Shown: positions 1 to 64,000, counted from the first letter of the stretch. The stretch is 64,000 bases of DNA from a virus (IMGVR_UViG_3300045996_004119:1-64000), one strand, 5' to 3'. A program made the numbers and translations. Notes: generated by a model not told the origin, from the sequence alone.

Positions 1-70
1 GCGGGCCCGGCGTGCAGGCCGAGCGACAGCTGGCCGGGCAGCACCAGGGCGGGGAGGTTCGGGGGAGGCT

Positions 71-712
71 TCACCTCGGCTCCTTGCCGGAGCCGGTCCA
101 CCCCTGCGCGCGGAGCACCGCGGCGATGTCGGCCGGAGCCCACCCGTCTGGCTTCCTGGCCTTCCCCCGCTCGTCCTTGCCGCCGCCCGCCTTGGCCATG
201 TTCGCGGCGTGGACGGCCGAGACGACTGGCGCCTCGTTGAAGCCCAGCTGAACCGCCGTACCCGAGACGACGTAGTGCAGGTCGGCGAGCTCGTGCGCGA
301 GCGCCGGGAGATCGGTGCTGACCCGGGCGCGCTCGATGACGTCGCGCGCCCGGATGGCCCACTCGCTCCAGTTCACGCCGGGGAACATCGCGCCGAGTAC
401 CTCGAACGCCTCCTCGCTGATGAGCCGCGCCCGTAGCCTCACCTCGTCGTCGCTCGGCACCGTCGGCGTGGTCCGCACCGGGAAGTCCAACGCCCGGTGG
501 AACTCGGCAACCTGCTCCTGGAGCGGGCTCGACCCCGCTCGGAGGCGCCGGTTCTCTTCCACGAGCGCGGTGCCGCGGACCTGGAGATGGTCGACCTGCC
601 GCCGCAGGTGCTCGATCTCATCGGCGGCTCGGGTGACGGCGCCGGTGTCGTCGGGGCCGAAGAACGCGCGCTGCTTGGCGAGGGAGCGGAGGGCTTCGGG
701 GAGATCGGTCAC
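71..712 (-). CDS. MazG-like / PRA-PH family nucleoside triphosphate pyrophosphohydrolase
   Basis: QVAEFHRAL...RARLISEEAFE...HELADLHYVVSG...VHAANMAK...GKARKPDGW; GTG start overlapping upstream stop. Confidence 0.85.
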   Translation of the reverse strand: MTDLPEALRSLAKQRAFFGPDDTGAVTRAADEIEHLRRQVDHLQVRGTALVEENRRLRAGSSPLQEQVAEFHRALDFPVRTTPTVPSDDEVRLRARLISEEAFEVLGAMFPGVNWSEWAIRARDVIERARVSTDLPALAHELADLHYVVSGTAVQLGFNEAPVVSAVHAANMAKAGGGKDERGKARKPDGWAPADIAAVLRAQGWTGSGKEPR

Positions 713-960
713 GGGGTCTTCTCCTGGGCGATTCGGGCCCATTGCCATCGGGCGATGCACTCGTTCGGGTCGATGCAGTCTTCGCCGGCGGGCGCGCCGC
801 AGTGCTCGCACGCGGTCGGCGGCTTCCCGGTCGGGCGGTGGTTGTGGTCGGCGTGCGGCTCCCGGCTGCACGTGAAGCCGCGCGGGCCCGGTGCGCCGCA
901 CAGCGGCCGCGGCACCGGGTCGACGTGAGGGAAGGGGAAACTCCCCTGTTCAGCCGGCAT
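709..960 (-). CDS. Small Cys/His-rich hypothetical protein
   Basis: CEHCGAPAGEDC motif; stop overlaps the next start. Confidence 0.6.
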   Translation of the reverse strand: MPAEQGSFPFPHVDPVPRPLCGAPGPRGFTCSREPHADHNHRPTGKPPTACEHCGAPAGEDCIDPNECIARWQWARIAQEKTP

Positions 961-1240
961 CGCTCCGCTCCTCCACCGGCCGCGCCGTGAACGTCGGCAC
1001 CATCTCCAGGTACACCACGAACCGGCTCACCTTGCCGTCCGCGTCCTTGACGCAGACCCGCTGCTCATCGCGGCGAACCTGGGGCCATCGCTCGCCGGCG
1101 AACATCTCCGCGGCCATGCTCTCGTCCCACCCGCGCACCACACGCGCGGTCTCCTCGCTGCCGTTCTCCTCGTCCCAGCACCGGAACGACGGCATCCGCG
1201 GAGCGTTCGGGTCCACGTCGCCCACGCACGGGATTGCCAT
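950..1240 (-). CDS. Hypothetical protein
   Basis: C-terminal part of the track ORF; ATG coupled to the ATPase stop. Confidence 0.65.
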   Translation of the reverse strand: MAIPCVGDVDPNAPRMPSFRCWDEENGSEETARVVRGWDESMAAEMFAGERWPQVRRDEQRVCVKDADGKVSRFVVYLEMVPTFTARPVEERSDAG

Positions 1241-2202
1241 CACCCCACCTTCCCCGGCCACATCTCGGCCGCCGCCGTCCGCACCCGCGCCGGCGTGACT
1301 TCGTCCTCGGCCAGCAGCGCCGCGCGCGCCGCGGCCATGGCCAGCGCCCGGGTCTCCGCTCCGGATCTGCCGGTCGTCCTCTCGATCGCCTCCAGGAGCG
1401 CCATCCCCTCGTGCGGCACCTTCTCCCACCAGCCGAGGATCATTCGCTGTCGCGCGTGGCTCCCGGGCAGCCCGAACTCGATCTGCGCGGGCAGCCTCCG
1501 GAGCAGGGCCGGGTCGACCTTCTCGCGGAAGTTCGTCGCGGCGATGACGATCGGCCCGGGCAGCGCCATGTCCAGCATCTGGAGCAGCGTGGAGGTCACC
1601 CGCGCCATCTCCTCGACGTCCCGGTTGCCCGTGCCGTCTCGGCGCGCGCAGATCGCGTCGAGCTCGTCGAGGAACAGGACCGTCGGCAGCAGCGACGTCG
1701 CCTCGAAGGCCTTGGCCAGGTTCGCGCCGGTCTCGCCGAGGTGGCTGGAGACGACGGACGAGATCCGCAGGACCGCCACCGGGATCCCGAGCCGACCACC
1801 GAGCCAGCGCGCGGCGAGGGTCTTCCCGGTGCCGCTGGGGCCCGAAAAGAGCACGCGCGTCGGCGCGTCGATGCCGGCGGCGAGCAACCGGTGCGCCTGC
1901 TGGAGCTCCGTGACCAGCCTCTCCAGGGCCGCGCCCGTGGTGCCGTCGAGGACCAGCTGCCCAGACAGGTCCGTCGGCTCGAACCACTCCAGCCGGTCGC
2001 GCTCGCCGCGGCCCATGGTGGCGACGACCGGGCCCGCGGTGTCGAGGAGCGCCTGCCGCACAGCTGCCGCTGCGACGGCGTCGCCCATGGCCTCGTAGGC
2101 ACGCGCGACGGTCTCGCCGCAGCGCCCGGTGTCGATGCGGCTCCGGCCGCGCCCGGCAGCGATGAGCCTGGTGATGGCCGAGACGGCCTGCGCTCCCTTC
2201 AC
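1240..2202 (-). CDS. AAA+ ATPase, IetA-like family
   Basis: Walker A GPSGTGKT, Walker B VLFLDELD, SRH IAATNF...DPALLRR, SSHLGETGANL. Confidence 0.9.
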   Translation of the reverse strand: MKGAQAVSAITRLIAAGRGRSRIDTGRCGETVARAYEAMGDAVAAAAVRQALLDTAGPVVATMGRGERDRLEWFEPTDLSGQLVLDGTTGAALERLVTELQQAHRLLAAGIDAPTRVLFSGPSGTGKTLAARWLGGRLGIPVAVLRISSVVSSHLGETGANLAKAFEATSLLPTVLFLDELDAICARRDGTGNRDVEEMARVTSTLLQMLDMALPGPIVIAATNFREKVDPALLRRLPAQIEFGLPGSHARQRMILGWWEKVPHEGMALLEAIERTTGRSGAETRALAMAAARAALLAEDEVTPARVRTAAAEMWPGKVG

Positions 2203-2681
2203 GGCTGCTCCTCTCCCGCCCGCGGCGGCTCCCCGGATGCCAGCGCCGACGTCTCGATGGCGGTGAGGTCGTCGGGCACCGGCTCCTTCGCCCGCAGCGA
2301 TTCCGCGGCGCGGCGGATGATGTCCATCGCCTCCTCTTCCTCGGGGGAACGCGGCGCCGACCGGGTGGCCTCCTCGCGCAGGCACCACACCTCGGACACC
2401 AGCGCCAGCACCGCAGCGGCGAGCACCGGGACGTCCTCGCGGGCGGCCGCGATAAAGTCGGCGTTCGCGCTCGGCGGCTCGTGCGGGCCGAAGACCTCAG
2501 CCAGGTCGGGGCCGCCCTCATCCACGGTCGACACCAGCGCCGAGGCGCGGCCGCTACCGCCGAGACGCTCCCACGGCCCCGCCGTCGCCTTGCTGGCCCT
2601 CTCCGTGGCCTCCCGCGCCCGTTGCTCGACTTGGTCGAGCCAGGTGGAGGTGATGGGTGGGCGCTCGCTCGCGTGCGTCAT
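2199..2681 (-). CDS. Ead/Ea22-like phage protein
   Basis: KATAGPW...ANADFIAAAREDVPVL signature. Confidence 0.6.
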   Translation of the reverse strand: MTHASERPPITSTWLDQVEQRAREATERASKATAGPWERLGGSGRASALVSTVDEGGPDLAEVFGPHEPPSANADFIAAAREDVPVLAAAVLALVSEVWCLREEATRSAPRSPEEEEAMDIIRRAAESLRAKEPVPDDLTAIETSALASGEPPRAGEEQP

Positions 2682-3217
2682 GCCGCGTCTCCAGTGCCCA
2701 CGTCCTGCTCATTGTGGCTCGACAGGCTCAGACGGTGTTTCCCGTCAGACATCTCGGAAGCCAGCCGTTCCAATTCCTCTGCCGCCGCATGCTGCCCACT
2801 GGATTTCAGCTCTTCAGCGCGCCGTCTCGCGTACCACACCGCGCAGCGCCTCTCCTTTTTGACGGGGGCGTCCGACACGGTGCGGGCCCGCTCCTCGTTG
2901 ATGCGGCTCCTGGCGACGGCGAGCTCGGTGAGACGGTTCTGCACACGCTGAACCAACCGAGCCTTGTTGCGGCGCTTCGCCTCGGCGATAGCGAACCATG
3001 ACGCCGACGCGCGCTGTCCTCCGTCGCGTTCGCGCGCTCTAACTATATCCATATCGTCCCTGAGTTGCGCCACCTGCTCGTCGAGCAGCTGCTTCAGCGC
3101 GAGCGCTTCTGCCTTCTCGAGCGTGTCGATAGTATTGCGAAGCCACGTCAGCGCTTCGGGCGTCGACCTGTTCAGTGCGTCAACAATCTCAGGGTCCAAG
3201 TTCATCTCATCCTCCAC
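2678..3217 (-). CDS. Hypothetical coiled-coil protein
   Basis: ORF with RBS (GGAGGA); 4-bp overlap with the next gene. Confidence 0.7.
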   Translation of the reverse strand: MEDEMNLDPEIVDALNRSTPEALTWLRNTIDTLEKAEALALKQLLDEQVAQLRDDMDIVRARERDGGQRASASWFAIAEAKRRNKARLVQRVQNRLTELAVARSRINEERARTVSDAPVKKERRCAVWYARRRAEELKSSGQHAAAEELERLASEMSDGKHRLSLSSHNEQDVGTGDAA

Positions 3218-3238
3218 GCGCCGCTGATTGGCGGCGCA

Positions 3239-3439
3239 TCACGTCCACAACCCGCCCACCTTCACGCCCCGCAGCGCGGCATCCACCGCGATCTCCGCCA
3301 ACCACACATCGCTCCGCCTCGGCCACAGCCCGCGCGCGTTCCGCTCGTCAAGAGCCGCCCGCATCGCCGCGAACTGCGCCTCCGCGTCGGCTAGGTGCGC
3401 AGGGGAGAGGCGCGGGTAGAGCGAGGCGAGGATGGTCAC
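3239..3439 (-). CDS. Hypothetical protein
   Basis: GTG start overlapping the methyltransferase stop. Confidence 0.55.
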   Translation of the reverse strand: MTILASLYPRLSPAHLADAEAQFAAMRAALDERNARGLWPRRSDVWLAEIAVDAALRGVKVGGLWT

Positions 3440-5694
3440 TGCATGAGCCCGTCGATCAGCGCCTCGACATCCGGTCGCGCAGCCGGCGACGTCCTGGCCT
3501 TGCCCCGCCCCGGCTTCTTCCCCGCACGCACCCGCGGCGCCCCGTCGTCCAGGATCGCCACCTCGCCCGGCGCCAGCTTGTCCACGTCCTCCTGGCGCAC
3601 GCAGCGCACGCCGGCGCGGAGAAGCGCGGCGCGATGCTCCGGCCGGACCCAGAGGCCGCTCCCGCCACCGAATAGGAAGAAGCAGCCCTGGTCGGCAGCG
3701 AGCCCGGCGCGCAGCATCTGGTCGGCGATCGCGGTGCCGACCGGCAGCGGGACCATGTTCCCGATAAGACCCCGCTGCCGTGTCGCGCCCTCGCCGAAGT
3801 CGAGCGGGGCCCCGTTGTGCCGCCATGGCAGGCCCTGGAGCACCGCGAGTTCCAGCGTGGTCAGCGGGCGATGCCAGGTGCCGTCCTCGGAGATGAGGAC
3901 CAGCGGAACGACCTCCTTCCGGCGCGTCACCTTGCCGCCCTTGCTCACCGTCTCGACCCACCGATACGGCGGCTTCTGCATGTCGTCGATGATGGCGAGC
4001 GGCTCCTCCGGGCGCGCCGGGTCGACCACCGCGAAGGGTGCCCGCACGTGTCCGTCGGCGACGCGCTTCGCCTGCTCGAAGGAGAGCACCACAAACGGCG
4101 GTGGCACCGGCTTCGGGTCGGCGATCGCGCGCGGCTGGCAGCGCAGTGCCAGGTCGAGCGGCTCCGGTACCCGGTCCGTGATGCTGTACGTCCCGCAGCC
4201 GACCGAGGACGTCGCCGCGATCGCGTGGCTCGGCTCGCGCACCCGGTCGATGACCGCGTAGCCCTTGTCGAAGCACTTCTGCTCGGGCACGAGGTCGAGC
4301 GGCACGGGCGCGGCGTAGCTGAAGGGCCCCGTCGCGTGGCGCGCGTTCCCGGTGACCGTCCCGGCCTCGCCGTCCGCCGCGAGCACGCCCCAGGCGCCGC
4401 GATATCCCTTCGCGGCGAGGGGCTGCGCGATGGACTGCGCGCCGCTGCCCACGCGGGTCGCCCCGTGGACCGTCAGCGCCTCGGCTCCCCACGGGCGGAC
4501 CGCGTACTTGTCGTAGTGGAGCTGGGCGTTGCCGGCCTGGGGCTCGAGCGGGAGGGGCAGGGGAGCCGCGTAGCTCGGCGCGCCGTTCCCGGGCCGGGTC
4601 GCCGTGGTCACCGTCGGCGCCACGCCGCCCTGGTCGGCGACGACGTAGTGGTTCGCTGGCGCCGCGGGGTTGATGCGCATACCGAGTACGCTGCGCTCGT
4701 CGGCGATCGCGAACCGCCCCGTCGACGGGTACGCCTCGGCCGTCACGGAGCCCGCTGGCTCGTCGGCGCGCAGCACCCCGAGCGAGCCTTTGAAGCGCGC
4801 CGGCTCGTCCGCCCTCGGGTCGGCCACGCCGCACGGGCCATTGCTCCCGGTCCCGCCGATCGTCACGCTGGGCTCGTCCCACCGCTCGATGTGGTGCCGC
4901 CGGAAGCGCGCGCGGCGCGGCGTGCCGTCCTTCGGGAGTAGATCGCGCCAGTCCCCGCCGGCCGGGATCGCCCAGAGCCGCCACCAGTTCAGCGCGGAGA
5001 TCGCCGGGAGCTCGTGCATCGGCCCGCCGGCCGGATCGCCCGGCATCGGGAGATCGTTGAGGACGTCGCCGCACACCTTCCCCGGCTGGTTCGGCGGGAG
5101 GTACAGGAAGGCTGGGACCTTGCGCGGGTTGCGGGCGACGAGGAACCACCGCTTACGGCGCTGCGCCAGATTGCCCACGTGGCGGCACTCGTGGAAGCCA
5201 TCCTGGAGCACGTAACCGGCGTCCTTCAGCATTCGCCGCACGGACGCGAGCATCGGCCGAGCGCGAGACGTGATGTTCGGCACGTTCTCGTACAGGATGA
5301 AGGCCGGCGGGCTGTCGGCCCACGCATCGAGGATCAGGCGGGTGTTGACGAGGGCGAGCTCATTCAGGAGCTCGTACTTCGCCGTTCGGCTCTTCGCCGT
5401 GGAGAGCAATTTGCTAGCGCCCTGACACGGCGGGGACCCGAACAGCGCAAACGGCGCCTCTTCACCGTAGAACTCGCGCATCATGCCGGGTGTCACCTCG
5501 CGGGCGTCGATGCAGGTCTGCGGGACGCCGGTCATGTACTCGAAGGCTTTGCAGGCGTACTCGTCCTTGTCGAAGCCGCCGACGAGTTCGAATTGAGACG
5601 CCTGCCCGTGGAGCTCCGCGCGGGCCTGCTGGAACCCAGCGGCCCCGCCGCCTCCGCCGCCAAACGTACAGACAAGCCGTCTCCGCTTCATCAA
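3436..5694 (-). CDS. DNA (cytosine-5)-methyltransferase with expanded repeat-containing variable region
   Basis: Motif I variant FGGGGGG, catalytic GSPPCQG, ENVPNI, QRRKRWFLV, C-terminal RPLTTLELAVLQG...IGNMVP. Confidence 0.92.
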   Translation of the reverse strand: MMKRRRLVCTFGGGGGGAAGFQQARAELHGQASQFELVGGFDKDEYACKAFEYMTGVPQTCIDAREVTPGMMREFYGEEAPFALFGSPPCQGASKLLSTAKSRTAKYELLNELALVNTRLILDAWADSPPAFILYENVPNITSRARPMLASVRRMLKDAGYVLQDGFHECRHVGNLAQRRKRWFLVARNPRKVPAFLYLPPNQPGKVCGDVLNDLPMPGDPAGGPMHELPAISALNWWRLWAIPAGGDWRDLLPKDGTPRRARFRRHHIERWDEPSVTIGGTGSNGPCGVADPRADEPARFKGSLGVLRADEPAGSVTAEAYPSTGRFAIADERSVLGMRINPAAPANHYVVADQGGVAPTVTTATRPGNGAPSYAAPLPLPLEPQAGNAQLHYDKYAVRPWGAEALTVHGATRVGSGAQSIAQPLAAKGYRGAWGVLAADGEAGTVTGNARHATGPFSYAAPVPLDLVPEQKCFDKGYAVIDRVREPSHAIAATSSVGCGTYSITDRVPEPLDLALRCQPRAIADPKPVPPPFVVLSFEQAKRVADGHVRAPFAVVDPARPEEPLAIIDDMQKPPYRWVETVSKGGKVTRRKEVVPLVLISEDGTWHRPLTTLELAVLQGLPWRHNGAPLDFGEGATRQRGLIGNMVPLPVGTAIADQMLRAGLAADQGCFFLFGGGSGLWVRPEHRAALLRAGVRCVRQEDVDKLAPGEVAILDDGAPRVRAGKKPGRGKARTSPAARPDVEALIDGLMQ

Positions 5695-5741
5695 GATAGC
5701 CTCGCTCCCCCGCGCGTCTATCGACGCCGTCAGGGCCGCTT

Positions 5742-5772
5742 ACCCTATCACGCTATCCGCAACGTGCCAGTC
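5742..5772 (-). promoter_or_regulatory. Putative leftward promoter (CTGGCA-N17-TAGGGT) upstream of the methyltransferase
   Basis: 17-bp spacing; shares GACTGGCA with the promoter upstream of recT. Confidence 0.45.
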
Positions 5773-5782
5773 GCCAGCAGCG

Positions 5783-6256
5783 TTATCGCTGTGCCTCAGC
5801 CGCCGTTGTCGCCTCCAGCGCCCTTGTCGCCGCTGCGAGCTCCGCCTCAGCCTGGGCGAGCCGCGCCCGGGCGCGCTCGTACTCCGCGGCGTTGTGCGGC
5901 TTCATCTTTGCCAGCGCCTCCCTGGCCTCCACCACCCGGGCGCCGGCGCTGTTCCGGAGCACCGACGCGCGGCCGCGGTCGAGGCCGACTTGGTAGCCGA
6001 CGATGTCGGAGAGGACCTCGCTGGGCTGGCGTGTCTCCTGGCGGGCGATCGCCTCGATGATTCGGTCGAGTTCTCCACCGATCAGCCCGTGCGGAGCGCG
6101 CACTGCGCCGCATCCGTCACGTTCGATGTAGTCGCAGCAGCGGGTGGTCCCATCGGCCATGACTAGCGACCACCCAGCGCGCCGCATGTACGCCTCAACC
6201 ATCTCCACGGTCACCTCCGCGGAGACGGCGCGCCGGTCCTCGACGGTGACCATCAT
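5783..6256 (-). CDS. Hypothetical protein
   Basis: ATG overlapping the exonuclease stop. Confidence 0.65.
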   Translation of the reverse strand: MMVTVEDRRAVSAEVTVEMVEAYMRRAGWSLVMADGTTRCCDYIERDGCGAVRAPHGLIGGELDRIIEAIARQETRQPSEVLSDIVGYQVGLDRGRASVLRNSAGARVVEAREALAKMKPHNAAEYERARARLAQAEAELAAATRALEATTAAEAQR

Positions 6257-6738
6257 GGCCGCGCGCTCCCGTAGACGACCCGGTGCGCACGCCGCAGCCA
6301 CCGCGCGTCCTCCAGGGCGTCGTGGGCGTTCTCCGGCTCCGGAGGCAGCATCGGGCGGGTGATGCCGCGCTCGTGCATGCTCTGCCGCAGGTCGAGGCAG
6401 AACATCGGCCAGCCGTCGGGCAGGTCGACCATGGCGCCGAAGAGCCAACAAAAGACCACCCAGTCGTAGTCGGCGAAGTAGCCCCAGAACGAGGGCGTGT
6501 CGTCGCCGATGAAGGCGCGGACCTCGCGAGCGATCGCGGCACGCGGGATCCTGGCGTGCCGCGGCGGGAGCTTCGGGAGGACGTTGGCGATCACCCACGC
6601 GTTGCACTGCGCCGGGTCGAAGTCGCTGCTCACCTCGTAGAGCTCGCGGCCGTCCTCGCAGACGATGCCGATGCTGATGAGCTCCAGCACGCCGGGGCGC
6701 TCGGAGAATTCGGTGTCGATGAAGAACTTTTTGCTCAT
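6253..6738 (-). CDS. DEDDh 3'-5' exoribonuclease (Rv2179c-like)
   Basis: FFIDTEF, LISIGIV, YFADYDWV, HDALEDARW. Confidence 0.88.
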   Translation of the reverse strand: MSKKFFIDTEFSERPGVLELISIGIVCEDGRELYEVSSDFDPAQCNAWVIANVLPKLPPRHARIPRAAIAREVRAFIGDDTPSFWGYFADYDWVVFCWLFGAMVDLPDGWPMFCLDLRQSMHERGITRPMLPPEPENAHDALEDARWLRRAHRVVYGSARP

Positions 6739-6740
6739 GG

Positions 6741-7592
6741 CTACTCCAGCGGCTTGCAGTCCGGGCACAGCCACACCGCATTGCCGTCAACGAACGTGCC
6801 GTAGGACCAGCCGAGCGTCTTTGCGCCCGCTGGCACCGGGTCGTCGCAAGCCGCGCAGCGCTCTCCAGCGATGGCCGCCGCATCGAGGTAGGCCTTCACG
6901 CGCTCCACGCAGAGCCGCCCGCCGCCGTCGGCACCATCCCGCAGGCCCGACTCGGCGTCGCAGCTGGCGCCGCGCGCGAGTAGCCCAGCGACCCGCGGCA
7001 CCGTCTCGGCGAAGAGCCCGCCGGCCACGCCGATGCCGAGGTGCGGGAAGGCCGACCGCAGCTGCTCGAACAGCGCCTCCGCCTTCGGGACATCGAGCGG
7101 GCGCCCGAGTCCGCCGCTGGCGTCGATGAGGACGTCGGTGATGAGCCCCTCGTAGGCCCACACCTGCCGCATCGTGGTGCTCAGGTCGCGCAGCTGCAGG
7201 ACGATCCGCGCCTCGCGCCCGGCGCGCCGGAAGGCCACCCGGATCCGCACCAGATCGCCGGGGGTCGGATACGCCCCGTTGAACTGGACGCCGTGGCACA
7301 GCGGGCCCGCGGCTTCGAACAGGTGCGCCAGCGTCGCCGCATCCGGCGGGTCGTCGGCGCCGAAGTGCACCAGGTTGAGGCAGCGCGGGTCGTCGGTGAA
7401 GATGCCGGCGATGCTCTCGACGCGGGGGTACCGCCGGAAGTAGCGGTTCCGCTGGCCGGCGAGGGTCTTCTCCGAAGCGAGCACGCCAACCATGAGCTGG
7501 CGGCCGCATGCAGGGAAGGCGGCGAGCGCGGCGAGGACCTCGGCGCGGGTGGTCACGCCGCTCAGGCCGATGTACGCGGGAGGCGCGCTCAC
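6741..7592 (-). CDS. TrpF/PRAI-like TIM-barrel protein with C-terminal Zn finger
   Basis: GVQFN, VLIDASGGLG, GVAGGL, CDAESGLR phosphate-binding pattern; CAAC...CPDC tail. Confidence 0.6.
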   Translation of the reverse strand: MSAPPAYIGLSGVTTRAEVLAALAAFPACGRQLMVGVLASEKTLAGQRNRYFRRYPRVESIAGIFTDDPRCLNLVHFGADDPPDAATLAHLFEAAGPLCHGVQFNGAYPTPGDLVRIRVAFRRAGREARIVLQLRDLSTTMRQVWAYEGLITDVLIDASGGLGRPLDVPKAEALFEQLRSAFPHLGIGVAGGLFAETVPRVAGLLARGASCDAESGLRDGADGGGRLCVERVKAYLDAAAIAGERCAACDDPVPAGAKTLGWSYGTFVDGNAVWLCPDCKPLE

Positions 7593-7710
7593 GCCATACC
7601 TCGCGTCCCGGCGCGGAGCGCCCGCTGCACCGTCTCGCGCCAGAAGAAGCAGCACGCGAGAGCTTCCAGCGCGCTCCGCTGCCCCACGCCTCGAATCGAG
7701 AAGATCGGTT

Positions 7711-7989
7711 TCATGACAGCACCATCCCCTTCCGGAGCGCCCTCGCGAGCGCCGGCACATCCGCCTCGACGCCGCAGTCCATGCAGCGCACCGGCACCAG
7801 CTTCGCCAGCTGCTCCAGCAGCGACGCCCGCATCTCGACCGTGCACCGCAACGGCACCTCATCGAGCAGCGCCTTCGCCTTCAGCTCGCCGGGCGACATC
7901 TTGCCGGTCCGCTCGGCGAGCAGCGCCACGTTCATGCCGCCGTCCTCGTCGAGCGCCACCTCGACGGAGAGCCCGATGCCCGCGCTCAT
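7711..7989 (-). CDS. Hypothetical protein
   Basis: Coupled ORF with CMDC motif. Confidence 0.55.
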   Translation of the reverse strand: MSAGIGLSVEVALDEDGGMNVALLAERTGKMSPGELKAKALLDEVPLRCTVEMRASLLEQLAKLVPVRCMDCGVEADVPALARALRKGMVLS

Positions 7990-8059
7990 CGCCTCTGCTC
8001 CACGTCGCCGCCCACGGCCGAGCCGAGGCGGAAGAGGGCCATCCAGAGCATCAACCCGA

Positions 8060-9328
8060 TCATGCCGCCTCCTTTGCCGGCGCCGGCCGCCACCGCTTGA
8101 GCGCCGTCTTGTGCCGGTACCGGACCACGCGGTCGCTCTCCGGCGTCGGCTCGACCGCCGCGGCGCCGACCTCCCGCACCGTGCGGGCCAGCGCGTCCAC
8201 CACATCGCACGGGATCGCGCGCGTCCGCTCGCCGTCGTCGTAGTAGCTGCGGTTCGCGGTGATCTCCGACTCCAGGTACCTGCCGGCGCTCTCCAGGCGG
8301 AACGCGTACCCGCTGTCGCTCGGCCCCCACCACGTGAGTACGCCGTCGGCGGCCTTCGAGTGCTTCAGGCTCAGGACGTAGTAGAGCTGCTCGCTCGTCA
8401 GCTTCGCGAGAGCCGAGCGAGCGCTCGCGGCTCGCCGCTCGTCCTTTAGGAGCAGCGCTTGCCGGATGGCCGTGTCCAGCTTCGCCACGCGATCCTGCTT
8501 GGTGAGCGGCTTGCGACGTGGCGTGTCGTAGGTCGGGACGAAGAACATCTCGGCGTTCTCCTTTGCGAGCCAAGTTCCGTCGGCGAGGCGGAGCGTCCAC
8601 ATGTTGTTCATGTCGGGGTAGACGCGCCCCTGCACGAGCCGGCCGCGGTGATACACGGCGCGGACGTCGCCCGCGGCGATGGGAGCGCCGTCGCGGTCCC
8701 GGTTCACCGCGCGGCCGCAGCCGTTGCACTCCTGGGGCAGCGGCCACCCGTCGGCGCCGCGCGTGAACCGGTCGGCACCCCAGTGCCGGTTGAAGCGCTC
8801 GAGCGGCGTGAAGCCATCCATCGCGCGTCCTTCAGCCACGCGCGGAACGCCATAGGTGAGCGGCTCCCGCAGATCCCCGCCGAGCGTGTATCCGAGGCTC
8901 TGCAGGTGCCGGATGAGCGTCACCATCTCCACGGCGCATCGGGTCCGCAGCGCGCGCGGCATGCGGGCGAACTTGCCGAAGTCGTACCGGCCCCCGTTCG
9001 GGTTCTTGACGTTCGCCACGTTCTGGAAGAACTCGACCTTGAGCGTGCGCCCGGAGGTACCACCGGCGAATTCCAGGTCACCCTTCCGCCCCTGCCTGTG
9101 CTTCTCGCTCCAGGATTTGCGCCACGTCATGTACTCGGCGCGAGCGCGCTTGTCCTTCGGTGGGTTGAACGTGCTCTCGGTGAGTTCGTCAGGCTCGAGC
9201 ACGAACCCGCGCCGCTCGAGGTGCGCGCGGACCGACATCCACACGGCCTGCATCGCCGACTCGTCGACGTCCTCCTCCCAGACCGCGACGTGGGTGTCGT
9301 GCAACCGGATCTCGCCATCTCGCTTCAT
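8060..9328 (-). CDS. Phage hypothetical protein
   Basis: Strong RBS GGAGGAGG before MKRDGEIRLH; long ORF in the expected codon frame. Confidence 0.8.
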   Translation of the reverse strand: MKRDGEIRLHDTHVAVWEEDVDESAMQAVWMSVRAHLERRGFVLEPDELTESTFNPPKDKRARAEYMTWRKSWSEKHRQGRKGDLEFAGGTSGRTLKVEFFQNVANVKNPNGGRYDFGKFARMPRALRTRCAVEMVTLIRHLQSLGYTLGGDLREPLTYGVPRVAEGRAMDGFTPLERFNRHWGADRFTRGADGWPLPQECNGCGRAVNRDRDGAPIAAGDVRAVYHRGRLVQGRVYPDMNNMWTLRLADGTWLAKENAEMFFVPTYDTPRRKPLTKQDRVAKLDTAIRQALLLKDERRAASARSALAKLTSEQLYYVLSLKHSKAADGVLTWWGPSDSGYAFRLESAGRYLESEITANRSYYDDGERTRAIPCDVVDALARTVREVGAAAVEPTPESDRVVRYRHKTALKRWRPAPAKEAA

Positions 9329-9407
9329 CGACGCCTCCTCCTTTCCACCACGCTCCCAAGGTCCGTGCCGACCAACCACGCCATCAACATCGCCAGCACC
9401 AGAGCGC

Positions 9408-9719
9408 TCATCGGCCCGCCTTCCTGCGCATCACCCGCACACCGCTGCTTCCCACCACCTCGCCAGCCGCGTTGACCCTCGCTGACACGGCCTCGACCCA
9501 GACGCCCGGCTCCGCCTCGACGCGCTCCCCGGGGGCCATCCGCTCGGCGAGCTCGGCCCTGGCGCCCGCTGCCACGGCCTCAGCGCGCACGAGGCGCAGC
9601 GCGACCACGTGGAGCGGCAGCGGCGGGGGAGCCGGGCGGACCGGGCGCGCGCGGATGCCGGAGGGCGGGTCGTCCCAGGAGGCGTCGATCGCGGCGAGGG
9701 AGAGGGCGGTGGAGGTCAT
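9408..9719 (-). CDS. Hypothetical protein
   Basis: Start overlaps the nuclease stop. Confidence 0.55.
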   Translation of the reverse strand: MTSTALSLAAIDASWDDPPSGIRARPVRPAPPPLPLHVVALRLVRAEAVAAGARAELAERMAPGERVEAEPGVWVEAVSARVNAAGEVVGSSGVRVMRRKAGR

Positions 9720-11044
9720 GCGGCCTCGCCTTCCTCGTCGCCAGTCGCCTGCCCCGGGTAGTGGGCCTTGAACGTCACGCCCTCGGAGACCGTCTCCCCG
9801 CCGCGCTCGCGCACCCTGCCGAGCACCGCGTCGAGCGCCGTCTTGATCCCGCCGCGGTTCCGGATGCCGGCCTCCGCGCGCGCGGCCTTGATGACCCGCT
9901 TGAGCGCCGCCACGGACCCGCCAAACGCTTCATCCGCCAGCTCCCCGGCGCGCTCCTCGCCCACGATCTCGGCGAGCTCGGCCTGGAGCTCCTCGTATGT
10001 GTCCCGGGTCCGGAGGCGCCGTCGCGTCGTCGGCTGCGGGCCCCACACGCGCCCATCCGGAAGCGCGATCGGCCCGTGCGCCTCCACGTACGCCACGAGC
10101 GTATCCCGCGCGCCGTCCAGTACCTCTCTCGCTGGACCCAATAGCCCCGCCAGGCGCGCCGCCTCCTCCGGCGACAGGTCGCGAGCGCGGGCGAAGTCCA
10201 CCTGCCCGCGGACGAGCGCCGCGGCCTCCGACGTGTGCGCAGGGCAGGCCGCGCGGCACGGGCAATACCGGCAGTGGTCCCCGGTCACCAGGTCGATCGG
10301 ACGGCCCTCTGCGGCCCGGCGGCGCTGCTCGCGCCCGCGCTCGGCCACCGCGCGCGCCTCGGCCTCGATCTGGGCGAGCTCGCCAGGCCCAAGCGGGATA
10401 GCGCCCCCCTCTCCGTCGAGCGGCACGTCCCAGCGCCCGGCACCACCGCCCGCCGCGAAGCACACCGCGGGCACCACGCGCTCGGCGCCTGTCCAGCGCG
10501 CGAGCATCACCGCACCGATCCGCACCTGGAGGTTGCGGCGGACCGGCGGCACGTAGTCGTCCTGGCCGAACTTCCAGTCGGCCAGCCACGCCGTAGCGCC
10601 GCGCGGCGCGCGCGGGGCCCCGTCGTCGCCACCGACGAACGGCTTTGGCTCAGCCCACGCGACGTCCACGGTCCCGGCCCAGAGCGTCCCGTCCGGCGCG
10701 TCGTAGGAGCCCTGGCCGCCGCGCGCCCGCACGACGGAGCCGTCCTCGAGGTAGGCGAGGGGGAGCTCGCAGATCGAGCCCCGCGGCGCCTGCGGTTTCC
10801 ACGCGCGCATCGCGCCGAACCAGCGCGCGGCATCGTCGCCTTCCAGGCCCCAGCGCTCCGCGATGTCGGGCGCCCGGAACTCGGCCTCCTCGCGACCCTC
10901 TTCGATGAGGATCTGCGTGTACGCGTGGCCCGCGTTGCCGGCGTCCGCCTTGATCGAGACGTGCCCAACGCGCGGGAGCGCCATCGAGCCCGGGCAGAGC
11001 GCCGCGCGGTGAGCGCCGGAGAGCGTGAAGAGCGGTGAAGCCAT
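9716..11044 (-). CDS. DUF2800-like PD-(D/E)XK nuclease (RecB/Cas4-like recombination exonuclease)
   Basis: N-terminal CPGS, AGTVDV...ADWKFG, NLQV, C-terminal GDHCRYCPCRAACP. Confidence 0.8.
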   Translation of the reverse strand: MASPLFTLSGAHRAALCPGSMALPRVGHVSIKADAGNAGHAYTQILIEEGREEAEFRAPDIAERWGLEGDDAARWFGAMRAWKPQAPRGSICELPLAYLEDGSVVRARGGQGSYDAPDGTLWAGTVDVAWAEPKPFVGGDDGAPRAPRGATAWLADWKFGQDDYVPPVRRNLQVRIGAVMLARWTGAERVVPAVCFAAGGGAGRWDVPLDGEGGAIPLGPGELAQIEAEARAVAERGREQRRRAAEGRPIDLVTGDHCRYCPCRAACPAHTSEAAALVRGQVDFARARDLSPEEAARLAGLLGPAREVLDGARDTLVAYVEAHGPIALPDGRVWGPQPTTRRRLRTRDTYEELQAELAEIVGEERAGELADEAFGGSVAALKRVIKAARAEAGIRNRGGIKTALDAVLGRVRERGGETVSEGVTFKAHYPGQATGDEEGEAA

Positions 11045-11053
11045 CGCGGATCC

Positions 11054-11275
11054 TCAGCGCTCGTAGACGCACACGGGGATCGAGTCCCCGCTCGGGTACA
11101 GCACCCGGTCCGTGATGGCGCTCGCCGCGTCCTTGACGAGCCCGCGCCGGCGCAGCACTTCGACCGCATCCTCAGCTATCGCCTCGGCCTCTCCCGCGCT
11201 CCCAGAGGTCTTACACCGTCCGAGGAACACGTGACACCAGACCTGTTTTTCCACCGGATTGAGCTCTTCCGCCAT
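11054..11275 (-). CDS. Hypothetical protein
   Basis: RBS GGAGGA, 73 aa. Confidence 0.6.
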   Translation of the reverse strand: MAEELNPVEKQVWCHVFLGRCKTSGSAGEAEAIAEDAVEVLRRRGLVKDAASAITDRVLYPSGDSIPVCVYER

Positions 11276-11518
11276 TGATGTCCTCCCAATGCGGCGAGCC
11301 CGGGGCCCCTGCGGTCGCGGGGCCTCCCGGGCGCGCCTTCATTGCTGTTCGCCTACCCGGCGCTCTCGGGCACGACGGGCGCCCTGGTTTCTCTCGGGAC
11401 CACCGGCAGGGCTCGGCGCATAGGCAACCTCCTCGACATGGATTCGTTTCCTTTCAACGGCTCGGCCCGCCGTCTCCGGTTTGCCGGAGGTGGGCGGGCG
11501 GGGCAGAGCCGCGTTGAC

Positions 11519-12706
11519 TCAGTAGTTGTTCGGGTCGTCGCCGCGGTCATCAAAGTCCGGCGGCGGGCCCTGCTCCTCCTCGGGCGGCACCTCCCCGCGC
11601 CGGCGCCGCTGCTCGGCCAGGATGGCTTCCAGGATCGCCTCGTTCTCGGCGCGGAATCGGCCCTTCTCCGGGTCACCGATCGAGTTCCGGGTGGCCTTCT
11701 CGTAGAAGTCGAGGTCCTGCACCTGCGCGAGCGCGATGCCCTTCTCCCGGCCGAACTTGAACGCGAACGTAGAGGGGTCGACTCGCGGCCCGGGGCGCTG
11801 CTGCCCGTTCCCGCGGTCGGACGGCGGCGTCCCGCGCCGGTCCTGCGGTGCCCCTGGGCCGGCGCTCGCGTCGCTCGTCACCTGCTCCGGGACGGCCGCC
11901 GACACGGCACCGCGCTGCGGGTCCACAAAGTCGATGGTCACCGGCGGGATGTACGCCCCGTGGTCATCCTCCTGAAGCGCCGAGCTCAGGATGTAGCCCT
12001 TCGGGGCGAACGCGTAGACGCGCTTGAGCCCCGTCTTGCGACACATGCCCTCCGGGTTGTCGTACCAGGGGCCGCTCTCTGCCTTGGAGAAGCTTCGGTA
12101 GTAGGCGAGGTCCTCCTTGGTGAGCACCTCCAGCGTCTCTGCCGGCGGTGCACCAGGTGACACCGGCGCCCTCTTGATCTTGGCCCACGCGTAGATGATG
12201 TCGTCCCACGGATCGCTCGAAACGCGGCGCTTCTCTGACTTTTTGTGGTGCACCCAGTCGGTGCCGAGGTCGTAGTCGAATTCGTCCCCGCGGAACACAC
12301 AGCGCGCGCACGCCGCGATGCCCTCGCGGTGCCCCAGCGTAATGAGCCCTCCAGGTCCGACGATGAGCTGGATCTTGCCCTTGTATGGGACAAGGTATGC
12401 CTGGTCTCCGATGATCTCGAGTCCGAGCTGAGCGGCGTGGGTGATCGAGTCCACGAGCGAAGGGACATCGATCGGGTGCCTCGACATCGTCTGGAGCTTG
12501 CGAAACTGCGAGACCGCCACCGACGCCATCCGGTTGACGATGGCCTTGCCGTCCTGCGGGAAGAGCGCCTCGAGCTCCTTCCGCCTGTCGCTGAAGAGGA
12601 TTCGCTTGAGGTGGTCCTCCGGCGTCGCCGCCTCCATCGCCTGCGCCTGCGGGCGCCCCTCGACACCGCGCGCGTGACCGTTCGTTGCCCTCTGCATTCC
12701 AACCAT
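11519..12706 (-). CDS. recT: RecT-family single-strand annealing recombinase
   Basis: AAQLGLE..GDQAYLVPYKG.IQLIVG, VFRGDEF, PWYDNPEGMCRKT.LKR. Confidence 0.88.
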   Translation of the reverse strand: MVGMQRATNGHARGVEGRPQAQAMEAATPEDHLKRILFSDRRKELEALFPQDGKAIVNRMASVAVSQFRKLQTMSRHPIDVPSLVDSITHAAQLGLEIIGDQAYLVPYKGKIQLIVGPGGLITLGHREGIAACARCVFRGDEFDYDLGTDWVHHKKSEKRRVSSDPWDDIIYAWAKIKRAPVSPGAPPAETLEVLTKEDLAYYRSFSKAESGPWYDNPEGMCRKTGLKRVYAFAPKGYILSSALQEDDHGAYIPPVTIDFVDPQRGAVSAAVPEQVTSDASAGPGAPQDRRGTPPSDRGNGQQRPGPRVDPSTFAFKFGREKGIALAQVQDLDFYEKATRNSIGDPEKGRFRAENEAILEAILAEQRRRRGEVPPEEEQGPPPDFDDRGDDPNNY

Positions 12707-12795
12707 GGTCTCTCCCGTGCGGCTCGCGCCGCTCACCTCAGCCTGTCGCTCGTCGGGCTCGTCTCAGCGCGCACGCCAGACACCGACCAGCGGAT

Positions 12796-12826
12796 ATGAT
12801 AGGTCGTGGACGCGAACATGCCAGTC
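12796..12826 (-). promoter_or_regulatory. Putative leftward promoter (CTGGCA-N17-TATCAT) upstream of recT
   Basis: Good -10 and 17-bp spacer; same -35 region as the 5742-5772 site. Confidence 0.55.
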
Positions 12827-12886
12827 TGAATGCGTTGTGTCGACCACCAGATTCGTTCGTCCTGCGCGCTGCTCTTCGGTCAGCAT

Positions 12887-13138
12887 CTACTCCTCCACCG
12901 CGCACAGGATCCCCGCCGTGGCGAGTCGAGCTCGCAGCGCCGCGAGGCCGATGATGGGCGCCACTCGCCGCGCCATCGTGCGCATGACGGCGCCCTCCCG
13001 CCGGAGCTCATCGGTGCTCACTCCTTCGGCCAGCCAGAGCTCGGCCTGCTCCGCCGAGCTGGCCGCGTTGAACGCTCCGGCGCCAGCCGCCGCCCACTTC
13101 ACGGCCGACATCCACTGCATCGCCTCGGTCCTCGTCAT
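12887..13138 (-). CDS. Hypothetical protein
   Basis: ATG overlapping the exonuclease stop. Confidence 0.6.
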   Translation of the reverse strand: MTRTEAMQWMSAVKWAAAGAGAFNAASSAEQAELWLAEGVSTDELRREGAVMRTMARRVAPIIGLAALRARLATAGILCAVEE

Positions 13139-13878
13139 GCGTCCTCCAGCAAGAACCGCTTCCGGTCGAACCGCTCGCTCTCGACGATCGGTCGCAGGCC
13201 GGGCGTCCGCTCGAACAGCGACACCAGCGACGCAGCCGACATCCGGTATCCATCGGCGGTCAGCTTCCCCGCGACGTACTCCTTCCGCAGCCAGATCCCC
13301 GCGAGCTGGCCGCTGTCCTGGAGGTTGTACGCGCGGAGCTCCTCGAGCTTGCCCTCTGCCACCAGCGCCGCGACATCGCCGCCGTCCACGCCCATCTTCC
13401 CGGGCAGCCCGCAGCGACGAGCCCACGCGTCCTGTCGGCCCTTCCGCGCGGCCCCGTACTGCGACAGCGTGTCGCAGAGGTCCTCATGCCCGTCGCTGCC
13501 GTAGCGATACGTCACCTCGCGACTGAACAGCCAAGGGATCTGGATGCCGTGCTCGAGCGCGGCCGCAATGATGACGCGCAGGTCGAAGCCGCCGCCGTTG
13601 TAGGTGAGCAGCTTGGGCTCCTCGTCGAAGGCGCGCGCCAGGTGCTCCAGAATCACGCGCTCGTCCGCGCTGCCCTCGCCGAAGGTCCGCGCCGCCTGGG
13701 CCTCGATCCACCAGAAATGGTTGTCGGCCGGGCCCTCTCGCCTCGCTCTGAGCACCACCCCAGCCGCAGCGACGATCCGGTGATGCGGCGCCGCCGGGCA
13801 GCGGTCCTCGGCAAGGTCCTTGTCCGACGGCGGCACGTCCGGGTGCCGGATGGTCTCGATGTCGAGCGCGAGGATCAC
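13135..13878 (-). CDS. PolB-related 3'-5' exonuclease
   Basis: ExoI LDIET, ExoII TYNGGGFDL, HEDLCD, ExoIII YNLQD. Confidence 0.88.
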   Translation of the reverse strand: MILALDIETIRHPDVPPSDKDLAEDRCPAAPHHRIVAAAGVVLRARREGPADNHFWWIEAQAARTFGEGSADERVILEHLARAFDEEPKLLTYNGGGFDLRVIIAAALEHGIQIPWLFSREVTYRYGSDGHEDLCDTLSQYGAARKGRQDAWARRCGLPGKMGVDGGDVAALVAEGKLEELRAYNLQDSGQLAGIWLRKEYVAGKLTADGYRMSAASLVSLFERTPGLRPIVESERFDRKRFLLEDA

Positions 13879-14309
13879 GCCGCGCTCCGCACCAGCGGCG
13901 CCTTCTGCGCCCGCAGGCTCCGCACCGCGCTGACGATCTGGTTGTCGTCGAGGCCCTCGTCCTGCTCAACCCCGGCCGCGTCTGCGACCTGGGCGAGCGT
14001 CGCCCCGCGCTTCATCAGCCCAGCGAGGAGCTCGCGCGCGGCGGAGCGCTCCTCGGCCAGCTCCTCCTTCAAGCGCCGGATCAGGTTCGCCGCGCACGTC
14101 GCCGCGTGCGGGCTCGGCTCGTCCTCAGGCTCGCCGCGGAGCTCGCGCCGGAGGATGTCCTGCCTGTCCATCTCCTGGATCTCGATGTGCCGGTTCCGCG
14201 CGCGCAGGCTCCAGAGTTCCTGCTCCATCTCCCGGGCACTCTGCGGCATCAGCGATGAGTGCGACGACAACGAGAGTCTGAAACGACCGATGCGAATGTC
14301 GATGTCCAT
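13875..14309 (-). CDS. Hypothetical protein
   Basis: RBS GAGGAGG before GTG/ATG. Confidence 0.65.
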   Translation of the reverse strand: MDIDIRIGRFRLSLSSHSSLMPQSAREMEQELWSLRARNRHIEIQEMDRQDILRRELRGEPEDEPSPHAATCAANLIRRLKEELAEERSAARELLAGLMKRGATLAQVADAAGVEQDEGLDDNQIVSAVRSLRAQKAPLVRSAA

Positions 14310-14319
14310 CACGTCCTCC

Positions 14320-14532
14320 TCAAGCAAGTCCGATCTCGGCAACCCGATACACCGCGACTCCGCCATGCCACCCGAGCCCGGCCCGCACGCAGAGCGCCGC
14401 CGGAGCCACGACGCCGCCCACGCAGCCCGGCGCCTCGCAGACCACCTGCCGGCTCGCACGCCATCGCAGCGCGCGGAACTCCTCGACGATGCGGCCGGCG
14501 CCGCGGCAGCAGCGGCAGAGCTGCGCGCTCAC
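14320..14532 (-). CDS. Small Zn-finger hypothetical protein
   Basis: CRCCRGAG...CEAPGCVGG; coupled start. Confidence 0.5.
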   Translation of the reverse strand: MSAQLCRCCRGAGRIVEEFRALRWRASRQVVCEAPGCVGGVVAPAALCVRAGLGWHGGVAVYRVAEIGLA

Positions 14533-15050
14533 CGGGCCTCCACGCGGGCCATGCACGCCTTCACGGCCGCGGTCTCCCGCAACTCCAGGTCGACCGTCTT
14601 GACGAGCGGTGCGTAGTAGGCCGGGCCGTGGACGGCCTGGACCTCCACCACGTACCGGTCGCTTTTCGCGATCTCCTCGGCCTGCACGCGCACGGCGCGC
14701 CGTCCGGTCGCCTCGATGCCCGCCGTCAACGACTGGCCCGCGGGCAGAATGGCGATCACCACGCCGCGCTTGGCCTTCTGGAGCGCGCCGGTGCCGGAGG
14801 ACCACTCCAGGCGGTCCCCGGGGCGCTTCATGGGCAGCGGTGCCGCCGTCGCCTCGCCCGGTCCCCATCCGGCCCACTCGATGTGGGCCTCCGCGGCGGC
14901 CTTGCTGTCGAACCGGCGCGCCTTCCCAGGGTCGCGCGTCGTCACCGGCTCAGCGTGGATCCCGTCGGACCGGTAGCGCTCCAGCCACCTGCCGTACGAG
15001 AACCGGACGCCGTGCGGCCCATGCTCCACGCCCGTCGTCGCCGCGCTCAT
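14529..15050 (-). CDS. Hypothetical protein
   Basis: Coupled ORF. Confidence 0.65.
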   Translation of the reverse strand: MSAATTGVEHGPHGVRFSYGRWLERYRSDGIHAEPVTTRDPGKARRFDSKAAAEAHIEWAGWGPGEATAAPLPMKRPGDRLEWSSGTGALQKAKRGVVIAILPAGQSLTAGIEATGRRAVRVQAEEIAKSDRYVVEVQAVHGPAYYAPLVKTVDLELRETAAVKACMARVEAR

Positions 15051-15301
15051 CGCTTCCCCGCCGTAGCCAGCGCCTTGGCCAACTTCCGATGCGCCGCCGC
15101 CGAGTCCACCTCGCCGCACCGGCTGTACTCGCGCTGGAGCCTCCTCCACAGGATACGCGTCGTCCGGCCGTGGCCGACGTCGGCGCAGACGGCCCGCGCA
15201 CCGTCGAACCCGGTCACCACGAGGCGCCGCTGGCCGCCCTGCGTGAAGACGTCGCCGATGCGCACTGGGATGGTGCGCGGCTTGCCGAACTGGGTCGTCA
15301 T
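15047..15301 (-). CDS. Hypothetical protein
   Basis: Coupled ORF with RBS. Confidence 0.6.
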   Translation of the reverse strand: MTTQFGKPRTIPVRIGDVFTQGGQRRLVVTGFDGARAVCADVGHGRTTRILWRRLQREYSRCGEVDSAAAHRKLAKALATAGKR

Positions 15302-15711
15302 CGCTCCGCTCCTTCCTCCGCGTCCGACCAGAGCGCCGCGCGCCCGGCCGACGTGATGCTGTACAGTCGCTGCCCTCGATTCTCCGGAGACGCCTCCGGG
15401 TCGATACGCGAGGCGATGAGCCCGGCGACCTCCAGTCGCTCGAGAAGCACGTACACGACACCGCGCCGGAGGAGCCCGCCAGACGCCTTCACCAGCTCCA
15501 GGCCGGTCAGAGGACGGTTCGCGTCCAGCATGCTCAGGATGAACGCGCGCCGCAGCGGCCATCGGACGAACGACTCGTCGAGAGCGTGCCAGGTGATGAG
15601 CCACGCGAATCCGCACGCGAACGTGACCCAGGCGGCACACCCCGCGCGCTCGACGAGCCACGTCGTAATCGCTGCGCCCGTCAGCGTCCCGAACCAGATG
15701 AGCAGATTCAT
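15298..15711 (-). CDS. PadR-like winged-helix protein with N-terminal hydrophobic segment(s)
   Basis: ILSML...LTGLELVK...GVVYVLLERLEVAGLIASR...RLYSITSAGRAAL preceded by about 40 hydrophobic residues. Confidence 0.75.
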   Translation of the reverse strand: MNLLIWFGTLTGAAITTWLVERAGCAAWVTFACGFAWLITWHALDESFVRWPLRRAFILSMLDANRPLTGLELVKASGGLLRRGVVYVLLERLEVAGLIASRIDPEASPENRGQRLYSITSAGRAALWSDAEEGAER

Positions 15712-15875
15712 TGCTTCTCTCCCGTCTCTCGCCGCTTCCTCGCTCGCTCCTGCGCCTGCTGCCTCTCCCTCTGCCGCGCGACCAGCAGGAACGGCAGCAG
15801 CGCAGGACCGAGCAGCCACACGGCGATGCGGTCGATAAGGTTCAGGCCGGGGTCGTGATTGCGTTTGGTGCTCAT
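15708..15875 (-). CDS. Small membrane protein
   Basis: IAVWLLGPALLPFLLVA segment. Confidence 0.55.
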   Translation of the reverse strand: MSTKRNHDPGLNLIDRIAVWLLGPALLPFLLVARQRERQQAQERARKRRETGEKQ

Positions 15876-16618
15876 CGCTTCGTCTCCTGTGCGCACTCGC
15901 GCACGATGGTCTCGAGTTCTTCGGCGGCTTGCGCGTAGGTGCTGCCGCGCGCGGGCGACACGGCGGCGATATCTCGCAGATTCTCTATGCATTCCGCCAC
16001 ATCGCCGCCCGTGCGCGCGCGACCGAGGGCATGGGTCAGCAGTCGCAGCACCTCATTTAAAGCGCTCGCGGTTGGCTCGGGAGTACTGACCGCATCCGCC
16101 CACTCGCCGGCCTTCGTCTGAATCATCTCGCGGATGCGGCCGGCGAGATCGCTCGGGCGTGCGAGCGCTTCATTCGCCAGCTTCTGCACCTCCGGCGCTC
16201 CGAGTGACGCGACCGGCACGTTGCCGACGTAGATCACGGCGCTGCCGTCGTCGCGCACGCGCCCTGCCCATGTACGCCCGGCGAGGTCGCTGGGCTGCGC
16301 GGACTGGGCAGCCGCGGCGCACTCGGCACGGATCTGCTCGATGAGACGGGTGATGATGGTGCGCGCGTGAGGCACCGACACGTCCGACGCGAGGCGCACA
16401 CCATCTGTCCCGAGCTGGAGCCACCCGGCGTCCGGCACCATCTCCCGCGCGATCTCCTCGGCGGAGCGGGGCGGGGTGGCGGTGCGGCGGCGGAGCAGCT
16501 CCTGCATCACGTCCGGGAAGGACTCGAGCTCCTGAACGAGGTTGGCGCCTTGGCTGGCGTCGAAGGCGAGCGTGACCTCCTCCGACTCGTCCTTGTCCGC
16601 GAGGGTCAATTCGTTCAC
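15872..16618 (-). CDS. Hypothetical protein
   Basis: GTG with GAGGAAGG RBS. Confidence 0.7.
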   Translation of the reverse strand: MNELTLADKDESEEVTLAFDASQGANLVQELESFPDVMQELLRRRTATPPRSAEEIAREMVPDAGWLQLGTDGVRLASDVSVPHARTIITRLIEQIRAECAAAAQSAQPSDLAGRTWAGRVRDDGSAVIYVGNVPVASLGAPEVQKLANEALARPSDLAGRIREMIQTKAGEWADAVSTPEPTASALNEVLRLLTHALGRARTGGDVAECIENLRDIAAVSPARGSTYAQAAEELETIVRECAQETKR

Positions 16619-16866
16619 GCCCCACCGCCTTCCTCGGTGCACACGCACGCCGCCAGGTCCACCGGCGCCGGCTCCACCACACGCAGCCCCCGCGCGGCCA
16701 TCTGCCTGCGGCGGCGGGCCTCCTCGCGGGAGCGGTTCGGCGGGCCGGAGGGGCGGCGGCTGGGCTCGTCGGCAGGCAGATACTCGATGCGCTTCAGCGC
16801 GGGGCCCACGACGGCGGCCACCGCGCCCAGAAGGGCGAGGGATTGGACGAGGCGAGCGCGGTTCAC
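16615..16866 (-). CDS. Hypothetical protein, possible N-terminal signal
   Basis: Coupled ORF. Confidence 0.55.
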   Translation of the reverse strand: MNRARLVQSLALLGAVAAVVGPALKRIEYLPADEPSRRPSGPPNRSREEARRRRQMAARGLRVVEPAPVDLAACVCTEEGGGA

Positions 16867-17117
16867 GAGGGCCTCCCGCTATCGTCGATCGCCACCGAGA
16901 GCACGCCGAGCTTCAGCGCGTCGGCGACCACCCGGCTGCTGATGCCGAACCGCTGGTAGTTGCGCAGCTTCAGACGCCCCGTGCCCTCGCGTCGAGTCAT
17001 CAGGTACAGCGCCACCACCTCGTCTGGAGCGCCGTCTGACGGCGCCGTGCGCGCCGTGAACGTGCCGTTGTTGATCACGTGGACCGCCTCGATCATCCGC
17101 TTCGCATCTTCGTTCAC
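16863..17117 (-). CDS. Hypothetical protein
   Basis: Coupled ORF. Confidence 0.55.
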   Translation of the reverse strand: MNEDAKRMIEAVHVINNGTFTARTAPSDGAPDEVVALYLMTRREGTGRLKLRNYQRFGISSRVVADALKLGVLSVAIDDSGRPS

Positions 17118-17272
17118 GGCCTCGCTCCTCTCTTTCGCCACCGTCTCACCACCCGCCTCGCCGCGCAGACCGCATCCACCGCGACAGCCCCGACGCTCCA
17201 CGCCGCCAGCACGAGCCCAGCGACTATGACGCTGCCGAACATGGCCGCTGCCAGCGTGCCGAGCGCCATCAC
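17114..17272 (-). CDS. Small membrane protein
   Basis: One hydrophobic helix plus basic tail. Confidence 0.55.
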   Translation of the reverse strand: MMALGTLAAAMFGSVIVAGLVLAAWSVGAVAVDAVCAARRVVRRWRKRGARP

Positions 17273-17517
17273 GCCTTCCGGGCGCCGCGCTTCGGCTTCG
17301 GCGCGGGCTCCTCGCCCGTCTTGAGCCACAGCCGCTCGGCCTTGTCGAACCGCACGCGGCCCGCGCGCCTCTCCCGCTGGAGCGCCCTGTCGAGCACACG
17401 GTCGGTCTTCGCCGTCAGGCCCAGATCGCGGGCCATCTTGGCGAACGTCGCTCCGTCGCCAACCACCCGGAGCACGTCCTCGGTGGTGATGCCCTTCGTC
17501 GTCAGCTTCTTCGCCAT
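17269..17517 (-). CDS. Small basic winged-helix-like protein
   Basis: TFAKMARDLGL...VLDRALQRERRAGRVRFD...W. Confidence 0.55.
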   Translation of the reverse strand: MAKKLTTKGITTEDVLRVVGDGATFAKMARDLGLTAKTDRVLDRALQRERRAGRVRFDKAERLWLKTGEEPAPKPKRGARKA

Positions 17518-17921
17518 CACTCCTCCTCGCCCATGTCCGGGCAGTTCTCCGCCCGGCACTCCTCGCACCAGTCCGGGCTGTCGTCGCAGTCGTGCCGGCA
17601 CACGCGGCACGGTCCGCTATCGATCACCGTCACCGGGCACGCGGTGAGCAACAGCGCCCCGATCGCCATGCACGCCGCCCGCGCGACGAACCTGACCACG
17701 CGGCTCCCCGGGCGCTGCACCCGAACCGGCCGCTCGCGCGCCTCCCGCTCCAGCGTGCGCCGCCGCACCTCGATGAGCTCCAGCTCGTCCCGCGCCAGGA
17801 TCCGCGACGCCTCCGCCGCGATCTCCTCGACCTGCTCCGGCGTCTCGGCGAGGTGCAGAGCCGTCTCCAGCTCCGCGCGAGCCGCGTCCACCGCGCGAGC
17901 CAGCGAGGCCGGCGCGCTCAC
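17517..17921 (-). CDS. Hypothetical protein with Cys-rich C-terminus
   Basis: CRVC...C...CEEC. Confidence 0.6.
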   Translation of the reverse strand: MSAPASLARAVDAARAELETALHLAETPEQVEEIAAEASRILARDELELIEVRRRTLEREARERPVRVQRPGSRVVRFVARAACMAIGALLLTACPVTVIDSGPCRVCRHDCDDSPDWCEECRAENCPDMGEEE

Positions 17922-18103
17922 TGGGCACCTCGGAGCTGCTCGAGCCGCCCGCGGATCGCCGCGCTGGTGTGCTGCGCCTCCTCGGCGAGGACCTCTCTGG
18001 TCCTGCGCGCGCCGAAGCGCACGGCGTGCCAGCTGATCCAGCAGAGGCCGAGACCGAACGCCAGGGCCTGCTCAGTCCTTCGAATGATGCCTTTCGACTG
18101 CAT
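17918..18103 (-). CDS. Small hypothetical protein
   Basis: RBS, coupled ORF. Confidence 0.55.
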   Translation of the reverse strand: MQSKGIIRRTEQALAFGLGLCWISWHAVRFGARRTREVLAEEAQHTSAAIRGRLEQLRGAQ

Positions 18104-18112
18104 GTCCCCTCC

Positions 18113-18574
18113 TCACCCCGCCGCCAGCGCCTCGGCACCGGCCCCGTCAATCCACCAATCCGCGCTCGCCGGGACCGTGCTGTACGCCGGCACGACCTCC
18201 TCCCAGCCGAGGACATTCACGCCGAGCTCGACGCTGCTCAGCGAGCGCCGCGCCGCCTCGCGCTCGAGCCGCATCTCGTCGCCATCGCCGCTCGGGGGCG
18301 GCAGAAGCGTCGAGCGGCGCGGAGCCGACTCGGCAACCAGCGCCACCGATACGCGCCCGAGGCACCGGTCGACGCAGGCGCGCAGCTCGGCGACGCCCAT
18401 GCGCCCGCGCCAGAGCTCGGCCACGGCGCCACGGAGCCAGTCCTCGTCGAGGCCGGCCGCCCACAGGTCCATGAGCACATCGAGCGCATGAGCGCAGTGG
18501 TCGCCTGGCGCCTGGCTATCGAGCTTCCCCCGCAGCGTCACCAGCGCGCCGGATGCGCGGTCAATAGCGTTCAT
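18113..18574 (-). CDS. Hypothetical protein
   Basis: ORF in the early operon. Confidence 0.65.
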   Translation of the reverse strand: MNAIDRASGALVTLRGKLDSQAPGDHCAHALDVLMDLWAAGLDEDWLRGAVAELWRGRMGVAELRACVDRCLGRVSVALVAESAPRRSTLLPPPSGDGDEMRLEREAARRSLSSVELGVNVLGWEEVVPAYSTVPASADWWIDGAGAEALAAG

Positions 18575-18606
18575 GTTCCACCCCCGATCCTCTCCACTGG
18601 TCCCTC

Positions 18607-18933
18607 CTACTCCGCCGCCAGCGGCTCACCGCCGAACGGCTCATCCAGCCCCTGAATCGGCGCCGCGCGCCGAATCGTCATTGCTTCACCGATCTCCCGC
18701 TCCAGTCGGAGCACTTCCTCGTAGAGCGCCGCATCGTCGATCTCGACGAGCTCGCCCGGGTCGCCGCCCTCCATGCGCAGCCGGTCCGCCAAGCGAATCC
18801 GACGCGCGCGCAGGTAGGCCGGATCGCTCATCAGGTCGCGCGGTGCCCGCTCGGGCTGGACGCGCAGCCACGGAGCCGCGCTGCCCACCTCGTCGATGAG
18901 CGCTGCGTCGGGGTCGATGAAGTGTGGCTTCAT
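18607..18933 (-). CDS. Hypothetical protein
   Basis: Coupled ORF. Confidence 0.65.
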   Translation of the reverse strand: MKPHFIDPDAALIDEVGSAAPWLRVQPERAPRDLMSDPAYLRARRIRLADRLRMEGGDPGELVEIDDAALYEEVLRLEREIGEAMTIRRAAPIQGLDEPFGGEPLAAE

Positions 18934-19214
18934 GACGGCCCCACGGCGGCGCCGATGGCGGCTTTTGCGACGTCAGCCTCGTGCTGGTGCGCATCGGCGA
19001 TCTCGCTCAGCACGCGTTGCACGTCAGCCTGCGACATGCCCTTCGCGGCCGCGTCGGCCTGAGCTTTCGCAGCGAACCGGAGCGCGTGAGCGATGAAGTC
19101 GTTGATCATCCAGGTCAGCACGCGCGTACGGAGCTGAAGCCCGACGGTCGATGCCGGACCGAGGGCCGCGGCGACGCTCTGGATCCTGGCCTGAAGCACC
19201 TTGAGGTCCATCAC
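18930..19214 (-). CDS. Hypothetical protein
   Basis: Coupled ORF. Confidence 0.65.
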   Translation of the reverse strand: MMDLKVLQARIQSVAAALGPASTVGLQLRTRVLTWMINDFIAHALRFAAKAQADAAAKGMSQADVQRVLSEIADAHQHEADVAKAAIGAAVGPS

Positions 19215-19603
19215 GCCGCCCTCGCGTCGGTGAATGTCATCCCGGACTGGTCACACAGGCTGCAACCGAAGCTCTCGCACGCCTCACACGACTCCTTCGC
19301 CGGCTCCTCCGCCGGGAGCTCCCGCAGCACCTCGCGCAGGCCGAGCATGAGCTCGTAGGCCTTCCGCCACGCCGCCCGGCGCTCGGGGCTCAGGGAGGGG
19401 CTGTCCATCGCGAGCTTCGCCTCGAGGAGCAGTCCGCCGGTGCGGTCGAGCCCGGAGAGCGCGTAAAGCCACGTCGCGACCGCACCGGGCTCGCTCAACG
19501 ACGGGAGCCCGCGCACGCCGCGAACGAGGTAGTCGCCGAGCCCCGCCGTAGCGGTGGAGAGCGCGGCGACAAGGGCAGTGCGGAACGTCTCGAATGCACC
19601 CAT
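19211..19603 (-). CDS. Hypothetical protein with C-terminal Zn ribbon
   Basis: CEACESFGCSLC. Confidence 0.65.
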   Translation of the reverse strand: MGAFETFRTALVAALSTATAGLGDYLVRGVRGLPSLSEPGAVATWLYALSGLDRTGGLLLEAKLAMDSPSLSPERRAAWRKAYELMLGLREVLRELPAEEPAKESCEACESFGCSLCDQSGMTFTDARAA

Positions 19604-19613
19604 GGCGCCCTCC

Positions 19614-20306
19614 TCAGAACCTCACGGTGGGCACGTCGTCGAACCACTGCGTCTCGCCCGGCGCCGGCGGTTCGGTGTCCGCGCCGGTGCAGCAGGCCAT
19701 CTCCGGGAGATCCACGTCGCCAGACGCCGGAGGCAGCGTGTCGCCCGTCGCGGCGCGCGCGGCCGAGAGCTCCTCGGCCTCCTCGTCGCCGTCGCCAGAG
19801 GGCGGGGGAGGGGAAGCGGGGCGGCTTGCGGGCGCCGTCGCGGCCCCGTGGCAGGCGCAGAGGCAGTCACCGAGCGCCGCGGACTCGCCGGGGCAGTCGC
19901 TGTGGTAGCGGCCGAAGCAGGTCCAGGTCACCGCCTCGAAAGGAGCCGGCGCTCCGCTCGCGAGGACAGCAGGCTGCCCGTCACGGATGGCCGGCGCCGC
20001 CACGTGGGAGGCATCCAGGGCCTCATCCAGCGCCATCAGCTCGCCGAGGTGGCGGATCAACTCCGCCGACTCCTCGGTCCAGTCCGCGCGCCACGTCTCG
20101 TCGTTGCAGAGCGACCCGAGCCGCCAGCGGAACCACGGCGCGTCGAGACCCGCCTCCTGCAGGCGCTCCAGCGACGCGATCATGGCGTCGCGGCAGGACT
20201 CGATGAGCGACTCGTTGCCGAGCCACACCACGCCGGAGAGCTTCACCGCGGCGAGCGCGGCAGCCTCGAAGGCGCTGTGGCCGGCCAGCTGAACGAGGGC
20301 GCTCAC
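19614..20306 (-). CDS. Hypothetical protein with Cys/His motif
   Basis: CFGRYHSDC...CLCACH; coupled GTG. Confidence 0.65.
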   Translation of the reverse strand: MSALVQLAGHSAFEAAALAAVKLSGVVWLGNESLIESCRDAMIASLERLQEAGLDAPWFRWRLGSLCNDETWRADWTEESAELIRHLGELMALDEALDASHVAAPAIRDGQPAVLASGAPAPFEAVTWTCFGRYHSDCPGESAALGDCLCACHGAATAPASRPASPPPPSGDGDEEAEELSAARAATGDTLPPASGDVDLPEMACCTGADTEPPAPGETQWFDDVPTVRF

Positions 20307-20659
20307 GCGGCCTCCGAGACGGCCGACGTCGCGATCGCGCCATGAGCCACCGCCAGAGCCGCGATTCGCGCCTTGTCCCAGCCCGGGAGCGCCGCGAGCG
20401 TCGCCAGCGCCTGCTCCAGGCTCCAGAGGCTCTCGCGCGGGCAAGCCGCGTGCGCGGCGGCGAGCGTCCACGCCACCGCCTCGCCGCGCATGTCGTTGCC
20501 GAGGGCGAGCAGCAGCGCGCAGTAGTCCGAGGCGACCGGCTCTTCGTCAGATGCCCAGTCGCGGGCGGCGGCCAGCGCATCGCGGTCGGACACGTCGAGC
20601 GTCCCGGCGAGGACGGCGCGGCACACGGCGACGAGGCCGATGACGGAGGGGCGGATCAC
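20303..20659 (-). CDS. Hypothetical protein
   Basis: Coupled ORF. Confidence 0.6.
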   Translation of the reverse strand: MIRPSVIGLVAVCRAVLAGTLDVSDRDALAAARDWASDEEPVASDYCALLLALGNDMRGEAVAWTLAAAHAACPRESLWSLEQALATLAALPGWDKARIAALAVAHGAIATSAVSEAA

Positions 20660-20907
20660 GCGGCCTCCGGGACGGCCGGCGCCGCGCTCTCGCCGTCGAA
20701 CGACGGGTCCGCCACCACCTCGAGCCCGCGCTCCCCGTGCTGGAGCACGCAGCGGATCTCCCTCAGCGCCTCCGACCGGTAGGGCTCCTGCAGCGCGAGG
20801 AGCTCGCGGTCGCTGAGCTCGTCGGCGAACAGCGAAAGCTCCTCAACCCCGAGCCCTTCAGCCCAGCGGTCACGGCGGACGGTGTAGGTGCGACGGAAGC
20901 AAGACAT
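20656..20907 (-). CDS. First gene of the leftward early operon, hypothetical
   Basis: RBS GAGGAGG, directly downstream of PL. Confidence 0.65.
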   Translation of the reverse strand: MSCFRRTYTVRRDRWAEGLGVEELSLFADELSDRELLALQEPYRSEALREIRCVLQHGERGLEVVADPSFDGESAAPAVPEAA

Positions 20908-20945
20908 CGGGCCTCCTCGGACGCGGCGGCGTCCTGATGAGGACC

Positions 20946-20974
20946 AATGTAAAGGTAAGTTTTCTTTTCGTCAA
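20946..20974 (-). promoter_or_regulatory. PL-like sigma70-type promoter overlapping a degenerate repressor operator
   Basis: TTGACG-N17-TACATT on the minus strand in an AT-rich island; aligns with the 22182-22209 operator region. Confidence 0.75.
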
Positions 20975-21052
20975 GCGCGCGTTGGAAACTACATTTTTCT
21001 CGCGAGATGTCGCAAGCCAGCCTACATACGCACTGAGGCTATCGGGGGCCGC

Positions 21053-21517
21053 TCAGCCTCCGCGGTCGTCGTCGCCCGGGCGCATCGAGTGCCAGCAACG
21101 CAGCAGGAACCGTTCTGTGGCCCACTCCTGCCGGCGAATGGTCTCGTCGAGGCCCAGTTGGCTCATCAGGACGGGCGGCGCAGCAAGACGTGCAGCGAGC
21201 GCTTGCACGGCCGCCGTCGTCCGGTCGGCGCGCTGGAGCGCAAGGACCGCGCTGGCGACCCCGATGAACGCGGTGGTGCCGCGCACCCGCCGGTCCATGT
21301 CATGCAACGCCAGGACGGTGCGGCCGTCGGTGAGGTACGGCACGCCACCCGGCACGCTGGACAGGTAGACGACCCGGAGCCCCAGCGATGCGGCGATCGT
21401 CGTCGGCGACTGAAACCCCTGGGTGTACGTGGTCGCGCGTCGAATGCGCTCGAGCAGGCCGCGTCGCTCTTCGGCGACCAGATCGAGACACCATTGACCG
21501 CTTATCGTGGTGCTCAC
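21053..21517 (-). CDS. ImmA/IrrE-fold protein lacking the HExxH motif
   Basis: IAASLGLRVVY...RRVRGTTAFIGVASAVL...ALAARLAAP pattern; directly downstream of the repressor. Confidence 0.55.
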   Translation of the reverse strand: MSTTISGQWCLDLVAEERRGLLERIRRATTYTQGFQSPTTIAASLGLRVVYLSSVPGGVPYLTDGRTVLALHDMDRRVRGTTAFIGVASAVLALQRADRTTAAVQALAARLAAPPVLMSQLGLDETIRRQEWATERFLLRCWHSMRPGDDDRGG

Positions 21518-21571
21518 GGCACGCCTCCCCTGACATACCCGCGCGTGTACCCACCACTTTACATTGTTTCG

Positions 21572-22114
21572 CTAGTGTTTCGAAGCCTTTTTCGTCGACG
21601 CAGGCGTGCTGTCTACTCGTAAGGCCGCGGACTTTGGGGGATCTCCGCTCTCTCGATTTGCTAGGTCGTGCAGAATCCTCGCCATTTCGCCGACGAATTG
21701 CGCGTCGATGCGTTGCGGCAAGTCGTCGTAGATCGCGCCCACGCGCTCGAACGCGTCCTCCGGGATCCCTTTGAAAACGGCGCGAGCTGCTGCCGCCGCC
21801 TCCTCCCACTCCTCTCGGTCGCGCAGGCGCGTCGGCGGTCCGCTGCGTGACACCGGGATCTCGAACCCGTTCTCGTCAGCCCAGCGGGCCGCGGCGTCGT
21901 CGAGCTCCTGGGGCGACATCCCCCAGTACTTCGCCATCGCCCGCGCGAAATCCTCGCCGACCGCGTTGTCCCCTCGTGCCACGGCGGCGACGTGCACGCG
22001 CGTGAATGAGGTCGCGCGTGCGATCGCGGACGCTTTGCCGCGCTGCTTACATTCGGTCTTGAGCCGGTCGGCGACGTAGGCCGAGACGATCCGGCGCTCC
22101 TCTGACCTGCGCAT
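21572..22114 (-). CDS. XRE-family phage repressor (CI-like, no S24 peptidase domain)
   Basis: ASAIARATSFTRVHVAAVARG...FARAMAKYWGMS HTH; divergent from cro. Confidence 0.75.
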   Translation of the reverse strand: MRRSEERRIVSAYVADRLKTECKQRGKASAIARATSFTRVHVAAVARGDNAVGEDFARAMAKYWGMSPQELDDAAARWADENGFEIPVSRSGPPTRLRDREEWEEAAAAARAVFKGIPEDAFERVGAIYDDLPQRIDAQFVGEMARILHDLANRESGDPPKSAALRVDSTPASTKKASKH

Positions 22115-22173
22115 GGCGTAGACCCTATCACTGCGAAAGAACAGGCTACTTTTCATCCGGCTCAGGTTTCCCC

Positions 22174-22209
22174 TTGCGCCGAATGTAAACGGAAATTATC
22201 TTTCCGTTT
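22174..22209 (+). promoter_or_regulatory. PR promoter and palindromic operator of the immunity switch
   Basis: TTGCGC-N17-TATCTT; perfect inverted repeat AAACGGAAA-N5-TTTCCGTTT at 22187-22209; cro ATG at 22211 suggests a leaderless mRNA. Confidence 0.75.
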
Positions 22210-22210
22210 G

Positions 22211-22516
22211 ATGACGGTCCAGACCAGCACCGGCTCAGCGCCGGACGCCGATGCGCGCCTCGATGGCGCCAGGAAGCTCCAGGCCCTGATCGAGGAGCGT
22301 GGCCTCCGGTTCGACGAGGCGGCGACGGAGATCGGGCTCAGCAAGTACTACGTGCAGTCGATCTGCGCCGGGCGGATGGTCCCGGGGAGGAACGCGCAGA
22401 TCAAGATCGCCTCGTGGTCGGGGAAGGAGAAGAGCCGGCAGCAGGCGCCGCGTATCCCCCTCGCCGACTGGATGACGACCGATGAGCGCGCCCTGCTGGG
22501 CGTGAAGGCGAGCTGA
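22211..22516 (+). CDS. Cro-like XRE HTH protein
   Basis: LQALIEERGLRFDEAATEIGLSKYYVQSICAGRMVPG. Confidence 0.8.
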   Translation: MTVQTSTGSAPDADARLDGARKLQALIEERGLRFDEAATEIGLSKYYVQSICAGRMVPGRNAQIKIASWSGKEKSRQQAPRIPLADWMTTDERALLGVKAS

Positions 22517-22519
22517 CCC

Positions 22520-23095
22520 ATGCCGATCTACTTCCTTCAACCAAGCCACGGAGGCCCGATCAAGGTCGGTCGTGCGGCCCGCGTCGAGTACCGCGTCGCC
22601 ACGCTCCAGGCCGCGTGTCCTTACGAACTGAAGTTGCTCGCGACGATGCCAGGTGGCGTGCATGAGGAGCGCGCGCTGCATCGGCGATTCGCGTCTCAGC
22701 GCGAGCGTGGGGAGTGGTTCAAGCCGTGCCGGGAGATCTGCGACCTGATCTCTAGTCTTGGAGGGGCGCCGATCCTGGACGAGGAGCTCGATGTCTCTCG
22801 GCGCGGAGTAGCAGCCGCGCCGGAGCCTGCTACTCCAGGCGCTCGGCTTCGCGCCCTGCGCACCTCGGTCGGCCTGCACCAGCACGTGGTCGCCGAGGCG
22901 GCCGAGATCGACCGAGTCGTCGTCTGCAAGATTGAGCGCGATAAGCACAAGGTCACGTCGTATCGGCACATGTCGGGCCTGGCTCGTGTGTTCGGGCTCT
23001 CGACCGACGAATTCGCCGGCTTTCTCGACGGCCGCATGCCGCTGCGAGACGCGCGCCTGCGCGCTGTGCCGCTTCGCGCTCAGGAGGCCCGCTAA
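22520..23095 (+). CDS. T5orf172/MUG113 (GIY-YIG-like) domain fused to an XRE HTH
   Basis: IYFLQ..GPIKVG...ERALHRRF...RGEWF; C-terminal LRALR..VGLHQ.VVAEAA.IDR..VCKIE. Confidence 0.82.
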   Translation: MPIYFLQPSHGGPIKVGRAARVEYRVATLQAACPYELKLLATMPGGVHEERALHRRFASQRERGEWFKPCREICDLISSLGGAPILDEELDVSRRGVAAAPEPATPGARLRALRTSVGLHQHVVAEAAEIDRVVVCKIERDKHKVTSYRHMSGLARVFGLSTDEFAGFLDGRMPLRDARLRAVPLRAQEAR

Positions 23096-23098
23096 CCC

Positions 23099-23524
23099 AT
23101 GCTCCCCCTCTCCTCGCTCGCCGACCGCCTCGTCCAGCTCCACGCTGGCGCGGACCGCGGCCAGGTCGCGATCGCTGGCGCCGGCGTCGCGGTCACCGAA
23201 CGCAAGCCGTGGGCGGACGCCAAGCGCGACCGCGACGTCATCCGCGTTGCCATGACGCAGGTCCTCGGCTCGGCGCTCCCGCTGGAGCTCTCCGCCGTGG
23301 AGGCGCTCGTCGCCAGGCTCGTATTCCTGGAGGACGCGAACGGCCGCGCCTCCATCCGCGTCTGCGGCTCCGAGCTCGTCGGCCTCGAGGACCTGACCGC
23401 GGCGACCCACCGCGCCGCAGCGATGCGCGCCGTCCTCGTTGCGGATCTCCAGCGCGCCCTGGCCGGGGAGGAGCCGCCCGCCACGGTGCGCCGGTCGGTG
23501 CCGGCCAGCCTGGAGGCGAGGTAG
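23099..23524 (+). CDS. Hypothetical protein
   Basis: ORF in the rightward operon. Confidence 0.65.
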   Translation: MLPLSSLADRLVQLHAGADRGQVAIAGAGVAVTERKPWADAKRDRDVIRVAMTQVLGSALPLELSAVEALVARLVFLEDANGRASIRVCGSELVGLEDLTAATHRAAAMRAVLVADLQRALAGEEPPATVRRSVPASLEAR

Positions 23525-23527
23525 TCC

Positions 23528-24262
23528 ATGCACCCGTACGAGAACGCCGACGCGCAGCCCATGACGTACCTGGATCGGCAGAGGTGCGACGCCGACGAGG
23601 TGCTCACCAGCGCCCCGGCGCTCGGCGACATCCCGGCCGGCTTCGACCCGGAGCGGACCTGGGACGGCAGCGAGGAGGAGGGCGAGCTCGACGATCGCCA
23701 CCGCGCCGACATCAGCGCTGAGTTGATCGCCCTCTACCGGCGCAACGCTCGGCTGGAGATCCTCCTGGAGGCCGCCGAGAGGCGCGCATCCGATCTCGAG
23801 GAGAAGCTCGACCGGTCCGACGCCCACGGGCTTCTCCACGAGAACCTGCTCGATCTCTTGGCCGAGGTTTCGAGCGGGCTCGGGGCGCTCGACTGGGGCC
23901 TGTTCGCCGGCATGTTGGCCCAGGCGCGCGGCACAGGGCTCGACACGTCCGCCGCAGAACGGCGCTGCATGTCGATTCTCGATCGCCTCCACGGCGATCG
24001 GGCGCGCATCGACGATGCGTGGGGCCAGGTCCGCGCAGAGCGCCTCCGCACCGACGCAGAGCGCGAGCGCGCCGCCGCCTGCGTCCGCCAGGGACTCGCC
24101 GGCGTCTCCGACGATGACCTCGTCCGCGAGGTCAACCGGCGCTTCGCCGCCAGGCTCGCCGCGGCCGCAGCCCGAATCGCCGCCAGTCGGCCTGTACCCG
24201 CCTCCGCCGTCGTCGTTGCCCGGGACGATGCTGGCGATGACGCGGCTAAGGATGCTTCCTAG
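23528..24262 (+). CDS. Hypothetical coiled-coil protein
   Basis: RBS GGAGG; ORF. Confidence 0.7.
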   Translation: MHPYENADAQPMTYLDRQRCDADEVLTSAPALGDIPAGFDPERTWDGSEEEGELDDRHRADISAELIALYRRNARLEILLEAAERRASDLEEKLDRSDAHGLLHENLLDLLAEVSSGLGALDWGLFAGMLAQARGTGLDTSAAERRCMSILDRLHGDRARIDDAWGQVRAERLRTDAERERAAACVRQGLAGVSDDDLVREVNRRFAARLAAAAARIAASRPVPASAVVVARDDAGDDAAKDAS

Positions 24263-24316
24263 CGACTCCGGTGAGTCGTTGTTCGTCAACCGTCTTCGGG
24301 GGATCGAGGTCTTGAG

Positions 24317-24805
24317 ATGAGCATCTTCCGTGACAGAAAGCGTGGGACCCCATCCGGAGAGCGCAGCTCCGCGCCTCCGCCGGCTCGCGGCGTCAGTCAT
24401 ATCGCTGATCTTGCGGCGGCCATCGCCGCCAGCAATGCCGATGCGCTGTCGGCCGCATCACCTGCTCACGCGAGCAGGGCCAGTGGAGAACTACGCAGCT
24501 CCGTCCGGGCCGCCGCGCGTCCGAAGGCCATTCGCCTGATCCGGCAGGCGGTCGACCCGCTGCCGCTCGCTGAGCTCGCGTGCATCATCGACGCTCAGCC
24601 GCAACATGTTGGAGCGGCGCTGTCCGAGGCGTCGCCGACGAAGCCATTTGCCGCCGAGAACTTCGTCCTGATGGCCGAGCGGAATCCGCAGCTCGGCGTG
24701 AGGATCGTGAAGTCCTACGTGACGTTGTTTCGCGCCGAGATGATTCGTTCTCTTGGACATGACCTGATCCAACTCGCGAATGAGCTGGAGGAGGTGGAGC
24801 AATGA
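24317..24805 (+). CDS. Hypothetical protein, possibly a CII-like regulator
   Basis: Position after a short hairpin at about 24262-24280; helical. Confidence 0.6.
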   Translation: MSIFRDRKRGTPSGERSSAPPPARGVSHIADLAAAIAASNADALSAASPAHASRASGELRSSVRAAARPKAIRLIRQAVDPLPLAELACIIDAQPQHVGAALSEASPTKPFAAENFVLMAERNPQLGVRIVKSYVTLFRAEMIRSLGHDLIQLANELEEVEQ

Positions 24806-25122
24806 ACGCTCTTGTCTTGCTGTTCGGCATCATCGTCGTCTGCGCCGTTGTCCTGTTCCTCAGCGGCCTCGTCGTCGGCCTCGCCTACGAGCGCTCGCTG
24901 CGCCGGTGGTGGTACCGCAGCGCGGTGGAGTCGGCCGTGTACCGGCTCCTCGATGCAGAGGCCGCGGCGTGCAACCCGCGGTCGAAGTCCTCGGCCGTGC
25001 TCGAGTACGAGAAGGCGAGGGCGCGCGTTGCGCGGCTGGTCGCGTGGCAGCGCCCGGCGCTCCCGGTGCGTGCGCCCGCGCGGTCGACCGTGGCCCCCGC
25101 AGCACAGGAGCTCGCATCGTGA
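24802..25122 (+). CDS. Membrane-anchored hypothetical protein
   Basis: N-terminal hydrophobic helix. Confidence 0.65.
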   Translation: MNALVLLFGIIVVCAVVLFLSGLVVGLAYERSLRRWWYRSAVESAVYRLLDAEAAACNPRSKSSAVLEYEKARARVARLVAWQRPALPVRAPARSTVAPAAQELAS

Positions 25123-25550
25123 TCCGCCGGGGGGTGCTGTTGCTCTCGTGCGGCGCCATTGGCGCGCTGCTCCTCGCCTACCACGTCGCCGAGACGCGGC
25201 GCGCGGCTGGAGCGGCCGAGATGGATGAGCGGCTGCGGCGAGCCCGCGGCAGGGTCCGCACGGTGATCGGCGCTGCAAGGCGGTTCCGGGACGAGCGGGA
25301 CGAGGCGCGCGCCGGGTTCAACGGGGCAGTCGACTACGTGGCGAACATCAAAGCCCACGGCCTGACGATCCTCCGGATCGCCGACGTGGACCACCTGCGG
25401 TCCGAGCGCGACCGGGCCGCAGCGGCGGATGCAGAGGCGTGTCAGCTGCGGGTGGCGCTGGAGCTCATCGCGGACGGGTGCGACGTGCCGCAGCGGATCG
25501 CGGTCGAGGCGCTGGGGCGCGGAGAGGAGGAGTCATGCAGCGCGAATTGA
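25119..25550 (+). CDS. Membrane-anchored hypothetical protein
   Basis: Coupled GTG; N-terminal hydrophobic helix. Confidence 0.6.
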   Translation: MIRRGVLLLSCGAIGALLLAYHVAETRRAAGAAEMDERLRRARGRVRTVIGAARRFRDERDEARAGFNGAVDYVANIKAHGLTILRIADVDHLRSERDRAAAADAEACQLRVALELIADGCDVPQRIAVEALGRGEEESCSAN

Positions 25551-25915
25551 AGGTCGAGGCTGGCGTCATACGTGAGCTCACCAAGAGGCAGTCGGAACTC
25601 GTCGACATGATTCGGTCGTTCACCGCGGAGCACGGGCGCTCCCCGTCGACGCGCGACATGATGTCCGCGTTCGGCTTCAAGAGCACCAACGCCATCGCGT
25701 GCATGCTGAATGCCCTTGAGAAGAAGGGCGCGATCTCGCGCGACAAGTACAAGCCCCGCAGCGTCCTGCTCGCGGGCGACGCCGCGCATGCAGCGCGCGG
25801 CGATGTCCTCCGGATGGCGCTCCAGTTGCCTGCGTCTGACGTTGCATGGCTGGTGCAGCAACTCAACGAAACGCTCGGCGCCCAGGCGCCGGAGGAGATG
25901 CGTCATGCAAGCTGA
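25535..25915 (+). CDS. Stand-alone LexA-type DNA-binding domain protein
   Basis: LTKRQSELVDMIRSF..EHGRSPSTRDM..AFGFKS.NA...LNALEKKGAISRD..KPRSV; no peptidase domain. Confidence 0.85.
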   Translation: MQRELKVEAGVIRELTKRQSELVDMIRSFTAEHGRSPSTRDMMSAFGFKSTNAIACMLNALEKKGAISRDKYKPRSVLLAGDAAHAARGDVLRMALQLPASDVAWLVQQLNETLGAQAPEEMRHAS

Positions 25916-26675
25916 GGTGCAGGTGTTCGAGCCGGGGGCGCGGGTGGCGTGGCGCGGAACCAACGTGCCGCCGCGGGTCCTCAGCCATATCGACGACGGA
26001 TCCTGGATCGGCGTGACCGTCGAAGGCACGGAGAAGCACCTCTGTTCTGCGCGCGAGATTTCGCCTGGGCTCGATGTGGTCGCGCCCGCCCCGCGCGAGG
26101 GGCAGCGGTGGGCGAACGTCGTGTGCAAGTTGATGGTCCACGCGACGACCGATCGCTCGTCCGGCGAGCAGGAGTTGTGTGCATGTTTTGACGGGTCACC
26201 GTGGACCCCGGTAGTGATTGGGGACGCGACGTTCCTTGCTCGGTGGCTCCTCGGCCGCGGGTTCGAGTGCATTCAGGCCGCCGACGCCGCGCCCGAGACC
26301 CTCCGCGCCTCCGAGGCGACGGCGGCCACCGCCCCGTCGCCGGCCGCACCCGCGCCCTGGACGCTCGCCGACGCGCGCCGGCTGATCACCGAGACGGTCG
26401 CCGCCGCAGCCCCGCGCCGCCCGGAGGCGTTCACCTCGGCGCTGTGCTCGCTGGCTGAGACCGAGACGCCGGACGCGGAGCTCGTGATGGTGACGGCCGT
26501 GGCTTTCACGGTGCTCGAGGAGTCGCTGCCGGAGCACGGCGTCGTCTCCGACTGGCAGGAGCGCCGCGCGCTCAACGCCATCACCTGGAAGCTGAAGGAC
26601 GCCGTGGGCGTCGAGCGCGCCGTCGATGCGCTGATGGCCTGCCACCTCTACCTCGCGCGGAGGGGCGGATGCTGA
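25905..26675 (+). CDS. Hypothetical protein
   Basis: RBS GGAGGAG; ORF. Confidence 0.65.
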   Translation: MQAEVQVFEPGARVAWRGTNVPPRVLSHIDDGSWIGVTVEGTEKHLCSAREISPGLDVVAPAPREGQRWANVVCKLMVHATTDRSSGEQELCACFDGSPWTPVVIGDATFLARWLLGRGFECIQAADAAPETLRASEATAATAPSPAAPAPWTLADARRLITETVAAAAPRRPEAFTSALCSLAETETPDAELVMVTAVAFTVLEESLPEHGVVSDWQERRALNAITWKLKDAVGVERAVDALMACHLYLARRGGC

Positions 26676-26835
26676 TGCCGCGAGCGATGGCCGAGCAGGC
26701 CGCGAGCGACACGGAGATCGACGTGCCGACCTGGCTCGCCCGCGAGCACGAGGAGCGCCGGCAGCGGCGCGGGAACAGCGACGTGAACTACGGCGCCGCG
26801 GAGGAGCAGGTGCCCGCGGAAGGGTGGGTGACGTG

Positions 26836-27534
26836 ATGGACGATCAACTTCGTCGCGCTGTCGTGGCCGGGCTGAAGACGATGCTCGCGGTGCTCGAGGA
26901 GCCCGGCGCGGGCGACGACGCCCATTCGGTGGCATCTGCCGAGCTCACTCCGATGGAGGTGCGCCTCGCCGAGGCCGCGCGAGCGACCGTTCGACCCGGG
27001 TGGGTCCCGACGCTGCGCCAGCCTGCTGAGCGCGTCGCTAGAGCCGCCATCAAACGCGCTCGGGTGCGCGCTCTCGCGGGTGGCGAACCGGCAACCGCGT
27101 CGGCGGCGCCGCGCGAGGCCCGCGTCCATCTGCGCGTCTTCGCCGAGCGCATCGGCGTCAAGTACGCCACCGCGAAGCAATGGCGGGCACACGGCATGCC
27201 GTGCTCGCGCGGCAAGGTGCTCCCCCACCGGGCGCTCGCGTGGATCGAGCAGAACCGCAAGAACTCCGTCGCCATCAACCGGAAGTCGGTCGTCTACTTC
27301 GTCCGAGATCAGGCCGGGCGCATCAAGATCGGGCTGAGCTCGAACGTCCAGCGCCGGCTCCTCGAGATCCGCAAGATGGTGAAGGGGCCCGTCGCACTCC
27401 TCGGAACGATCGACGGGGACATGCGAACCGAGTTGGCGCTGCACGAGCGCTTCGCCGCAGACCGGCTGGAGGGGGAGTGGTTCCGCGCGTCGGAGGCTGT
27501 GATGGCCGCTGTCCCGACGATGGTGGCCACATGA
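26836..27534 (+). CDS. HTH plus T5orf172/MUG113 domain protein
   Basis: FAERIGVKYATAKQWRAHGMP HTH; VYFVR..GRIKIG...ELALHERFAADRLEGEWF. Confidence 0.8.
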   Translation: MDDQLRRAVVAGLKTMLAVLEEPGAGDDAHSVASAELTPMEVRLAEAARATVRPGWVPTLRQPAERVARAAIKRARVRALAGGEPATASAAPREARVHLRVFAERIGVKYATAKQWRAHGMPCSRGKVLPHRALAWIEQNRKNSVAINRKSVVYFVRDQAGRIKIGLSSNVQRRLLEIRKMVKGPVALLGTIDGDMRTELALHERFAADRLEGEWFRASEAVMAAVPTMVAT

Positions 27535-27809
27535 TCCAGATCACGCCGGAAGAGCGCGCCGTCCTCAGGCACGCCCAGATGATCCTCGGCCGCATCCTCG
27601 GCGAGCAGCCGGCCGTCGAAGCCGAGCCAGCGCCCCAGGTCGACGACCCGCGGTGGATGAAGCTCTCCGACTACGCGCGCTCGCGGAGCATCGGCCGCCG
27701 CACGCTCGACGTGTACATCGCGCAGGGGCTCCCGACGAAGGGCCGCGGGAAGTCGCGTCGCGTGATCGTCGCCGATGCGGACTCCTGGCTGGAGAAGCGC
27801 CGTGGTTGA
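27531..27809 (+). CDS. Excisionase-like (MerR/HTH_17-type) protein
   Basis: WMKLSDYARSRSIGRRTLDVYIAQGLP...ADADSWL; immediately upstream of and overlapping int. Confidence 0.65.
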   Translation: MIQITPEERAVLRHAQMILGRILGEQPAVEAEPAPQVDDPRWMKLSDYARSRSIGRRTLDVYIAQGLPTKGRGKSRRVIVADADSWLEKRRG

Positions 27810-29001
27810 CGTGAAGTGGTGGGTCTTCCGGCGCGCCGGCTCGAAGCGCTTCACCTTCTCGTGGGCGCCCGACCCGGAGAACCCGAAGACCCGCAAGCAG
27901 AAGCTGCTCCCGCCGGAGCTCCGCACCGAGGGGCAGGCGACCGCTTACGCGCGCGCTCACCTCGACGAGCTCACCGACGCGCGCGCGCCGAAGCGCAAGA
28001 CGATCGCTGGGCCCACCGTCGGCGAGCTCGCCGAGAAGTGCATCGAGTACTGGAAGGCCGACGACCGCAAGGCGTGGTCGACGATCACCGACCGCGCCTC
28101 GCACATGAAGAAGTGGATCGTCCCCATGCTCGGCGCGGAGCCCGTGCTGAGCATCGGGGTTCCTCGGCTTCGCCAGTTCGTGCGCGACATCCGCGTCCAG
28201 GTCGCCGCGTACACCTGCCGGAACATCTTGAGCACGCTGACGATCTTCCTGAACGACATCGTTGCCGAGGGCTGGGTCTCGATGGACGCGAACCCGGCGG
28301 AGCACCAGGCCGTCCGGAAGGAACTGCCGGAGCAGGCGCCGCGTGCCGGCCGCTCGCAGAAGCTCCGCACGTCGCTCGACCGCGTGCAGGGGCTCATCGA
28401 CTGCGAGGAGGTGCCGCGCATCCGCCGCGTGCTCTACGTGTCGGTCACCACCTCTGGCCTGCGCGCGGGCGAGCTGTTCGGCGTCCGCCTCTCGCGTCTG
28501 CACCTCGACGCAGACCCGCCGCGTGTCGAGATCGAGAAGGCCGCGCAGCTCAAGCACCGGGACGGCCACGCGAAGCTCGGGAAGACGAAGACGACCGGCA
28601 GCGTGCGGACGATCCCGCTGCACCCGGCTGCCGAAGCGGCGATCCGCGGCTGGCTCGCCGACGGCTGGGAGAACCTCGTCGGCCGCGCACCCCGCCCGGA
28701 CGACCTCCTCTTTCCGCGCGAGGACGGCGAGCCGTGGCGGCCCAAGATGGCGGAGCTCTTCCGCGAGGACCTGAAGCGCATCGGAGCCCCGACGCACGTG
28801 GACGGGCTGCCGCTCACCTTCCACGGCCTGCGCGGGCTCTTCGCCCAGACGCTCCGCGCCGAGGGCGTGCCGTACGACGACCGCGCCGGGCTCATGGGGC
28901 ACACGCCGAAGGGTGTGGAGCAGCGGCACTACAGCGAGGGCGACCTGCGTGTCGCACATGAACAGGTGAGCCGGATCAAGCTCACGTGGAGGGACGTGTG
29001 A
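27802..29001 (+). CDS. int: Tyrosine integrase
   Basis: Catalytic R (SGLRAGEL), K (KTKT), HxxR (FHGLR), MGH and Y (RHYS). Confidence 0.93.
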   Translation: MVDVKWWVFRRAGSKRFTFSWAPDPENPKTRKQKLLPPELRTEGQATAYARAHLDELTDARAPKRKTIAGPTVGELAEKCIEYWKADDRKAWSTITDRASHMKKWIVPMLGAEPVLSIGVPRLRQFVRDIRVQVAAYTCRNILSTLTIFLNDIVAEGWVSMDANPAEHQAVRKELPEQAPRAGRSQKLRTSLDRVQGLIDCEEVPRIRRVLYVSVTTSGLRAGELFGVRLSRLHLDADPPRVEIEKAAQLKHRDGHAKLGKTKTTGSVRTIPLHPAAEAAIRGWLADGWENLVGRAPRPDDLLFPREDGEPWRPKMAELFREDLKRIGAPTHVDGLPLTFHGLRGLFAQTLRAEGVPYDDRAGLMGHTPKGVEQRHYSEGDLRVAHEQVSRIKLTWRDV

Positions 29002-29133
29002 TCGCGATGTGCGAGCCGATCCATGGCGCCTGCGGCGTACCGTTACCGCGCGCTGTACCGAAGCGCCACCGCGCAGCACAGCGCGGAAACGGCGGCATGC
29101 TGAGCGCTCTGCGCTGTGCTGCGCGCAGTCGGC

Positions 29134-29183
29134 TCGGTTTCCTAAACCGAAGGTCGCAAGTTCAATTCTTGCCGGGGGTGCCG
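29134..29183 (+). other. att core: 3' half of tRNA-Arg(CCT) (putative attP)
   Basis: Anticodon arm TCGGT-TTCCTAA-ACCGA, variable loop AGGTC, T arm GCAAG-TTCAATT-CTTGC, acceptor 3' strand CGGGGGT-G; no D arm or 5' acceptor strand upstream. Confidence 0.88.
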
Positions 29184-29254
29184 AGAAACCCCGGATCGTG
29201 TGCAACCGACTCGGTATGTGCGCACATCCGGCGGCACACACGGCCGCGGTGGGC

Positions 29255-29263
29255 TTATCCACA
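29255..29263 (+). promoter_or_regulatory. Consensus DnaA box TTATCCACA next to the att core
   Basis: Exact 9-mer match; function inferred only. Confidence 0.4.
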
Positions 29264-29410
29264 TCTCGGGCAATCACCCTGCGCGCGTGAGCAGGAGTCG
29301 AGCCGACGAAGAGCGCTGACCGCGGGTCGCGCTGGCCGGCTCGCCCAGGGCGCGCTCGATGCCGCTGAGGCCTCCGTCGCCTCGCGCTCCGGCGCGGCGG
29401 GAGGTGGCCG

Positions 29411-29914
29411 GTGAGGCGCCTCGACGCCGCCATCCGCCGGGCGCTCGCCGCCATCACCGCGCGCCTCGCGCCGCCGCGCACCTACGGCGGTCACGCCGGC
29501 CCGTACCTGAGCCGCTGGACGCTCCTCGGCGCCGGGAAGTACCGCTGGCGCCTCTGCCTGCACCACTTCCACCGGTCCGACGAGGATCTGGAGCTCCACA
29601 CCCACCCGTGGGCCTGGGCCGTGGCCATCCAGCTTGCCGGCGGCTACCGCGAGGAGCGACGGGAGCGCCGCATCTGGGGCGACGTCGTCCGGGTGCACGT
29701 GCGCCGGCCCGGCCACGTCGTCTTCCTCCGCGCCGACACCGCGCATCGCGTCGACCTCCTCGATGAGGCGCGCGGATCCTGGTCGCTGATCCTGACCGGC
29801 CAGGTCGTCGCCTCGTGGGGCTTCTGGGACCGCGAGACCGGCCGCGAGACCCCGTGGCGCGAGTTCATCGAGGGCAAGGGCCTCGTCCCGCTGAAGCCGG
29901 AGGTGAGGCCGTGA
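29411..29914 (+). CDS. Cupin-fold hypothetical protein
   Basis: LHHFHRSD...LHTHPW...GGYRE...AHRVDL...LILTG. Confidence 0.7.
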   Translation: MRRLDAAIRRALAAITARLAPPRTYGGHAGPYLSRWTLLGAGKYRWRLCLHHFHRSDEDLELHTHPWAWAVAIQLAGGYREERRERRIWGDVVRVHVRRPGHVVFLRADTAHRVDLLDEARGSWSLILTGQVVASWGFWDRETGRETPWREFIEGKGLVPLKPEVRP

Positions 29915-30339
29915 CCCGCCGCCGTCCCCTCCCGCGCCTGCTCCGCGCCCAGCTCTGGCGCCCGCGGCATCTCGCGCCGCTCGGCCTCGACGAGCTCTGG
30001 CTGCTCGCGGCCGTACTCCGCTCCGAGGCGCCGCAGGTCGGCCTCGGCGAGGTGGCACGCCTCGCGGCGGAGGCCGGCTACCCGCTCTCGCTCCGCGCCG
30101 TCGGCTGCGCCCGGACCAGGCTGCGCCGCCGGGGGCTCTGCCTGCGCCACGGCAACGGCGGCGACCGCGTGTCGCTCACGCTGGCTGGTCGCCTCGTCGC
30201 CCAGGTCGAGGCCGCGCACCTGCTCGCCCCTGCCGTCCGCCGTCCTGCCGCCGCGGCGCCCGCCGTCGAGGTGTGGTGCTGCGCCCCGCGAGCGCCGAGC
30301 CGCCAGACCACCACCCCAGCCCAGGAGTCGATCCGATGA
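29911..30339 (+). CDS. Hypothetical protein
   Basis: Coupled GTG. Confidence 0.55.
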   Translation: MTRRRPLPRLLRAQLWRPRHLAPLGLDELWLLAAVLRSEAPQVGLGEVARLAAEAGYPLSLRAVGCARTRLRRRGLCLRHGNGGDRVSLTLAGRLVAQVEAAHLLAPAVRRPAAAAPAVEVWCCAPRAPSRQTTTPAQESIR

Positions 30340-30881
30340 GCAATCACGTCGTGCTGCGAGGCAACGGCTTCGCCTGCCTGAACTGCGGCCAGAGCTACGA
30401 GCCGGCCGTGCCGTGCCCGACCAACATCTGGGCCGCTTCCGCGAAGACCTTCGACAAGGACCACCGCCGCTGCAAGGCGCCGGACGTTCCGGTGTGCGGC
30501 TTCTGCCGCGCCGCCGACCACGACGACGAGGGGCACGTCGTCGCGACGGTGAAGCACCCGAAGGACTGGCCGAGCTGCGGGGACACGGGCCTGAGCTCCA
30601 AATCGATCTGGCAGCACATGACCGGGCTGACGATCGCCGACCGCTGGTCCGGCAGCATGAGTTACCCGCTCGATCCCGACGACTTCGGCCGCTGCTACAG
30701 GCTGCTCTCCGCGCCGTGGGCGGCCGAGTGGCGTACCCGGATCGGCGAGATGGCGAAGTATCCGGGATGGGCCGGGCTCGTGGCCAGGTGGGACGAACTG
30801 GAGGCGCTCTACCGCGAGGAGCGCCCGGCTGGGAAGGCGCCGAAGCTCTACGCCGCGATGCAGGAGGCGCTCGGCCGATGA
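30336..30881 (+). CDS. Phage hypothetical protein with N-terminal Zn motif
   Basis: CLNC; YPLDPDDFGRCYRLL. Confidence 0.75.
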   Translation: MSNHVVLRGNGFACLNCGQSYEPAVPCPTNIWAASAKTFDKDHRRCKAPDVPVCGFCRAADHDDEGHVVATVKHPKDWPSCGDTGLSSKSIWQHMTGLTIADRWSGSMSYPLDPDDFGRCYRLLSAPWAAEWRTRIGEMAKYPGWAGLVARWDELEALYREERPAGKAPKLYAAMQEALGR

Positions 30882-31096
30882 AGCTTCGCAACCGACCACG
30901 CACCTTCGCCAGCTTCGAGCGCGTCGCCGACGGCCCGCGCGGCTACGTCCCGCCGGCGGCCTGCGACACCTGCGGCACCAGCGACGACGACGAGCACGCC
31001 ACGTGGTGCCGGAGCTCCGGCCACGGCCGCGCGGTCCAGGCGGCCGCCCACCACGTCGGCTCGGTTCACGCGTCCCTGCCCGGCGAGGAGGCGTGA
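30878..31096 (+). CDS. Small Cys/His-containing hypothetical protein
   Basis: CDTC...H..WC. Confidence 0.55.
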   Translation: MKLRNRPRTFASFERVADGPRGYVPPAACDTCGTSDDDEHATWCRSSGHGRAVQAAAHHVGSVHASLPGEEA

Positions 31097-31593
31097 TGGC
31101 GCTCGCCGCTGCGATGCTTTCTTTCGCCCTGCCGCCGCCTCCGCCCGGGGCGCCTGCGGTCCGGGTTCTCCTCGGCCGCGCCGCCCGGGTCGCTCCGCAG
31201 GCGATCGAGGGCGACATCGACCGGGAGGCGCTCGCCATCCTGCGCGGCGCCGCGACCGAGCAGCGCGTGCTGCGTCTCCTGGTCGCCGGCATTCTCGCCG
31301 CCACCCTGCCGCGGTGGATCACCGGCGCCCGCCTCGGCTCCTGGATCGAGGACCGCGCCGGGGTCGACGTGATGGTCAGCTGCGATGACGGCGACCACGC
31401 GCTCCAGGTGAAGAGCAGCCGGCTCGGGATGCTCAAGTTCATCGCGCAGCGGGCGTGCCTGACCACGCGCGAGCCGCGCGGGGTCGTGGTCGTCCTCGAC
31501 GAGATGCCGGACCGGGTGGTGCGTGGGCAGCTCGTCGCTGCGCTCAACACGTTGCGCCTCGAGCGCCGCTTCGCCGCGGAGGCTTCGCGATGA
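31096..31593 (+). CDS. Putative PD-(D/E)XK nuclease-like protein
   Basis: EDRAGVDVMV...ALQVKSS. Confidence 0.5.
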   Translation: MALAAAMLSFALPPPPPGAPAVRVLLGRAARVAPQAIEGDIDREALAILRGAATEQRVLRLLVAGILAATLPRWITGARLGSWIEDRAGVDVMVSCDDGDHALQVKSSRLGMLKFIAQRACLTTREPRGVVVVLDEMPDRVVRGQLVAALNTLRLERRFAAEASR

Positions 31594-31871
31594 GCGACGC
31601 CGGCATCGTCGCGATCGGCGCCCTGCTCGTCTTCGTCGCCGCCAAGGGCGAGGAGATGCTCTGCATCTTCTCCGAGCGCACGGCGTTCGCGCTCGGCCTC
31701 ACGGCGGCGCTGGTGCTCGTCCAGGGCCTCGTCCTGGGCGCCGAGCGGACGTGTCGCTGCACGAGGCACGAGGCGCAGGCGCTCGCCGCAGCGCAGCGAG
31801 CACCGTACGCAGCGACCCGAGCTCCGAACGTAGCGGCGCGAGCTTCGTACGCAGAGGAGGCCACCCGATGA
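31590..31871 (+). CDS. Small membrane protein
   Basis: Two hydrophobic segments. Confidence 0.55.
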   Translation: MSDAGIVAIGALLVFVAAKGEEMLCIFSERTAFALGLTAALVLVQGLVLGAERTCRCTRHEAQALAAAQRAPYAATRAPNVAARASYAEEATR

Positions 31872-32185
31872 CCCTCGAGGACCTGCTCGCCGCCGTCTCC
31901 GCCGAGCTCGGCGCGATCGGTTACCGCGTCCCGATGACGCTCGCCGTGGACCAGGAGGGCGCCCGGTTCTTCTTCGACGCTGGCACCGAGATCCAGCCGA
32001 CTGGCCGCCGTCTCTTCCTCCGATGCGCCGCCACCTTCCTCGGTTGCGCCGTGGAAGCTCGTGTTGGCGGCGACCTTGCCGTGGCCTCGCGCTGGGCCGA
32101 GCGCGCCGAGGCGGAGCTCGACCGCTACCGCGAACCGGCTCCCGAGCTCCAGCCGTACTTCATCGCTTCCGGAGGTGCCTCTTGA
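31868..32185 (+). CDS. Hypothetical protein
   Basis: Coupled ORF. Confidence 0.6.
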   Translation: MTLEDLLAAVSAELGAIGYRVPMTLAVDQEGARFFFDAGTEIQPTGRRLFLRCAATFLGCAVEARVGGDLAVASRWAERAEAELDRYREPAPELQPYFIASGGAS

Positions 32186-32799
32186 GCCAACTCGGCCTCG
32201 CCTTCGCTCTCGACATCTACGCGCCGGCCGAGACGCCGGCCTCCACGCCAGCCACAGGGCGCGCCGCGCGCCGCCCGGATCGGAGTTCTCAGCAGGTGCA
32301 GCAACAGCAGCAACGTCAGGTGCCCGCCGTCGACTTCTCGCAGTGGCTCTCTCCGGACGAGATGGAGCGCGTCCAGGCCTACGCCGACGAGGTGATGCGC
32401 CAGCTGCACGAGCGGCCGGCGTTTCGTGATGGCGACGCGAAGGAGCGCGCCCACCTGCTGCGCCGGTACGCCGCGGGGCTGCTCCTCGCCGGCGGCAAGG
32501 CGCTCGCGCTGGCGGATCTGGTCGAGGCGTCTGGCGCCGTGGAGAAGGTCTCGGCCGAGCCAGCGCCGCCGAAGGAGAAGCGCGGTCCCGGGCGACCGAG
32601 GAAGCCATCGAGCGCTCCGTCCGCCGACCACCCCGCCGCGGCCAAGATGCGCATGCCTCCAGCGCCTCGCCTCAGCCGGACCGTGGAGGAGAGCGAGGCG
32701 CCCGCGCCGGCCGCTACGAGGAAGCCGCAGCCGACCGCCGCTCAGGTGCTCGAGATGCGCCCGGCGAAGCCGCCGCGCCGCGCTGGAGGGCAGCCGTGA
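32182..32799 (+). CDS. Hypothetical protein
   Basis: TTG start with GGAGG RBS. Confidence 0.6.
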   Translation: MSQLGLAFALDIYAPAETPASTPATGRAARRPDRSSQQVQQQQQRQVPAVDFSQWLSPDEMERVQAYADEVMRQLHERPAFRDGDAKERAHLLRRYAAGLLLAGGKALALADLVEASGAVEKVSAEPAPPKEKRGPGRPRKPSSAPSADHPAAAKMRMPPAPRLSRTVEESEAPAPAATRKPQPTAAQVLEMRPAKPPRRAGGQP

Positions 32800-33323
32800 T
32801 GCTCGCCAGCCTCGACACCAGCGTCGTCATCGACGGTGAGGCGGTCATCAGGACCGCGACGCGCGTGTTCCGCGACGACCTCGCCGCCGTTGCGACCGAA
32901 GCGGACCGCATCGTGGCCGAGGAGCTCTGGGCGGCCGAGGGCGCGCACATCGGCCCGGAGCTGCTCTATCGCCTGGAGCACACGGCGCTGCTCCACCTGC
33001 TCGTCGGCGCCCGGCTGCTCGCCCGCGTCGAGCGGATCGAATCAGAGGGCGCGCTCGTCGAGGATCGATCGAGCGGATGGCTGCGCCGGCGCGCCCCGCT
33101 CCGTCGCTGGCATGGGCGCCTCCGCACGCTCGGCTATGCGGATCGCCGCCAGACCGACCGGCGCGGGCTCCTCCGCGCGCGGTGCCGCTGCGCGTGCGGG
33201 GAGATCGTCGTCGTTCGGAGCACCGACCTACGCGGCGAGAAGGTGCAGAGCTGCGGGTGCCTGAGAGACGAGCTGACGGCCGAGCGGAACCGCGAGCGCG
33301 CGGAGCAGAGGAGGGCGGCTTGA
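32796..33323 (+). CDS. Hypothetical protein with C-x-C-x-CG...SCGC Zn module
   Basis: CRCACGEIVVVRSTDLRGEKVQSCGCLR, a module usually seen N-terminal to HNH/AP2 domains. Confidence 0.65.
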   Translation: MMLASLDTSVVIDGEAVIRTATRVFRDDLAAVATEADRIVAEELWAAEGAHIGPELLYRLEHTALLHLLVGARLLARVERIESEGALVEDRSSGWLRRRAPLRRWHGRLRTLGYADRRQTDRRGLLRARCRCACGEIVVVRSTDLRGEKVQSCGCLRDELTAERNRERAEQRRAA

Positions 33324-34183
33324 TCACCCCCGTCGTCCAGCGCTGGCGCGAGCGCCGCGACAGCTACCGGCCCGCCGGGGAGCCGATTCGGACCTCGGAC
33401 TACGAGGTGGCCATGATGCGCAGCGACGCGGAGGCGCGCGCGTTCGTGGAAGCGCACCACTACTCGGGGTCGCTGCCCGCTGCCCGGGAGCGCATCGGAC
33501 TCTACCGCCGCGGCGAACTCGTCGGCGTCGCCGTCTTCAGCCATCCGGCGAACGATGCGGTACTGAAGCGGCTCCCGTGCGACCGGCTTGAGGGCGTCGA
33601 GCTCGGACGCTTCGTACTGCTCGACGACGTCCCGGCGAACGGGGAGAGCTGGGCTCTCGCGCGGTGCTTCGAGCTCCTCCGCCGTGAGGGATACCGCGGC
33701 GTCGTCAGCTTCTCCGACCCGATGCCGCGCACGTCAGCCGCCGGAGATGTCGTCTTCGTTGGCCATTACGGTGGAATCTACCAGTCCGCCAACGCGGTTT
33801 ATCAGGGCCGAGCGACGCCGCGCACACTCCATCTGCTCCCCGACGGTCGAGTCCTCTCCGAGAGGGCCATCTCGAAGATCCGCGCCCGTGAGCGCGGCTG
33901 GAGATACAGCGCCGCGATCCTCGAGCGGTTCGGCGCGGCTCCGCTCGTGGAAAGCGATGACTCTCGCGCCTGGCTCGCGACGTGGCTGCCGCGGCTCACC
34001 CGCAAGCAGCGCCACACCGGGAACCTAACTTATCTCTTCGGGCTCGATAGGCTGACGAAGAAGCACCTGCCGCGCTCGTTGCCGTACCCGAAGCTCGACC
34101 CGACAGCGCTGCCGGGTGTCGCCCGCCGTTCGGCTGGGTCGCCGCGTCCGTCGCAACTTCGTCTCTTCGTGGGGGTCGCATGA
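33320..34183 (+). CDS. Mom-family (GNAT-like) DNA adenine-modifying enzyme
   Basis: AHHYSG, VELGRFVL.D..P.NGESW, VVSFSDP, GHYGGIYQSANAVYQG; TTG start with GAGGAGG. Confidence 0.82.
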   Translation: MITPVVQRWRERRDSYRPAGEPIRTSDYEVAMMRSDAEARAFVEAHHYSGSLPAARERIGLYRRGELVGVAVFSHPANDAVLKRLPCDRLEGVELGRFVLLDDVPANGESWALARCFELLRREGYRGVVSFSDPMPRTSAAGDVVFVGHYGGIYQSANAVYQGRATPRTLHLLPDGRVLSERAISKIRARERGWRYSAAILERFGAAPLVESDDSRAWLATWLPRLTRKQRHTGNLTYLFGLDRLTKKHLPRSLPYPKLDPTALPGVARRSAGSPRPSQLRLFVGVA

Positions 34184-34788
34184 GCCTGTTCGTCGTCATC
34201 GAAGCGGCCGACGGCGCGGGGAAGTCCACCCAGGCCCGCCGCCTCGTCTCGACGCTCATCGCATCCGGGCGCGCCGCTGCGCTGGAGGTCGAGCCGACCA
34301 ACGGGCCGACCGGCCGGCTCATCCGCGAGATGACTGGCGCCGGCGCTCGGCCCGATCCGAAGACGCTCGCGCTGCTCTTCGCTGCCGATCGCATGGAGCA
34401 CAGCCGCCACATCCGGGCGCTGCTCGACGCCGGGGTCATCGTGGTCTGCGACCGCTACGCGCTCTCGACCGCGATCTACCAGGGCGCCGCGTCGGGCGAT
34501 CCGGAGGCGGAGCGCTGGGCTGACCAGCTCTCAGCCTACGCGGTCCCGCCGGACCTGACGCTCGTGCTCGAGGCGCCCATCGAGGTGTGCGCCGAGCGGC
34601 TGCGCTCGCGGGGGAAGCCGGCGGACTTCTTCGAGAAGGCCGAGACGCAGCGCCGGGTGCACGAGGCGTATCGCCGCGCGGAGACCTTCCGCTGGGGCGA
34701 TACGGTGGTGCGCATCGACGCGACGGGCACAGCCGACGAGGTGGCGGCGCGGGTGATGGCGGCGGTGGAGCGGAGGCTCGCGCGATGA
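34180..34788 (+). CDS. tmk: Thymidylate (dTMP) kinase
   Basis: IEAADGAGKSTQ P-loop, LLFAADR, CDRY, PDLTLVL. Confidence 0.92.
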   Translation: MSLFVVIEAADGAGKSTQARRLVSTLIASGRAAALEVEPTNGPTGRLIREMTGAGARPDPKTLALLFAADRMEHSRHIRALLDAGVIVVCDRYALSTAIYQGAASGDPEAERWADQLSAYAVPPDLTLVLEAPIEVCAERLRSRGKPADFFEKAETQRRVHEAYRRAETFRWGDTVVRIDATGTADEVAARVMAAVERRLAR

Positions 34789-34885
34789 GACACCGTCGCT
34801 CGCAGAGTGGCCACCTTCTCTCATGGCGCCTCTGCTCCGCGCATGACAGAGTCCGCGCTTGTCGCGTCGCGAAGGAGCGTTGTCG

Positions 34886-35176
34886 ATGAGCGACCACAAG
34901 CAATGGTGTCCGGCGCACCCAAGCCGACAGGACGGGCGGTGTGCCTGCGCCGACGTGGAGGACACGAGGACGCTCGACCTGTTCGCGCAGGCGTGCGCAG
35001 GCGTGGTCGAGCAACAACAGCGCGCGGTGGCTGAAGCTGCCGAAGCGCAGCGTGGACCGTGTGAGTGCCCGAAGGATTTGCCCGCGTGGGAACGATGCGG
35101 TGCGCGGTGGATCCGATGCAATGCGCGCCTCGCCTTCGAGCGGAGTCGCGCGGCCATGCCCGAGGAGCTGTCGTGA
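34886..35176 (+). CDS. Cys-rich hypothetical protein
   Basis: RBS AAGGAG; Cys pairs. Confidence 0.55.
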   Translation: MSDHKQWCPAHPSRQDGRCACADVEDTRTLDLFAQACAGVVEQQQRAVAEAAEAQRGPCECPKDLPAWERCGARWIRCNARLAFERSRAAMPEELS

Positions 35177-35832
35177 AGCGTGCCGCGTTCCGCCGCCGCA
35201 AGGCTGCTGCGCCCGCACCCGGCGCGCCGGTCCCCGCGAAGAAGCCGCGGAAGCCGGCCAAGCCGTTCGACGTGGCGGCCGCGCTCGCCTTCATCGATGC
35301 TCGCCTCGCCGAGCCGCCGCCGCCGGAGAAGCGGCTCAAGGCCGGCCGTGTGCGCCCCGCCGTGCAGCGCGTGGAAGGCGTGGGCTCGCTGGTGCTCCGG
35401 TGCGTCCTGCCGCTCGACGACGCCCCGACGGAGAACCGTCTGATCGAGCTCGGCCGCATCGGTCCGTGGTCGCTCGAGAGCCTGAAGAAGCGCGTCCTCA
35501 AGCGCATGCTGGCGCAGGTCGGCGCGCGCGCGGCGACTCCCCTTCCGGGCCGAGCCATGGTCCGCATGGTCCGTTTCACGCACACCGCGCAGGACTACGA
35601 CACGGGCTGGACGAAGATCCCGCTCGACCGGCTCCAGCGCGGCAGGCGCACGCGTCCACAGGAGCTCTCGCCGGAGGTGTGGGCGCGGATGGTGGAGAAG
35701 ATGGGTCCCGCCGAGCTCGGGTACATCCGAGGCGACTCGCGACATGAGATCGACCTCGCCGCATGGAGCGAGACGGTGCCGCCCGGCAAGGGCTGCGTGC
35801 TGGTCGAGGTGTGGACGGGGAGGGCGACGTGA
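35173..35832 (+). CDS. RusA-like Holliday junction resolvase (putative)
   Basis: PTEN, QDYDTGWTKIPLDRL, GYIRGDS pattern. Confidence 0.55.
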   Translation: MKRAAFRRRKAAAPAPGAPVPAKKPRKPAKPFDVAAALAFIDARLAEPPPPEKRLKAGRVRPAVQRVEGVGSLVLRCVLPLDDAPTENRLIELGRIGPWSLESLKKRVLKRMLAQVGARAATPLPGRAMVRMVRFTHTAQDYDTGWTKIPLDRLQRGRRTRPQELSPEVWARMVEKMGPAELGYIRGDSRHEIDLAAWSETVPPGKGCVLVEVWTGRAT

Positions 35833-36512
35833 CCGAGCCGTTCCGCGTGCTGCTCGCCGACCCGCCGTGGCTCTTCCGGGACAAGCTGCCCGGGCGCGGC
35901 CGCGGGGCCTCCAAGCACTACTCCTGCATGGGGATCGATGCGCTGAAGCGCTTCGAGCTCCCGCCGCTCGCGCCGGACTGTGTGCTCTTCCTCTGGCGCT
36001 GCTCGGCCATGCCTCAAGAGGCGCTCGACCTCATCAAGGCCTGGGGTTTCACCATCAAGAGCGAGATCGTCTGGGAGAAGTGCCGGCCGTGCGGCCCGTG
36101 CAAGGGCGCTGGCTCCAGCGTGGTGCGCGGCAAGAAGACGAAGTGCCGCGGCTGCGACGGCCTCGGGATGCGCCCGTTCTTCGGGATGGGCCGCTACGTG
36201 CGCAACAGCCACGAGACGTGCCACATTGCCGCGCGCGGGCGCCCGCAGCGTCGCAACGCCACCTCGGCGCGGAACATCCTGTCGCGGTTCAAGGCACCGA
36301 TGCCGATCGGCGCCAACGGCCGCCCGATCCACAGCGCGAAGCCCGACGCCATCCACGAACTCATCGAGCGGATGTACCCGGGCCCCTACGTGGAGCTCTT
36401 CGCCAGGAGGCACCGGCCAGGGTGGGTGTGCCTTGGGAATGAACTGCCGGAGACAAAAAGCGAGACGCCGGCGGGTGGAGCCGCCGGCGTTTCAGGTGCG
36501 GAGGTAGCGTAG
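35829..36512 (+). CDS. MT-A70 family N6-adenine methyltransferase with Zn-finger insertion
   Basis: LADPPW, LFLW, AWGF, GMGRYVRNSHE, HSAKP, ELFARR, GNE. Confidence 0.92.
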   Translation: MTEPFRVLLADPPWLFRDKLPGRGRGASKHYSCMGIDALKRFELPPLAPDCVLFLWRCSAMPQEALDLIKAWGFTIKSEIVWEKCRPCGPCKGAGSSVVRGKKTKCRGCDGLGMRPFFGMGRYVRNSHETCHIAARGRPQRRNATSARNILSRFKAPMPIGANGRPIHSAKPDAIHELIERMYPGPYVELFARRHRPGWVCLGNELPETKSETPAGGAAGVSGAEVA

Positions 36513-36514
36513 CG

Positions 36515-36844
36515 ATGAAGGTCTTACAGCCCAGGCCCGAACCAGTCAAGGCGCTCCGTCGGCGCATCGCCGAGATGCAGGAGCGCGGCATCCTGGAACT
36601 GGCGAAAGAGGTCTGCTCGCGCGAGGGCGCGCTGGTCGAGGAGCTTTTCGGCGAGAGCCGATCGCTGCCGCACCGACGCGCGAGGCAATTTGTCTGGTGG
36701 GAGCTCAAGGATCGCGGCTGGACGTACGCCGAGATCGCAAAGCTCTTCCAGCGCGACGTGGAGAGCGTGCGCGCCGCGATCAAGCGCGCTGCGAGCAACC
36801 TCGGGCTGGTCAGCGGCGCCGGAGCGGACAGGAGGGCGGCGTAG
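36515..36844 (+). CDS. Stand-alone DnaA domain IV-like HTH protein
   Basis: ELFGESRS....RARQFVWWEL....TYAEIAKLFQRDVESV. Confidence 0.75.
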   Translation: MKVLQPRPEPVKALRRRIAEMQERGILELAKEVCSREGALVEELFGESRSLPHRRARQFVWWELKDRGWTYAEIAKLFQRDVESVRAAIKRAASNLGLVSGAGADRRAA

Positions 36845-37054
36845 ATGGCGACGGCTCCGAGGAAGCGGCCACGGGCCGACCAGAAGCAAGGTGCATCGTC
36901 AGAAGATGCGAGCGGTTCGGCGCCTGCGCCGTTGCAACGCGCGACCAGGATGGGCCCGGGAGACGCACCGAAGCACATCGGCGAGGTGCTCGCCGAGGTG
37001 ATGGGCAGGCTGGTCCTGGAGTCGGCGGCGCGCCGCGGGAGGGACGGGCGATGA
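36845..37054 (+). CDS. Hypothetical protein
   Basis: Short coupled ORF. Confidence 0.45.
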   Translation: MATAPRKRPRADQKQGASSEDASGSAPAPLQRATRMGPGDAPKHIGEVLAEVMGRLVLESAARRGRDGR

Positions 37055-37740
37055 GCGAGGTGAAGCAGCGCGTGCCCACATCCGACAAGGCGTTGCAGGG
37101 CGTACTGGAGCTGTACATGTCAGCGCGCCCTGACTTCGCCCGCGCCTTCGCCAGATGCGAGTCGCCGATCGAGCAGTTGTTTCTCGTCGCCGTGGCTCGG
37201 CTGGCCCTCAAGCACGGGTCCGACGGAGCTTATTTCGGTGATGCCGCCGCCGATGTGGCGATGTTTCGTAGCTCGTACGGCGAGGACGGGATCTGCGACG
37301 ACGACATCGTGCTGCTTCATCAGTCGACGTGGACGATGGTTCTGCAGCAGCCGAGCATCGAAGTGGAAGAAGGCACAATTCGTCCGGATTTCGCCGTCAT
37401 CAGCATCGACGCGGTCGATGGCGTCCACGTGATCACCGGCAAGACAGCCGTTGAACTCGACGGCCACGAGTGGCACGAGCGGACGAAGGAGCAGGCGCGC
37501 TCCGACCGGCAACGCGATAGGCGACTGCTGCGCGCTGGCTGGCACGTGGCCCGGTTCACGGGCTCGGAGATCCACGAAGACGTGGACGCGTGCCTTCTTG
37601 AAACCCTCGGAGCGGCGAACGCAGCGGCCGGATTCGTCTACTCGGCCGCGATGGAGATGGTCGAGGCCAGGGAGGCGAAGGATGGCGCCGGCAAGCAGGC
37701 CATGGCGCTCCCAGACCATCAGTCCACCGGAGGGACGTGA
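37051..37740 (+). CDS. DUF559/Vsr-like endonuclease
   Basis: ESPIEQ, RPDF, VELDGHEWHERT...DRQRDR.L...GW.VARFTGSEI. Confidence 0.88.
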   Translation: MSEVKQRVPTSDKALQGVLELYMSARPDFARAFARCESPIEQLFLVAVARLALKHGSDGAYFGDAAADVAMFRSSYGEDGICDDDIVLLHQSTWTMVLQQPSIEVEEGTIRPDFAVISIDAVDGVHVITGKTAVELDGHEWHERTKEQARSDRQRDRRLLRAGWHVARFTGSEIHEDVDACLLETLGAANAAAGFVYSAAMEMVEAREAKDGAGKQAMALPDHQSTGGT

Positions 37741-39110
37741 TGCGGTGGGAGCACGCTCAGTGGAGGAAGCTCTACGTTCGAGAGGAGGGCTCCTTCGCAA
37801 TGCTCCCTCTCTACGTGCGGGCCCTTGCTGCGGAGCTCATGAAGTTCTGCGACGACCAGGGGCGCATCTTCGTCGGCGGACGAGCCCCGTGGGACGCGAT
37901 CGCGCGCATCGCGCGCGCTGACATGGGCGAGCGGCGTCTGCTCAAGCAGCACATCCCCATGCTCATCGCCGACGGCTACCTCGTGCAGGACGGGCAGCAC
38001 CTCATCATCAAGAACCTCGAGCGCGCGCAGGAGCGGCGCAGGCCAGGCTCCTCCGGCCCGGGTCGCAACGAGACCGGCACGACCGAGGAACGAACCGACG
38101 ACGACCTCGACACGAGCCTCGAACGAATCCGGAACGAACCGACGACGACCTCGACACGAGCCTCGAACGAATCCGGAACGAGAAGTGAGACAAGTGCGCG
38201 AAATGATTCAACCGCGACCCTCGCGTACGCGGGCGCGCGCTCAGTACAGAATAGAGAAGATCCGAGTAGATCCGAGGATCTTTCTTCATCATGGGCCGCG
38301 CCCGACGGCGGCGATCCGGAATTCGCCGAGCATCCCGCTGGGCGCGACCGTCCCCTGCCGCCTGCTTACCTCGAGCCCCAAGCCGAGCCGGAACAGCCGC
38401 GTGGAGGCAGCGGTCCATCCGGCGGGGAGCTCGCGCCGACCAACGGTCCTGCGGCTGCCCCAGGCCCCGACCTCCTGACGATGGCCACGTGGCTGGCCGA
38501 GTCGGGAAGCGGCTTCGGGCGCAAGATGGTCGACTGGGCCGCGGAACAACGGTCGTATTCGCCGTCGCAGAAGGAGAAGATCAGGGCGCTGTACGCCGAG
38601 CGCGTCGAGGCTCAGGCGAACGCGGAGCGCGCCAAGGCGGCCAAGGCCGAGCTAGACGCCGCGCCGGCCACCTCAAGGTCCCCAGCTGACGCAGCGAAAG
38701 CCGAGACCGACGCCATGGCGCTCTGGTGCGAGTTCTGGGGGAAGCGCCACGGGGGCGAGGCGTACCCGGTGACGGATCGCGACCGGGGCGCAATGCGCAA
38801 GCTCATGGCGCGCGCTCAGGCCAGGGCCAAGGAGGTCGGCTGCGAGCGCTTCCGCGAGGTGCTGGGCCACTACCTGTCCCGCTACCTCGCCATCGACGAC
38901 CGGAAGCTCGTCGCCGAGCGCTACCCGCTGCACCTGCTGGAGAGTCGAATGTCAGCGATCGGCGACTATCAGGCGGCCAAGGCGCGAGCACCTCGTCGCG
39001 CCCATGAGCCCGAGCCAGAGGGCACGCCGGCGCCGCCTGAGGCCATCGCTGCGCTGGCCAACATCCGGTTCGCTGCGCCGGTCGCGCGGCAGGCAGGAGG
39101 CGCGTCGTGA
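37737..39110 (+). CDS. Putative phage replication initiator protein
   Basis: Directly upstream of and overlapping dnaB; N-terminal wHTH-like region; internal iteron-like repeat. Confidence 0.6.
   Translation: MMRWEHAQWRKLYVREEGSFAMLPLYVRALAAELMKFCDDQGRIFVGGRAPWDAIARIARADMGERRLLKQHIPMLIADGYLVQDGQHLIIKNLERAQERRRPGSSGPGRNETGTTEERTDDDLDTSLERIRNEPTTTSTRASNESGTRSETSARNDSTATLAYAGARSVQNREDPSRSEDLSSSWAAPDGGDPEFAEHPAGRDRPLPPAYLEPQAEPEQPRGGSGPSGGELAPTNGPAAAPGPDLLTMATWLAESGSGFGRKMVDWAAEQRSYSPSQKEKIRALYAERVEAQANAERAKAAKAELDAAPATSRSPADAAKAETDAMALWCEFWGKRHGGEAYPVTDRDRGAMRKLMARAQARAKEVGCERFREVLGHYLSRYLAIDDRKLVAERYPLHLLESRMSAIGDYQAAKARAPRRAHEPEPEGTPAPPEAIAALANIRFAAPVARQAGGAS
38087..38181 (+). repeat. 44-bp perfect tandem repeat (2 copies plus partial third), putative ori iterons
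   Basis: GGAACGAACCGACGACGACCTCGACACGAGCCTCGAACGAATCC at 38087-38130 and 38131-38174, then GGAACGA. Confidence 0.9.
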
Positions 39111-41620
39111 GGCGCAAGAGCAACCTGGCCAAGGTCCTGCGGCTCGAGCCGAAGAAGGGGGCCGTCCCGCCGAACAACGTCGACGCCGAGGCGGCCGTGC
39201 TGTCGCAGGTTCTGCTTCACCCGGAGACGCTCGACGAAGTCGTCGATCTACTGAAGCCAGATCACTTCTACTCGTTCTCGAACTCCAAGGTGTTCGAGGC
39301 CATGATGGAGCTCGCCGGAACCGGCGCCGCCATTGACGTTGTGTCCGTGGCCGCTTGGCTTCAGGCAAGGGAGCTGTACCACAGGGTCGGCGGCATGGAG
39401 TACATGCTGCTGCTTCGAGACAGCATCCCGTCGTATGGCAAAAGCATCACGACGCACGCGAAGATCGTCCACGACCTGTGGCGGATCCGGGAGCTCGCCA
39501 TCGCGTGTCACCGCGGCGCCGCTGGCTGCTACGGCGACGTCGGCGACGTGCAGGCGTACGTCGACGACGTCGAGCAGTCGATTTACGACATCGCCCACGT
39601 GAGCGCGACGAACGACGCGCAGCCGATCGGCGCTGTCCTCCAGGATGCGTTCCGCGAGATCGTCGCCGTGGCCGAGAGCGGCGGGCGCATCTCCGGTCTG
39701 CCGACGGGGTACTACGATCTCGACGAGATGCTGGCCGGTCTCCATGGGGGGGACGTGACCGTCGTCGCCGGCCGACCCGGAATGGGCAAAGCGCAGCCTC
39801 TTGAGGCCAAGGTCCTCACGCCGATCGGCTGGAGGCTCATGGGTTCTCTCCAGGTCGGCGACCTCGTGATCGGTGCCGACGGTGCGTCCCACCGGATCAC
39901 AGGCGTATTCGACCGCGGCGAGCTCGACGTGTACCGCGTCACAACATCGGACGGCGCGAGCACGGAGTGCTGCGACGAGCACCTCTGGTTGACGCGGAAC
40001 CGCTCGGAGCGCCGGCGTGGCGTTCCGGGGGGCGTCCGGAAGCTCCGAGAGATCCGTGCGACCCTGGAGCGCGCAGCAAGCGGCGGGCTCAACCACAGCA
40101 TCCAGTTCATGAGGCCGGCGGAGTTCGAGCCGGTCGGCGATCTGCCAATCGACCCGTACCTCATGGGGATCTACCTCGGCGACGGGTGCGGCTCGGGGCG
40201 CCGGGTTGGCATCGACAACCCGGAGGCCGACATCCGCGAGCGCGTGAGGGAGCTCCTGCCGAAAGGTGACGCACTTACCGAGGCGCCGGACGGGCTGCAC
40301 ATGCGCATCAGGCGCGAGAAGCGCACAGGCGTCCAGAGCAACACGAGGGCATCGCTCGAGGCCATGGGGCTCACTGGGCGACGATCGTGGGAGAAGTTCA
40401 TCCCGGAGGTCTACCTGCGCGCGCCCGTCGCCGACCGCGTGGCCCTGCTCCAAGGGCTCTGCGACACCGACGGCTACGTCGTGCAGCCGAAGATCGTGGA
40501 GTACACGACGACCTCGCCTGCGCTCCTGGCCGGCCTGGAGTTCCTCGTCGGGTCGCTCGGTGGGCGCTTCACGTGGACCGAGAAGGATGCCCACTACACC
40601 AAGGCGGACGGCGCGCGGGTGCCAACGCGGAAGGCATATCGCGCCCTCATCAGCTTCCCCGGCGGGCACGTCACGCCGGTGTCGTCGCAGAAGCACCTGG
40701 CGAGATGGGCCGGTGGCCGCGTCCGCATCAGCGAGCGCTTCATTCAGCGCGTGGAGTACGTCGGGAAGAAGGCGTGCCGCTGCATCGCCGTCGACGCAGC
40801 GGACCACCTCTACGTGACCGACGGGTTCCTGGTGACGCACAATACGTCCAAGGTTTTGAACATTGCCGTCAACGTCGCGTCGCCGCGCGAGGAGCGCCGC
40901 GAGCACGGCGAGATGGCGACGGTCCCTGGTGAGGCGGCCGTGGTGTTCTCGCTCGAGATGCCGCGCGACCAGTTGGGCAAGCGCATGCTGTGCACCGAGG
41001 CGCGCGTCGACCTTGGCAAGCTCCGTCGCGGCAGGCTTCAGCCGGCCGACTGGAACAAGCTGACCGAAGCCGCAGCGCGCCTCGGCCCGCTACCGGTGAT
41101 CATCGAGGACACGCCAGGGCTGGGCCTCATGGAGATCCGCGCCCGCGTCAGGCGGCATCAGGCAACCTGCGCGCGGAACGGCATCAAGCTCGGGCTCGTG
41201 GTGATCGACTACCTACAGCTCATGCAGGGGCGAGAGGACGCCCGGAGCCGCGAGGAGGAGATCGGCGAGATTTCCCGCGGGCTGAAGCGGCTCGCGAAGG
41301 AGCTCAAGGTGCCGGTCATTGTGCTGTCGCAGCTGAACCGGGAGGTCGAGAAGCGGAGCGCCAAGACGAAGCGCCCTCAGCTCTCGGACCTCCGCGAGTC
41401 GGGCGCGATCGAGCAGGACGCCGACAACATCATCTTCATCACGCGCCGAGATTACTACGAGCAGGAGGACACGCCGAACGACTGGAAAGGGATCGCGGAG
41501 ATCGACGTGGCCAAGCAGCGCAACGGTGCCACCGGCCGCATCTACATGCGCTTTGACGCGTCGTGTACTCGGTTCGATAACCTGGCGCGCGAGGACTGGC
41601 CGCAGACTTCATGGGATTGA
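39107..41620 (+). CDS. dnaB: Replicative DNA helicase DnaB containing an intein
   Basis: PPNNVDAEAAVL, GRPGMGK/T, FSLEM, VVIDYLQLM, VLSQLNREVE, LSDLRESGAIEQDAD, KQRNG. Confidence 0.96.
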   Translation: MRRKSNLAKVLRLEPKKGAVPPNNVDAEAAVLSQVLLHPETLDEVVDLLKPDHFYSFSNSKVFEAMMELAGTGAAIDVVSVAAWLQARELYHRVGGMEYMLLLRDSIPSYGKSITTHAKIVHDLWRIRELAIACHRGAAGCYGDVGDVQAYVDDVEQSIYDIAHVSATNDAQPIGAVLQDAFREIVAVAESGGRISGLPTGYYDLDEMLAGLHGGDVTVVAGRPGMGKAQPLEAKVLTPIGWRLMGSLQVGDLVIGADGASHRITGVFDRGELDVYRVTTSDGASTECCDEHLWLTRNRSERRRGVPGGVRKLREIRATLERAASGGLNHSIQFMRPAEFEPVGDLPIDPYLMGIYLGDGCGSGRRVGIDNPEADIRERVRELLPKGDALTEAPDGLHMRIRREKRTGVQSNTRASLEAMGLTGRRSWEKFIPEVYLRAPVADRVALLQGLCDTDGYVVQPKIVEYTTTSPALLAGLEFLVGSLGGRFTWTEKDAHYTKADGARVPTRKAYRALISFPGGHVTPVSSQKHLARWAGGRVRISERFIQRVEYVGKKACRCIAVDAADHLYVTDGFLVTHNTSKVLNIAVNVASPREERREHGEMATVPGEAAVVFSLEMPRDQLGKRMLCTEARVDLGKLRRGRLQPADWNKLTEAAARLGPLPVIIEDTPGLGLMEIRARVRRHQATCARNGIKLGLVVIDYLQLMQGREDARSREEEIGEISRGLKRLAKELKVPVIVLSQLNREVEKRSAKTKRPQLSDLRESGAIEQDADNIIFITRRDYYEQEDTPNDWKGIAEIDVAKQRNGATGRIYMRFDASCTRFDNLAREDWPQTSWD
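39791..40843 (+). mobile_element. 351-aa class 3-type intein with LAGLIDADG homing endonuclease in the DnaB Walker A motif
   Basis: Starts AQPL, ends VTHN then Thr+1; block B EHLW; block F RCIAV; LAGLIDADG motifs YLMGIYLGDG and LLQGLCDTDG. Confidence 0.9.
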
Positions 41621-41701
41621 CCATCTCGCCTTGCACGCCCAACCCCACCTGCTAAACAGCCATTGCGCAGCCGGGCGACCGTGAGCGCGGAGGAGACATG
41701 A

Positions 41702-41797
41702 ATGTCGACGGCTGAGGCCATCGTGGAAGTCACCAAGATCGTTGGGACGGTGACGTTGGTGCTAGGGATTTTCTGGTTCATCGGGAGGCGCGATTGA
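41702..41797 (+). CDS. 31-aa single-TM peptide
   Basis: GGAGGAG RBS; MSTAEAIVEVTKIVGTVTLVLGIFWFIGRRD; stop overlaps the next start. Confidence 0.55.
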   Translation: MSTAEAIVEVTKIVGTVTLVLGIFWFIGRRD

Positions 41798-42705
41798 GCC
41801 TCGCCACACCCGCTCTCCACGACATCGCCTCCTCGTCGCACCATCGCGACAGCGACGACCGGCTCAAGGACGCCGACAACCTCGCCTTCCTCGCCGGGCA
41901 GCCTGCCGACGTGCGCGCGGCGTGGCTTCCCGTATGCGGCGTCCTCCGCGAGCTCGACCGCATCATCGAGGCGGCGCGCCTCGACCGCGACCACGGCCGC
42001 CTGGAGCGCCTCCGCGAGGCATGGAACGCGCTCTGGACCGAGGGGCGCGTCCTCCCCAGCGACGAGGCGCGGGTTCTGCGGCGCGCTCGGGAGCTCTGGC
42101 TCGCCGACGAGAGCATCTCGGCCGTGGTGGCTGGTGCGTCCTTCGACGAGTACCTGGAGGCGGTCGTCGAGTACAGCCGGCCGGGCGTGGAGTTCCAGAG
42201 CCTCTGGGAGCACAACCGGATGCTCCTGCGCATCTCAGGCTCGATGTTTCGGCTGTTCCCGTTCGTGCAGCCGCACCAGCTTCGCGCGATCGGGCACTTC
42301 GGCGCCTTGGACCACTTCTTCAACAACCTCCGCGACATCCAGGAGGACGCCGAGGCGGAGCTCGTGTTCTTTCCGCGCGAGGTACTGGACCGCTTCGGCG
42401 TGCGGCGCGGGCACATCTCCACCGGGCGCGCCGTGGGCACACCGGAGTTCCGCGCGATGATGACGTGGTGGCTCGACGAGTACCTCCCGCAGGTGCGCGT
42501 GTGCGCGCGACCGTTCGTCGCCGCCGAGGACCTGCGCCCGTCGGTCGCGGCGCTGCGGGCGCACTCCCTGCGCCGGTACGCGCGCGTCGAGCGTGTGCTG
42601 CGGGGGCTGGACTTCGACTACCGGGCTTTCCCGCAGGTGTACGAGGCCGAGGTGCGGCGGGAGATCGGGGAGATGGCGCTGGGCGCGAAGGAGGTAACTG
42701 CATGA
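41794..42705 (+). CDS. Squalene/phytoene synthase family (class I isoprenoid synthase fold) protein
   Basis: PADVRAAW...LRELDRIIE; FGALDHFFNNLRDIQED...FFPREVLDRFGV. Confidence 0.8.
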   Translation: MSLATPALHDIASSSHHRDSDDRLKDADNLAFLAGQPADVRAAWLPVCGVLRELDRIIEAARLDRDHGRLERLREAWNALWTEGRVLPSDEARVLRRARELWLADESISAVVAGASFDEYLEAVVEYSRPGVEFQSLWEHNRMLLRISGSMFRLFPFVQPHQLRAIGHFGALDHFFNNLRDIQEDAEAELVFFPREVLDRFGVRRGHISTGRAVGTPEFRAMMTWWLDEYLPQVRVCARPFVAAEDLRPSVAALRAHSLRRYARVERVLRGLDFDYRAFPQVYEAEVRREIGEMALGAKEVTA

Positions 42706-43049
42706 AGGCGAACGAGTTCTGCTACTGGCTGCAAGGGTACTTCGAGATCTGCGAGGCGCAGGGACTCTCGACGAAGCTCGATGGGGCGGCGGCGCGCTGC
42801 ATCGAGGCGCACCTGTCGCTTGTTGCGAAGGTGGAACCGGATCACAGCAACGTCTTCGTCGCGTGGCTGAATGACCACCTGAGGAAGCCGAGCCCGGTGG
42901 GGCCTGACGCGGTCCTGATCCGCCGGTTCCTCGCTGCGCAGTTCCAGCACGTGATCGACCCGTCGTACGGCGGCGACCAGATGGCGCTGGGGAAGATCCA
43001 TGGGACCGGCGGCCAGAGCTGGCCGACCGACGGGTTGATCCGGTGCTGA
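42702..43049 (+). CDS. Phage hypothetical protein
   Basis: MKANEFCYWLQGYFE; RBS AGGAGG. Confidence 0.75.
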   Translation: MKANEFCYWLQGYFEICEAQGLSTKLDGAAARCIEAHLSLVAKVEPDHSNVFVAWLNDHLRKPSPVGPDAVLIRRFLAAQFQHVIDPSYGGDQMALGKIHGTGGQSWPTDGLIRC

Positions 43050-43060
43050 GGGAGGCCAGG

Positions 43061-46000
43061 ATGCACTGCGATCTGACGATCCGAGGCGCCACGCCGGAGC
43101 AGGCTGAGGGCGCCGTCAGCCCGAACGACCGCGAGCGCATCGGACGCGTGGTCCGCGAGATCTGGATCGACTGGGCCCGCGAGCAGCCGAGCCCGAAGCC
43201 GACGTGGCTCCTGCCGTGGGAGGACCTGACCGACACGTACCGGGAGGCTGGCTGCCGCATCGGGGAGCAGCTCTTCTCGATGGGGCTCATGGCCGGGCGC
43301 GCCGTGGGAGAGGAGGAGGTCGAGGCGCTGCGGAAGCGGGTGGCGGAGCTGGAGTTCACTCGCGACGAGCTCACCGGCATCCAGCAGGGCGACAGCGTCG
43401 TGGATGCGGCCGCGAAGGCGGAGAGCGTCGCCCTCCCGAAGCAACTGTCGGAGGCGCGCGCGGAAGCGACGACGCTGCGGGAGGACGTCGAGCGCTGGCG
43501 CAAGACCAACGGCGATATCGGAGCGGCCCTCGGGGTGAAGCCTGGCGAGGCCGTGCGCGACGCCGCAACCCGCGTCATCGCAGAGCGCGACCGCATCCAG
43601 CGCGACTGGGAGCAGCAAGGCGCGATGCTGCATGAGATCGAGGCCCGAGTGGCCGAACTCGACGCGACGTGCGATCGGGTGTGGGACGCGCTCGGCGCCA
43701 TCCGGACTGGCGAGGATCTGGCGGATGCCGTGGCGCGGCGCCTGGAGGAGGCGAGCGCGGATGCCGCCCCGGATGCCGTATCCCCGCTCCGGCCGGCGGA
43801 GGACATCGCGCGGGAGATGGTGGGCTGCGCCGTCGAGCGCTTCGGTGGCGACTGGGGCTTCACGGTCTGGACCAAGGGCACAGACGGTCGAGACGTCGAT
43901 CTGGTCGTCGATGGGTACGTGCGCGAGGAGTCGGCGAACCGCGACAGCAACAGCCTGCGCAAGACGATCGTGGACATCATCGAGCGCAGCCGCGCCGAGG
44001 GCAAGCGCGCGCCCGTCGAGGCGCCCCGCGTGGCGGCGGTGGTCGGGCCTCACATCTGCCGAGCCCACGACCGCGAGGTGTTCGTCGGCGATCGCGATGG
44101 GCTCAAGGGCTGCGACGAGACAAGCCCGCGCTTCTGGCACTGCACCATCCACCTGAACGGCGAGCACGTCGCGCTGGCCGGCAACGAGGTTTGCGCGCGC
44201 TGGCCCATCGCGCCGGCGCAGGATGAGCCGCAGGCGGCGAGCGAGGGCCGTGTGACCGGTTCGTATTGCGAAGTCGAGATGTCCTGGCCGCGCGGCGCGC
44301 AACCCGACTTGCTGGCGCTCGATGCCGCATGGCTCGTCGGGGCACCGGGCGCCCGTCAACCCGGATACATCCAGTCGCTCTACAGCCATCCCGCCGGGTT
44401 GCGCCTCGCGATGCCCAAAGACGCCGACCCCCGCGCCGTGCTCGCGACCGTGGCCGAGCTGTTGGGCCTGCAGGACCAGCAAGACGAAGCGCGCGCCCTG
44501 TCCGATCTCCGGCGCGCGCACCACGCAGAGCGTGACGACGAGCCCGCGAACATCGACGACCGTTGGCAGCACCGCCGAGAGCGGCTGTCGCGCGACACGC
44601 ACGGATCCGCGAGTGCGTTCGAGCGCGCCTATCTCCACGGGATGAGGGACGCATACACCGTGGCCGGCGTCGAGATGCGGCGGGCGCGTGGGCAGGCCGA
44701 GCGCGAGCTCGGCAACCCTGCCGTGCTCAAGCACTGGTCGGACCGGACGCCCGACGAGATCGAGCGGTGGGCCGAGGAGGCCGAGGGCGACAACCCACGT
44801 CACGCGTCGTGGTGCCGCGGCGTCGCCGCTGGCATCCGCGAGGGTGAGCGGCGGGCCGGCGAGGCGTGGCAGCGCGCGACCGAGGCGGGCTCGCCGGCGG
44901 GCGCTGCTGGAGCGATGGCCGGGTTCCGCGCGCGCAACAGGGCCTGGCAGGACGCGACGGGCGTTGAGCAGCCGGAGTATGTGCAAGCCGCGAAGGCATC
45001 TCTCGTCGAGCGCGCGATCACGCAGCTCGAGGTCGGGATCGCGGAAGGCGAGCGCCGCGCCGAGGAGAAGGCGCGCCTCGATGTCGAGCGCGCCGTGGCC
45101 GCCGAAGCCGCACGGGGCGACGCGGCGAGGCTCGAGGTGCACGAGAAGTACCTTGCGACGGCGCGGGAGCTCGTGACCGACTGGGAAGAGCGGCGCACGA
45201 ACAACATCGCTGGACGCGACGACACCAATCTTTCGCGGTTCACCCGCGATCGGCTTGGGGCGAAGGCGGACGCGCGCGAGACCTGCATCAACGATCTCCG
45301 CGCCGCATTCAACCTCTCCGACAACAAGCCGCCGACGGGGGGAGAGCCGGCGCCGGTGGACAATGGGCCAGCGCATGGTCCAGGGTGCGACGTGCGCGCC
45401 GACAGGACGCAATGCGCGTTCGACTGCCCGAAGCGGCGCGCCGACATGGCCAAGCGATCGGAGGCTGTTGCGGATCGCGCAACTACTCACGTCGAGCCCG
45501 CGCAGCAGTCGACCGACGAGCGCCCGGGGCTCGCCGCCGGGCAGACGTGGCGCGACGTTAGCGGGGCCGAGTACCTGATCCAGGAACGCGAGGAGCGCAC
45601 GCCTTGTTCTACGCTGTTCGCCGTCTCCGCGGGCGGTGGCCTCGTGCCCATGTACCGCGCCGACGCGCCGAGCGGCTGGACCATCGTGTCCGACGCGCCC
45701 GCCGCCGAGCGCTGGCGGCCGGGCGCCGTGTGGGAGCGCATCGGCGAGCGTGTCACGGTGCGCGATTCGAGCGACGATGAGATCGTGTTCTGCGAGCATG
45801 GCTGGTGCACGGATCGGCACCTGATGACCGAGCGGAACGGCTGGCGCTACGTCGGCCCCGGCGCGGCGTCGGGTGGCAACGGCATGGAGGCAGACGGAGC
45901 GCAGATCGAAGCGCCTCTTGGGGCTCAACCTGAAACACCAAACGTGCCAACCTCCTGTCAAGTTATTCCGTCGGGAGCGGAGAGTTCTACGGGCGCAGGA

Positions 46001-46630
46001 TGCTCGGGGCCAGCGCCCGTCGTCCCCGGCAAGCCCTCTGCCGAGGAGCGCGCCGCCGTGCAGCAGCAAGTGGACATCGGCGCCGGGGTCACGTCCACGG
46101 CCCCCAGCGGGATGACGCTCGGCGGGGTGTGGGAGGCGCTCAAGCGCGTCGCTCGCGTCGACCGCGAGGAGGCCATGTCCATCGAGCGCGCGCACGCGGA
46201 CGGCATCGTCGAAGGGCTCCGCCGCGCCAGGGACATCGCGCGGCGCATGTCGGACGCCGACCGGCTCCAGGCTGTCGACGTCCACGAGATGCACGAGCGG
46301 CTCGACGCGGCCGTGCGCGAGGCAGCGGCCAACGTCGCACCAGCCGACCTGCCCCACGTGGACCGGTCGGCGCTTCTGGGGCTCGCGACGGGGTGGGAGC
46401 GCGCCGACACGCGACTGAGCGCGAAGGCTGCCGACGCGAGGCGAGACGAGGCAACCCGACGCGTATACGAAGGCGAGGCGCGCGGGTTCGCGGTTGCCGC
46501 GCTGGAGCTCCGTCGCCTCCTGGACGCGCCGAGCGGGCCTGGGGGAGAGCGCGCGACCTGCCGCGTCGGTCACGGCGTCGACGACGCCTGCGCGGAGTGC
46601 GCGCCTCGGCGCGCAGGAGGATGGAGATGA
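43061..46630 (+). CDS. Large mosaic coiled-coil hypothetical protein (1189 aa)
   Basis: Long ORF in the expected codon frame; RBS GGGAGG. Confidence 0.75.
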   Translation: MHCDLTIRGATPEQAEGAVSPNDRERIGRVVREIWIDWAREQPSPKPTWLLPWEDLTDTYREAGCRIGEQLFSMGLMAGRAVGEEEVEALRKRVAELEFTRDELTGIQQGDSVVDAAAKAESVALPKQLSEARAEATTLREDVERWRKTNGDIGAALGVKPGEAVRDAATRVIAERDRIQRDWEQQGAMLHEIEARVAELDATCDRVWDALGAIRTGEDLADAVARRLEEASADAAPDAVSPLRPAEDIAREMVGCAVERFGGDWGFTVWTKGTDGRDVDLVVDGYVREESANRDSNSLRKTIVDIIERSRAEGKRAPVEAPRVAAVVGPHICRAHDREVFVGDRDGLKGCDETSPRFWHCTIHLNGEHVALAGNEVCARWPIAPAQDEPQAASEGRVTGSYCEVEMSWPRGAQPDLLALDAAWLVGAPGARQPGYIQSLYSHPAGLRLAMPKDADPRAVLATVAELLGLQDQQDEARALSDLRRAHHAERDDEPANIDDRWQHRRERLSRDTHGSASAFERAYLHGMRDAYTVAGVEMRRARGQAERELGNPAVLKHWSDRTPDEIERWAEEAEGDNPRHASWCRGVAAGIREGERRAGEAWQRATEAGSPAGAAGAMAGFRARNRAWQDATGVEQPEYVQAAKASLVERAITQLEVGIAEGERRAEEKARLDVERAVAAEAARGDAARLEVHEKYLATARELVTDWEERRTNNIAGRDDTNLSRFTRDRLGAKADARETCINDLRAAFNLSDNKPPTGGEPAPVDNGPAHGPGCDVRADRTQCAFDCPKRRADMAKRSEAVADRATTHVEPAQQSTDERPGLAAGQTWRDVSGAEYLIQEREERTPCSTLFAVSAGGGLVPMYRADAPSGWTIVSDAPAAERWRPGAVWERIGERVTVRDSSDDEIVFCEHGWCTDRHLMTERNGWRYVGPGAASGGNGMEADGAQIEAPLGAQPETPNVPTSCQVIPSGAESSTGAGCSGPAPVVPGKPSAEERAAVQQQVDIGAGVTSTAPSGMTLGGVWEALKRVARVDREEAMSIERAHADGIVEGLRRARDIARRMSDADRLQAVDVHEMHERLDAAVREAAANVAPADLPHVDRSALLGLATGWERADTRLSAKAADARRDEATRRVYEGEARGFAVAALELRRLLDAPSGPGGERATCRVGHGVDDACAECAPRRAGGWR

Positions 46631-47124
46631 CCGAGACGGCAACACGTTCGCGCCTCCCGACATGGCCAGCCATGCTCGTTGCTGGCGCTGCCATGGCACT
46701 GGCCTCGTACATCGCGAGACCTTCTTGGGGTGACGCCCTCCGGTTTGTCGGCCTCGCCTTTTCAGTGCTCGCCGTGGGCGAAGTGGCGGATGCCGGCATC
46801 GCTCGGCTTCAGGCGTGGACGCTGGCCCGGCTGGAGGCGCGGCGCCGCACGGCGCTCCCCGAGCGCTTCCTCCTCGACGTGCGCGAGATCAGCGGAGGCG
46901 TGCAGCGCAGGGTGCTGACGAGCCTCGGGCCGGAGGCGCTACGCGCACGACGCGAACGGAGGATGAATACGGTGTTCCTGGACATCTGGCCGCCGTGCGA
47001 GCCGGGGATGCACGTCTGGGAGGGCCGCGTCGACGGAGACGCCTGGAAGGGCACATGGCGCCGGCCGACAGTGGCAGAGCTCGCACGGCACGCGGCTGGA
47101 GAGCCGGTCTGGAGGGACGGGTGA
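46627..47124 (+). CDS. Membrane protein
   Basis: Two N-terminal hydrophobic helices; coupled ATG. Confidence 0.65.
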   Translation: MTETATRSRLPTWPAMLVAGAAMALASYIARPSWGDALRFVGLAFSVLAVGEVADAGIARLQAWTLARLEARRRTALPERFLLDVREISGGVQRRVLTSLGPEALRARRERRMNTVFLDIWPPCEPGMHVWEGRVDGDAWKGTWRRPTVAELARHAAGEPVWRDG

Positions 47125-47705
47125 TGGGACAGCCTGTGAAGATCGGCTTCGACATCGGCGGGGTGCTCTCGAAGTACCCGGACATCCTGCGGCCCGTCGT
47201 CGCGGCGCTGCTCGCGAGCCATCACGTCGAGGTTCACGTGCTCAGCGACATGTTCCCGCACGCGAAGTGCGTGGCCTTCGTGCACGGCAACGGCTTCCAC
47301 GTGCCGCCCGACCGCATCCACTCCTGCGACTACGGCGGCCACGGCGAGCTCTGCAAAGCCGAGAAGATGCGGGAGATCGGCATCGACATGATGCTCGACG
47401 ACTTCCCCGGCTACCTCGCCGAGGGCTGCGCGCTACGGCTGCTGGTGATGCCGGATCCGCGCCGGCCGTACTACCACGACGACTGGAAGACGGACGGCAG
47501 CGAGGGCGACTTCGGGCGCCGTAAGAAGAAGGCGGTGACGGACGGGGCGAAGGCGCACGTCGGCGCCCGCGTCGCGACCGTCGCGACGGCGCAGTGCCGC
47601 CCCATCCACCCCTATGCGGCAGGGGGAGGGCATCTCGGTGATTCGGGAGGGCGCAGCGAGCCGATCGGGCCCGATCCGGGCCTGAAACGAGGCAGATCGC
47701 GATGA
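47124..47705 (+). CDS. HAD-superfamily hydrolase-like protein
   Basis: IGFDIGGVL motif I-like, HVLSD, K, IDMMLDDF motif IV. Confidence 0.65.
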   Translation: MGQPVKIGFDIGGVLSKYPDILRPVVAALLASHHVEVHVLSDMFPHAKCVAFVHGNGFHVPPDRIHSCDYGGHGELCKAEKMREIGIDMMLDDFPGYLAEGCALRLLVMPDPRRPYYHDDWKTDGSEGDFGRRKKKAVTDGAKAHVGARVATVATAQCRPIHPYAAGGGHLGDSGGRSEPIGPDPGLKRGRSR

Positions 47706-48313
47706 CTGAACCGGAGGTCTTCTACTTCGGGGACGCGCGCCTCGAGGACGGCCCCGGTGCTGGACACCACCTGTGGTCTCCCTGCGCGGGCCACGTCGCC
47801 TGGGCACCGGCCGAGGTGCGCCGGAAGCTGCCGTGGACGCTCGCGGAGCTCGACGGCAAACTGGCGGGCGACCCAGCGCTCAAGGACCCGCGCGAGCCGA
47901 GCTGGTGGGCCAGCAAGGACCAGCCGGAGGGCATCGTCCGGGTGCATCGGCGCGGCGGGTGGACGGCGATCTCGTTCTGGGACCGCTCCGGCGACGGCCG
48001 CCACGGGTCGAGCTCGACGTTCATCGCCGCCGGCGAGCACACGGCCCGGGAGATGGTTGCGCTGTTCGAGCGGAGCTTCCCGGCGATCTGGGAGCGGATC
48101 ACGCGGCGGTTCCAGCTGGTGCTTCCGGTGGAGGCGCCGCGGCCGGAGCCGGGGACGAGGCTGCGGATCGAGGGGCCGGCGATCCGGGTGGCGGCGGTGG
48201 CGGGGGTCCGGGAGGAGCGGGTGGAGGTCGCCGAGGTGGCCGGCGAGGCGGAGGAGGCGACAGAGGGACCGCGCAGGCGCGCGGTGGTGGGCGGCGAGAG
48301 GAGGACCAGGTGA
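47702..48313 (+). CDS. Hypothetical protein
   Basis: WTAISFWDRSGDGRHGSSSTF; coupled ORF. Confidence 0.7.
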   Translation: MTEPEVFYFGDARLEDGPGAGHHLWSPCAGHVAWAPAEVRRKLPWTLAELDGKLAGDPALKDPREPSWWASKDQPEGIVRVHRRGGWTAISFWDRSGDGRHGSSSTFIAAGEHTAREMVALFERSFPAIWERITRRFQLVLPVEAPRPEPGTRLRIEGPAIRVAAVAGVREERVEVAEVAGEAEEATEGPRRRAVVGGERRTR

Positions 48314-48594
48314 GCGAGAACTGGATCACGCTGCCGCCCGTGGCGTCCGAGGCCTCGGCGCGGCTCATGGAGTACCTGGAGGCTCGCGGGTGGTACGCGA
48401 CGCGGCGGGACAAGGACCGCGGCATCCGCTGGTTCACCCCGCCGCACGAGGACGGGGAGGTGGAGGTGGGCCCGGAGGTCGCGCCGGACGTGGCGGCCAG
48501 GATCGCGGAGCTGGAAGGGCGCCCGGTGGAGGACGTGGAGGCTGACATGCGGGAAGCGGGGGTGCTGGGGCGCGAGGAAGGAGCAGAGGGGTGA
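48310..48594 (+). CDS. Hypothetical protein
   Basis: Coupled GTG. Confidence 0.6.
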   Translation: MSENWITLPPVASEASARLMEYLEARGWYATRRDKDRGIRWFTPPHEDGEVEVGPEVAPDVAARIAELEGRPVEDVEADMREAGVLGREEGAEG

Positions 48595-49064
48595 ACGAGT
48601 ACGGGAAGGGCTTGAAGGCGGCCACGTCGATGTTCGGCGCGTCGAACGCGCACCAGATGGCGCAGCACCTCCTCAGCCAGGCGCGCGAGGACGTGGCGAC
48701 GCCGGCCGAGGCCGAGGGCTTCGCCATGGGCCTCAAGATGGTCGCGAACGAGATCAACCGGATCGCGCGGCAGGCCCGGGAGCGCGCCGGGGAGCAGATC
48801 GACCCGAGGCCGATGTCCGGCGACCGCGTGGCGCAGCACCGGCACATGTACGGGCCGGATGGGTTGCAGGTCGAGTGGCGCGAGACGGTGGGCGAGATCC
48901 TGGCCGTCGAGAGGCGCACAGAGGCGCTCGGCGGCTGGGTCGCGCTGGTGTTCTGGCCGGATCTGCGGGGACGGGAGCGGCTTCAGGCGCACGAGGCGTT
49001 CGACTTCGGCGAGCACGCGGGGCCAACGCGGGTCCGGATCGTCGAGGAGGTGGAAGGTGGCTGA
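48591..49064 (+). CDS. Hypothetical protein
   Basis: Coupled ORF. Confidence 0.65.
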   Translation: MNEYGKGLKAATSMFGASNAHQMAQHLLSQAREDVATPAEAEGFAMGLKMVANEINRIARQARERAGEQIDPRPMSGDRVAQHRHMYGPDGLQVEWRETVGEILAVERRTEALGGWVALVFWPDLRGRERLQAHEAFDFGEHAGPTRVRIVEEVEGG

Positions 49065-49479
49065 GCGCGGGTTCGAGATCCCGGCGGAGGACGTCGAGGC
49101 GGCGCTGGGTCGGGGCGTGCTGAGGGGACTGACCAAGCGGGCCACGGCGGAGCCCGATGGGAAGCCGACCGAGGAGAGTGATGGCCGACCGCCGAACGGA
49201 TGGCTGGAGGCGAGGCGCGAATACGAGGCCGGTCGTCCGCCCTGCGGCATGGAGCCGCACCCCGACGTCGTGACGGCGCTCGCGAATGCTGTCGTTGCGC
49301 GGTGGGAGGTCGCCGGGATGACCTGGAACGGCGACCGGAACCTGCCGCAGCCAGCGACGGAGGGCCCTACGCCGATCTGCTACGCGAACACGTGGGTCGC
49401 TCGGGCCATCCGTAGGGGCGTGCGGTACGAGCTGGATGGGTCGGGTCTGCCGAGGCCGTCTGGAGGTGCTTGTGGGTAG
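49057..49479 (+). CDS. Hypothetical protein
   Basis: Overlapping GTG. Confidence 0.55.
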   Translation: MAERGFEIPAEDVEAALGRGVLRGLTKRATAEPDGKPTEESDGRPPNGWLEARREYEAGRPPCGMEPHPDVVTALANAVVARWEVAGMTWNGDRNLPQPATEGPTPICYANTWVARAIRRGVRYELDGSGLPRPSGGACG

Positions 49480-49533
49480 CCCGTGCTGCGCGGTGGGAGC
49501 CAGGCCGGACGCGGCGGAGAAGGAGCAGGGCCG

Positions 49534-50184
49534 ATGAGCCGTCAGACCAAGAAGCGCGAAGCTGCGGGGGTCGTGTACTTCATCCGGGAGAAAGGGACCG
49601 GCTGCATCAAGATCGGTAAGACGACCGACGTGCGCGGACGAATCAAGGGTCTCCAGACCGGTTCTCCGCAGGGCCTCCAGCTCTTGGCCGTCGTGCCAGG
49701 GTACACGGAGGTCGAGGAGCGGCTCCACCGCCGGTTCGCAGCCGATCGCGTCAGCGGGGAGTGGTTCCGGCCATCGTCAGAGCTCCTGGCCTTCATTGAC
49801 GGTGTGGTGGCAGCCGGACATGCCGCCGATCTGGTCGTCGCAGCGGCGGAGGTGGCTGGTCTGAAGGCCCAACTCGCAGAGATGCGAGAGGAACTCTCGT
49901 GGCATCAGCGCGCCGAGAAGATGTTCGACGTGTCGCACAGAGGAATGGTGGCGGATGCGCTCGAAGTGGTGCGAGCGCAACGCGAGGCCGATGAAGTGGC
50001 GGAGCTTGGGCGACTGGACGACGAACTCGAGCGCCAGGCCGGAGGGGAAACGGCCCCGGCTACCGAGCGACGCCCGGGCGCAGAGATGAGCGAGCCCAAC
50101 CCGCTGTTTGGGTACTTCAGGACTGCGCTCCGGCAGGCCATGGAGAAGCAGGCAGCCAAGCACGCTGGAGTAGTTGTCGGATAA
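49534..50184 (+). CDS. T5orf172/MUG113 domain protein with coiled-coil tail
   Basis: VYFIRE..GCIKIGKT...LQTGSP...EERLHRRF...GEWF. Confidence 0.85.
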   Translation: MSRQTKKREAAGVVYFIREKGTGCIKIGKTTDVRGRIKGLQTGSPQGLQLLAVVPGYTEVEERLHRRFAADRVSGEWFRPSSELLAFIDGVVAAGHAADLVVAAAEVAGLKAQLAEMREELSWHQRAEKMFDVSHRGMVADALEVVRAQREADEVAELGRLDDELERQAGGETAPATERRPGAEMSEPNPLFGYFRTALRQAMEKQAAKHAGVVVG

Positions 50185-50185
50185 T

Positions 50186-50875
50186 ATGGGCCGCCAGTGC
50201 ACAGTGTGCGAGCACCCGCAGCGCAAGGCGATCGAGAAGCTGCTCGTCGACCCGTCGTCATCGAACCGGCGCGTAGCGGCGCAGCACGGGCTCGCGGAAG
50301 CGAGCGTAAGGAGACACAAAAGCGACCACATGCCGATCCTGCTGACGCAGGTGGCCGGGTCGATTCCGACGCAATCGACGCAGCAAGCGGCGCAAACTGA
50401 CGCGGGTCCGGAGGCTGCCGCGACGCCCCAGGTTCAGGCGGCCGGGCCGACCCCGACAGCCCCGAACCTGCGTGGGCTGCACACCAGGAGGGACGTCGAG
50501 CACGCCGACCGGCTAGTGGAGGAGGTGAAGGGGCTCCAGGCGCGCGCCCTCACAGCTCTCGGGAACGCGGAACTGACCGAGGACTGGAAGGCGGTCGCCG
50601 GGCTCATCGGCCAGGCCCGCGGCTGCCTCGAGCTACAGGCCAAGCTGCTCGGCAAGCTGGGCCCGCAGGTCCAGGTGAATCTCCTCCAAGCGCCTCCAGT
50701 GGTAGACTTCGCCGTCGCAGCGGCGACTTTCTTGGAGGCCCTCTGCCCGGAGCACGCCGAGGTGGTCGATGCCTGGCTCGCCGCGGTGGACAAGGATGTC
50801 GACGGCGCCCGGAGCGATCCGGCCGGGTGGCTCGAGCGGCGTCGAGCCGTGGTCACCGTCGAGCCGGAGCGGTGA
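50186..50875 (+). CDS. Zn-finger/HTH protein, candidate terminase small subunit
   Basis: CTVCEHPQRKAIEKLL...RRVAAQHGLAEASVRRHKSDH; LELQAKLLGKL. Confidence 0.55.
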   Translation: MGRQCTVCEHPQRKAIEKLLVDPSSSNRRVAAQHGLAEASVRRHKSDHMPILLTQVAGSIPTQSTQQAAQTDAGPEAAATPQVQAAGPTPTAPNLRGLHTRRDVEHADRLVEEVKGLQARALTALGNAELTEDWKAVAGLIGQARGCLELQAKLLGKLGPQVQVNLLQAPPVVDFAVAAATFLEALCPEHAEVVDAWLAAVDKDVDGARSDPAGWLERRRAVVTVEPER

Positions 50876-50987
50876 GGGTGGCGCCAGCAGGGACGGGGGT
50901 AGTAGGGTGTTGAGCGTGGATCGGTGTCAAGAGAAATCGACATGGCCCAGGAAGGTGCGCCGCGGGGCGGAGGCACGAGGAGAGGTG

Positions 50988-51221
50988 ATGGAGTTCTTCG
51001 TTGGTTCGCTGTTCGGCTTCGTGCTGGCCTTCGTGGCCATCCGGTTCAACGACCGCCGCGTGGACCGCGATATCGAGGCACGCCTGATGGCACTCGATCG
51101 AGAGCGCATCCGGCGCATTTTCCGGCGCCACGTAACGCCGTGCCACCGGTGCTCAGGGCGTGGGTTCGATGCGTTCAACGAAGAGGCCGCGGTGCGAGAC
51201 CCGGAGTGGGCCGAGCGATGA
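50988..51221 (+). CDS. Small membrane protein with Zn motif
   Basis: N-terminal TM; CHRCSGRG. Confidence 0.6.
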   Translation: MEFFVGSLFGFVLAFVAIRFNDRRVDRDIEARLMALDRERIRRIFRRHVTPCHRCSGRGFDAFNEEAAVRDPEWAER

Positions 51222-51409
51222 CGACCAGCGACAAACGATGGGAGCCGGGAGCCGCCTGGGAGCTCTTCGGGGAGCGGCACGTACTCGCGAAGACGTCGTA
51301 CGCGTTCGGCCTGCCATGGGCGCATTTTCCCGGCATGACACTGGCGGTGGAACTGGGCGAGATGACGCCGGCGAGCGGATGGCGGTACCTAGAACACCAA
51401 TCATGTTGA
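51218..51409 (+). CDS. Hypothetical protein
   Basis: Coupled ATG. Confidence 0.5.
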   Translation: MTTSDKRWEPGAAWELFGERHVLAKTSYAFGLPWAHFPGMTLAVELGEMTPASGWRYLEHQSC

Positions 51410-51540
51410 AACCCGGAGAATTTTCACAGGGAGGCGAGGAGGCGGGGAGGAAGAAGAAAATGAATTTCTCCCTCTTGCCGTCTCTCGCTCCCCGCCTCCC
51501 CGTCTCCCTGTGAAATTCCTGCTTTTTCTCGGGGTTTCAA
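51406..51540. repeat. 135-nt nested imperfect inverted repeat (long hairpin)
   Basis: Arm pairs TTGAAACCC/GGGTTTCAA, GAGAA/TTCTC, TTTCACAGGGAG/CTCCCTGTGAAA, GGAGGCGGGGAG/CTCCCCGCCTCC. Confidence 0.9.
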
Positions 51541-51619
51541 CCCGTTTGTCGCTCTAGGTGACGGCGTTGCCACAGAGTCGGAGCAGGCGATCATCAAACC
51601 TTGATGCACTGCTCGCCCG

Positions 51620-51647
51620 TTGCGCCTCCAAAATTTGGAGGTATGCT
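51620..51647 (+). promoter_or_regulatory. Putative promoter with palindromic operator in the spacer
   Basis: TTGCGC-N16-TATGCT; spacer contains CTCCAAA-A-TTTGGAG; ATG 6 nt downstream. Confidence 0.6.
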
Positions 51648-51653
51648 CCGGGC

Positions 51654-51836
51654 ATGAACCCGTTCGCCTGCCCGCACATCGAGGACATGGCGTCGCTGTG
51701 CCGGCGCGCAGAGGCCGCGCGACGCATGCGCACCGAGGCGTTCGCGAAGGTGCGCCAGGGTCGCTGGGACCTGCTGACGCCCGAGGAGCACGGCTGGGTT
51801 GTTGCCGCGCTGGCGACGGAGTGCCCGGACGCTTGA
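51654..51836 (+). CDS. Small hypothetical protein, probably leaderless
   Basis: ATG at the predicted transcription start. Confidence 0.55.
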   Translation: MNPFACPHIEDMASLCRRAEAARRMRTEAFAKVRQGRWDLLTPEEHGWVVAALATECPDA

Positions 51837-51840
51837 TCGG

Positions 51841-52254
51841 GTGGACGTCCCTGTCTCAGCCAAGGCGGCGCTCCTCCAGGAGCTCTCTCGTGGGCCAGGC
51901 GTCGCGTACGAGCTGGCCAGGCGCTTGCGCCACGCGACCGGCGGCGCGCTCGCGCTCCGGGAGGCGAGCCTCTACGCGGCGCTGCGAGCGCTCGAGGACG
52001 AGCGGGAGGGGCTCGTGACCTCGACGGAGGAGCCGCCGGCGCGGGCCGGTGCGAAGCCGCGCCGGGTCTACCAGCTTACGCCGAAGGGGCAGCAGGTGGT
52101 CCAGGAACACCGGGCCGTGGTGGCGGCGGTGTTCTTCGAGCTCAAGGCGCCAGCGGTGGAAGCACGCCGTCCTGAGACAGCTGCGGCGCCCGCGCCCGCC
52201 GAACGCTGGGTGGAGCCGGACGGCACAGAGGCAGGCGAGGTGCAGGATGGGTGA
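51841..52254 (+). CDS. PadR-family transcriptional regulator
   Basis: LLQELSRGPGVAYELARRL...EASLYAALRALE...RRVYQLTPKG. Confidence 0.88.
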   Translation: MDVPVSAKAALLQELSRGPGVAYELARRLRHATGGALALREASLYAALRALEDEREGLVTSTEEPPARAGAKPRRVYQLTPKGQQVVQEHRAVVAAVFFELKAPAVEARRPETAAAPAPAERWVEPDGTEAGEVQDG

Positions 52255-52448
52255 GCCGACGATGGCTGACGGATCGTTCCAGGGGTGCCTGAAGGTGGGG
52301 CACGACGCCCGGTGTGTACCCGATGCGGCCGGATGGCCCTGATCGTCCACCCGAGCTTGGTCGACGATACGTACGCCAGCGGATACGCGACGCTGCCTAC
52401 AGTACTGCTGCCGGAAGAGCCGTAGAGGCGATCGCTGGGTGGTGAGAG

Positions 52449-53645
52449 ATGGCGATGACAGCGAAGAAGGAGACGGGATTGAGCCTACTTGAGATCGACC
52501 AGAGAGCGATGCTCTCGCTATTCCGGTTCGGGACGGAGCTCCTAGGTAAACTGCCGGCTCGAGGCGACGGGCCGCTGGCCGTGGCGGTGAAGCTGCTGGC
52601 CATCGGCGATGCGTGGGACGGCGTCTACGGTGGCAAGTCGAGCGTCTACACCAGCATCTTCAGCCGCTACAGCCTCAAGGAGCGCACGAGCGAGCCGTTC
52701 GTGAGGCTCTTCTTCGGCACGAACCTCGGCTCGACGTACAAGCTGCGCCGGATCGGGGTCTCGGAACACCTCGAGATGATTGAGGCGGTGGCGCCCGACG
52801 GCGAGCGACTCTTCTTCCAGGAGCACCGCTACGGCCGCCCGGAGGTGTCCGCCGAGTTCTTCCACACGCCGGACTTCAACTTCGGTGAGGCGATGTCGGT
52901 GCTCTGGGACCGGTACCGCGACGGGCTCTACCTCTCGCTCGTCCCGGGCCGCGGCGGCTGGGGGCACGAGGTGACGTTCTGCGGGCTCTCGCCGGACGCA
53001 ACGGCATGCCGGAGCCGGAAGGCGACCGCGCGCATCACCGAGCTCGCCGACAGCCTCCTCGAGGCCCCGCGCACGCTCCTGCTCTACGGACCTCCCGGGA
53101 CCGGGAAGACGAGCATGGTGATGGCCGTCGCGCGGCTCTGCGGTGGGCGGCTGCTCAAGATCGACGCGGCGAGCCTGCCGCAGATCGGGGTCCAGGAGCT
53201 CGGGTTTCTGATCGACGCGCTGCGGCCGCAGTTCCTACTGGTCGACGACTTCGACCGGGCCCCGGTGGAGGAGGTGCGCGCCCGCGTGCTCTTCCTCTTC
53301 GAGCGGCTCAAGGCTGCGGGCCCGAGCGTCTTCGTCACCGTGAACGACGTGGCGAAGCTCGACCCGGCCCTGCTCCGGAGCGGGCGCATCGACGCGGCGA
53401 TCGAGCTCGGGTTGCCGGACGCCGAGGAGCGCGCCGACATCCTGGGGCGCCTCGGGCTCGGCACCGATCTGGTCGCGGCGACCGACGGCTTCAATCACGC
53501 CGACCTCGATGCGCTGGCGGAGAAGGCGAGGTCGGCCCCGGTGGACGCGGTGCTCGCCGGGATGCAGCGGCTGCGCGCGCTGGCGCAGCAGGCTGCTGCC
53601 GCGGCGGGCGGCCCGGCGGAGGTGAAGAGTGCCGCCCCCTCGTGA
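52449..53645 (+). CDS. AAA+ ATPase with N-terminal extension (BCS1-like arrangement)
   Basis: LLYGPPGTGKT, LLVDDFD, TVND...LDPALLRSGRID. Confidence 0.88.
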   Translation: MAMTAKKETGLSLLEIDQRAMLSLFRFGTELLGKLPARGDGPLAVAVKLLAIGDAWDGVYGGKSSVYTSIFSRYSLKERTSEPFVRLFFGTNLGSTYKLRRIGVSEHLEMIEAVAPDGERLFFQEHRYGRPEVSAEFFHTPDFNFGEAMSVLWDRYRDGLYLSLVPGRGGWGHEVTFCGLSPDATACRSRKATARITELADSLLEAPRTLLLYGPPGTGKTSMVMAVARLCGGRLLKIDAASLPQIGVQELGFLIDALRPQFLLVDDFDRAPVEEVRARVLFLFERLKAAGPSVFVTVNDVAKLDPALLRSGRIDAAIELGLPDAEERADILGRLGLGTDLVAATDGFNHADLDALAEKARSAPVDAVLAGMQRLRALAQQAAAAAGGPAEVKSAAPS

Positions 53646-53886
53646 GCTTGTCGGGCTCTTCTACCGCGTGCGCGGGATGGCTCGCGTGCGTGTCGGCGGC
53701 CCGATGGTCCACGTGGTGGCCTTTGGCCAGCGAGGGGAGGTTGCTGGCCAGGCTCCGGACAGGTCGGACAACGCCACGCCGTACACCAGCCCCGTCAAGG
53801 CGCGCCGGATCGCGAGGCTGCTGAGGCGGGATGGAGTGGAGAGCGTGCGCATCTGTCGGGTGAGGGTGTGGCGGAGGCGGGCGTGA
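53629..53886 (+). CDS. Hypothetical protein
   Basis: ORF bridging the ATPase and the next gene; start uncertain. Confidence 0.4.
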   Translation: MPPPRELVGLFYRVRGMARVRVGGPMVHVVAFGQRGEVAGQAPDRSDNATPYTSPVKARRIARLLRRDGVESVRICRVRVWRRRA

Positions 53887-54140
53887 CGGCGCGCACGCCG
53901 CTCGACGTGGAGATCGACCGCGTGACGGCGGCGGTGCGGCGTGCGGCGGAGGCACTCGACGCTCTGCGCTCCGAGGCTGCCGGTGGATGCTGCCCGGACT
54001 GCGTGCTCGGGGGTCGGTACACGGTTCCGGCAGAGGCGCAGACGCGGCGGCGCGCGTGGCTCGTGGTGCTGCTCGGGAAGCGCGGGGCTGCCGGCGACGC
54101 CGATCTGGCACGCTCCGTCGAGTGGGGGACATGGCCGTGA
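53883..54140 (+). CDS. Hypothetical protein with CPDC motif
   Basis: Coupled GTG; overlaps the TerL start. Confidence 0.55.
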   Translation: MTARTPLDVEIDRVTAAVRRAAEALDALRSEAAGGCCPDCVLGGRYTVPAEAQTRRRAWLVVLLGKRGAAGDADLARSVEWGTWP

Positions 54141-55741
54141 CCGGCGAGCCCGCGGGCCTCGGCGAGCTCGTGCTGCGGAAGCGGCGCGAGATGGCGGCGC
54201 GCACCAAGGCGCTGCCGACGTGGACGCCGCAGCCCGGGCCGCAGCGCGCGTTCATCGAGAGCACGGCGCGGGAGATCCTGTACGGCGGCGCGGCCGGTGG
54301 CGGAAAAACTTCCGGGTTGGCCGCGCTCCCGCTGCCGTGGGCACGCCGGCGCGAACTCGTATGCCTCTACCTCCGCCGCACCAACCCTGAACTCGAGGAC
54401 CTGAAGCGCAAGGCCGAGCAGATCTACCAGCTCGGGAAGGATGGGAAGTTCGCGCCCGCGTGCCCGGAAGCGACATTCCGCGAGGACAAGGGCACCTGGA
54501 CCTTCCGCTGGGGCAAGGATGTCGGGGCCACGGCGATCTTTGGTCACTGCAACGACAAGGACGATTGGAAGCGTTACGTCGGGCATGAGTACCAGATCAT
54601 TTGTTTCGACGAGCTGACCTGGTTCACCGAAGAGCAGTACGACGAGATCTGCAAGCGGCTCCGGTCGAGCGCTGGCGGCCTGCCGCGCATGATCCGGGCG
54701 ACGAGCAATCCGGGCGGACCGGGGCACGCTTTCGTTTTTAGGCGCTGGGGACCGTGGCTCGATCCGGAGTTCGCGATGCCGGACGAGGAGATCGAGTGGT
54801 TCGACTCCGATGGCGCACGGCGAGTCGCCGTCATCCGCGGTCTGCCCACCCGCATCGAGAACGGCCGCCGTGTGCCGCCGGCCAAGTCCGGCCAGGTCCT
54901 CTACGTCGCCAAGATCAAGGACCGAGAGGTCTTCTCGACTGAGCCGTTCGAGTTCGACGGCGCCGACGCGCTGACCCGCACGTTCATCGGCGCGAAGCTG
55001 AGCGACAACCCGGAACTCCTGAAGGAGGACCCGAACTACCGGGCCGCCCTGCGCCAAGGCTCCGAGCTCCGGCGCCGTCAACTCGAGGACGGCGACTGGC
55101 TCGCGAAGCCGGCGGCGGGGATGTACTTCAAGCGCGAGTGGTTCAAGCTCGTCGAGCCGGACGAGGTGCCGGAAAAGCTAGTTTGCTGCCGGTCGTGGGA
55201 CAAGGCAGCGACCGAGCCGCACCCGAAGAATACCGACCCGGACTGGACGCGCGGGCTCAAGGGCGGCAAGTGCGCCGACGGATTCTACTGGTTGCTCGAC
55301 CTGAAGAGCCTGCGGAGCAACCCCGGCGACGTCACGGCGCTCATCAAGGACACCGCCGAGGAGGACGGCCAAGAGGTTCGCATCACCGTGCCGCAAGACC
55401 CGGGCGCCGCGGGGGTGCAAGCGTCCGCCAGCGACGTGCAGGCGCTCGAGGGCTACATCGTCACGGCGAAGAAGGCCTCGGCCAACAAGGCGGCGCGCGC
55501 CGAGCCAGCGGCGAAACAGGCGCACCCGCAGTCGACCGGCGGCATGCACGGGCGCTTCCGCATGGTCCTGGCGCCGTGGACCGAGACCGTGCTCTCGGAG
55601 TTCGAGAGCTTCGACGGGGCCGACAACAACGGAGAGCACGACGACATCGTGGATGCGCTCTCCGACCTCTACGACGAGCTCAAGGGCGTCGACCTCGACG
55701 AGGACTGGAAGCCGATCAAGGCCGGCAGGCGCAGATGGTGA
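54131..55741 (+). CDS. terL: Terminase large subunit
   Basis: YGGAAGGGKT Walker A, ICFDELT Walker B, ATSNPGG, RSWDKAAT nuclease Asp, HDDIVDALS. Confidence 0.95.
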   Translation: MAVTGEPAGLGELVLRKRREMAARTKALPTWTPQPGPQRAFIESTAREILYGGAAGGGKTSGLAALPLPWARRRELVCLYLRRTNPELEDLKRKAEQIYQLGKDGKFAPACPEATFREDKGTWTFRWGKDVGATAIFGHCNDKDDWKRYVGHEYQIICFDELTWFTEEQYDEICKRLRSSAGGLPRMIRATSNPGGPGHAFVFRRWGPWLDPEFAMPDEEIEWFDSDGARRVAVIRGLPTRIENGRRVPPAKSGQVLYVAKIKDREVFSTEPFEFDGADALTRTFIGAKLSDNPELLKEDPNYRAALRQGSELRRRQLEDGDWLAKPAAGMYFKREWFKLVEPDEVPEKLVCCRSWDKAATEPHPKNTDPDWTRGLKGGKCADGFYWLLDLKSLRSNPGDVTALIKDTAEEDGQEVRITVPQDPGAAGVQASASDVQALEGYIVTAKKASANKAARAEPAAKQAHPQSTGGMHGRFRMVLAPWTETVLSEFESFDGADNNGEHDDIVDALSDLYDELKGVDLDEDWKPIKAGRRRW

Positions 55742-55769
55742 GTCGTGCTATGATTGCGGTGGAGGCGTG

Positions 55770-55985
55770 ATGCTGTCTCGGCTGTTCCAGTGGGCCTACT
55801 ACAGCGCGACCGGGGATTGCTGGTCGCAGGTGCAGCGGGACATCGGCATCCTGCCGACGCTCCGCTGGGTGGTGACCGGCAAAGAGGATGATGAGGCGCG
55901 TGCCTTCCCGCCCTTCCACGAGGCGGTTCTGCGGGGGATGCGCGAAGCCGAGAATGAGCGCGCGGAGAGGGCGCAGGGGGCGTGA
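55770..55985 (+). CDS. Hypothetical protein
   Basis: RBS GGAGG. Confidence 0.55.
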   Translation: MLSRLFQWAYYSATGDCWSQVQRDIGILPTLRWVVTGKEDDEARAFPPFHEAVLRGMREAENERAERAQGA

Positions 55986-56212
55986 TGGCGGCGCCCCGCA
56001 CGGCTCTGCCCCTCCTCGGTCCGTGGGCGCCGCAGCTTTTGCCGATTACCATCACATACCACGATGGCCGCACCGAGCACGTGACCGAGGAGGAACTCCG
56101 CGCCCGCTTCGGGGCGCACGTGGCCGGGCCGACCGCTCGGTACACCTGCCTCGAATGGGTGGACCGGGCGCTTGCGGCGCGGTGTCTGGCTGACGCCTGG
56201 AGGCCCTCGTGA
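55982..56212 (+). CDS. Hypothetical protein
   Basis: Coupled ORF. Confidence 0.55.
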   Translation: MMAAPRTALPLLGPWAPQLLPITITYHDGRTEHVTEEELRARFGAHVAGPTARYTCLEWVDRALAARCLADAWRPS

Positions 56213-56448
56213 CCGCTCGGGTAGTACCCAGAATCCTCGCGACGGAGCAAGACTTTGCCGAGGCGGCGGACGCCGTGTCTGGCGCGCGCATCGACTTCGG
56301 CGCCTTCTCCGACGCAGAGCTCCGCGCCCTGTGCGACCAGCAGCGCCTGACCGCGGCAGCCGACTACGACCGCAGGACCGCGGCGCGCATGGCGTACCTG
56401 GGCAGGCTGTGCACGAGGCCCGCTGGCCCGAAGGAGCAGCGCCCGTGA
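56209..56448 (+). CDS. Hypothetical protein
   Basis: Coupled ORF. Confidence 0.55.
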   Translation: MTARVVPRILATEQDFAEAADAVSGARIDFGAFSDAELRALCDQQRLTAAADYDRRTAARMAYLGRLCTRPAGPKEQRP

Positions 56449-56882
56449 CCGCCTCCCGGACCGACAACCCGCCCGACGACTGCGACGCACCCGAGCGCCA
56501 CACTGACGGCGGTGCGTGCGTGAGGCCGGGGGATGAGCCGACGACGTGGGACACGCTGACATTGGGCGGCGTGCGCTTCCCAGCGGCAGGCGACGAGGTG
56601 ACCGTGTGCCGGCACCTCGGCGAGCAACTGCGGCAGATGTCCGAGGCCGTGTTGCCGATCGGCGCGACGCTGAGGATTCTCTCGCCCGTGGACGTCGCGC
56701 CGGAGCACTGCCCGCTCTGCATCGAGGCGTTGAGGTTGGATCGCCGGTTGCGCGGGGATCGGTGCCCGGTGCACGACGCTGGTCGCGCCTTCGAGGTCTA
56801 CCAGGAGGCGGTTCGCGATGCCGAGGAGAGCGACGACGAACTCAGGGCGCGACTCAAGGTCCGCATCGGAGGCGAGCGATGA
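56445..56882 (+). CDS. Cys-rich hypothetical protein
   Basis: Coupled GTG; CPLC, CPVH. Confidence 0.6.
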   Translation: MTASRTDNPPDDCDAPERHTDGGACVRPGDEPTTWDTLTLGGVRFPAAGDEVTVCRHLGEQLRQMSEAVLPIGATLRILSPVDVAPEHCPLCIEALRLDRRLRGDRCPVHDAGRAFEVYQEAVRDAEESDDELRARLKVRIGGER

Positions 56883-57076
56883 AGAGCGGGGTCGAGATGA
56901 AGCTGGTGCTCAAGAACCATCCGGCGCCGTTTGCAGGGATGCCGGCTCAGGCTGAGGATGTGCCGGGGGACGAGCGCCTCATGCCGGGAGCCCCGGTGCT
57001 ACTCGTGGAGTGCGAGGACGCGTCGCTCAACGGCGTGTGGCTCCTCTCCGACGGGCCGTGGACGAGGGCGCTGTGA
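56879..57076 (+). CDS. Hypothetical protein
   Basis: Coupled ORF. Confidence 0.55.
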   Translation: MKSGVEMKLVLKNHPAPFAGMPAQAEDVPGDERLMPGAPVLLVECEDASLNGVWLLSDGPWTRAL

Positions 57077-57732
57077 TGACCAACGGCGCCATCCCCCTCC
57101 ACCCCGACGACCTCGACACTTCCGTGCTCGCGACCCGAGACGGCGTGACCGCAGCCGCGCTGGCCGCCGCCAAGGACGCGCCGGACGGCGACCTGCGGAT
57201 AGCGTCGGAGCTGCACTTCCGCGGCACCACCATGCCGAATGGACCGCTGCGAGACCTGACGCTGGAGGCGGCGCGCAGGCTTCGTGTCGCCGCGCGCCTC
57301 GTGGCCGGAGTACGCTCGGTCATGGTCGGCGACGTCCACGCCTACGAGCGCAACGACGTGGAGGAGGGCGACGGGTCCACGTGGGAACTGCGCGCCGACG
57401 GCGACGTGCGATGGGTGCCGCGCGAAGAGGCGATGGGGAGGCTCCGGCGCGAGGTGGATCAGCCGCGCGCGCCGCAGGTGTCGCCCGAGATCCAGGCGGT
57501 CACGCGCCGGGCCGCTCTCGGCGGGCGGTGGCGCGATCCGGATGGCGTCGAGAAGACGGCCAGCCGCGTGGAGCAGATCGGGGACCCGGTGTACCTGTGC
57601 GGGAGGCTCGTAGGCGTCGAAGCACGCGACTTGGACATCGTCTGGACCGATGGCACGAAGACGCCGGCGAAGATCGTTGCTCACCCGCGGCTCGGGTGGG
57701 AGGCGATTCTGGAGGCCGAGGAACGCGCGTGA
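57076..57732 (+). CDS. Hypothetical protein
   Basis: Coupled ATG. Confidence 0.65.
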   Translation: MTNGAIPLHPDDLDTSVLATRDGVTAAALAAAKDAPDGDLRIASELHFRGTTMPNGPLRDLTLEAARRLRVAARLVAGVRSVMVGDVHAYERNDVEEGDGSTWELRADGDVRWVPREEAMGRLRREVDQPRAPQVSPEIQAVTRRAALGGRWRDPDGVEKTASRVEQIGDPVYLCGRLVGVEARDLDIVWTDGTKTPAKIVAHPRLGWEAILEAEERA

Positions 57733-58259
57733 GCTACCCGTACTACATGAAGCCCATCGAGGAGCGGGCTCGCGAGGCTGGCGTGCCCGTGGACTGGCTT
57801 CGCGACCGGCCAAGGAAGCGACGAGTCCTGTGGCGCGACGTGCCGCGGCGGTTCTTGGTGATCCAGGCGCGATGCGCGGTGATCGGCATCCTGGACCTTG
57901 ATGGGTTCGCGGAGTGGGTGCTGCCGGACGGTGCCCGCGATCCTAGCGTGTCCAACCCGGGCAGCCTCAGTTCTGCGCTGCGCACGGCGCTCGCGAGCAA
58001 GCAGATCACCGCCGACCCCCAGCTACGGCGCGCCATGCGCGCGCTCTACCGGTGGGAGTTCCGGCAGTGCGCGCGCGTGGGTTATGCGTGTGACCCGCCG
58101 GGGCCGAGCGGCGCCCCGCGTCCGCTTCCGGCAGAGGACGATCTCAGGGCCCACATGCGAGAGGCCATCCGGTGGCTCGAGTACGTGGTGGGGCTCGGCG
58201 CAGAGCCGAGCTCGGCAGCGGCGAGAGACCTCGCCCGGCTCCGGGCGGCGTGGGGATGA
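57729..58259 (+). CDS. Hypothetical protein
   Basis: Coupled GTG. Confidence 0.6.
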   Translation: MSYPYYMKPIEERAREAGVPVDWLRDRPRKRRVLWRDVPRRFLVIQARCAVIGILDLDGFAEWVLPDGARDPSVSNPGSLSSALRTALASKQITADPQLRRAMRALYRWEFRQCARVGYACDPPGPSGAPRPLPAEDDLRAHMREAIRWLEYVVGLGAEPSSAAARDLARLRAAWG

Positions 58260-58290
58260 CACGTTGGATGGCGAGGCGAGAGGAGGACGC

Positions 58291-58641
58291 GTGAGAGACA
58301 GCCAGAATACGGACCCGACACGAGAGCTCGAAGCCGAGGCCGAAAGCCGACGCGAGGCGTGGGGCGCGTGGCTGCGCACGCTGTCCACGTTCGCCGCGGA
58401 GACGGACCCGGTTCGCGCGCGCGAGCTGGCTGCGGAGGTCGCGGGCGGCATGCCATTCGCCATGCAATCCAGGCTCGCCTTCCTGGAACTGCTCCCGCTG
58501 GAGATACGGCGACGCGAACTCGAGGCGACGCCTGCGGCGCGATTCGCCGCCGCGCTCAAGCTGGCCGGTCAGATCGGATTGAGCGATGGCGTCGTGCCAG
58601 ACTACGTGCGCGAGAAGGTCGCGCCGACGGAGGGCGGGTAG
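58291..58641 (+). CDS. Hypothetical protein
   Basis: RBS GAGGAGG before GTG. Confidence 0.6.
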   Translation: MRDSQNTDPTRELEAEAESRREAWGAWLRTLSTFAAETDPVRARELAAEVAGGMPFAMQSRLAFLELLPLEIRRRELEATPAARFAAALKLAGQIGLSDGVVPDYVREKVAPTEGG

Positions 58642-58674
58642 CCTGAAAGCACAACGCCCGCCACCTCGGCCAAG

Positions 58675-59847
58675 GTGACGGGCGTCTCGGGGCGACCGGG
58701 CGGGCGCGACCCACGCATCTACTACCGCGACGGGCAGGTCTCGTCGAGGAGGAACGCTGTGGGAGAGGCGCAGTTCATCGACAGAGAATGGGAGGCATGG
58801 GCCGCGACGCTGGGGCGCTTCCCCGGTGGTGGGCTCGCGCGGGCCAATGCGGCGCACGCAGAGGAGCTGCGCGCAGCAGGCTGGCTGCACCGGCCGCAGC
58901 GCAGCGCGGCAGATGACGACCCCGAGGACAACGGCTGGATCGCCCCGGCGCGGCACCGGCGCAGCGTGGAGGATGTTGGCGGCATGGTGAGGCGCCTCGT
59001 CGACCGGCTCGACCCCCGCTCGCCGCCGGAGCACCTGCCGCGGCCGGTGGCGCTCACGATGGTGGGCATCGTCCAGGCGCTCGGAGACCTCCTGTTCTAC
59101 CCGGACACGGAGACGCCGTGGGCGGCGGCGACTGTCGAGCTGGCCGCCCTCGTTGGCCGGCAGCGCCGAGAGGACCCGGAGCGCCCGCTCTTCCGCGGCG
59201 CCGGCCACGTGCTGGCGGTGGCCTCCGAGGACGGCGTGGAGCGGCGCCTCGGTGCGGGCGCTCAGAGCTACCAGGTCGCCGAGAGCCGGGGGAGGACGCG
59301 GGCGCACTGGCACGAGGTGGAGTGCAAGGCGACGCACGTCAGCGGTGGCGTGGTGAAGAACCTCGGCGAGGTAGAGCGCGCCATCGACGCCCAGCGCAGC
59401 ACGGCGGGCGCGAAGCTCGACCCGGTGGACCGCGCCGGCCTCGACGACTGGCTGCGCGACGGCGCGAGCCCGGTGGCTCGGGTGCTGCTCTACCGTCGCA
59501 GGCTCGCGGCGACCCGGGGGCACGGGATCCGGCGTGGGCGAGGGGCCTTCGACGTGGCGATCAGCGACGCCGAGGCGAAGGCGGCCACGGCCGACCTGAG
59601 CGACAAGGACATCCTGGGCAGGCTCACCCGGGCGAAGGGCATCCTCGAGCGTCACCTGCGGCGGCTGGCTCCGAAGGCGGAGGAGATGGCGCTGCTCACC
59701 GGGGACAAGGCCTTCTTGGCGCCGCTGACGCCGGCGGCGCGACCGAGGGGGGAGAGGGAGGATGGGAGCCGGCCTCCCCGCGCGCCGCGGCCCACGCGGG
59801 TCTTCTCCGAGCCTGCCGAGGTCATGATCGGCCCCGGGGGTCCGTGA
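58675..59847 (+). CDS. Hypothetical protein
   Basis: Long ORF; start uncertain. Confidence 0.7.
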   Translation: MTGVSGRPGGRDPRIYYRDGQVSSRRNAVGEAQFIDREWEAWAATLGRFPGGGLARANAAHAEELRAAGWLHRPQRSAADDDPEDNGWIAPARHRRSVEDVGGMVRRLVDRLDPRSPPEHLPRPVALTMVGIVQALGDLLFYPDTETPWAAATVELAALVGRQRREDPERPLFRGAGHVLAVASEDGVERRLGAGAQSYQVAESRGRTRAHWHEVECKATHVSGGVVKNLGEVERAIDAQRSTAGAKLDPVDRAGLDDWLRDGASPVARVLLYRRRLAATRGHGIRRGRGAFDVAISDAEAKAATADLSDKDILGRLTRAKGILERHLRRLAPKAEEMALLTGDKAFLAPLTPAARPRGEREDGSRPPRAPRPTRVFSEPAEVMIGPGGP

Positions 59848-60332
59848 GCGGCCCGAAGGCGCGTGGCTGGAAGGCGATCGCTGGTCGGCTCGGGATCGCC
59901 GAGAACACCGCCGTCGCCTACAGCCGACTCTGCGAGGACCCGCTGCCGGTGCGCGTCTCGCGCGGCGCACCCTGGTGCTACGAGCTCTTCCTCGACGAGT
60001 GGCTGGCCAGGCGCAGCGGCGGCGTGATGCGGGACGGCGCGGAGCTCGAGCGGCTCGAGGGCTGGGCGGCGATCTGCCATGAGCTCTTCGGCGTGGGCCG
60101 GGTCGTCGCCTTCCGGTGGGCCAAGCTGCCTCACGACCGGCTCCCCGTTATCGGCATCGGCAGCCGCGAGCCGTGGGCGTACAGGAGCGCGGTGCGCGAC
60201 TGGAAGAACCGGGGGGACATGCCCTTCCAGGCGCACGAGCGGATCCAGGTTGAGGCCACGGTAACGTGCGCCGCAAAGCGGCGAGGAAACAAGGACGCTC
60301 AGCCGCGGAGATTGCGGCACAAGCAACATTGA
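59844..60332 (+). CDS. Protein with two tandem HTH-like repeats (putative DNA-binding regulator)
   Basis: GWKAIAGRLG...PLPV...PWCY..FLDEW and GWAAICHELFG...RLPV...PWAY..AVRDW. Confidence 0.65.
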   Translation: MSGPKARGWKAIAGRLGIAENTAVAYSRLCEDPLPVRVSRGAPWCYELFLDEWLARRSGGVMRDGAELERLEGWAAICHELFGVGRVVAFRWAKLPHDRLPVIGIGSREPWAYRSAVRDWKNRGDMPFQAHERIQVEATVTCAAKRRGNKDAQPRRLRHKQH

Positions 60333-60580
60333 TCTGCGAGCTCGGCCGGGTCACTTTCGCATCACGCTCGCGAGAGGCGTCCCCGAGGGGAGCCGTCGCG
60401 GTTCTGACGCCGGCCCCGCTCCCCAGCGGCGAGCCGGCGTCGGCGCTTCCGGCTGCGTGATGACCGGAAAGGAGCTGGCGCCAGGCGCGCCGGCTGAATC
60501 CGCGGCTGCCGTTCTGGGGCGGCGGCAGCCGCGGCGAACCCATTTCTAGCCCCACATCCCCGGCCCTCCGGGTGAGCCAG

Positions 60581-60811
60581 ATGAAAGCAACCTTCAAGGT
60601 GACCGAGCGCGGCGAGCCGGCGATTGTGCTGACGCCGGAGTCCCCGGAAGAGACCGTGCTCTGCACGGTGTTCTCCACGCGATGCATGGCCGATGGGTTC
60701 CGTATTGCCGGGACCGATCACCAGGCGCGCGGCGGCGCGGTGGATGAGATCACGCTGTTCCCGGCGCCCGTCGGTGACACGTCGCCGCCCAAGGGCCAGC
60801 CGAAGAAGTGA
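60581..60811 (+). CDS. Hypothetical protein
   Basis: First ORF after the structured intergenic region. Confidence 0.6.
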   Translation: MKATFKVTERGEPAIVLTPESPEETVLCTVFSTRCMADGFRIAGTDHQARGGAVDEITLFPAPVGDTSPPKGQPKK

Positions 60812-60846
60812 GCCCGGCCGCGGGCCCCTGAAGCCCGCAACGACTC

Positions 60847-62670
60847 ATGCCCATCCTCGACCGCGCGCTCCGCATGTACGCCGCTGCGCGCGAGGCGCTA
60901 GCGCCGGGGCAGCCTACCGCAACGGCTGCGCCCACGGCGTCGTCGATGCCGCGTGGCGTGGCCGAGCTGCTCCACCGGCTCGTGGGCAGCGCCAACTCGC
61001 CGCCGGTATCCCCGGCCATCGAGGCGCAGCGCCTCGCGACGTTCCACGTCGAGCCGTCGGTCCGCACCTATCTGCGGTGGACGCCGTCAGACCTGACGTC
61101 CGCGCTCCAGCAGGCCGACGCCGGCAACCTCCGGATGGCGGCCGACCTGTGCGAGGCGATCCTCGGCGACGACCGAGCCGTGGCGGTGCTCAACACGCGT
61201 GTGAACGCCGTACTCGGCTCCGACCTCACGTTCGAGGCCGGGCGCGGACGGTCGAAGAAGAAGGCTGTTCGCGCGCTCGAGGCCGACGAGGACTGGTACG
61301 CCGCCTGGAGCGAGGCCGTGCTGGGGCAGATGCTGCTCTGGGGTCGCCTGCTCGGCATCTCCCCGGCGCAGCAGAACTGGCAGGGGATCGATGGGCACGG
61401 CGGGCGCCTGATCCCCGTCGTCGAGAACTGGCACGCGCGGCACCTCCGGCAGGACTCGCTGACGCGCGCGTGGTGGATGCGCGTCGGCAACGGCGGCGAA
61501 GAGGCCCAGGTCAGCCCTGGCGACGGCAAGTGGATTCTGTTCATGCCCTACGGCCCGAATCGGCCGTGGGCGCATGGACTCTGGCGCGGCTTCGCGCGGC
61601 TCTGGTTGCTGAAGCAGTACGCGATCGACGACTGGGGCAAGCACTCGGAGGCCCACGGCAACCCGATGAAGCTCGGGATCCCGCCGAAGGTCGGAGAGGC
61701 GAACCACGGGAACAAGAAGCTCCGTCAGGAGCTCGCGGACGACCTGGCGCAGCTCGGGGCGAACTCGTCGCTGGTGCTCCCGCCCGGCTTCGACTTCAAG
61801 CTGGTCGAGGCGACGGCGAACACCTGGGAGATGTTCAAGGCCCAGATCGACATGGCCAACAACGCCATGAGCGTGATGGCCATCGGCACGAACCTCCCGA
61901 CTGAGGTGGGCAACGGGGCGGCGACGGGCGCGACGGCGCAAAACCTCGTGCGGCTCGACTACAAGAAAGCCGACGCCGAGGCGCTGAGCACCATGGCCCA
62001 CGACCAGAACCTGGTCTGGTGGGCCGAGTTCAACTTCGGCGACGCAGGGCTCGCTCCGTGGCCGGTCTGGGACGTGGTGCCGCCGGCCGACCAGAAGGCC
62101 AGGGCGGATGTGCTGAGCACCTTTGCGAGCGCCCTCGACAAGCTCACCGAAGCGAACGTCCCGGTGGACATCCCGAAGCTCGCCGAGGAGTTCGAGGTGC
62201 CGCTGCGCGAGGTGGCCGAGTCCCGCGTGCAGAGCCCGCGCATCTTCGAGTACCACCTCAAATACGGCATTCTGAAGAAGAACGAGATCCGGCAATCGCT
62301 CGGGTACGACCCGGAGTCCGGCGGGGACGTCATCCCCGAACCGATCGTGCAGGTGCCCGGCACGAAGCCGACGGCACAGCGGCCGGAGGAGGAGAACGCC
62401 GCGGCGAGCGTTGCGCACCTCGCCTCGCTCGCGGAGGCGCACAACGCCGCGCACGACGACCAGCGACGCCAGACCACCGTGGAAACGCTCCGCGCGGTCT
62501 GGGGCCGCGGGGCCGCGCTAGCGACGGGCGTCGACCGCGACGCCTGGGCCATGGGCCGCGTGGAGGCCTTCCTTCACCTCCTGGCCATGGGGGAGCCGGA
62601 GCACCCGACGTACGTGGCCGACAACGATCTGCTGCCCGATGGGCACGAGCGGAGGACGACCGATGCCTGA
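60847..62670 (+). CDS. Portal protein, DUF935 (Mu gp29-like), with C-terminal extra domain
   Basis: DLCEAILGDD...LNTRVNAV, GISPAQQNW, DWGKHSEAHGNP.KLG, SSLVLPPG.DF.LVE. Confidence 0.85.
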   Translation: MPILDRALRMYAAAREALAPGQPTATAAPTASSMPRGVAELLHRLVGSANSPPVSPAIEAQRLATFHVEPSVRTYLRWTPSDLTSALQQADAGNLRMAADLCEAILGDDRAVAVLNTRVNAVLGSDLTFEAGRGRSKKKAVRALEADEDWYAAWSEAVLGQMLLWGRLLGISPAQQNWQGIDGHGGRLIPVVENWHARHLRQDSLTRAWWMRVGNGGEEAQVSPGDGKWILFMPYGPNRPWAHGLWRGFARLWLLKQYAIDDWGKHSEAHGNPMKLGIPPKVGEANHGNKKLRQELADDLAQLGANSSLVLPPGFDFKLVEATANTWEMFKAQIDMANNAMSVMAIGTNLPTEVGNGAATGATAQNLVRLDYKKADAEALSTMAHDQNLVWWAEFNFGDAGLAPWPVWDVVPPADQKARADVLSTFASALDKLTEANVPVDIPKLAEEFEVPLREVAESRVQSPRIFEYHLKYGILKKNEIRQSLGYDPESGGDVIPEPIVQVPGTKPTAQRPEEENAAASVAHLASLAEAHNAAHDDQRRQTTVETLRAVWGRGAALATGVDRDAWAMGRVEAFLHLLAMGEPEHPTYVADNDLLPDGHERRTTDA

Positions 62671-63043
62671 CGACCTCGGCTACCGCCCGGCCTCCCCGCT
62701 GCCGCCCTACCTGGCGCCGGTAACCCTCGCTGCGCGCGCGCCGGCCGTCCTGTCGGCCAGCCGCTCTGGCGTGGGCCCTGCCGTGTCGGCCCAGCTCTAC
62801 CTCGACCGCGTGGTGGACCGCGGGCTGCGCGCCGCTCCGGAGGCGCTGCACGAGACGCTCGCCGCCGTCATGGCCGCCATCGAGGGCGCGCGGTCGTACG
62901 CGGAGGTCGAGGCGCGCCTCATCGAGCTCGCCCCCGGCGCGGCGGAGCGGTCGGAGGACTTCGCCGCCCTGGTCGAGGGCGCGGTGATGCTCGGCATCGG
63001 GGCGGGCGCGTGGGCGACGGGGGAAGAGGCGGACGCATCATGA
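62663..63043 (+). CDS. Hypothetical protein resembling the C-terminal helical region of Mu gp29-like portals
   Basis: AIEGARSYAEVEARLIEL...FAALVEGAVMLG. Confidence 0.6.
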   Translation: MPDDLGYRPASPLPPYLAPVTLAARAPAVLSASRSGVGPAVSAQLYLDRVVDRGLRAAPEALHETLAAVMAAIEGARSYAEVEARLIELAPGAAERSEDFAALVEGAVMLGIGAGAWATGEEADAS

Positions 63044-63447
63044 GCGAGAGCAAGTACCCTCTTATCAACGGCGTCTTCACGCCGGAGCTCCGCGCCGAGG
63101 AAGAGCTCAAGGCCAGCCGCGCGGTTCGCCTCCGCGTCCGGAGCGACGGCACCTTCCCGGGCACGTCCGTGGTCGCTGTTCACGAGGACGGCACGGAGCA
63201 CGCCATCGTGTTTTGCGACCGCATCGACATCAGCATCACGCCTGCCGGAGCGCGCGCCACCATCCATGTCACGGACGTGGTTGTCGACGTCGAGGCGGCG
63301 CCGGGCGCAGCGCCTGTCACCGCAGGCCCGACCATCAACAACTTCGCGGTGCATGTCCACGGCGCCGACGTCTCGCCGGAGGCGGTCAGGGGCGCTCTCG
63401 TGAGCGCGCTGGAGAGCTCCGCGGCCGTCCACGTCAGCGCCGCCTGA
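63040..63447 (+). CDS. Hypothetical protein
   Basis: Coupled ATG. Confidence 0.6.
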   Translation: MSESKYPLINGVFTPELRAEEELKASRAVRLRVRSDGTFPGTSVVAVHEDGTEHAIVFCDRIDISITPAGARATIHVTDVVVDVEAAPGAAPVTAGPTINNFAVHVHGADVSPEAVRGALVSALESSAAVHVSAA

Positions 63448-63507
63448 CCCCTCCGCGTGCTCGTCGCCCTCGACACCATCGCGCCCGGGAGGCGCCCCGG
63501 TCTCCGT

Positions 63508-64000
63508 GTGTCCGCGGAGCCGGTGAAGCCGCGCGAGGCGATCGACTGGTTCGGACGCAAGACCCCGCTCGACAAGAAGGCGTGGGAGCAGCTCAGCGAG
63601 GACGCCCGAAAGCGCGCGTTCACGGCAGCGTGGGTCACCGACGTCAACGTCCTGCAGAGCGTCAAGGACTCGCTCCGGCAAGCCATCGACTCCGGCGAGA
63701 GCTTCGAGAGCTGGAAGAAGCGCGTCCGGACGGAGCTCGGCGCGAAGTGGCGCCGGGACAACGCCTACCTCGAGACCGTCTTCAGGAACAACGTCCAGAG
63801 CGCCTACGCCGCCGGCCGGTACAAGGCGCAGACCACGCCGCTCATCCTGAAGATGCGGCCGTTCTGGCGGCTTGTGGTGCTGCTGGACGACCGGACGTCG
63901 GAGTACTGCGAGCCGCTGGCGAAGCCGCCTGTCGTGCTTCCGGCGGATGACCCGTGGTGGGTCAGCAACTTCCCTCCGAGGCACCACCGCTGCCGCACGA
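63508..64000 (+). CDS. Mu F / SPP1 gp7-like head morphogenesis protein (3' truncated by window)
   Basis: Own translation: EAIDWFGRK...ARKRAFT...LETVFRNNVQSAYAAGR...DDRT...WW..NFPP.HHRCR; absent from the ORF track because no stop falls in the window. Confidence 0.88.
   Translation, partial: MSAEPVKPREAIDWFGRKTPLDKKAWEQLSEDARKRAFTAAWVTDVNVLQSVKDSLRQAIDSGESFESWKKRVRTELGAKWRRDNAYLETVFRNNVQSAYAAGRYKAQTTPLILKMRPFWRLVVLLDDRTSEYCEPLAKPPVVLPADDPWWVSNFPPRHHRCRT

Follow-up and report, generated by a model that had tools for sequence, protein, structure and literature searches.

Gene neighborhood of the phage-borne 303-residue protein

The window, which is the whole stretch of 64,000 nucleotides that was analyzed, derives from a 126,110-bp IMG/VR virus record with direct terminal repeats that is rated 100% complete by CheckV. 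This soil phage is related to Sorangium prophages, has a genomic GC content of 70%, and carries an integrase, RecT, TerL, and a Mu-type portal. An open reading frame (ORF) of 303 codons resembling squalene synthase and phytoene synthase (SQS/PSY) is located on this complete phage genome, flanked by DnaB and phage genes, which bears out its initial annotation as phage encoded. The features of the locus are as follows.

39107..41620, + strand: DnaB replicative helicase, the upstream neighbor, interrupted by a LAGLIDADG intein (Pfam DnaB, DnaB_C in two stretches, LAGLIDADG_3)
41629..41696, + strand: conserved intergenic element that heads the unit, with 48 invariant columns in five phages though the genes on either side differ
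41702..41797, + strand: 31-residue ORF, a plausible single-pass membrane peptide, with a GGAGGAG ribosome-binding site, a GC3 of 0.81, and a 15-residue hydrophobic core, IVGTVTLVLGIFWFI
41794..42705, + strand: SQS/PSY-fold protein of 303 residues with a TTG start, scoring 33.7 bits against PF00494
41857..41871, + strand: N-terminal motif D22-x-x-K25-D26, specific to the family and standing where the SK(S/T)F helix would be expected, without variation in sets of 27 and 14 sequences, HMG-CoA reductase (HMGR) fusions included
41944..41970, + strand: first carboxylate motif, LRELDRIIE, residues 51 to 59, family invariant
42322..42348, + strand: second, canonical motif, N177-N178-L-R180-D181-I-Q-E184-D185, which aligns to CrtB N191, R194, D195, E198, and D199
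42358..42363, + strand: E189-L190, aligned with the G-R of canonical CrtB and of most family members
42702..43049, + strand: gene for 115 residues with no assigned function, directly 3′ of the SQS-like gene and translationally coupled to it by an ATGA overlap, preceded by GAAGGAGG
43043..46630, + strand: 1195-residue protein with no assigned function, 3′ of the 115-residue gene, with partial homologues downstream in 4/4 related phages

The 303-residue ORF is a real coding sequence. Its GC1/GC2/GC3 values of 0.75/0.46/0.88 follow the coding pattern typical of the source genome, GGGAGG stands 8 nt upstream of the TTG start, and the starts of its homologues coincide with it. In a six-frame search of the phage record, SQS_PSY was found at 31.4 bits. 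Three soil metagenome runs yielded only scattered short contigs, some of them exact, none of which covers 41685 to 41798.

The gap between the end of dnaB and the start of the 31-residue ORF is 81 nt. The initial annotation correctly placed the module in the stretch after dnaB, but the start that it gives, 41620, still belongs to dnaB as the final base of that gene, whose homologue in phage L023 is contiguous and has no intein insert. The intergenic element comprises TTGCAC (41631 to 41636), a 16-nt spacer, TGc-TAAACA (41650 to 41658), a hairpin at about 41664 to 41689, and the GGAGGAG ribosome-binding site (41689 to 41695). TTGCAC and TGc-TAAACA may together form a promoter-like pair. The hairpin contains one compensatory change from a G-C to a U-A pair, and the RNA fold of 41655 to 41810 is no more stable than that of shuffled sequences (z of −0.6).

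The 31-residue ORF ends in a TTGA overlap with the start of the SQS-like gene. The coupled transmembrane peptide proposed for this position is plausible as an ORF, but it is not a conserved partner, since the same slot in L022, L023, L082, and L083 holds four unrelated small ORFs (two Cys-rich, a coiled coil, and a 109-residue protein). The peptide would be there by chance, in a slot whose content varies, and would stand outside the mechanism considered below. On the other side, homologues of the 115-residue gene occupy the equivalent place in L082 (66% identity) and L083 (88%), and a search of PHROGs gave a single weak match, PHROG 28500. Mom, Tmk, and methyltransferases are also encoded near the SQS-like gene.

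The description of the locus as a moron-like module did not hold. Taking as marks of a moron its own promoter and terminator, sporadic occurrence, and deviant composition, the gene as a whole does not fit: its position is fixed in 5/5 phages, its GC content resembles that of its surroundings, its translation is linked with that of the following gene, and no terminator was found in a scan of 41300 to 43300. As for the promoter, a simple sigma-70 scan of that stretch found none, and a conserved promoter-like element does stand upstream of the gene.

Fold, subfamily, and active-site residues

The SQS_PSY profile (PF00494) matches residues 37 to 228 with an E value of 4.2e-8 and 33.7 bits, above the gathering threshold of 26 bits. 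The AF2 model (pLDDT of 90.3, pTM of 0.88) was matched to CrtM by Foldseek with TM scores of 0.66 to 0.72. VIA-align gave Z scores of 20 to 21 to CrtM-like, CrtM, and PSY structures, with an rmsd of 3.2 to 3.5 over 255 to 260 residues (8isa, 8is6, 5iys, and 3ae0); for CrtM and CrtB/PSY taken together, 255 to 267 residues are aligned. Lower matches were CqsB4/LvqB4 (Z of 18.5 to 18.8), HpnC (18.0, 4hd1), SQS (about 17.5), and YisP (16.5). On the basis of this model, the protein is assigned the all-alpha class I isoprenoid synthase fold, in agreement with the fold and the isoprenoid synthase pattern first proposed for it.

The similarity at the sequence level is more distant. Identity to CrtM, CrtB, and PSY is 12 to 15%, and the best E value among PDB profile matches is only 4e-5, with hhalign probabilities to CrtB of 95.8 to 96.5 (96% in the profile-profile comparison). 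NCBIfam profiles for the hopanoid squalene pathway gave weak matches, about a tenth of the equivalog cutoffs (HpnD, 26.6 bits versus 278.6; HpnC, 20.2 versus 250.45), and equivalog level was not reached. No match was obtained in PHROGs, in PADLOC, or in a BFVD fold search, and the ESM Atlas returned SQS_PSY clusters with automatic names only. The automatic name of the protein's relatives is phytoene synthase.

A phmmer search over 1.84 billion proteins retrieved almost exclusively members of one subfamily (103 cluster representatives) and no canonical enzymes to speak of. This subfamily is small, separate, and uncharacterized within the squalene/phytoene synthase (class I isoprenoid synthase) superfamily. 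Every Sorangium found has a chromosomal copy, and so do other Myxococcota and many filamentous cyanobacteria. The nearest relatives by identity are P0002 (86%), P0003 (82%), and P0004 (55%). Two members, P0056 and P0098, are fused to HMGR with the family motifs kept, which ties the family to isoprenoid metabolism. When such fused forms were sought in 301 Myxococcota genomes, only stand-alone HMGR was found.

The residues that hold Mg2+ and diphosphate in CrtB and CrtM (here R52, D55, E59, N177, R180, D181, E184, and D185) are all family invariant, and N178 is nearly so. As had been described, the second Asp-rich motif is near canonical and the first is altered. The second, FFNNLRDIQED (residues 175 to 185), is of the same NxxRDxxED kind as that of CrtB; residues 192 to 203 read FFPREVLDRFGV. 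In the first, R52, D55, and E59 align to CrtB R57, D60, and D64, so that R-x-x-D is retained and DxxxD becomes DxxxE, a change that keeps a carboxylate but not Asp. The later Tyr, Arg, and Asp of CrtB (Y271, R280, and D284) are likewise retained.

The arginine of GRxYLP, noted as missing, is indeed absent from the 303-residue protein, but its loss is not family wide. Only P0002 and P0003 have the same E189-L190 change, and most family members read GRCYFP. These three proteins also have His in place of Q174 and Phe in place of the Tyr of CYFP, and the joint loss of G-R, Q174, and Tyr could mean altered or weakened activity.

The Tyr-bearing YxYxVAGxVG segment (section B) is required for the first half-reaction in SQS and CrtM. 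In our profile alignment, the signatures of this cyclopropane-forming half-reaction are not recognizable in the family: the section B Tyr positions of CrtB face M143 and L145 and there is no AGTVG, in a stretch where the alignment has low confidence. The canonical SK(S/T)F motif also fails to align (confidence about 0), and a new invariant DxxKD stands at its place. Because neither signature is recognizable, the outcome of the reaction is probably not squalene, dehydrosqualene, or phytoene, and the new chemistry suggested in the initial annotation has become more likely.

Phylogeny and selection in the phage lineage

The gene was compared in five related phages or Sorangium prophages of 98 to 126 kb (the source phage, L022, L023, L082, and L083). 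In all of them it is found at one syntenic position, after the replication genes and behind the conserved element of about 70 nt. In the tree, a long branch separates the subfamily from CrtB, and the phage copies belong to an 18-member clade (bootstrap of 100/100) nested among Myxococcota copies, with cyanobacteria and CrtB outside. All clade members with a readable context (5/5) are phages or prophages with the gene at this position. Every copy known as phage borne falls in this one monophyletic clade within the Myxococcota chromosomal copies, consistent with capture of the gene from a myxobacterial host long ago.

Close phage pairs have dN/dS ratios of 0.32 to 0.44, indicating purifying selection. 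For the source-phage allele against the other phage alleles, the ratio is 0.74 to 0.83, which is unreliable because dS is saturated in those pairs (pS of 0.42 to 0.48, GC3 of about 0.9). Since dN reaches 0.5 to 0.6 in these pairs despite flanking genes that are 88 to 91% identical, the gene is either fast evolving or swapped as a cassette. The row of the MT-A70 gene (source window versus L023) was left out of the dN/dS table as a codon alignment artifact. A recent capture in decay with dN/dS near 1, raised at the outset as the contrary case, does not describe these genes: the clade is old, the ORFs that were read are all intact, and the close pairs are under constraint.

Phage auxiliary metabolic genes are metabolic genes of host origin carried by phages. 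The gene qualifies as one, given the complete phage record, a clade within Myxococcota, and the flanking DnaB and phage genes; like other such genes it is host derived by phylogeny and kept by a phage lineage. It differs from typical ones in that phages are hardly known to carry enzymes of its class. Among 50,697 deposited phage genomes, none gave a homologue of the subfamily, and a canonical CrtB query matched three records. A literature search turned up no paper about the subfamily, SQS/PSY genes in phages, or the phages compared here.

Candidate functions and what they would mean

That five related phages keep the gene at one site argues that it encodes a probably working isoprenoid enzyme. 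The reading that we favor, as somewhat more likely than not, is that the 303-residue ORF is an intact member of the subfamily, an auxiliary enzyme of host origin that converts prenyl diphosphates of the host to a product other than squalene or phytoene. The protein would bind an allylic prenyl diphosphate from the host, either FPP or GGPP, and use Mg2+ to ionize it; the outcome may then be another prenyl transfer, hydrolysis, or elimination. The squalene synthase fold is capable of chemistry besides head-to-head condensation, as in CqsB4 and LvqB4 (PDB 7vwt and 7vws), which are squalene-synthase-like carbazole prenyltransferases, and YisP (3we9), a farnesyl diphosphate phosphatase. These share the fold of the phage protein, but their sequence similarity to the subfamily profile is weak (E values of 0.009 to 0.02), and there is no natural product cluster around the phage gene. 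No polyprenyl synthase, CrtI-type oxidase, UbiA, or cis-prenyltransferase was found in the 126-kb phage. The enzyme probably works alone on host substrates, co-expressed with early or middle genes, and would change a host isoprenoid pool or product during infection; the benefit to the phage we can only infer. Several points temper this reading: DxxxE stands in the first motif, G-R, Q174, and Tyr are altered in the protein and its two nearest relatives, dN to the other phage alleles is high, the catalytic Tyr is read as lost from a low-confidence stretch of the profile alignment, and noncatalytic binding would keep the same residues invariant.

The last of these points leads to a second explanation, in which the protein is a prenyl diphosphate binder acting as a sensor, regulator, or sink, for instance in mevalonate pathway feedback or in signaling, with which the phage sequesters FPP or GGPP or disturbs the pathway of the host paralogue. 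The loss of condensation signatures with retention of the diphosphate-binding residues is what such a protein would present, and the fused HMGR could have it as an allosteric domain. In about 58 to 62 loci of Myxococcota, moreover, the chromosomal copy adjoins a response regulator and a HAMP-PAS histidine kinase. The full catalytic-type set (Asn, Arg, and both carboxylate pairs) is nevertheless invariant, as in active enzymes, and regulatory fusions are no more frequent than those that join successive enzymes of a pathway. We therefore regard a noncatalytic role as unlikely, though credible.

The same almost constant chromosomal neighbors suggest a third explanation, to which we give somewhat less credence: that the subfamily makes or binds a novel isoprenoid-derived molecule tied to a signaling pathway, and that a lineage of large temperate Sorangium phages acquired the enzyme as a means of manipulating this pathway or lipid of the host during infection. 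GT2 and DUF1015 genes also neighbor the myxobacterial copies, and accD and psbV the cyanobacterial ones.

Neither these neighborhoods nor the phage record is associated with a carotenoid, hopanoid, or sterol pathway. This bears on the possibility of an ordinary head-to-head synthase forming phytoene, dehydrosqualene, or squalene, by which the phage would boost or restore the host precursors of those pathways. Such a function would agree with the PF00494 match, the top structural matches to CrtM and PSY, the presence of both carboxylate motifs, and the automatic naming of the relatives. It is at odds with HpnD and HpnC scores far under the equivalog cutoffs, phmmer matches confined almost to the subfamily, and the unrecognizable YxYxVAGxVG and SK(S/T)F signatures. 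In addition, no crtI, crtE, or hpn gene was found adjoining the chromosomal copies, crtI and crtE are absent from the phage too, and the Sorangium host already owns one canonical CrtB (about 248 bits) besides its subfamily copy. We consider an ordinary synthase improbable.

A role in DNA hypermodification, in which diphosphate would be displaced from a pyrophosphorylated base, was considered in view of the nearby Mom, Tmk, and methyltransferases and was set aside as unlikely, because the family includes HMGR fusions and conserved copies on chromosomes. Finally, a decaying or neutral passenger without function in the phage might account for the higher dN/dS of the source-phage allele and for the losses of G-R, Q174, and Tyr in its lineage, but it is very improbable given the saturation behind that ratio, the constraint in close pairs, an ORF intact in 18/18 clade members with 24 invariant positions kept, the position conserved in five phages, and good ribosome-binding sites with coupled starts.

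A host-acting enzyme of this kind would matter in two respects. Known phages almost entirely lack isoprenoid enzymes of the SQS/PSY fold (no subfamily member and 3 canonical matches among the deposited genomes), and the long retention of such a copy in a phage lineage points to a means of influencing the host that is yet unexplored. Within a well-studied superfamily, the finding also exposes a subfamily with altered active-site signatures and natural HMG-CoA reductase fusions. If the link to signaling were true, the subfamily would represent a new reaction type on the squalene synthase fold, and its phage members would use terpenoid chemistry to manipulate the host in a way that is new for phages.

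The squalene/phytoene synthase-like gene and its phage

The source record of the window is an IMG/VR virus of 126,110 bp with direct terminal repeats and a CheckV completeness of 100%, of which the window (GC about 70%) is the first 64 kb. Phage genes of the window include those for a tyrosine integrase, RecT, a PD-(D/E)XK nuclease, thymidylate kinase, PadR, an AAA ATPase, TerL and a Mu-type portal, together with a C5 methylase, Mom and MT-A70 recognized by Pfam matches. The region of interest contains the following features.

39107-41620, DnaB split by a LAGLIDADG intein (Pfam)
41629-41696, intergenic element of roughly 70 nt
41702-41797, 31-aa ORF, putative membrane peptide (GC3 0.81, 15-residue hydrophobic core)
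41794-42705, + strand, squalene/phytoene synthase-like (SQS-like) ORF of 303 aa with a TTG start
42682-42702, C-terminal tail, last 7 residues of the 303-aa protein
42702-43049, 115-aa gene, conserved in the related contigs L082 and L083; its protein starts MKANEFCYWLQGYFE

The GC1/GC2/GC3 values of the 303-aa ORF (0.75/0.46/0.88) match the pattern of the genuine genes of the window, GGGAGG is its ribosome-binding site, and its start coincides with those of its homologues. Its initial assignment to the squalene/phytoene synthase family was borne out by the PF00494 (SQS_PSY) profile, which it passes at 33.7 bits (cut-off 26), and the motifs quoted for it were all found where they had been placed.

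The gene order of the window is common to four more elements: the IMG/VR contigs L082 (101.6 kb) and L083 (98.1 kb), and the prophages of Sorangium So ce134 (L023) and So ce388 (L022). It consists of methyltransferases, an HTH protein, an initiator and helicase/loader, a small ORF and the SQS-like gene, followed by common downstream genes. The DnaB homologue of the So ce134 prophage lacks the LAGLIDADG insert.

In a maximum-likelihood tree, 18 sequences around the five phage and prophage copies form one clade (100/100 support) nested within the Myxococcota part, with the cyanobacterial copies and CrtB outside. Most of this clade keeps the C-terminal tail (Gly, then A/S/V-K-E-I/V-T), which the chromosomal copies lack. 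Between close phage pairs, the dN/dS of the SQS-like gene is 0.32-0.44. The allele of the window shares only 44-50% identity with the alleles of the other four phages, whereas the flanking genes (39107-41620 and 42702-43049) are up to 88-91% identical across sister phages, with synonymous divergence similar and saturated for both. This implies either much faster evolution of the gene than of its neighbors or its exchange as a cassette.

Homologues of the subfamily were absent from 50,697 deposited phage genomes, in which a canonical CrtB query retrieved only three records; two of these are from Staphylococcus and may include host DNA. Among 2.9 million IMG/VR contigs, the subfamily occurs in just three, the window's own record included, and the 303-aa protein matched no PHROG and no BFVD structure. 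Across the whole phage, none of four families of other isoprenoid enzymes tested was found.

Coupling of the gene to its neighbors

The coupled upstream ORF of the initial annotation is present, with a strong ribosome-binding site and a TTGA overlap between its stop and the start (TTG) of the 303-aa ORF. Its peptide is not, however, a conserved partner of the 303-aa protein, since the slot between the helicase/loader gene and the SQS-like gene carries an unrelated small ORF in each of the five phages. The other four are as follows.

L022, 9672-10001, 109-aa protein
L023, about 9720-9947, Cys-rich, zinc-ribbon-like ORF
L082, 9606-9941, 111-aa coiled coil
L083, 9684-10004, another Cys-rich ORF

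The coupling itself is kept, with an overlap of 4 nt in those phages whose small ORF has an unambiguous start: the window, L022, L082 and L083. The intergenic element lies 5' of the slot, also at about 9645-9712 in L023 and at matching places in L022, L083 and L082. It has 48 invariant columns across the five phages despite the differing genes to either side, the preceding one encoding DnaB in three and a DnaC-like loader in two. It holds putative promoter-like hexamers (TTGCAC-16-TGcTAAACA), followed 3' by a hairpin with one compensatory pair and the ribosome-binding site GGAGGAG.

On the downstream side, the stop of the SQS-like gene and the start of the 115-aa gene overlap as ATGA; the only PHROG match of the 115-aa protein is weak (PHROG 28500). 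Given the coupling on both sides, the conserved upstream element and the lack of any terminator in a scan around the gene, the SQS-like gene belongs to a conserved unit of transcription and translation. With its order conserved in five phages, it is not a free-standing moron.

Chromosomal relatives and HMGR fusions

A word-seeded search found 27 relatives of the 303-aa protein, and an exhaustive phmmer search of 1.84 billion cluster representatives gave only 103 matches, nearly all from this subfamily and not from canonical enzymes. In a scan of prokaryotes with one genome per species, every Sorangium genome returned had a syntenic chromosomal copy, and further copies occurred in Chondromyces, in MAGs of other Polyangiaceae and Myxococcales, and in numerous filamentous cyanobacteria. 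Besides its one subfamily copy, Sorangium So ce56 carries a single canonical CrtB (248 bits).

No terpene cluster was found among the neighbors of the chromosomal copies. At about 58-62 loci spanning distant Myxococcota, a response regulator (stand-alone receiver) and a HAMP-PAS histidine kinase convergently adjoin the subfamily gene, as in So ce56 (L014, 10897-13652); in cyanobacteria, the adjoining genes are accD and psbV.

Two metagenomic proteins, P0056 (692 aa) and P0098 (720 aa), join a full HMG-CoA reductase (HMGR) to a subfamily protein that keeps all the motifs. In the HMGR half they share 62-65% identity with Myxococcota HMGRs, but fused forms did not turn up in the 301 Myxococcota genomes sampled. 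HMGR genes occur in carotenoid clusters of some myxobacteria, according to a published survey (PMC9304148). These fusions are the best available link between the subfamily and isoprenoid metabolism.

Fold, active site and predicted function

The AlphaFold model of the 303-aa protein, built from 27 homologues, has a pLDDT of 90.3. It is closest to CrtM-like, PSY and CrtM structures (Z 20-21; rmsd 3.2-3.5 over 255-260 residues), followed by the carbazole prenyltransferases LvqB4 and CqsB4 (18.5-18.8), HpnC (18.0), squalene synthase (about 17.5) and YisP (16.5).

Profile-profile alignment of the subfamily with canonical CrtB from Sorangium and cyanobacteria (96% probability) places R52, D55 and E59 on CrtB R57, D60 and D64, and N177, R180, D181, E184 and D185 on N191, R194, D195, E198 and D199. 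All eight are invariant throughout the subfamily, and the Tyr, Arg and Asp aligning to CrtB Y271, R280 and D284 are retained. While these diphosphate and carboxylate positions align, two segments of CrtB have no recognizable counterpart: the SK(S/T)F helix, whose position is occupied by an invariant D22-x-x-K25-D26, and the Tyr-bearing YxYxVAGxVG, a region where the alignment is weak. The arginine initially reported as missing is indeed absent from the 303-aa protein, but most of the subfamily keeps it within GRCYFP; replacement of G-R by E-L is confined to the 303-aa protein and the two relatives nearest to it, and all three also have Q174H and Phe for Tyr.

The most likely reading, held with moderate confidence, is a host-derived auxiliary enzyme acting on host prenyl diphosphate. 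The aligned diphosphate positions would also suit a non-catalytic prenyl-diphosphate binder or regulator, which we consider unlikely with the carboxylates invariant as well. A canonical synthase, to which the fold points, is more doubtful still, two CrtB segments being unrecognizable. A passenger gene, against which stand the dN/dS values of close phage pairs and the conserved unit, is highly improbable. Among the gains proposed for the phage, carrier-lipid depletion and superinfection exclusion are speculative. The predicted auxiliary enzyme would bind the host prenyl diphosphate and then ionize it, giving a product other than squalene or phytoene.
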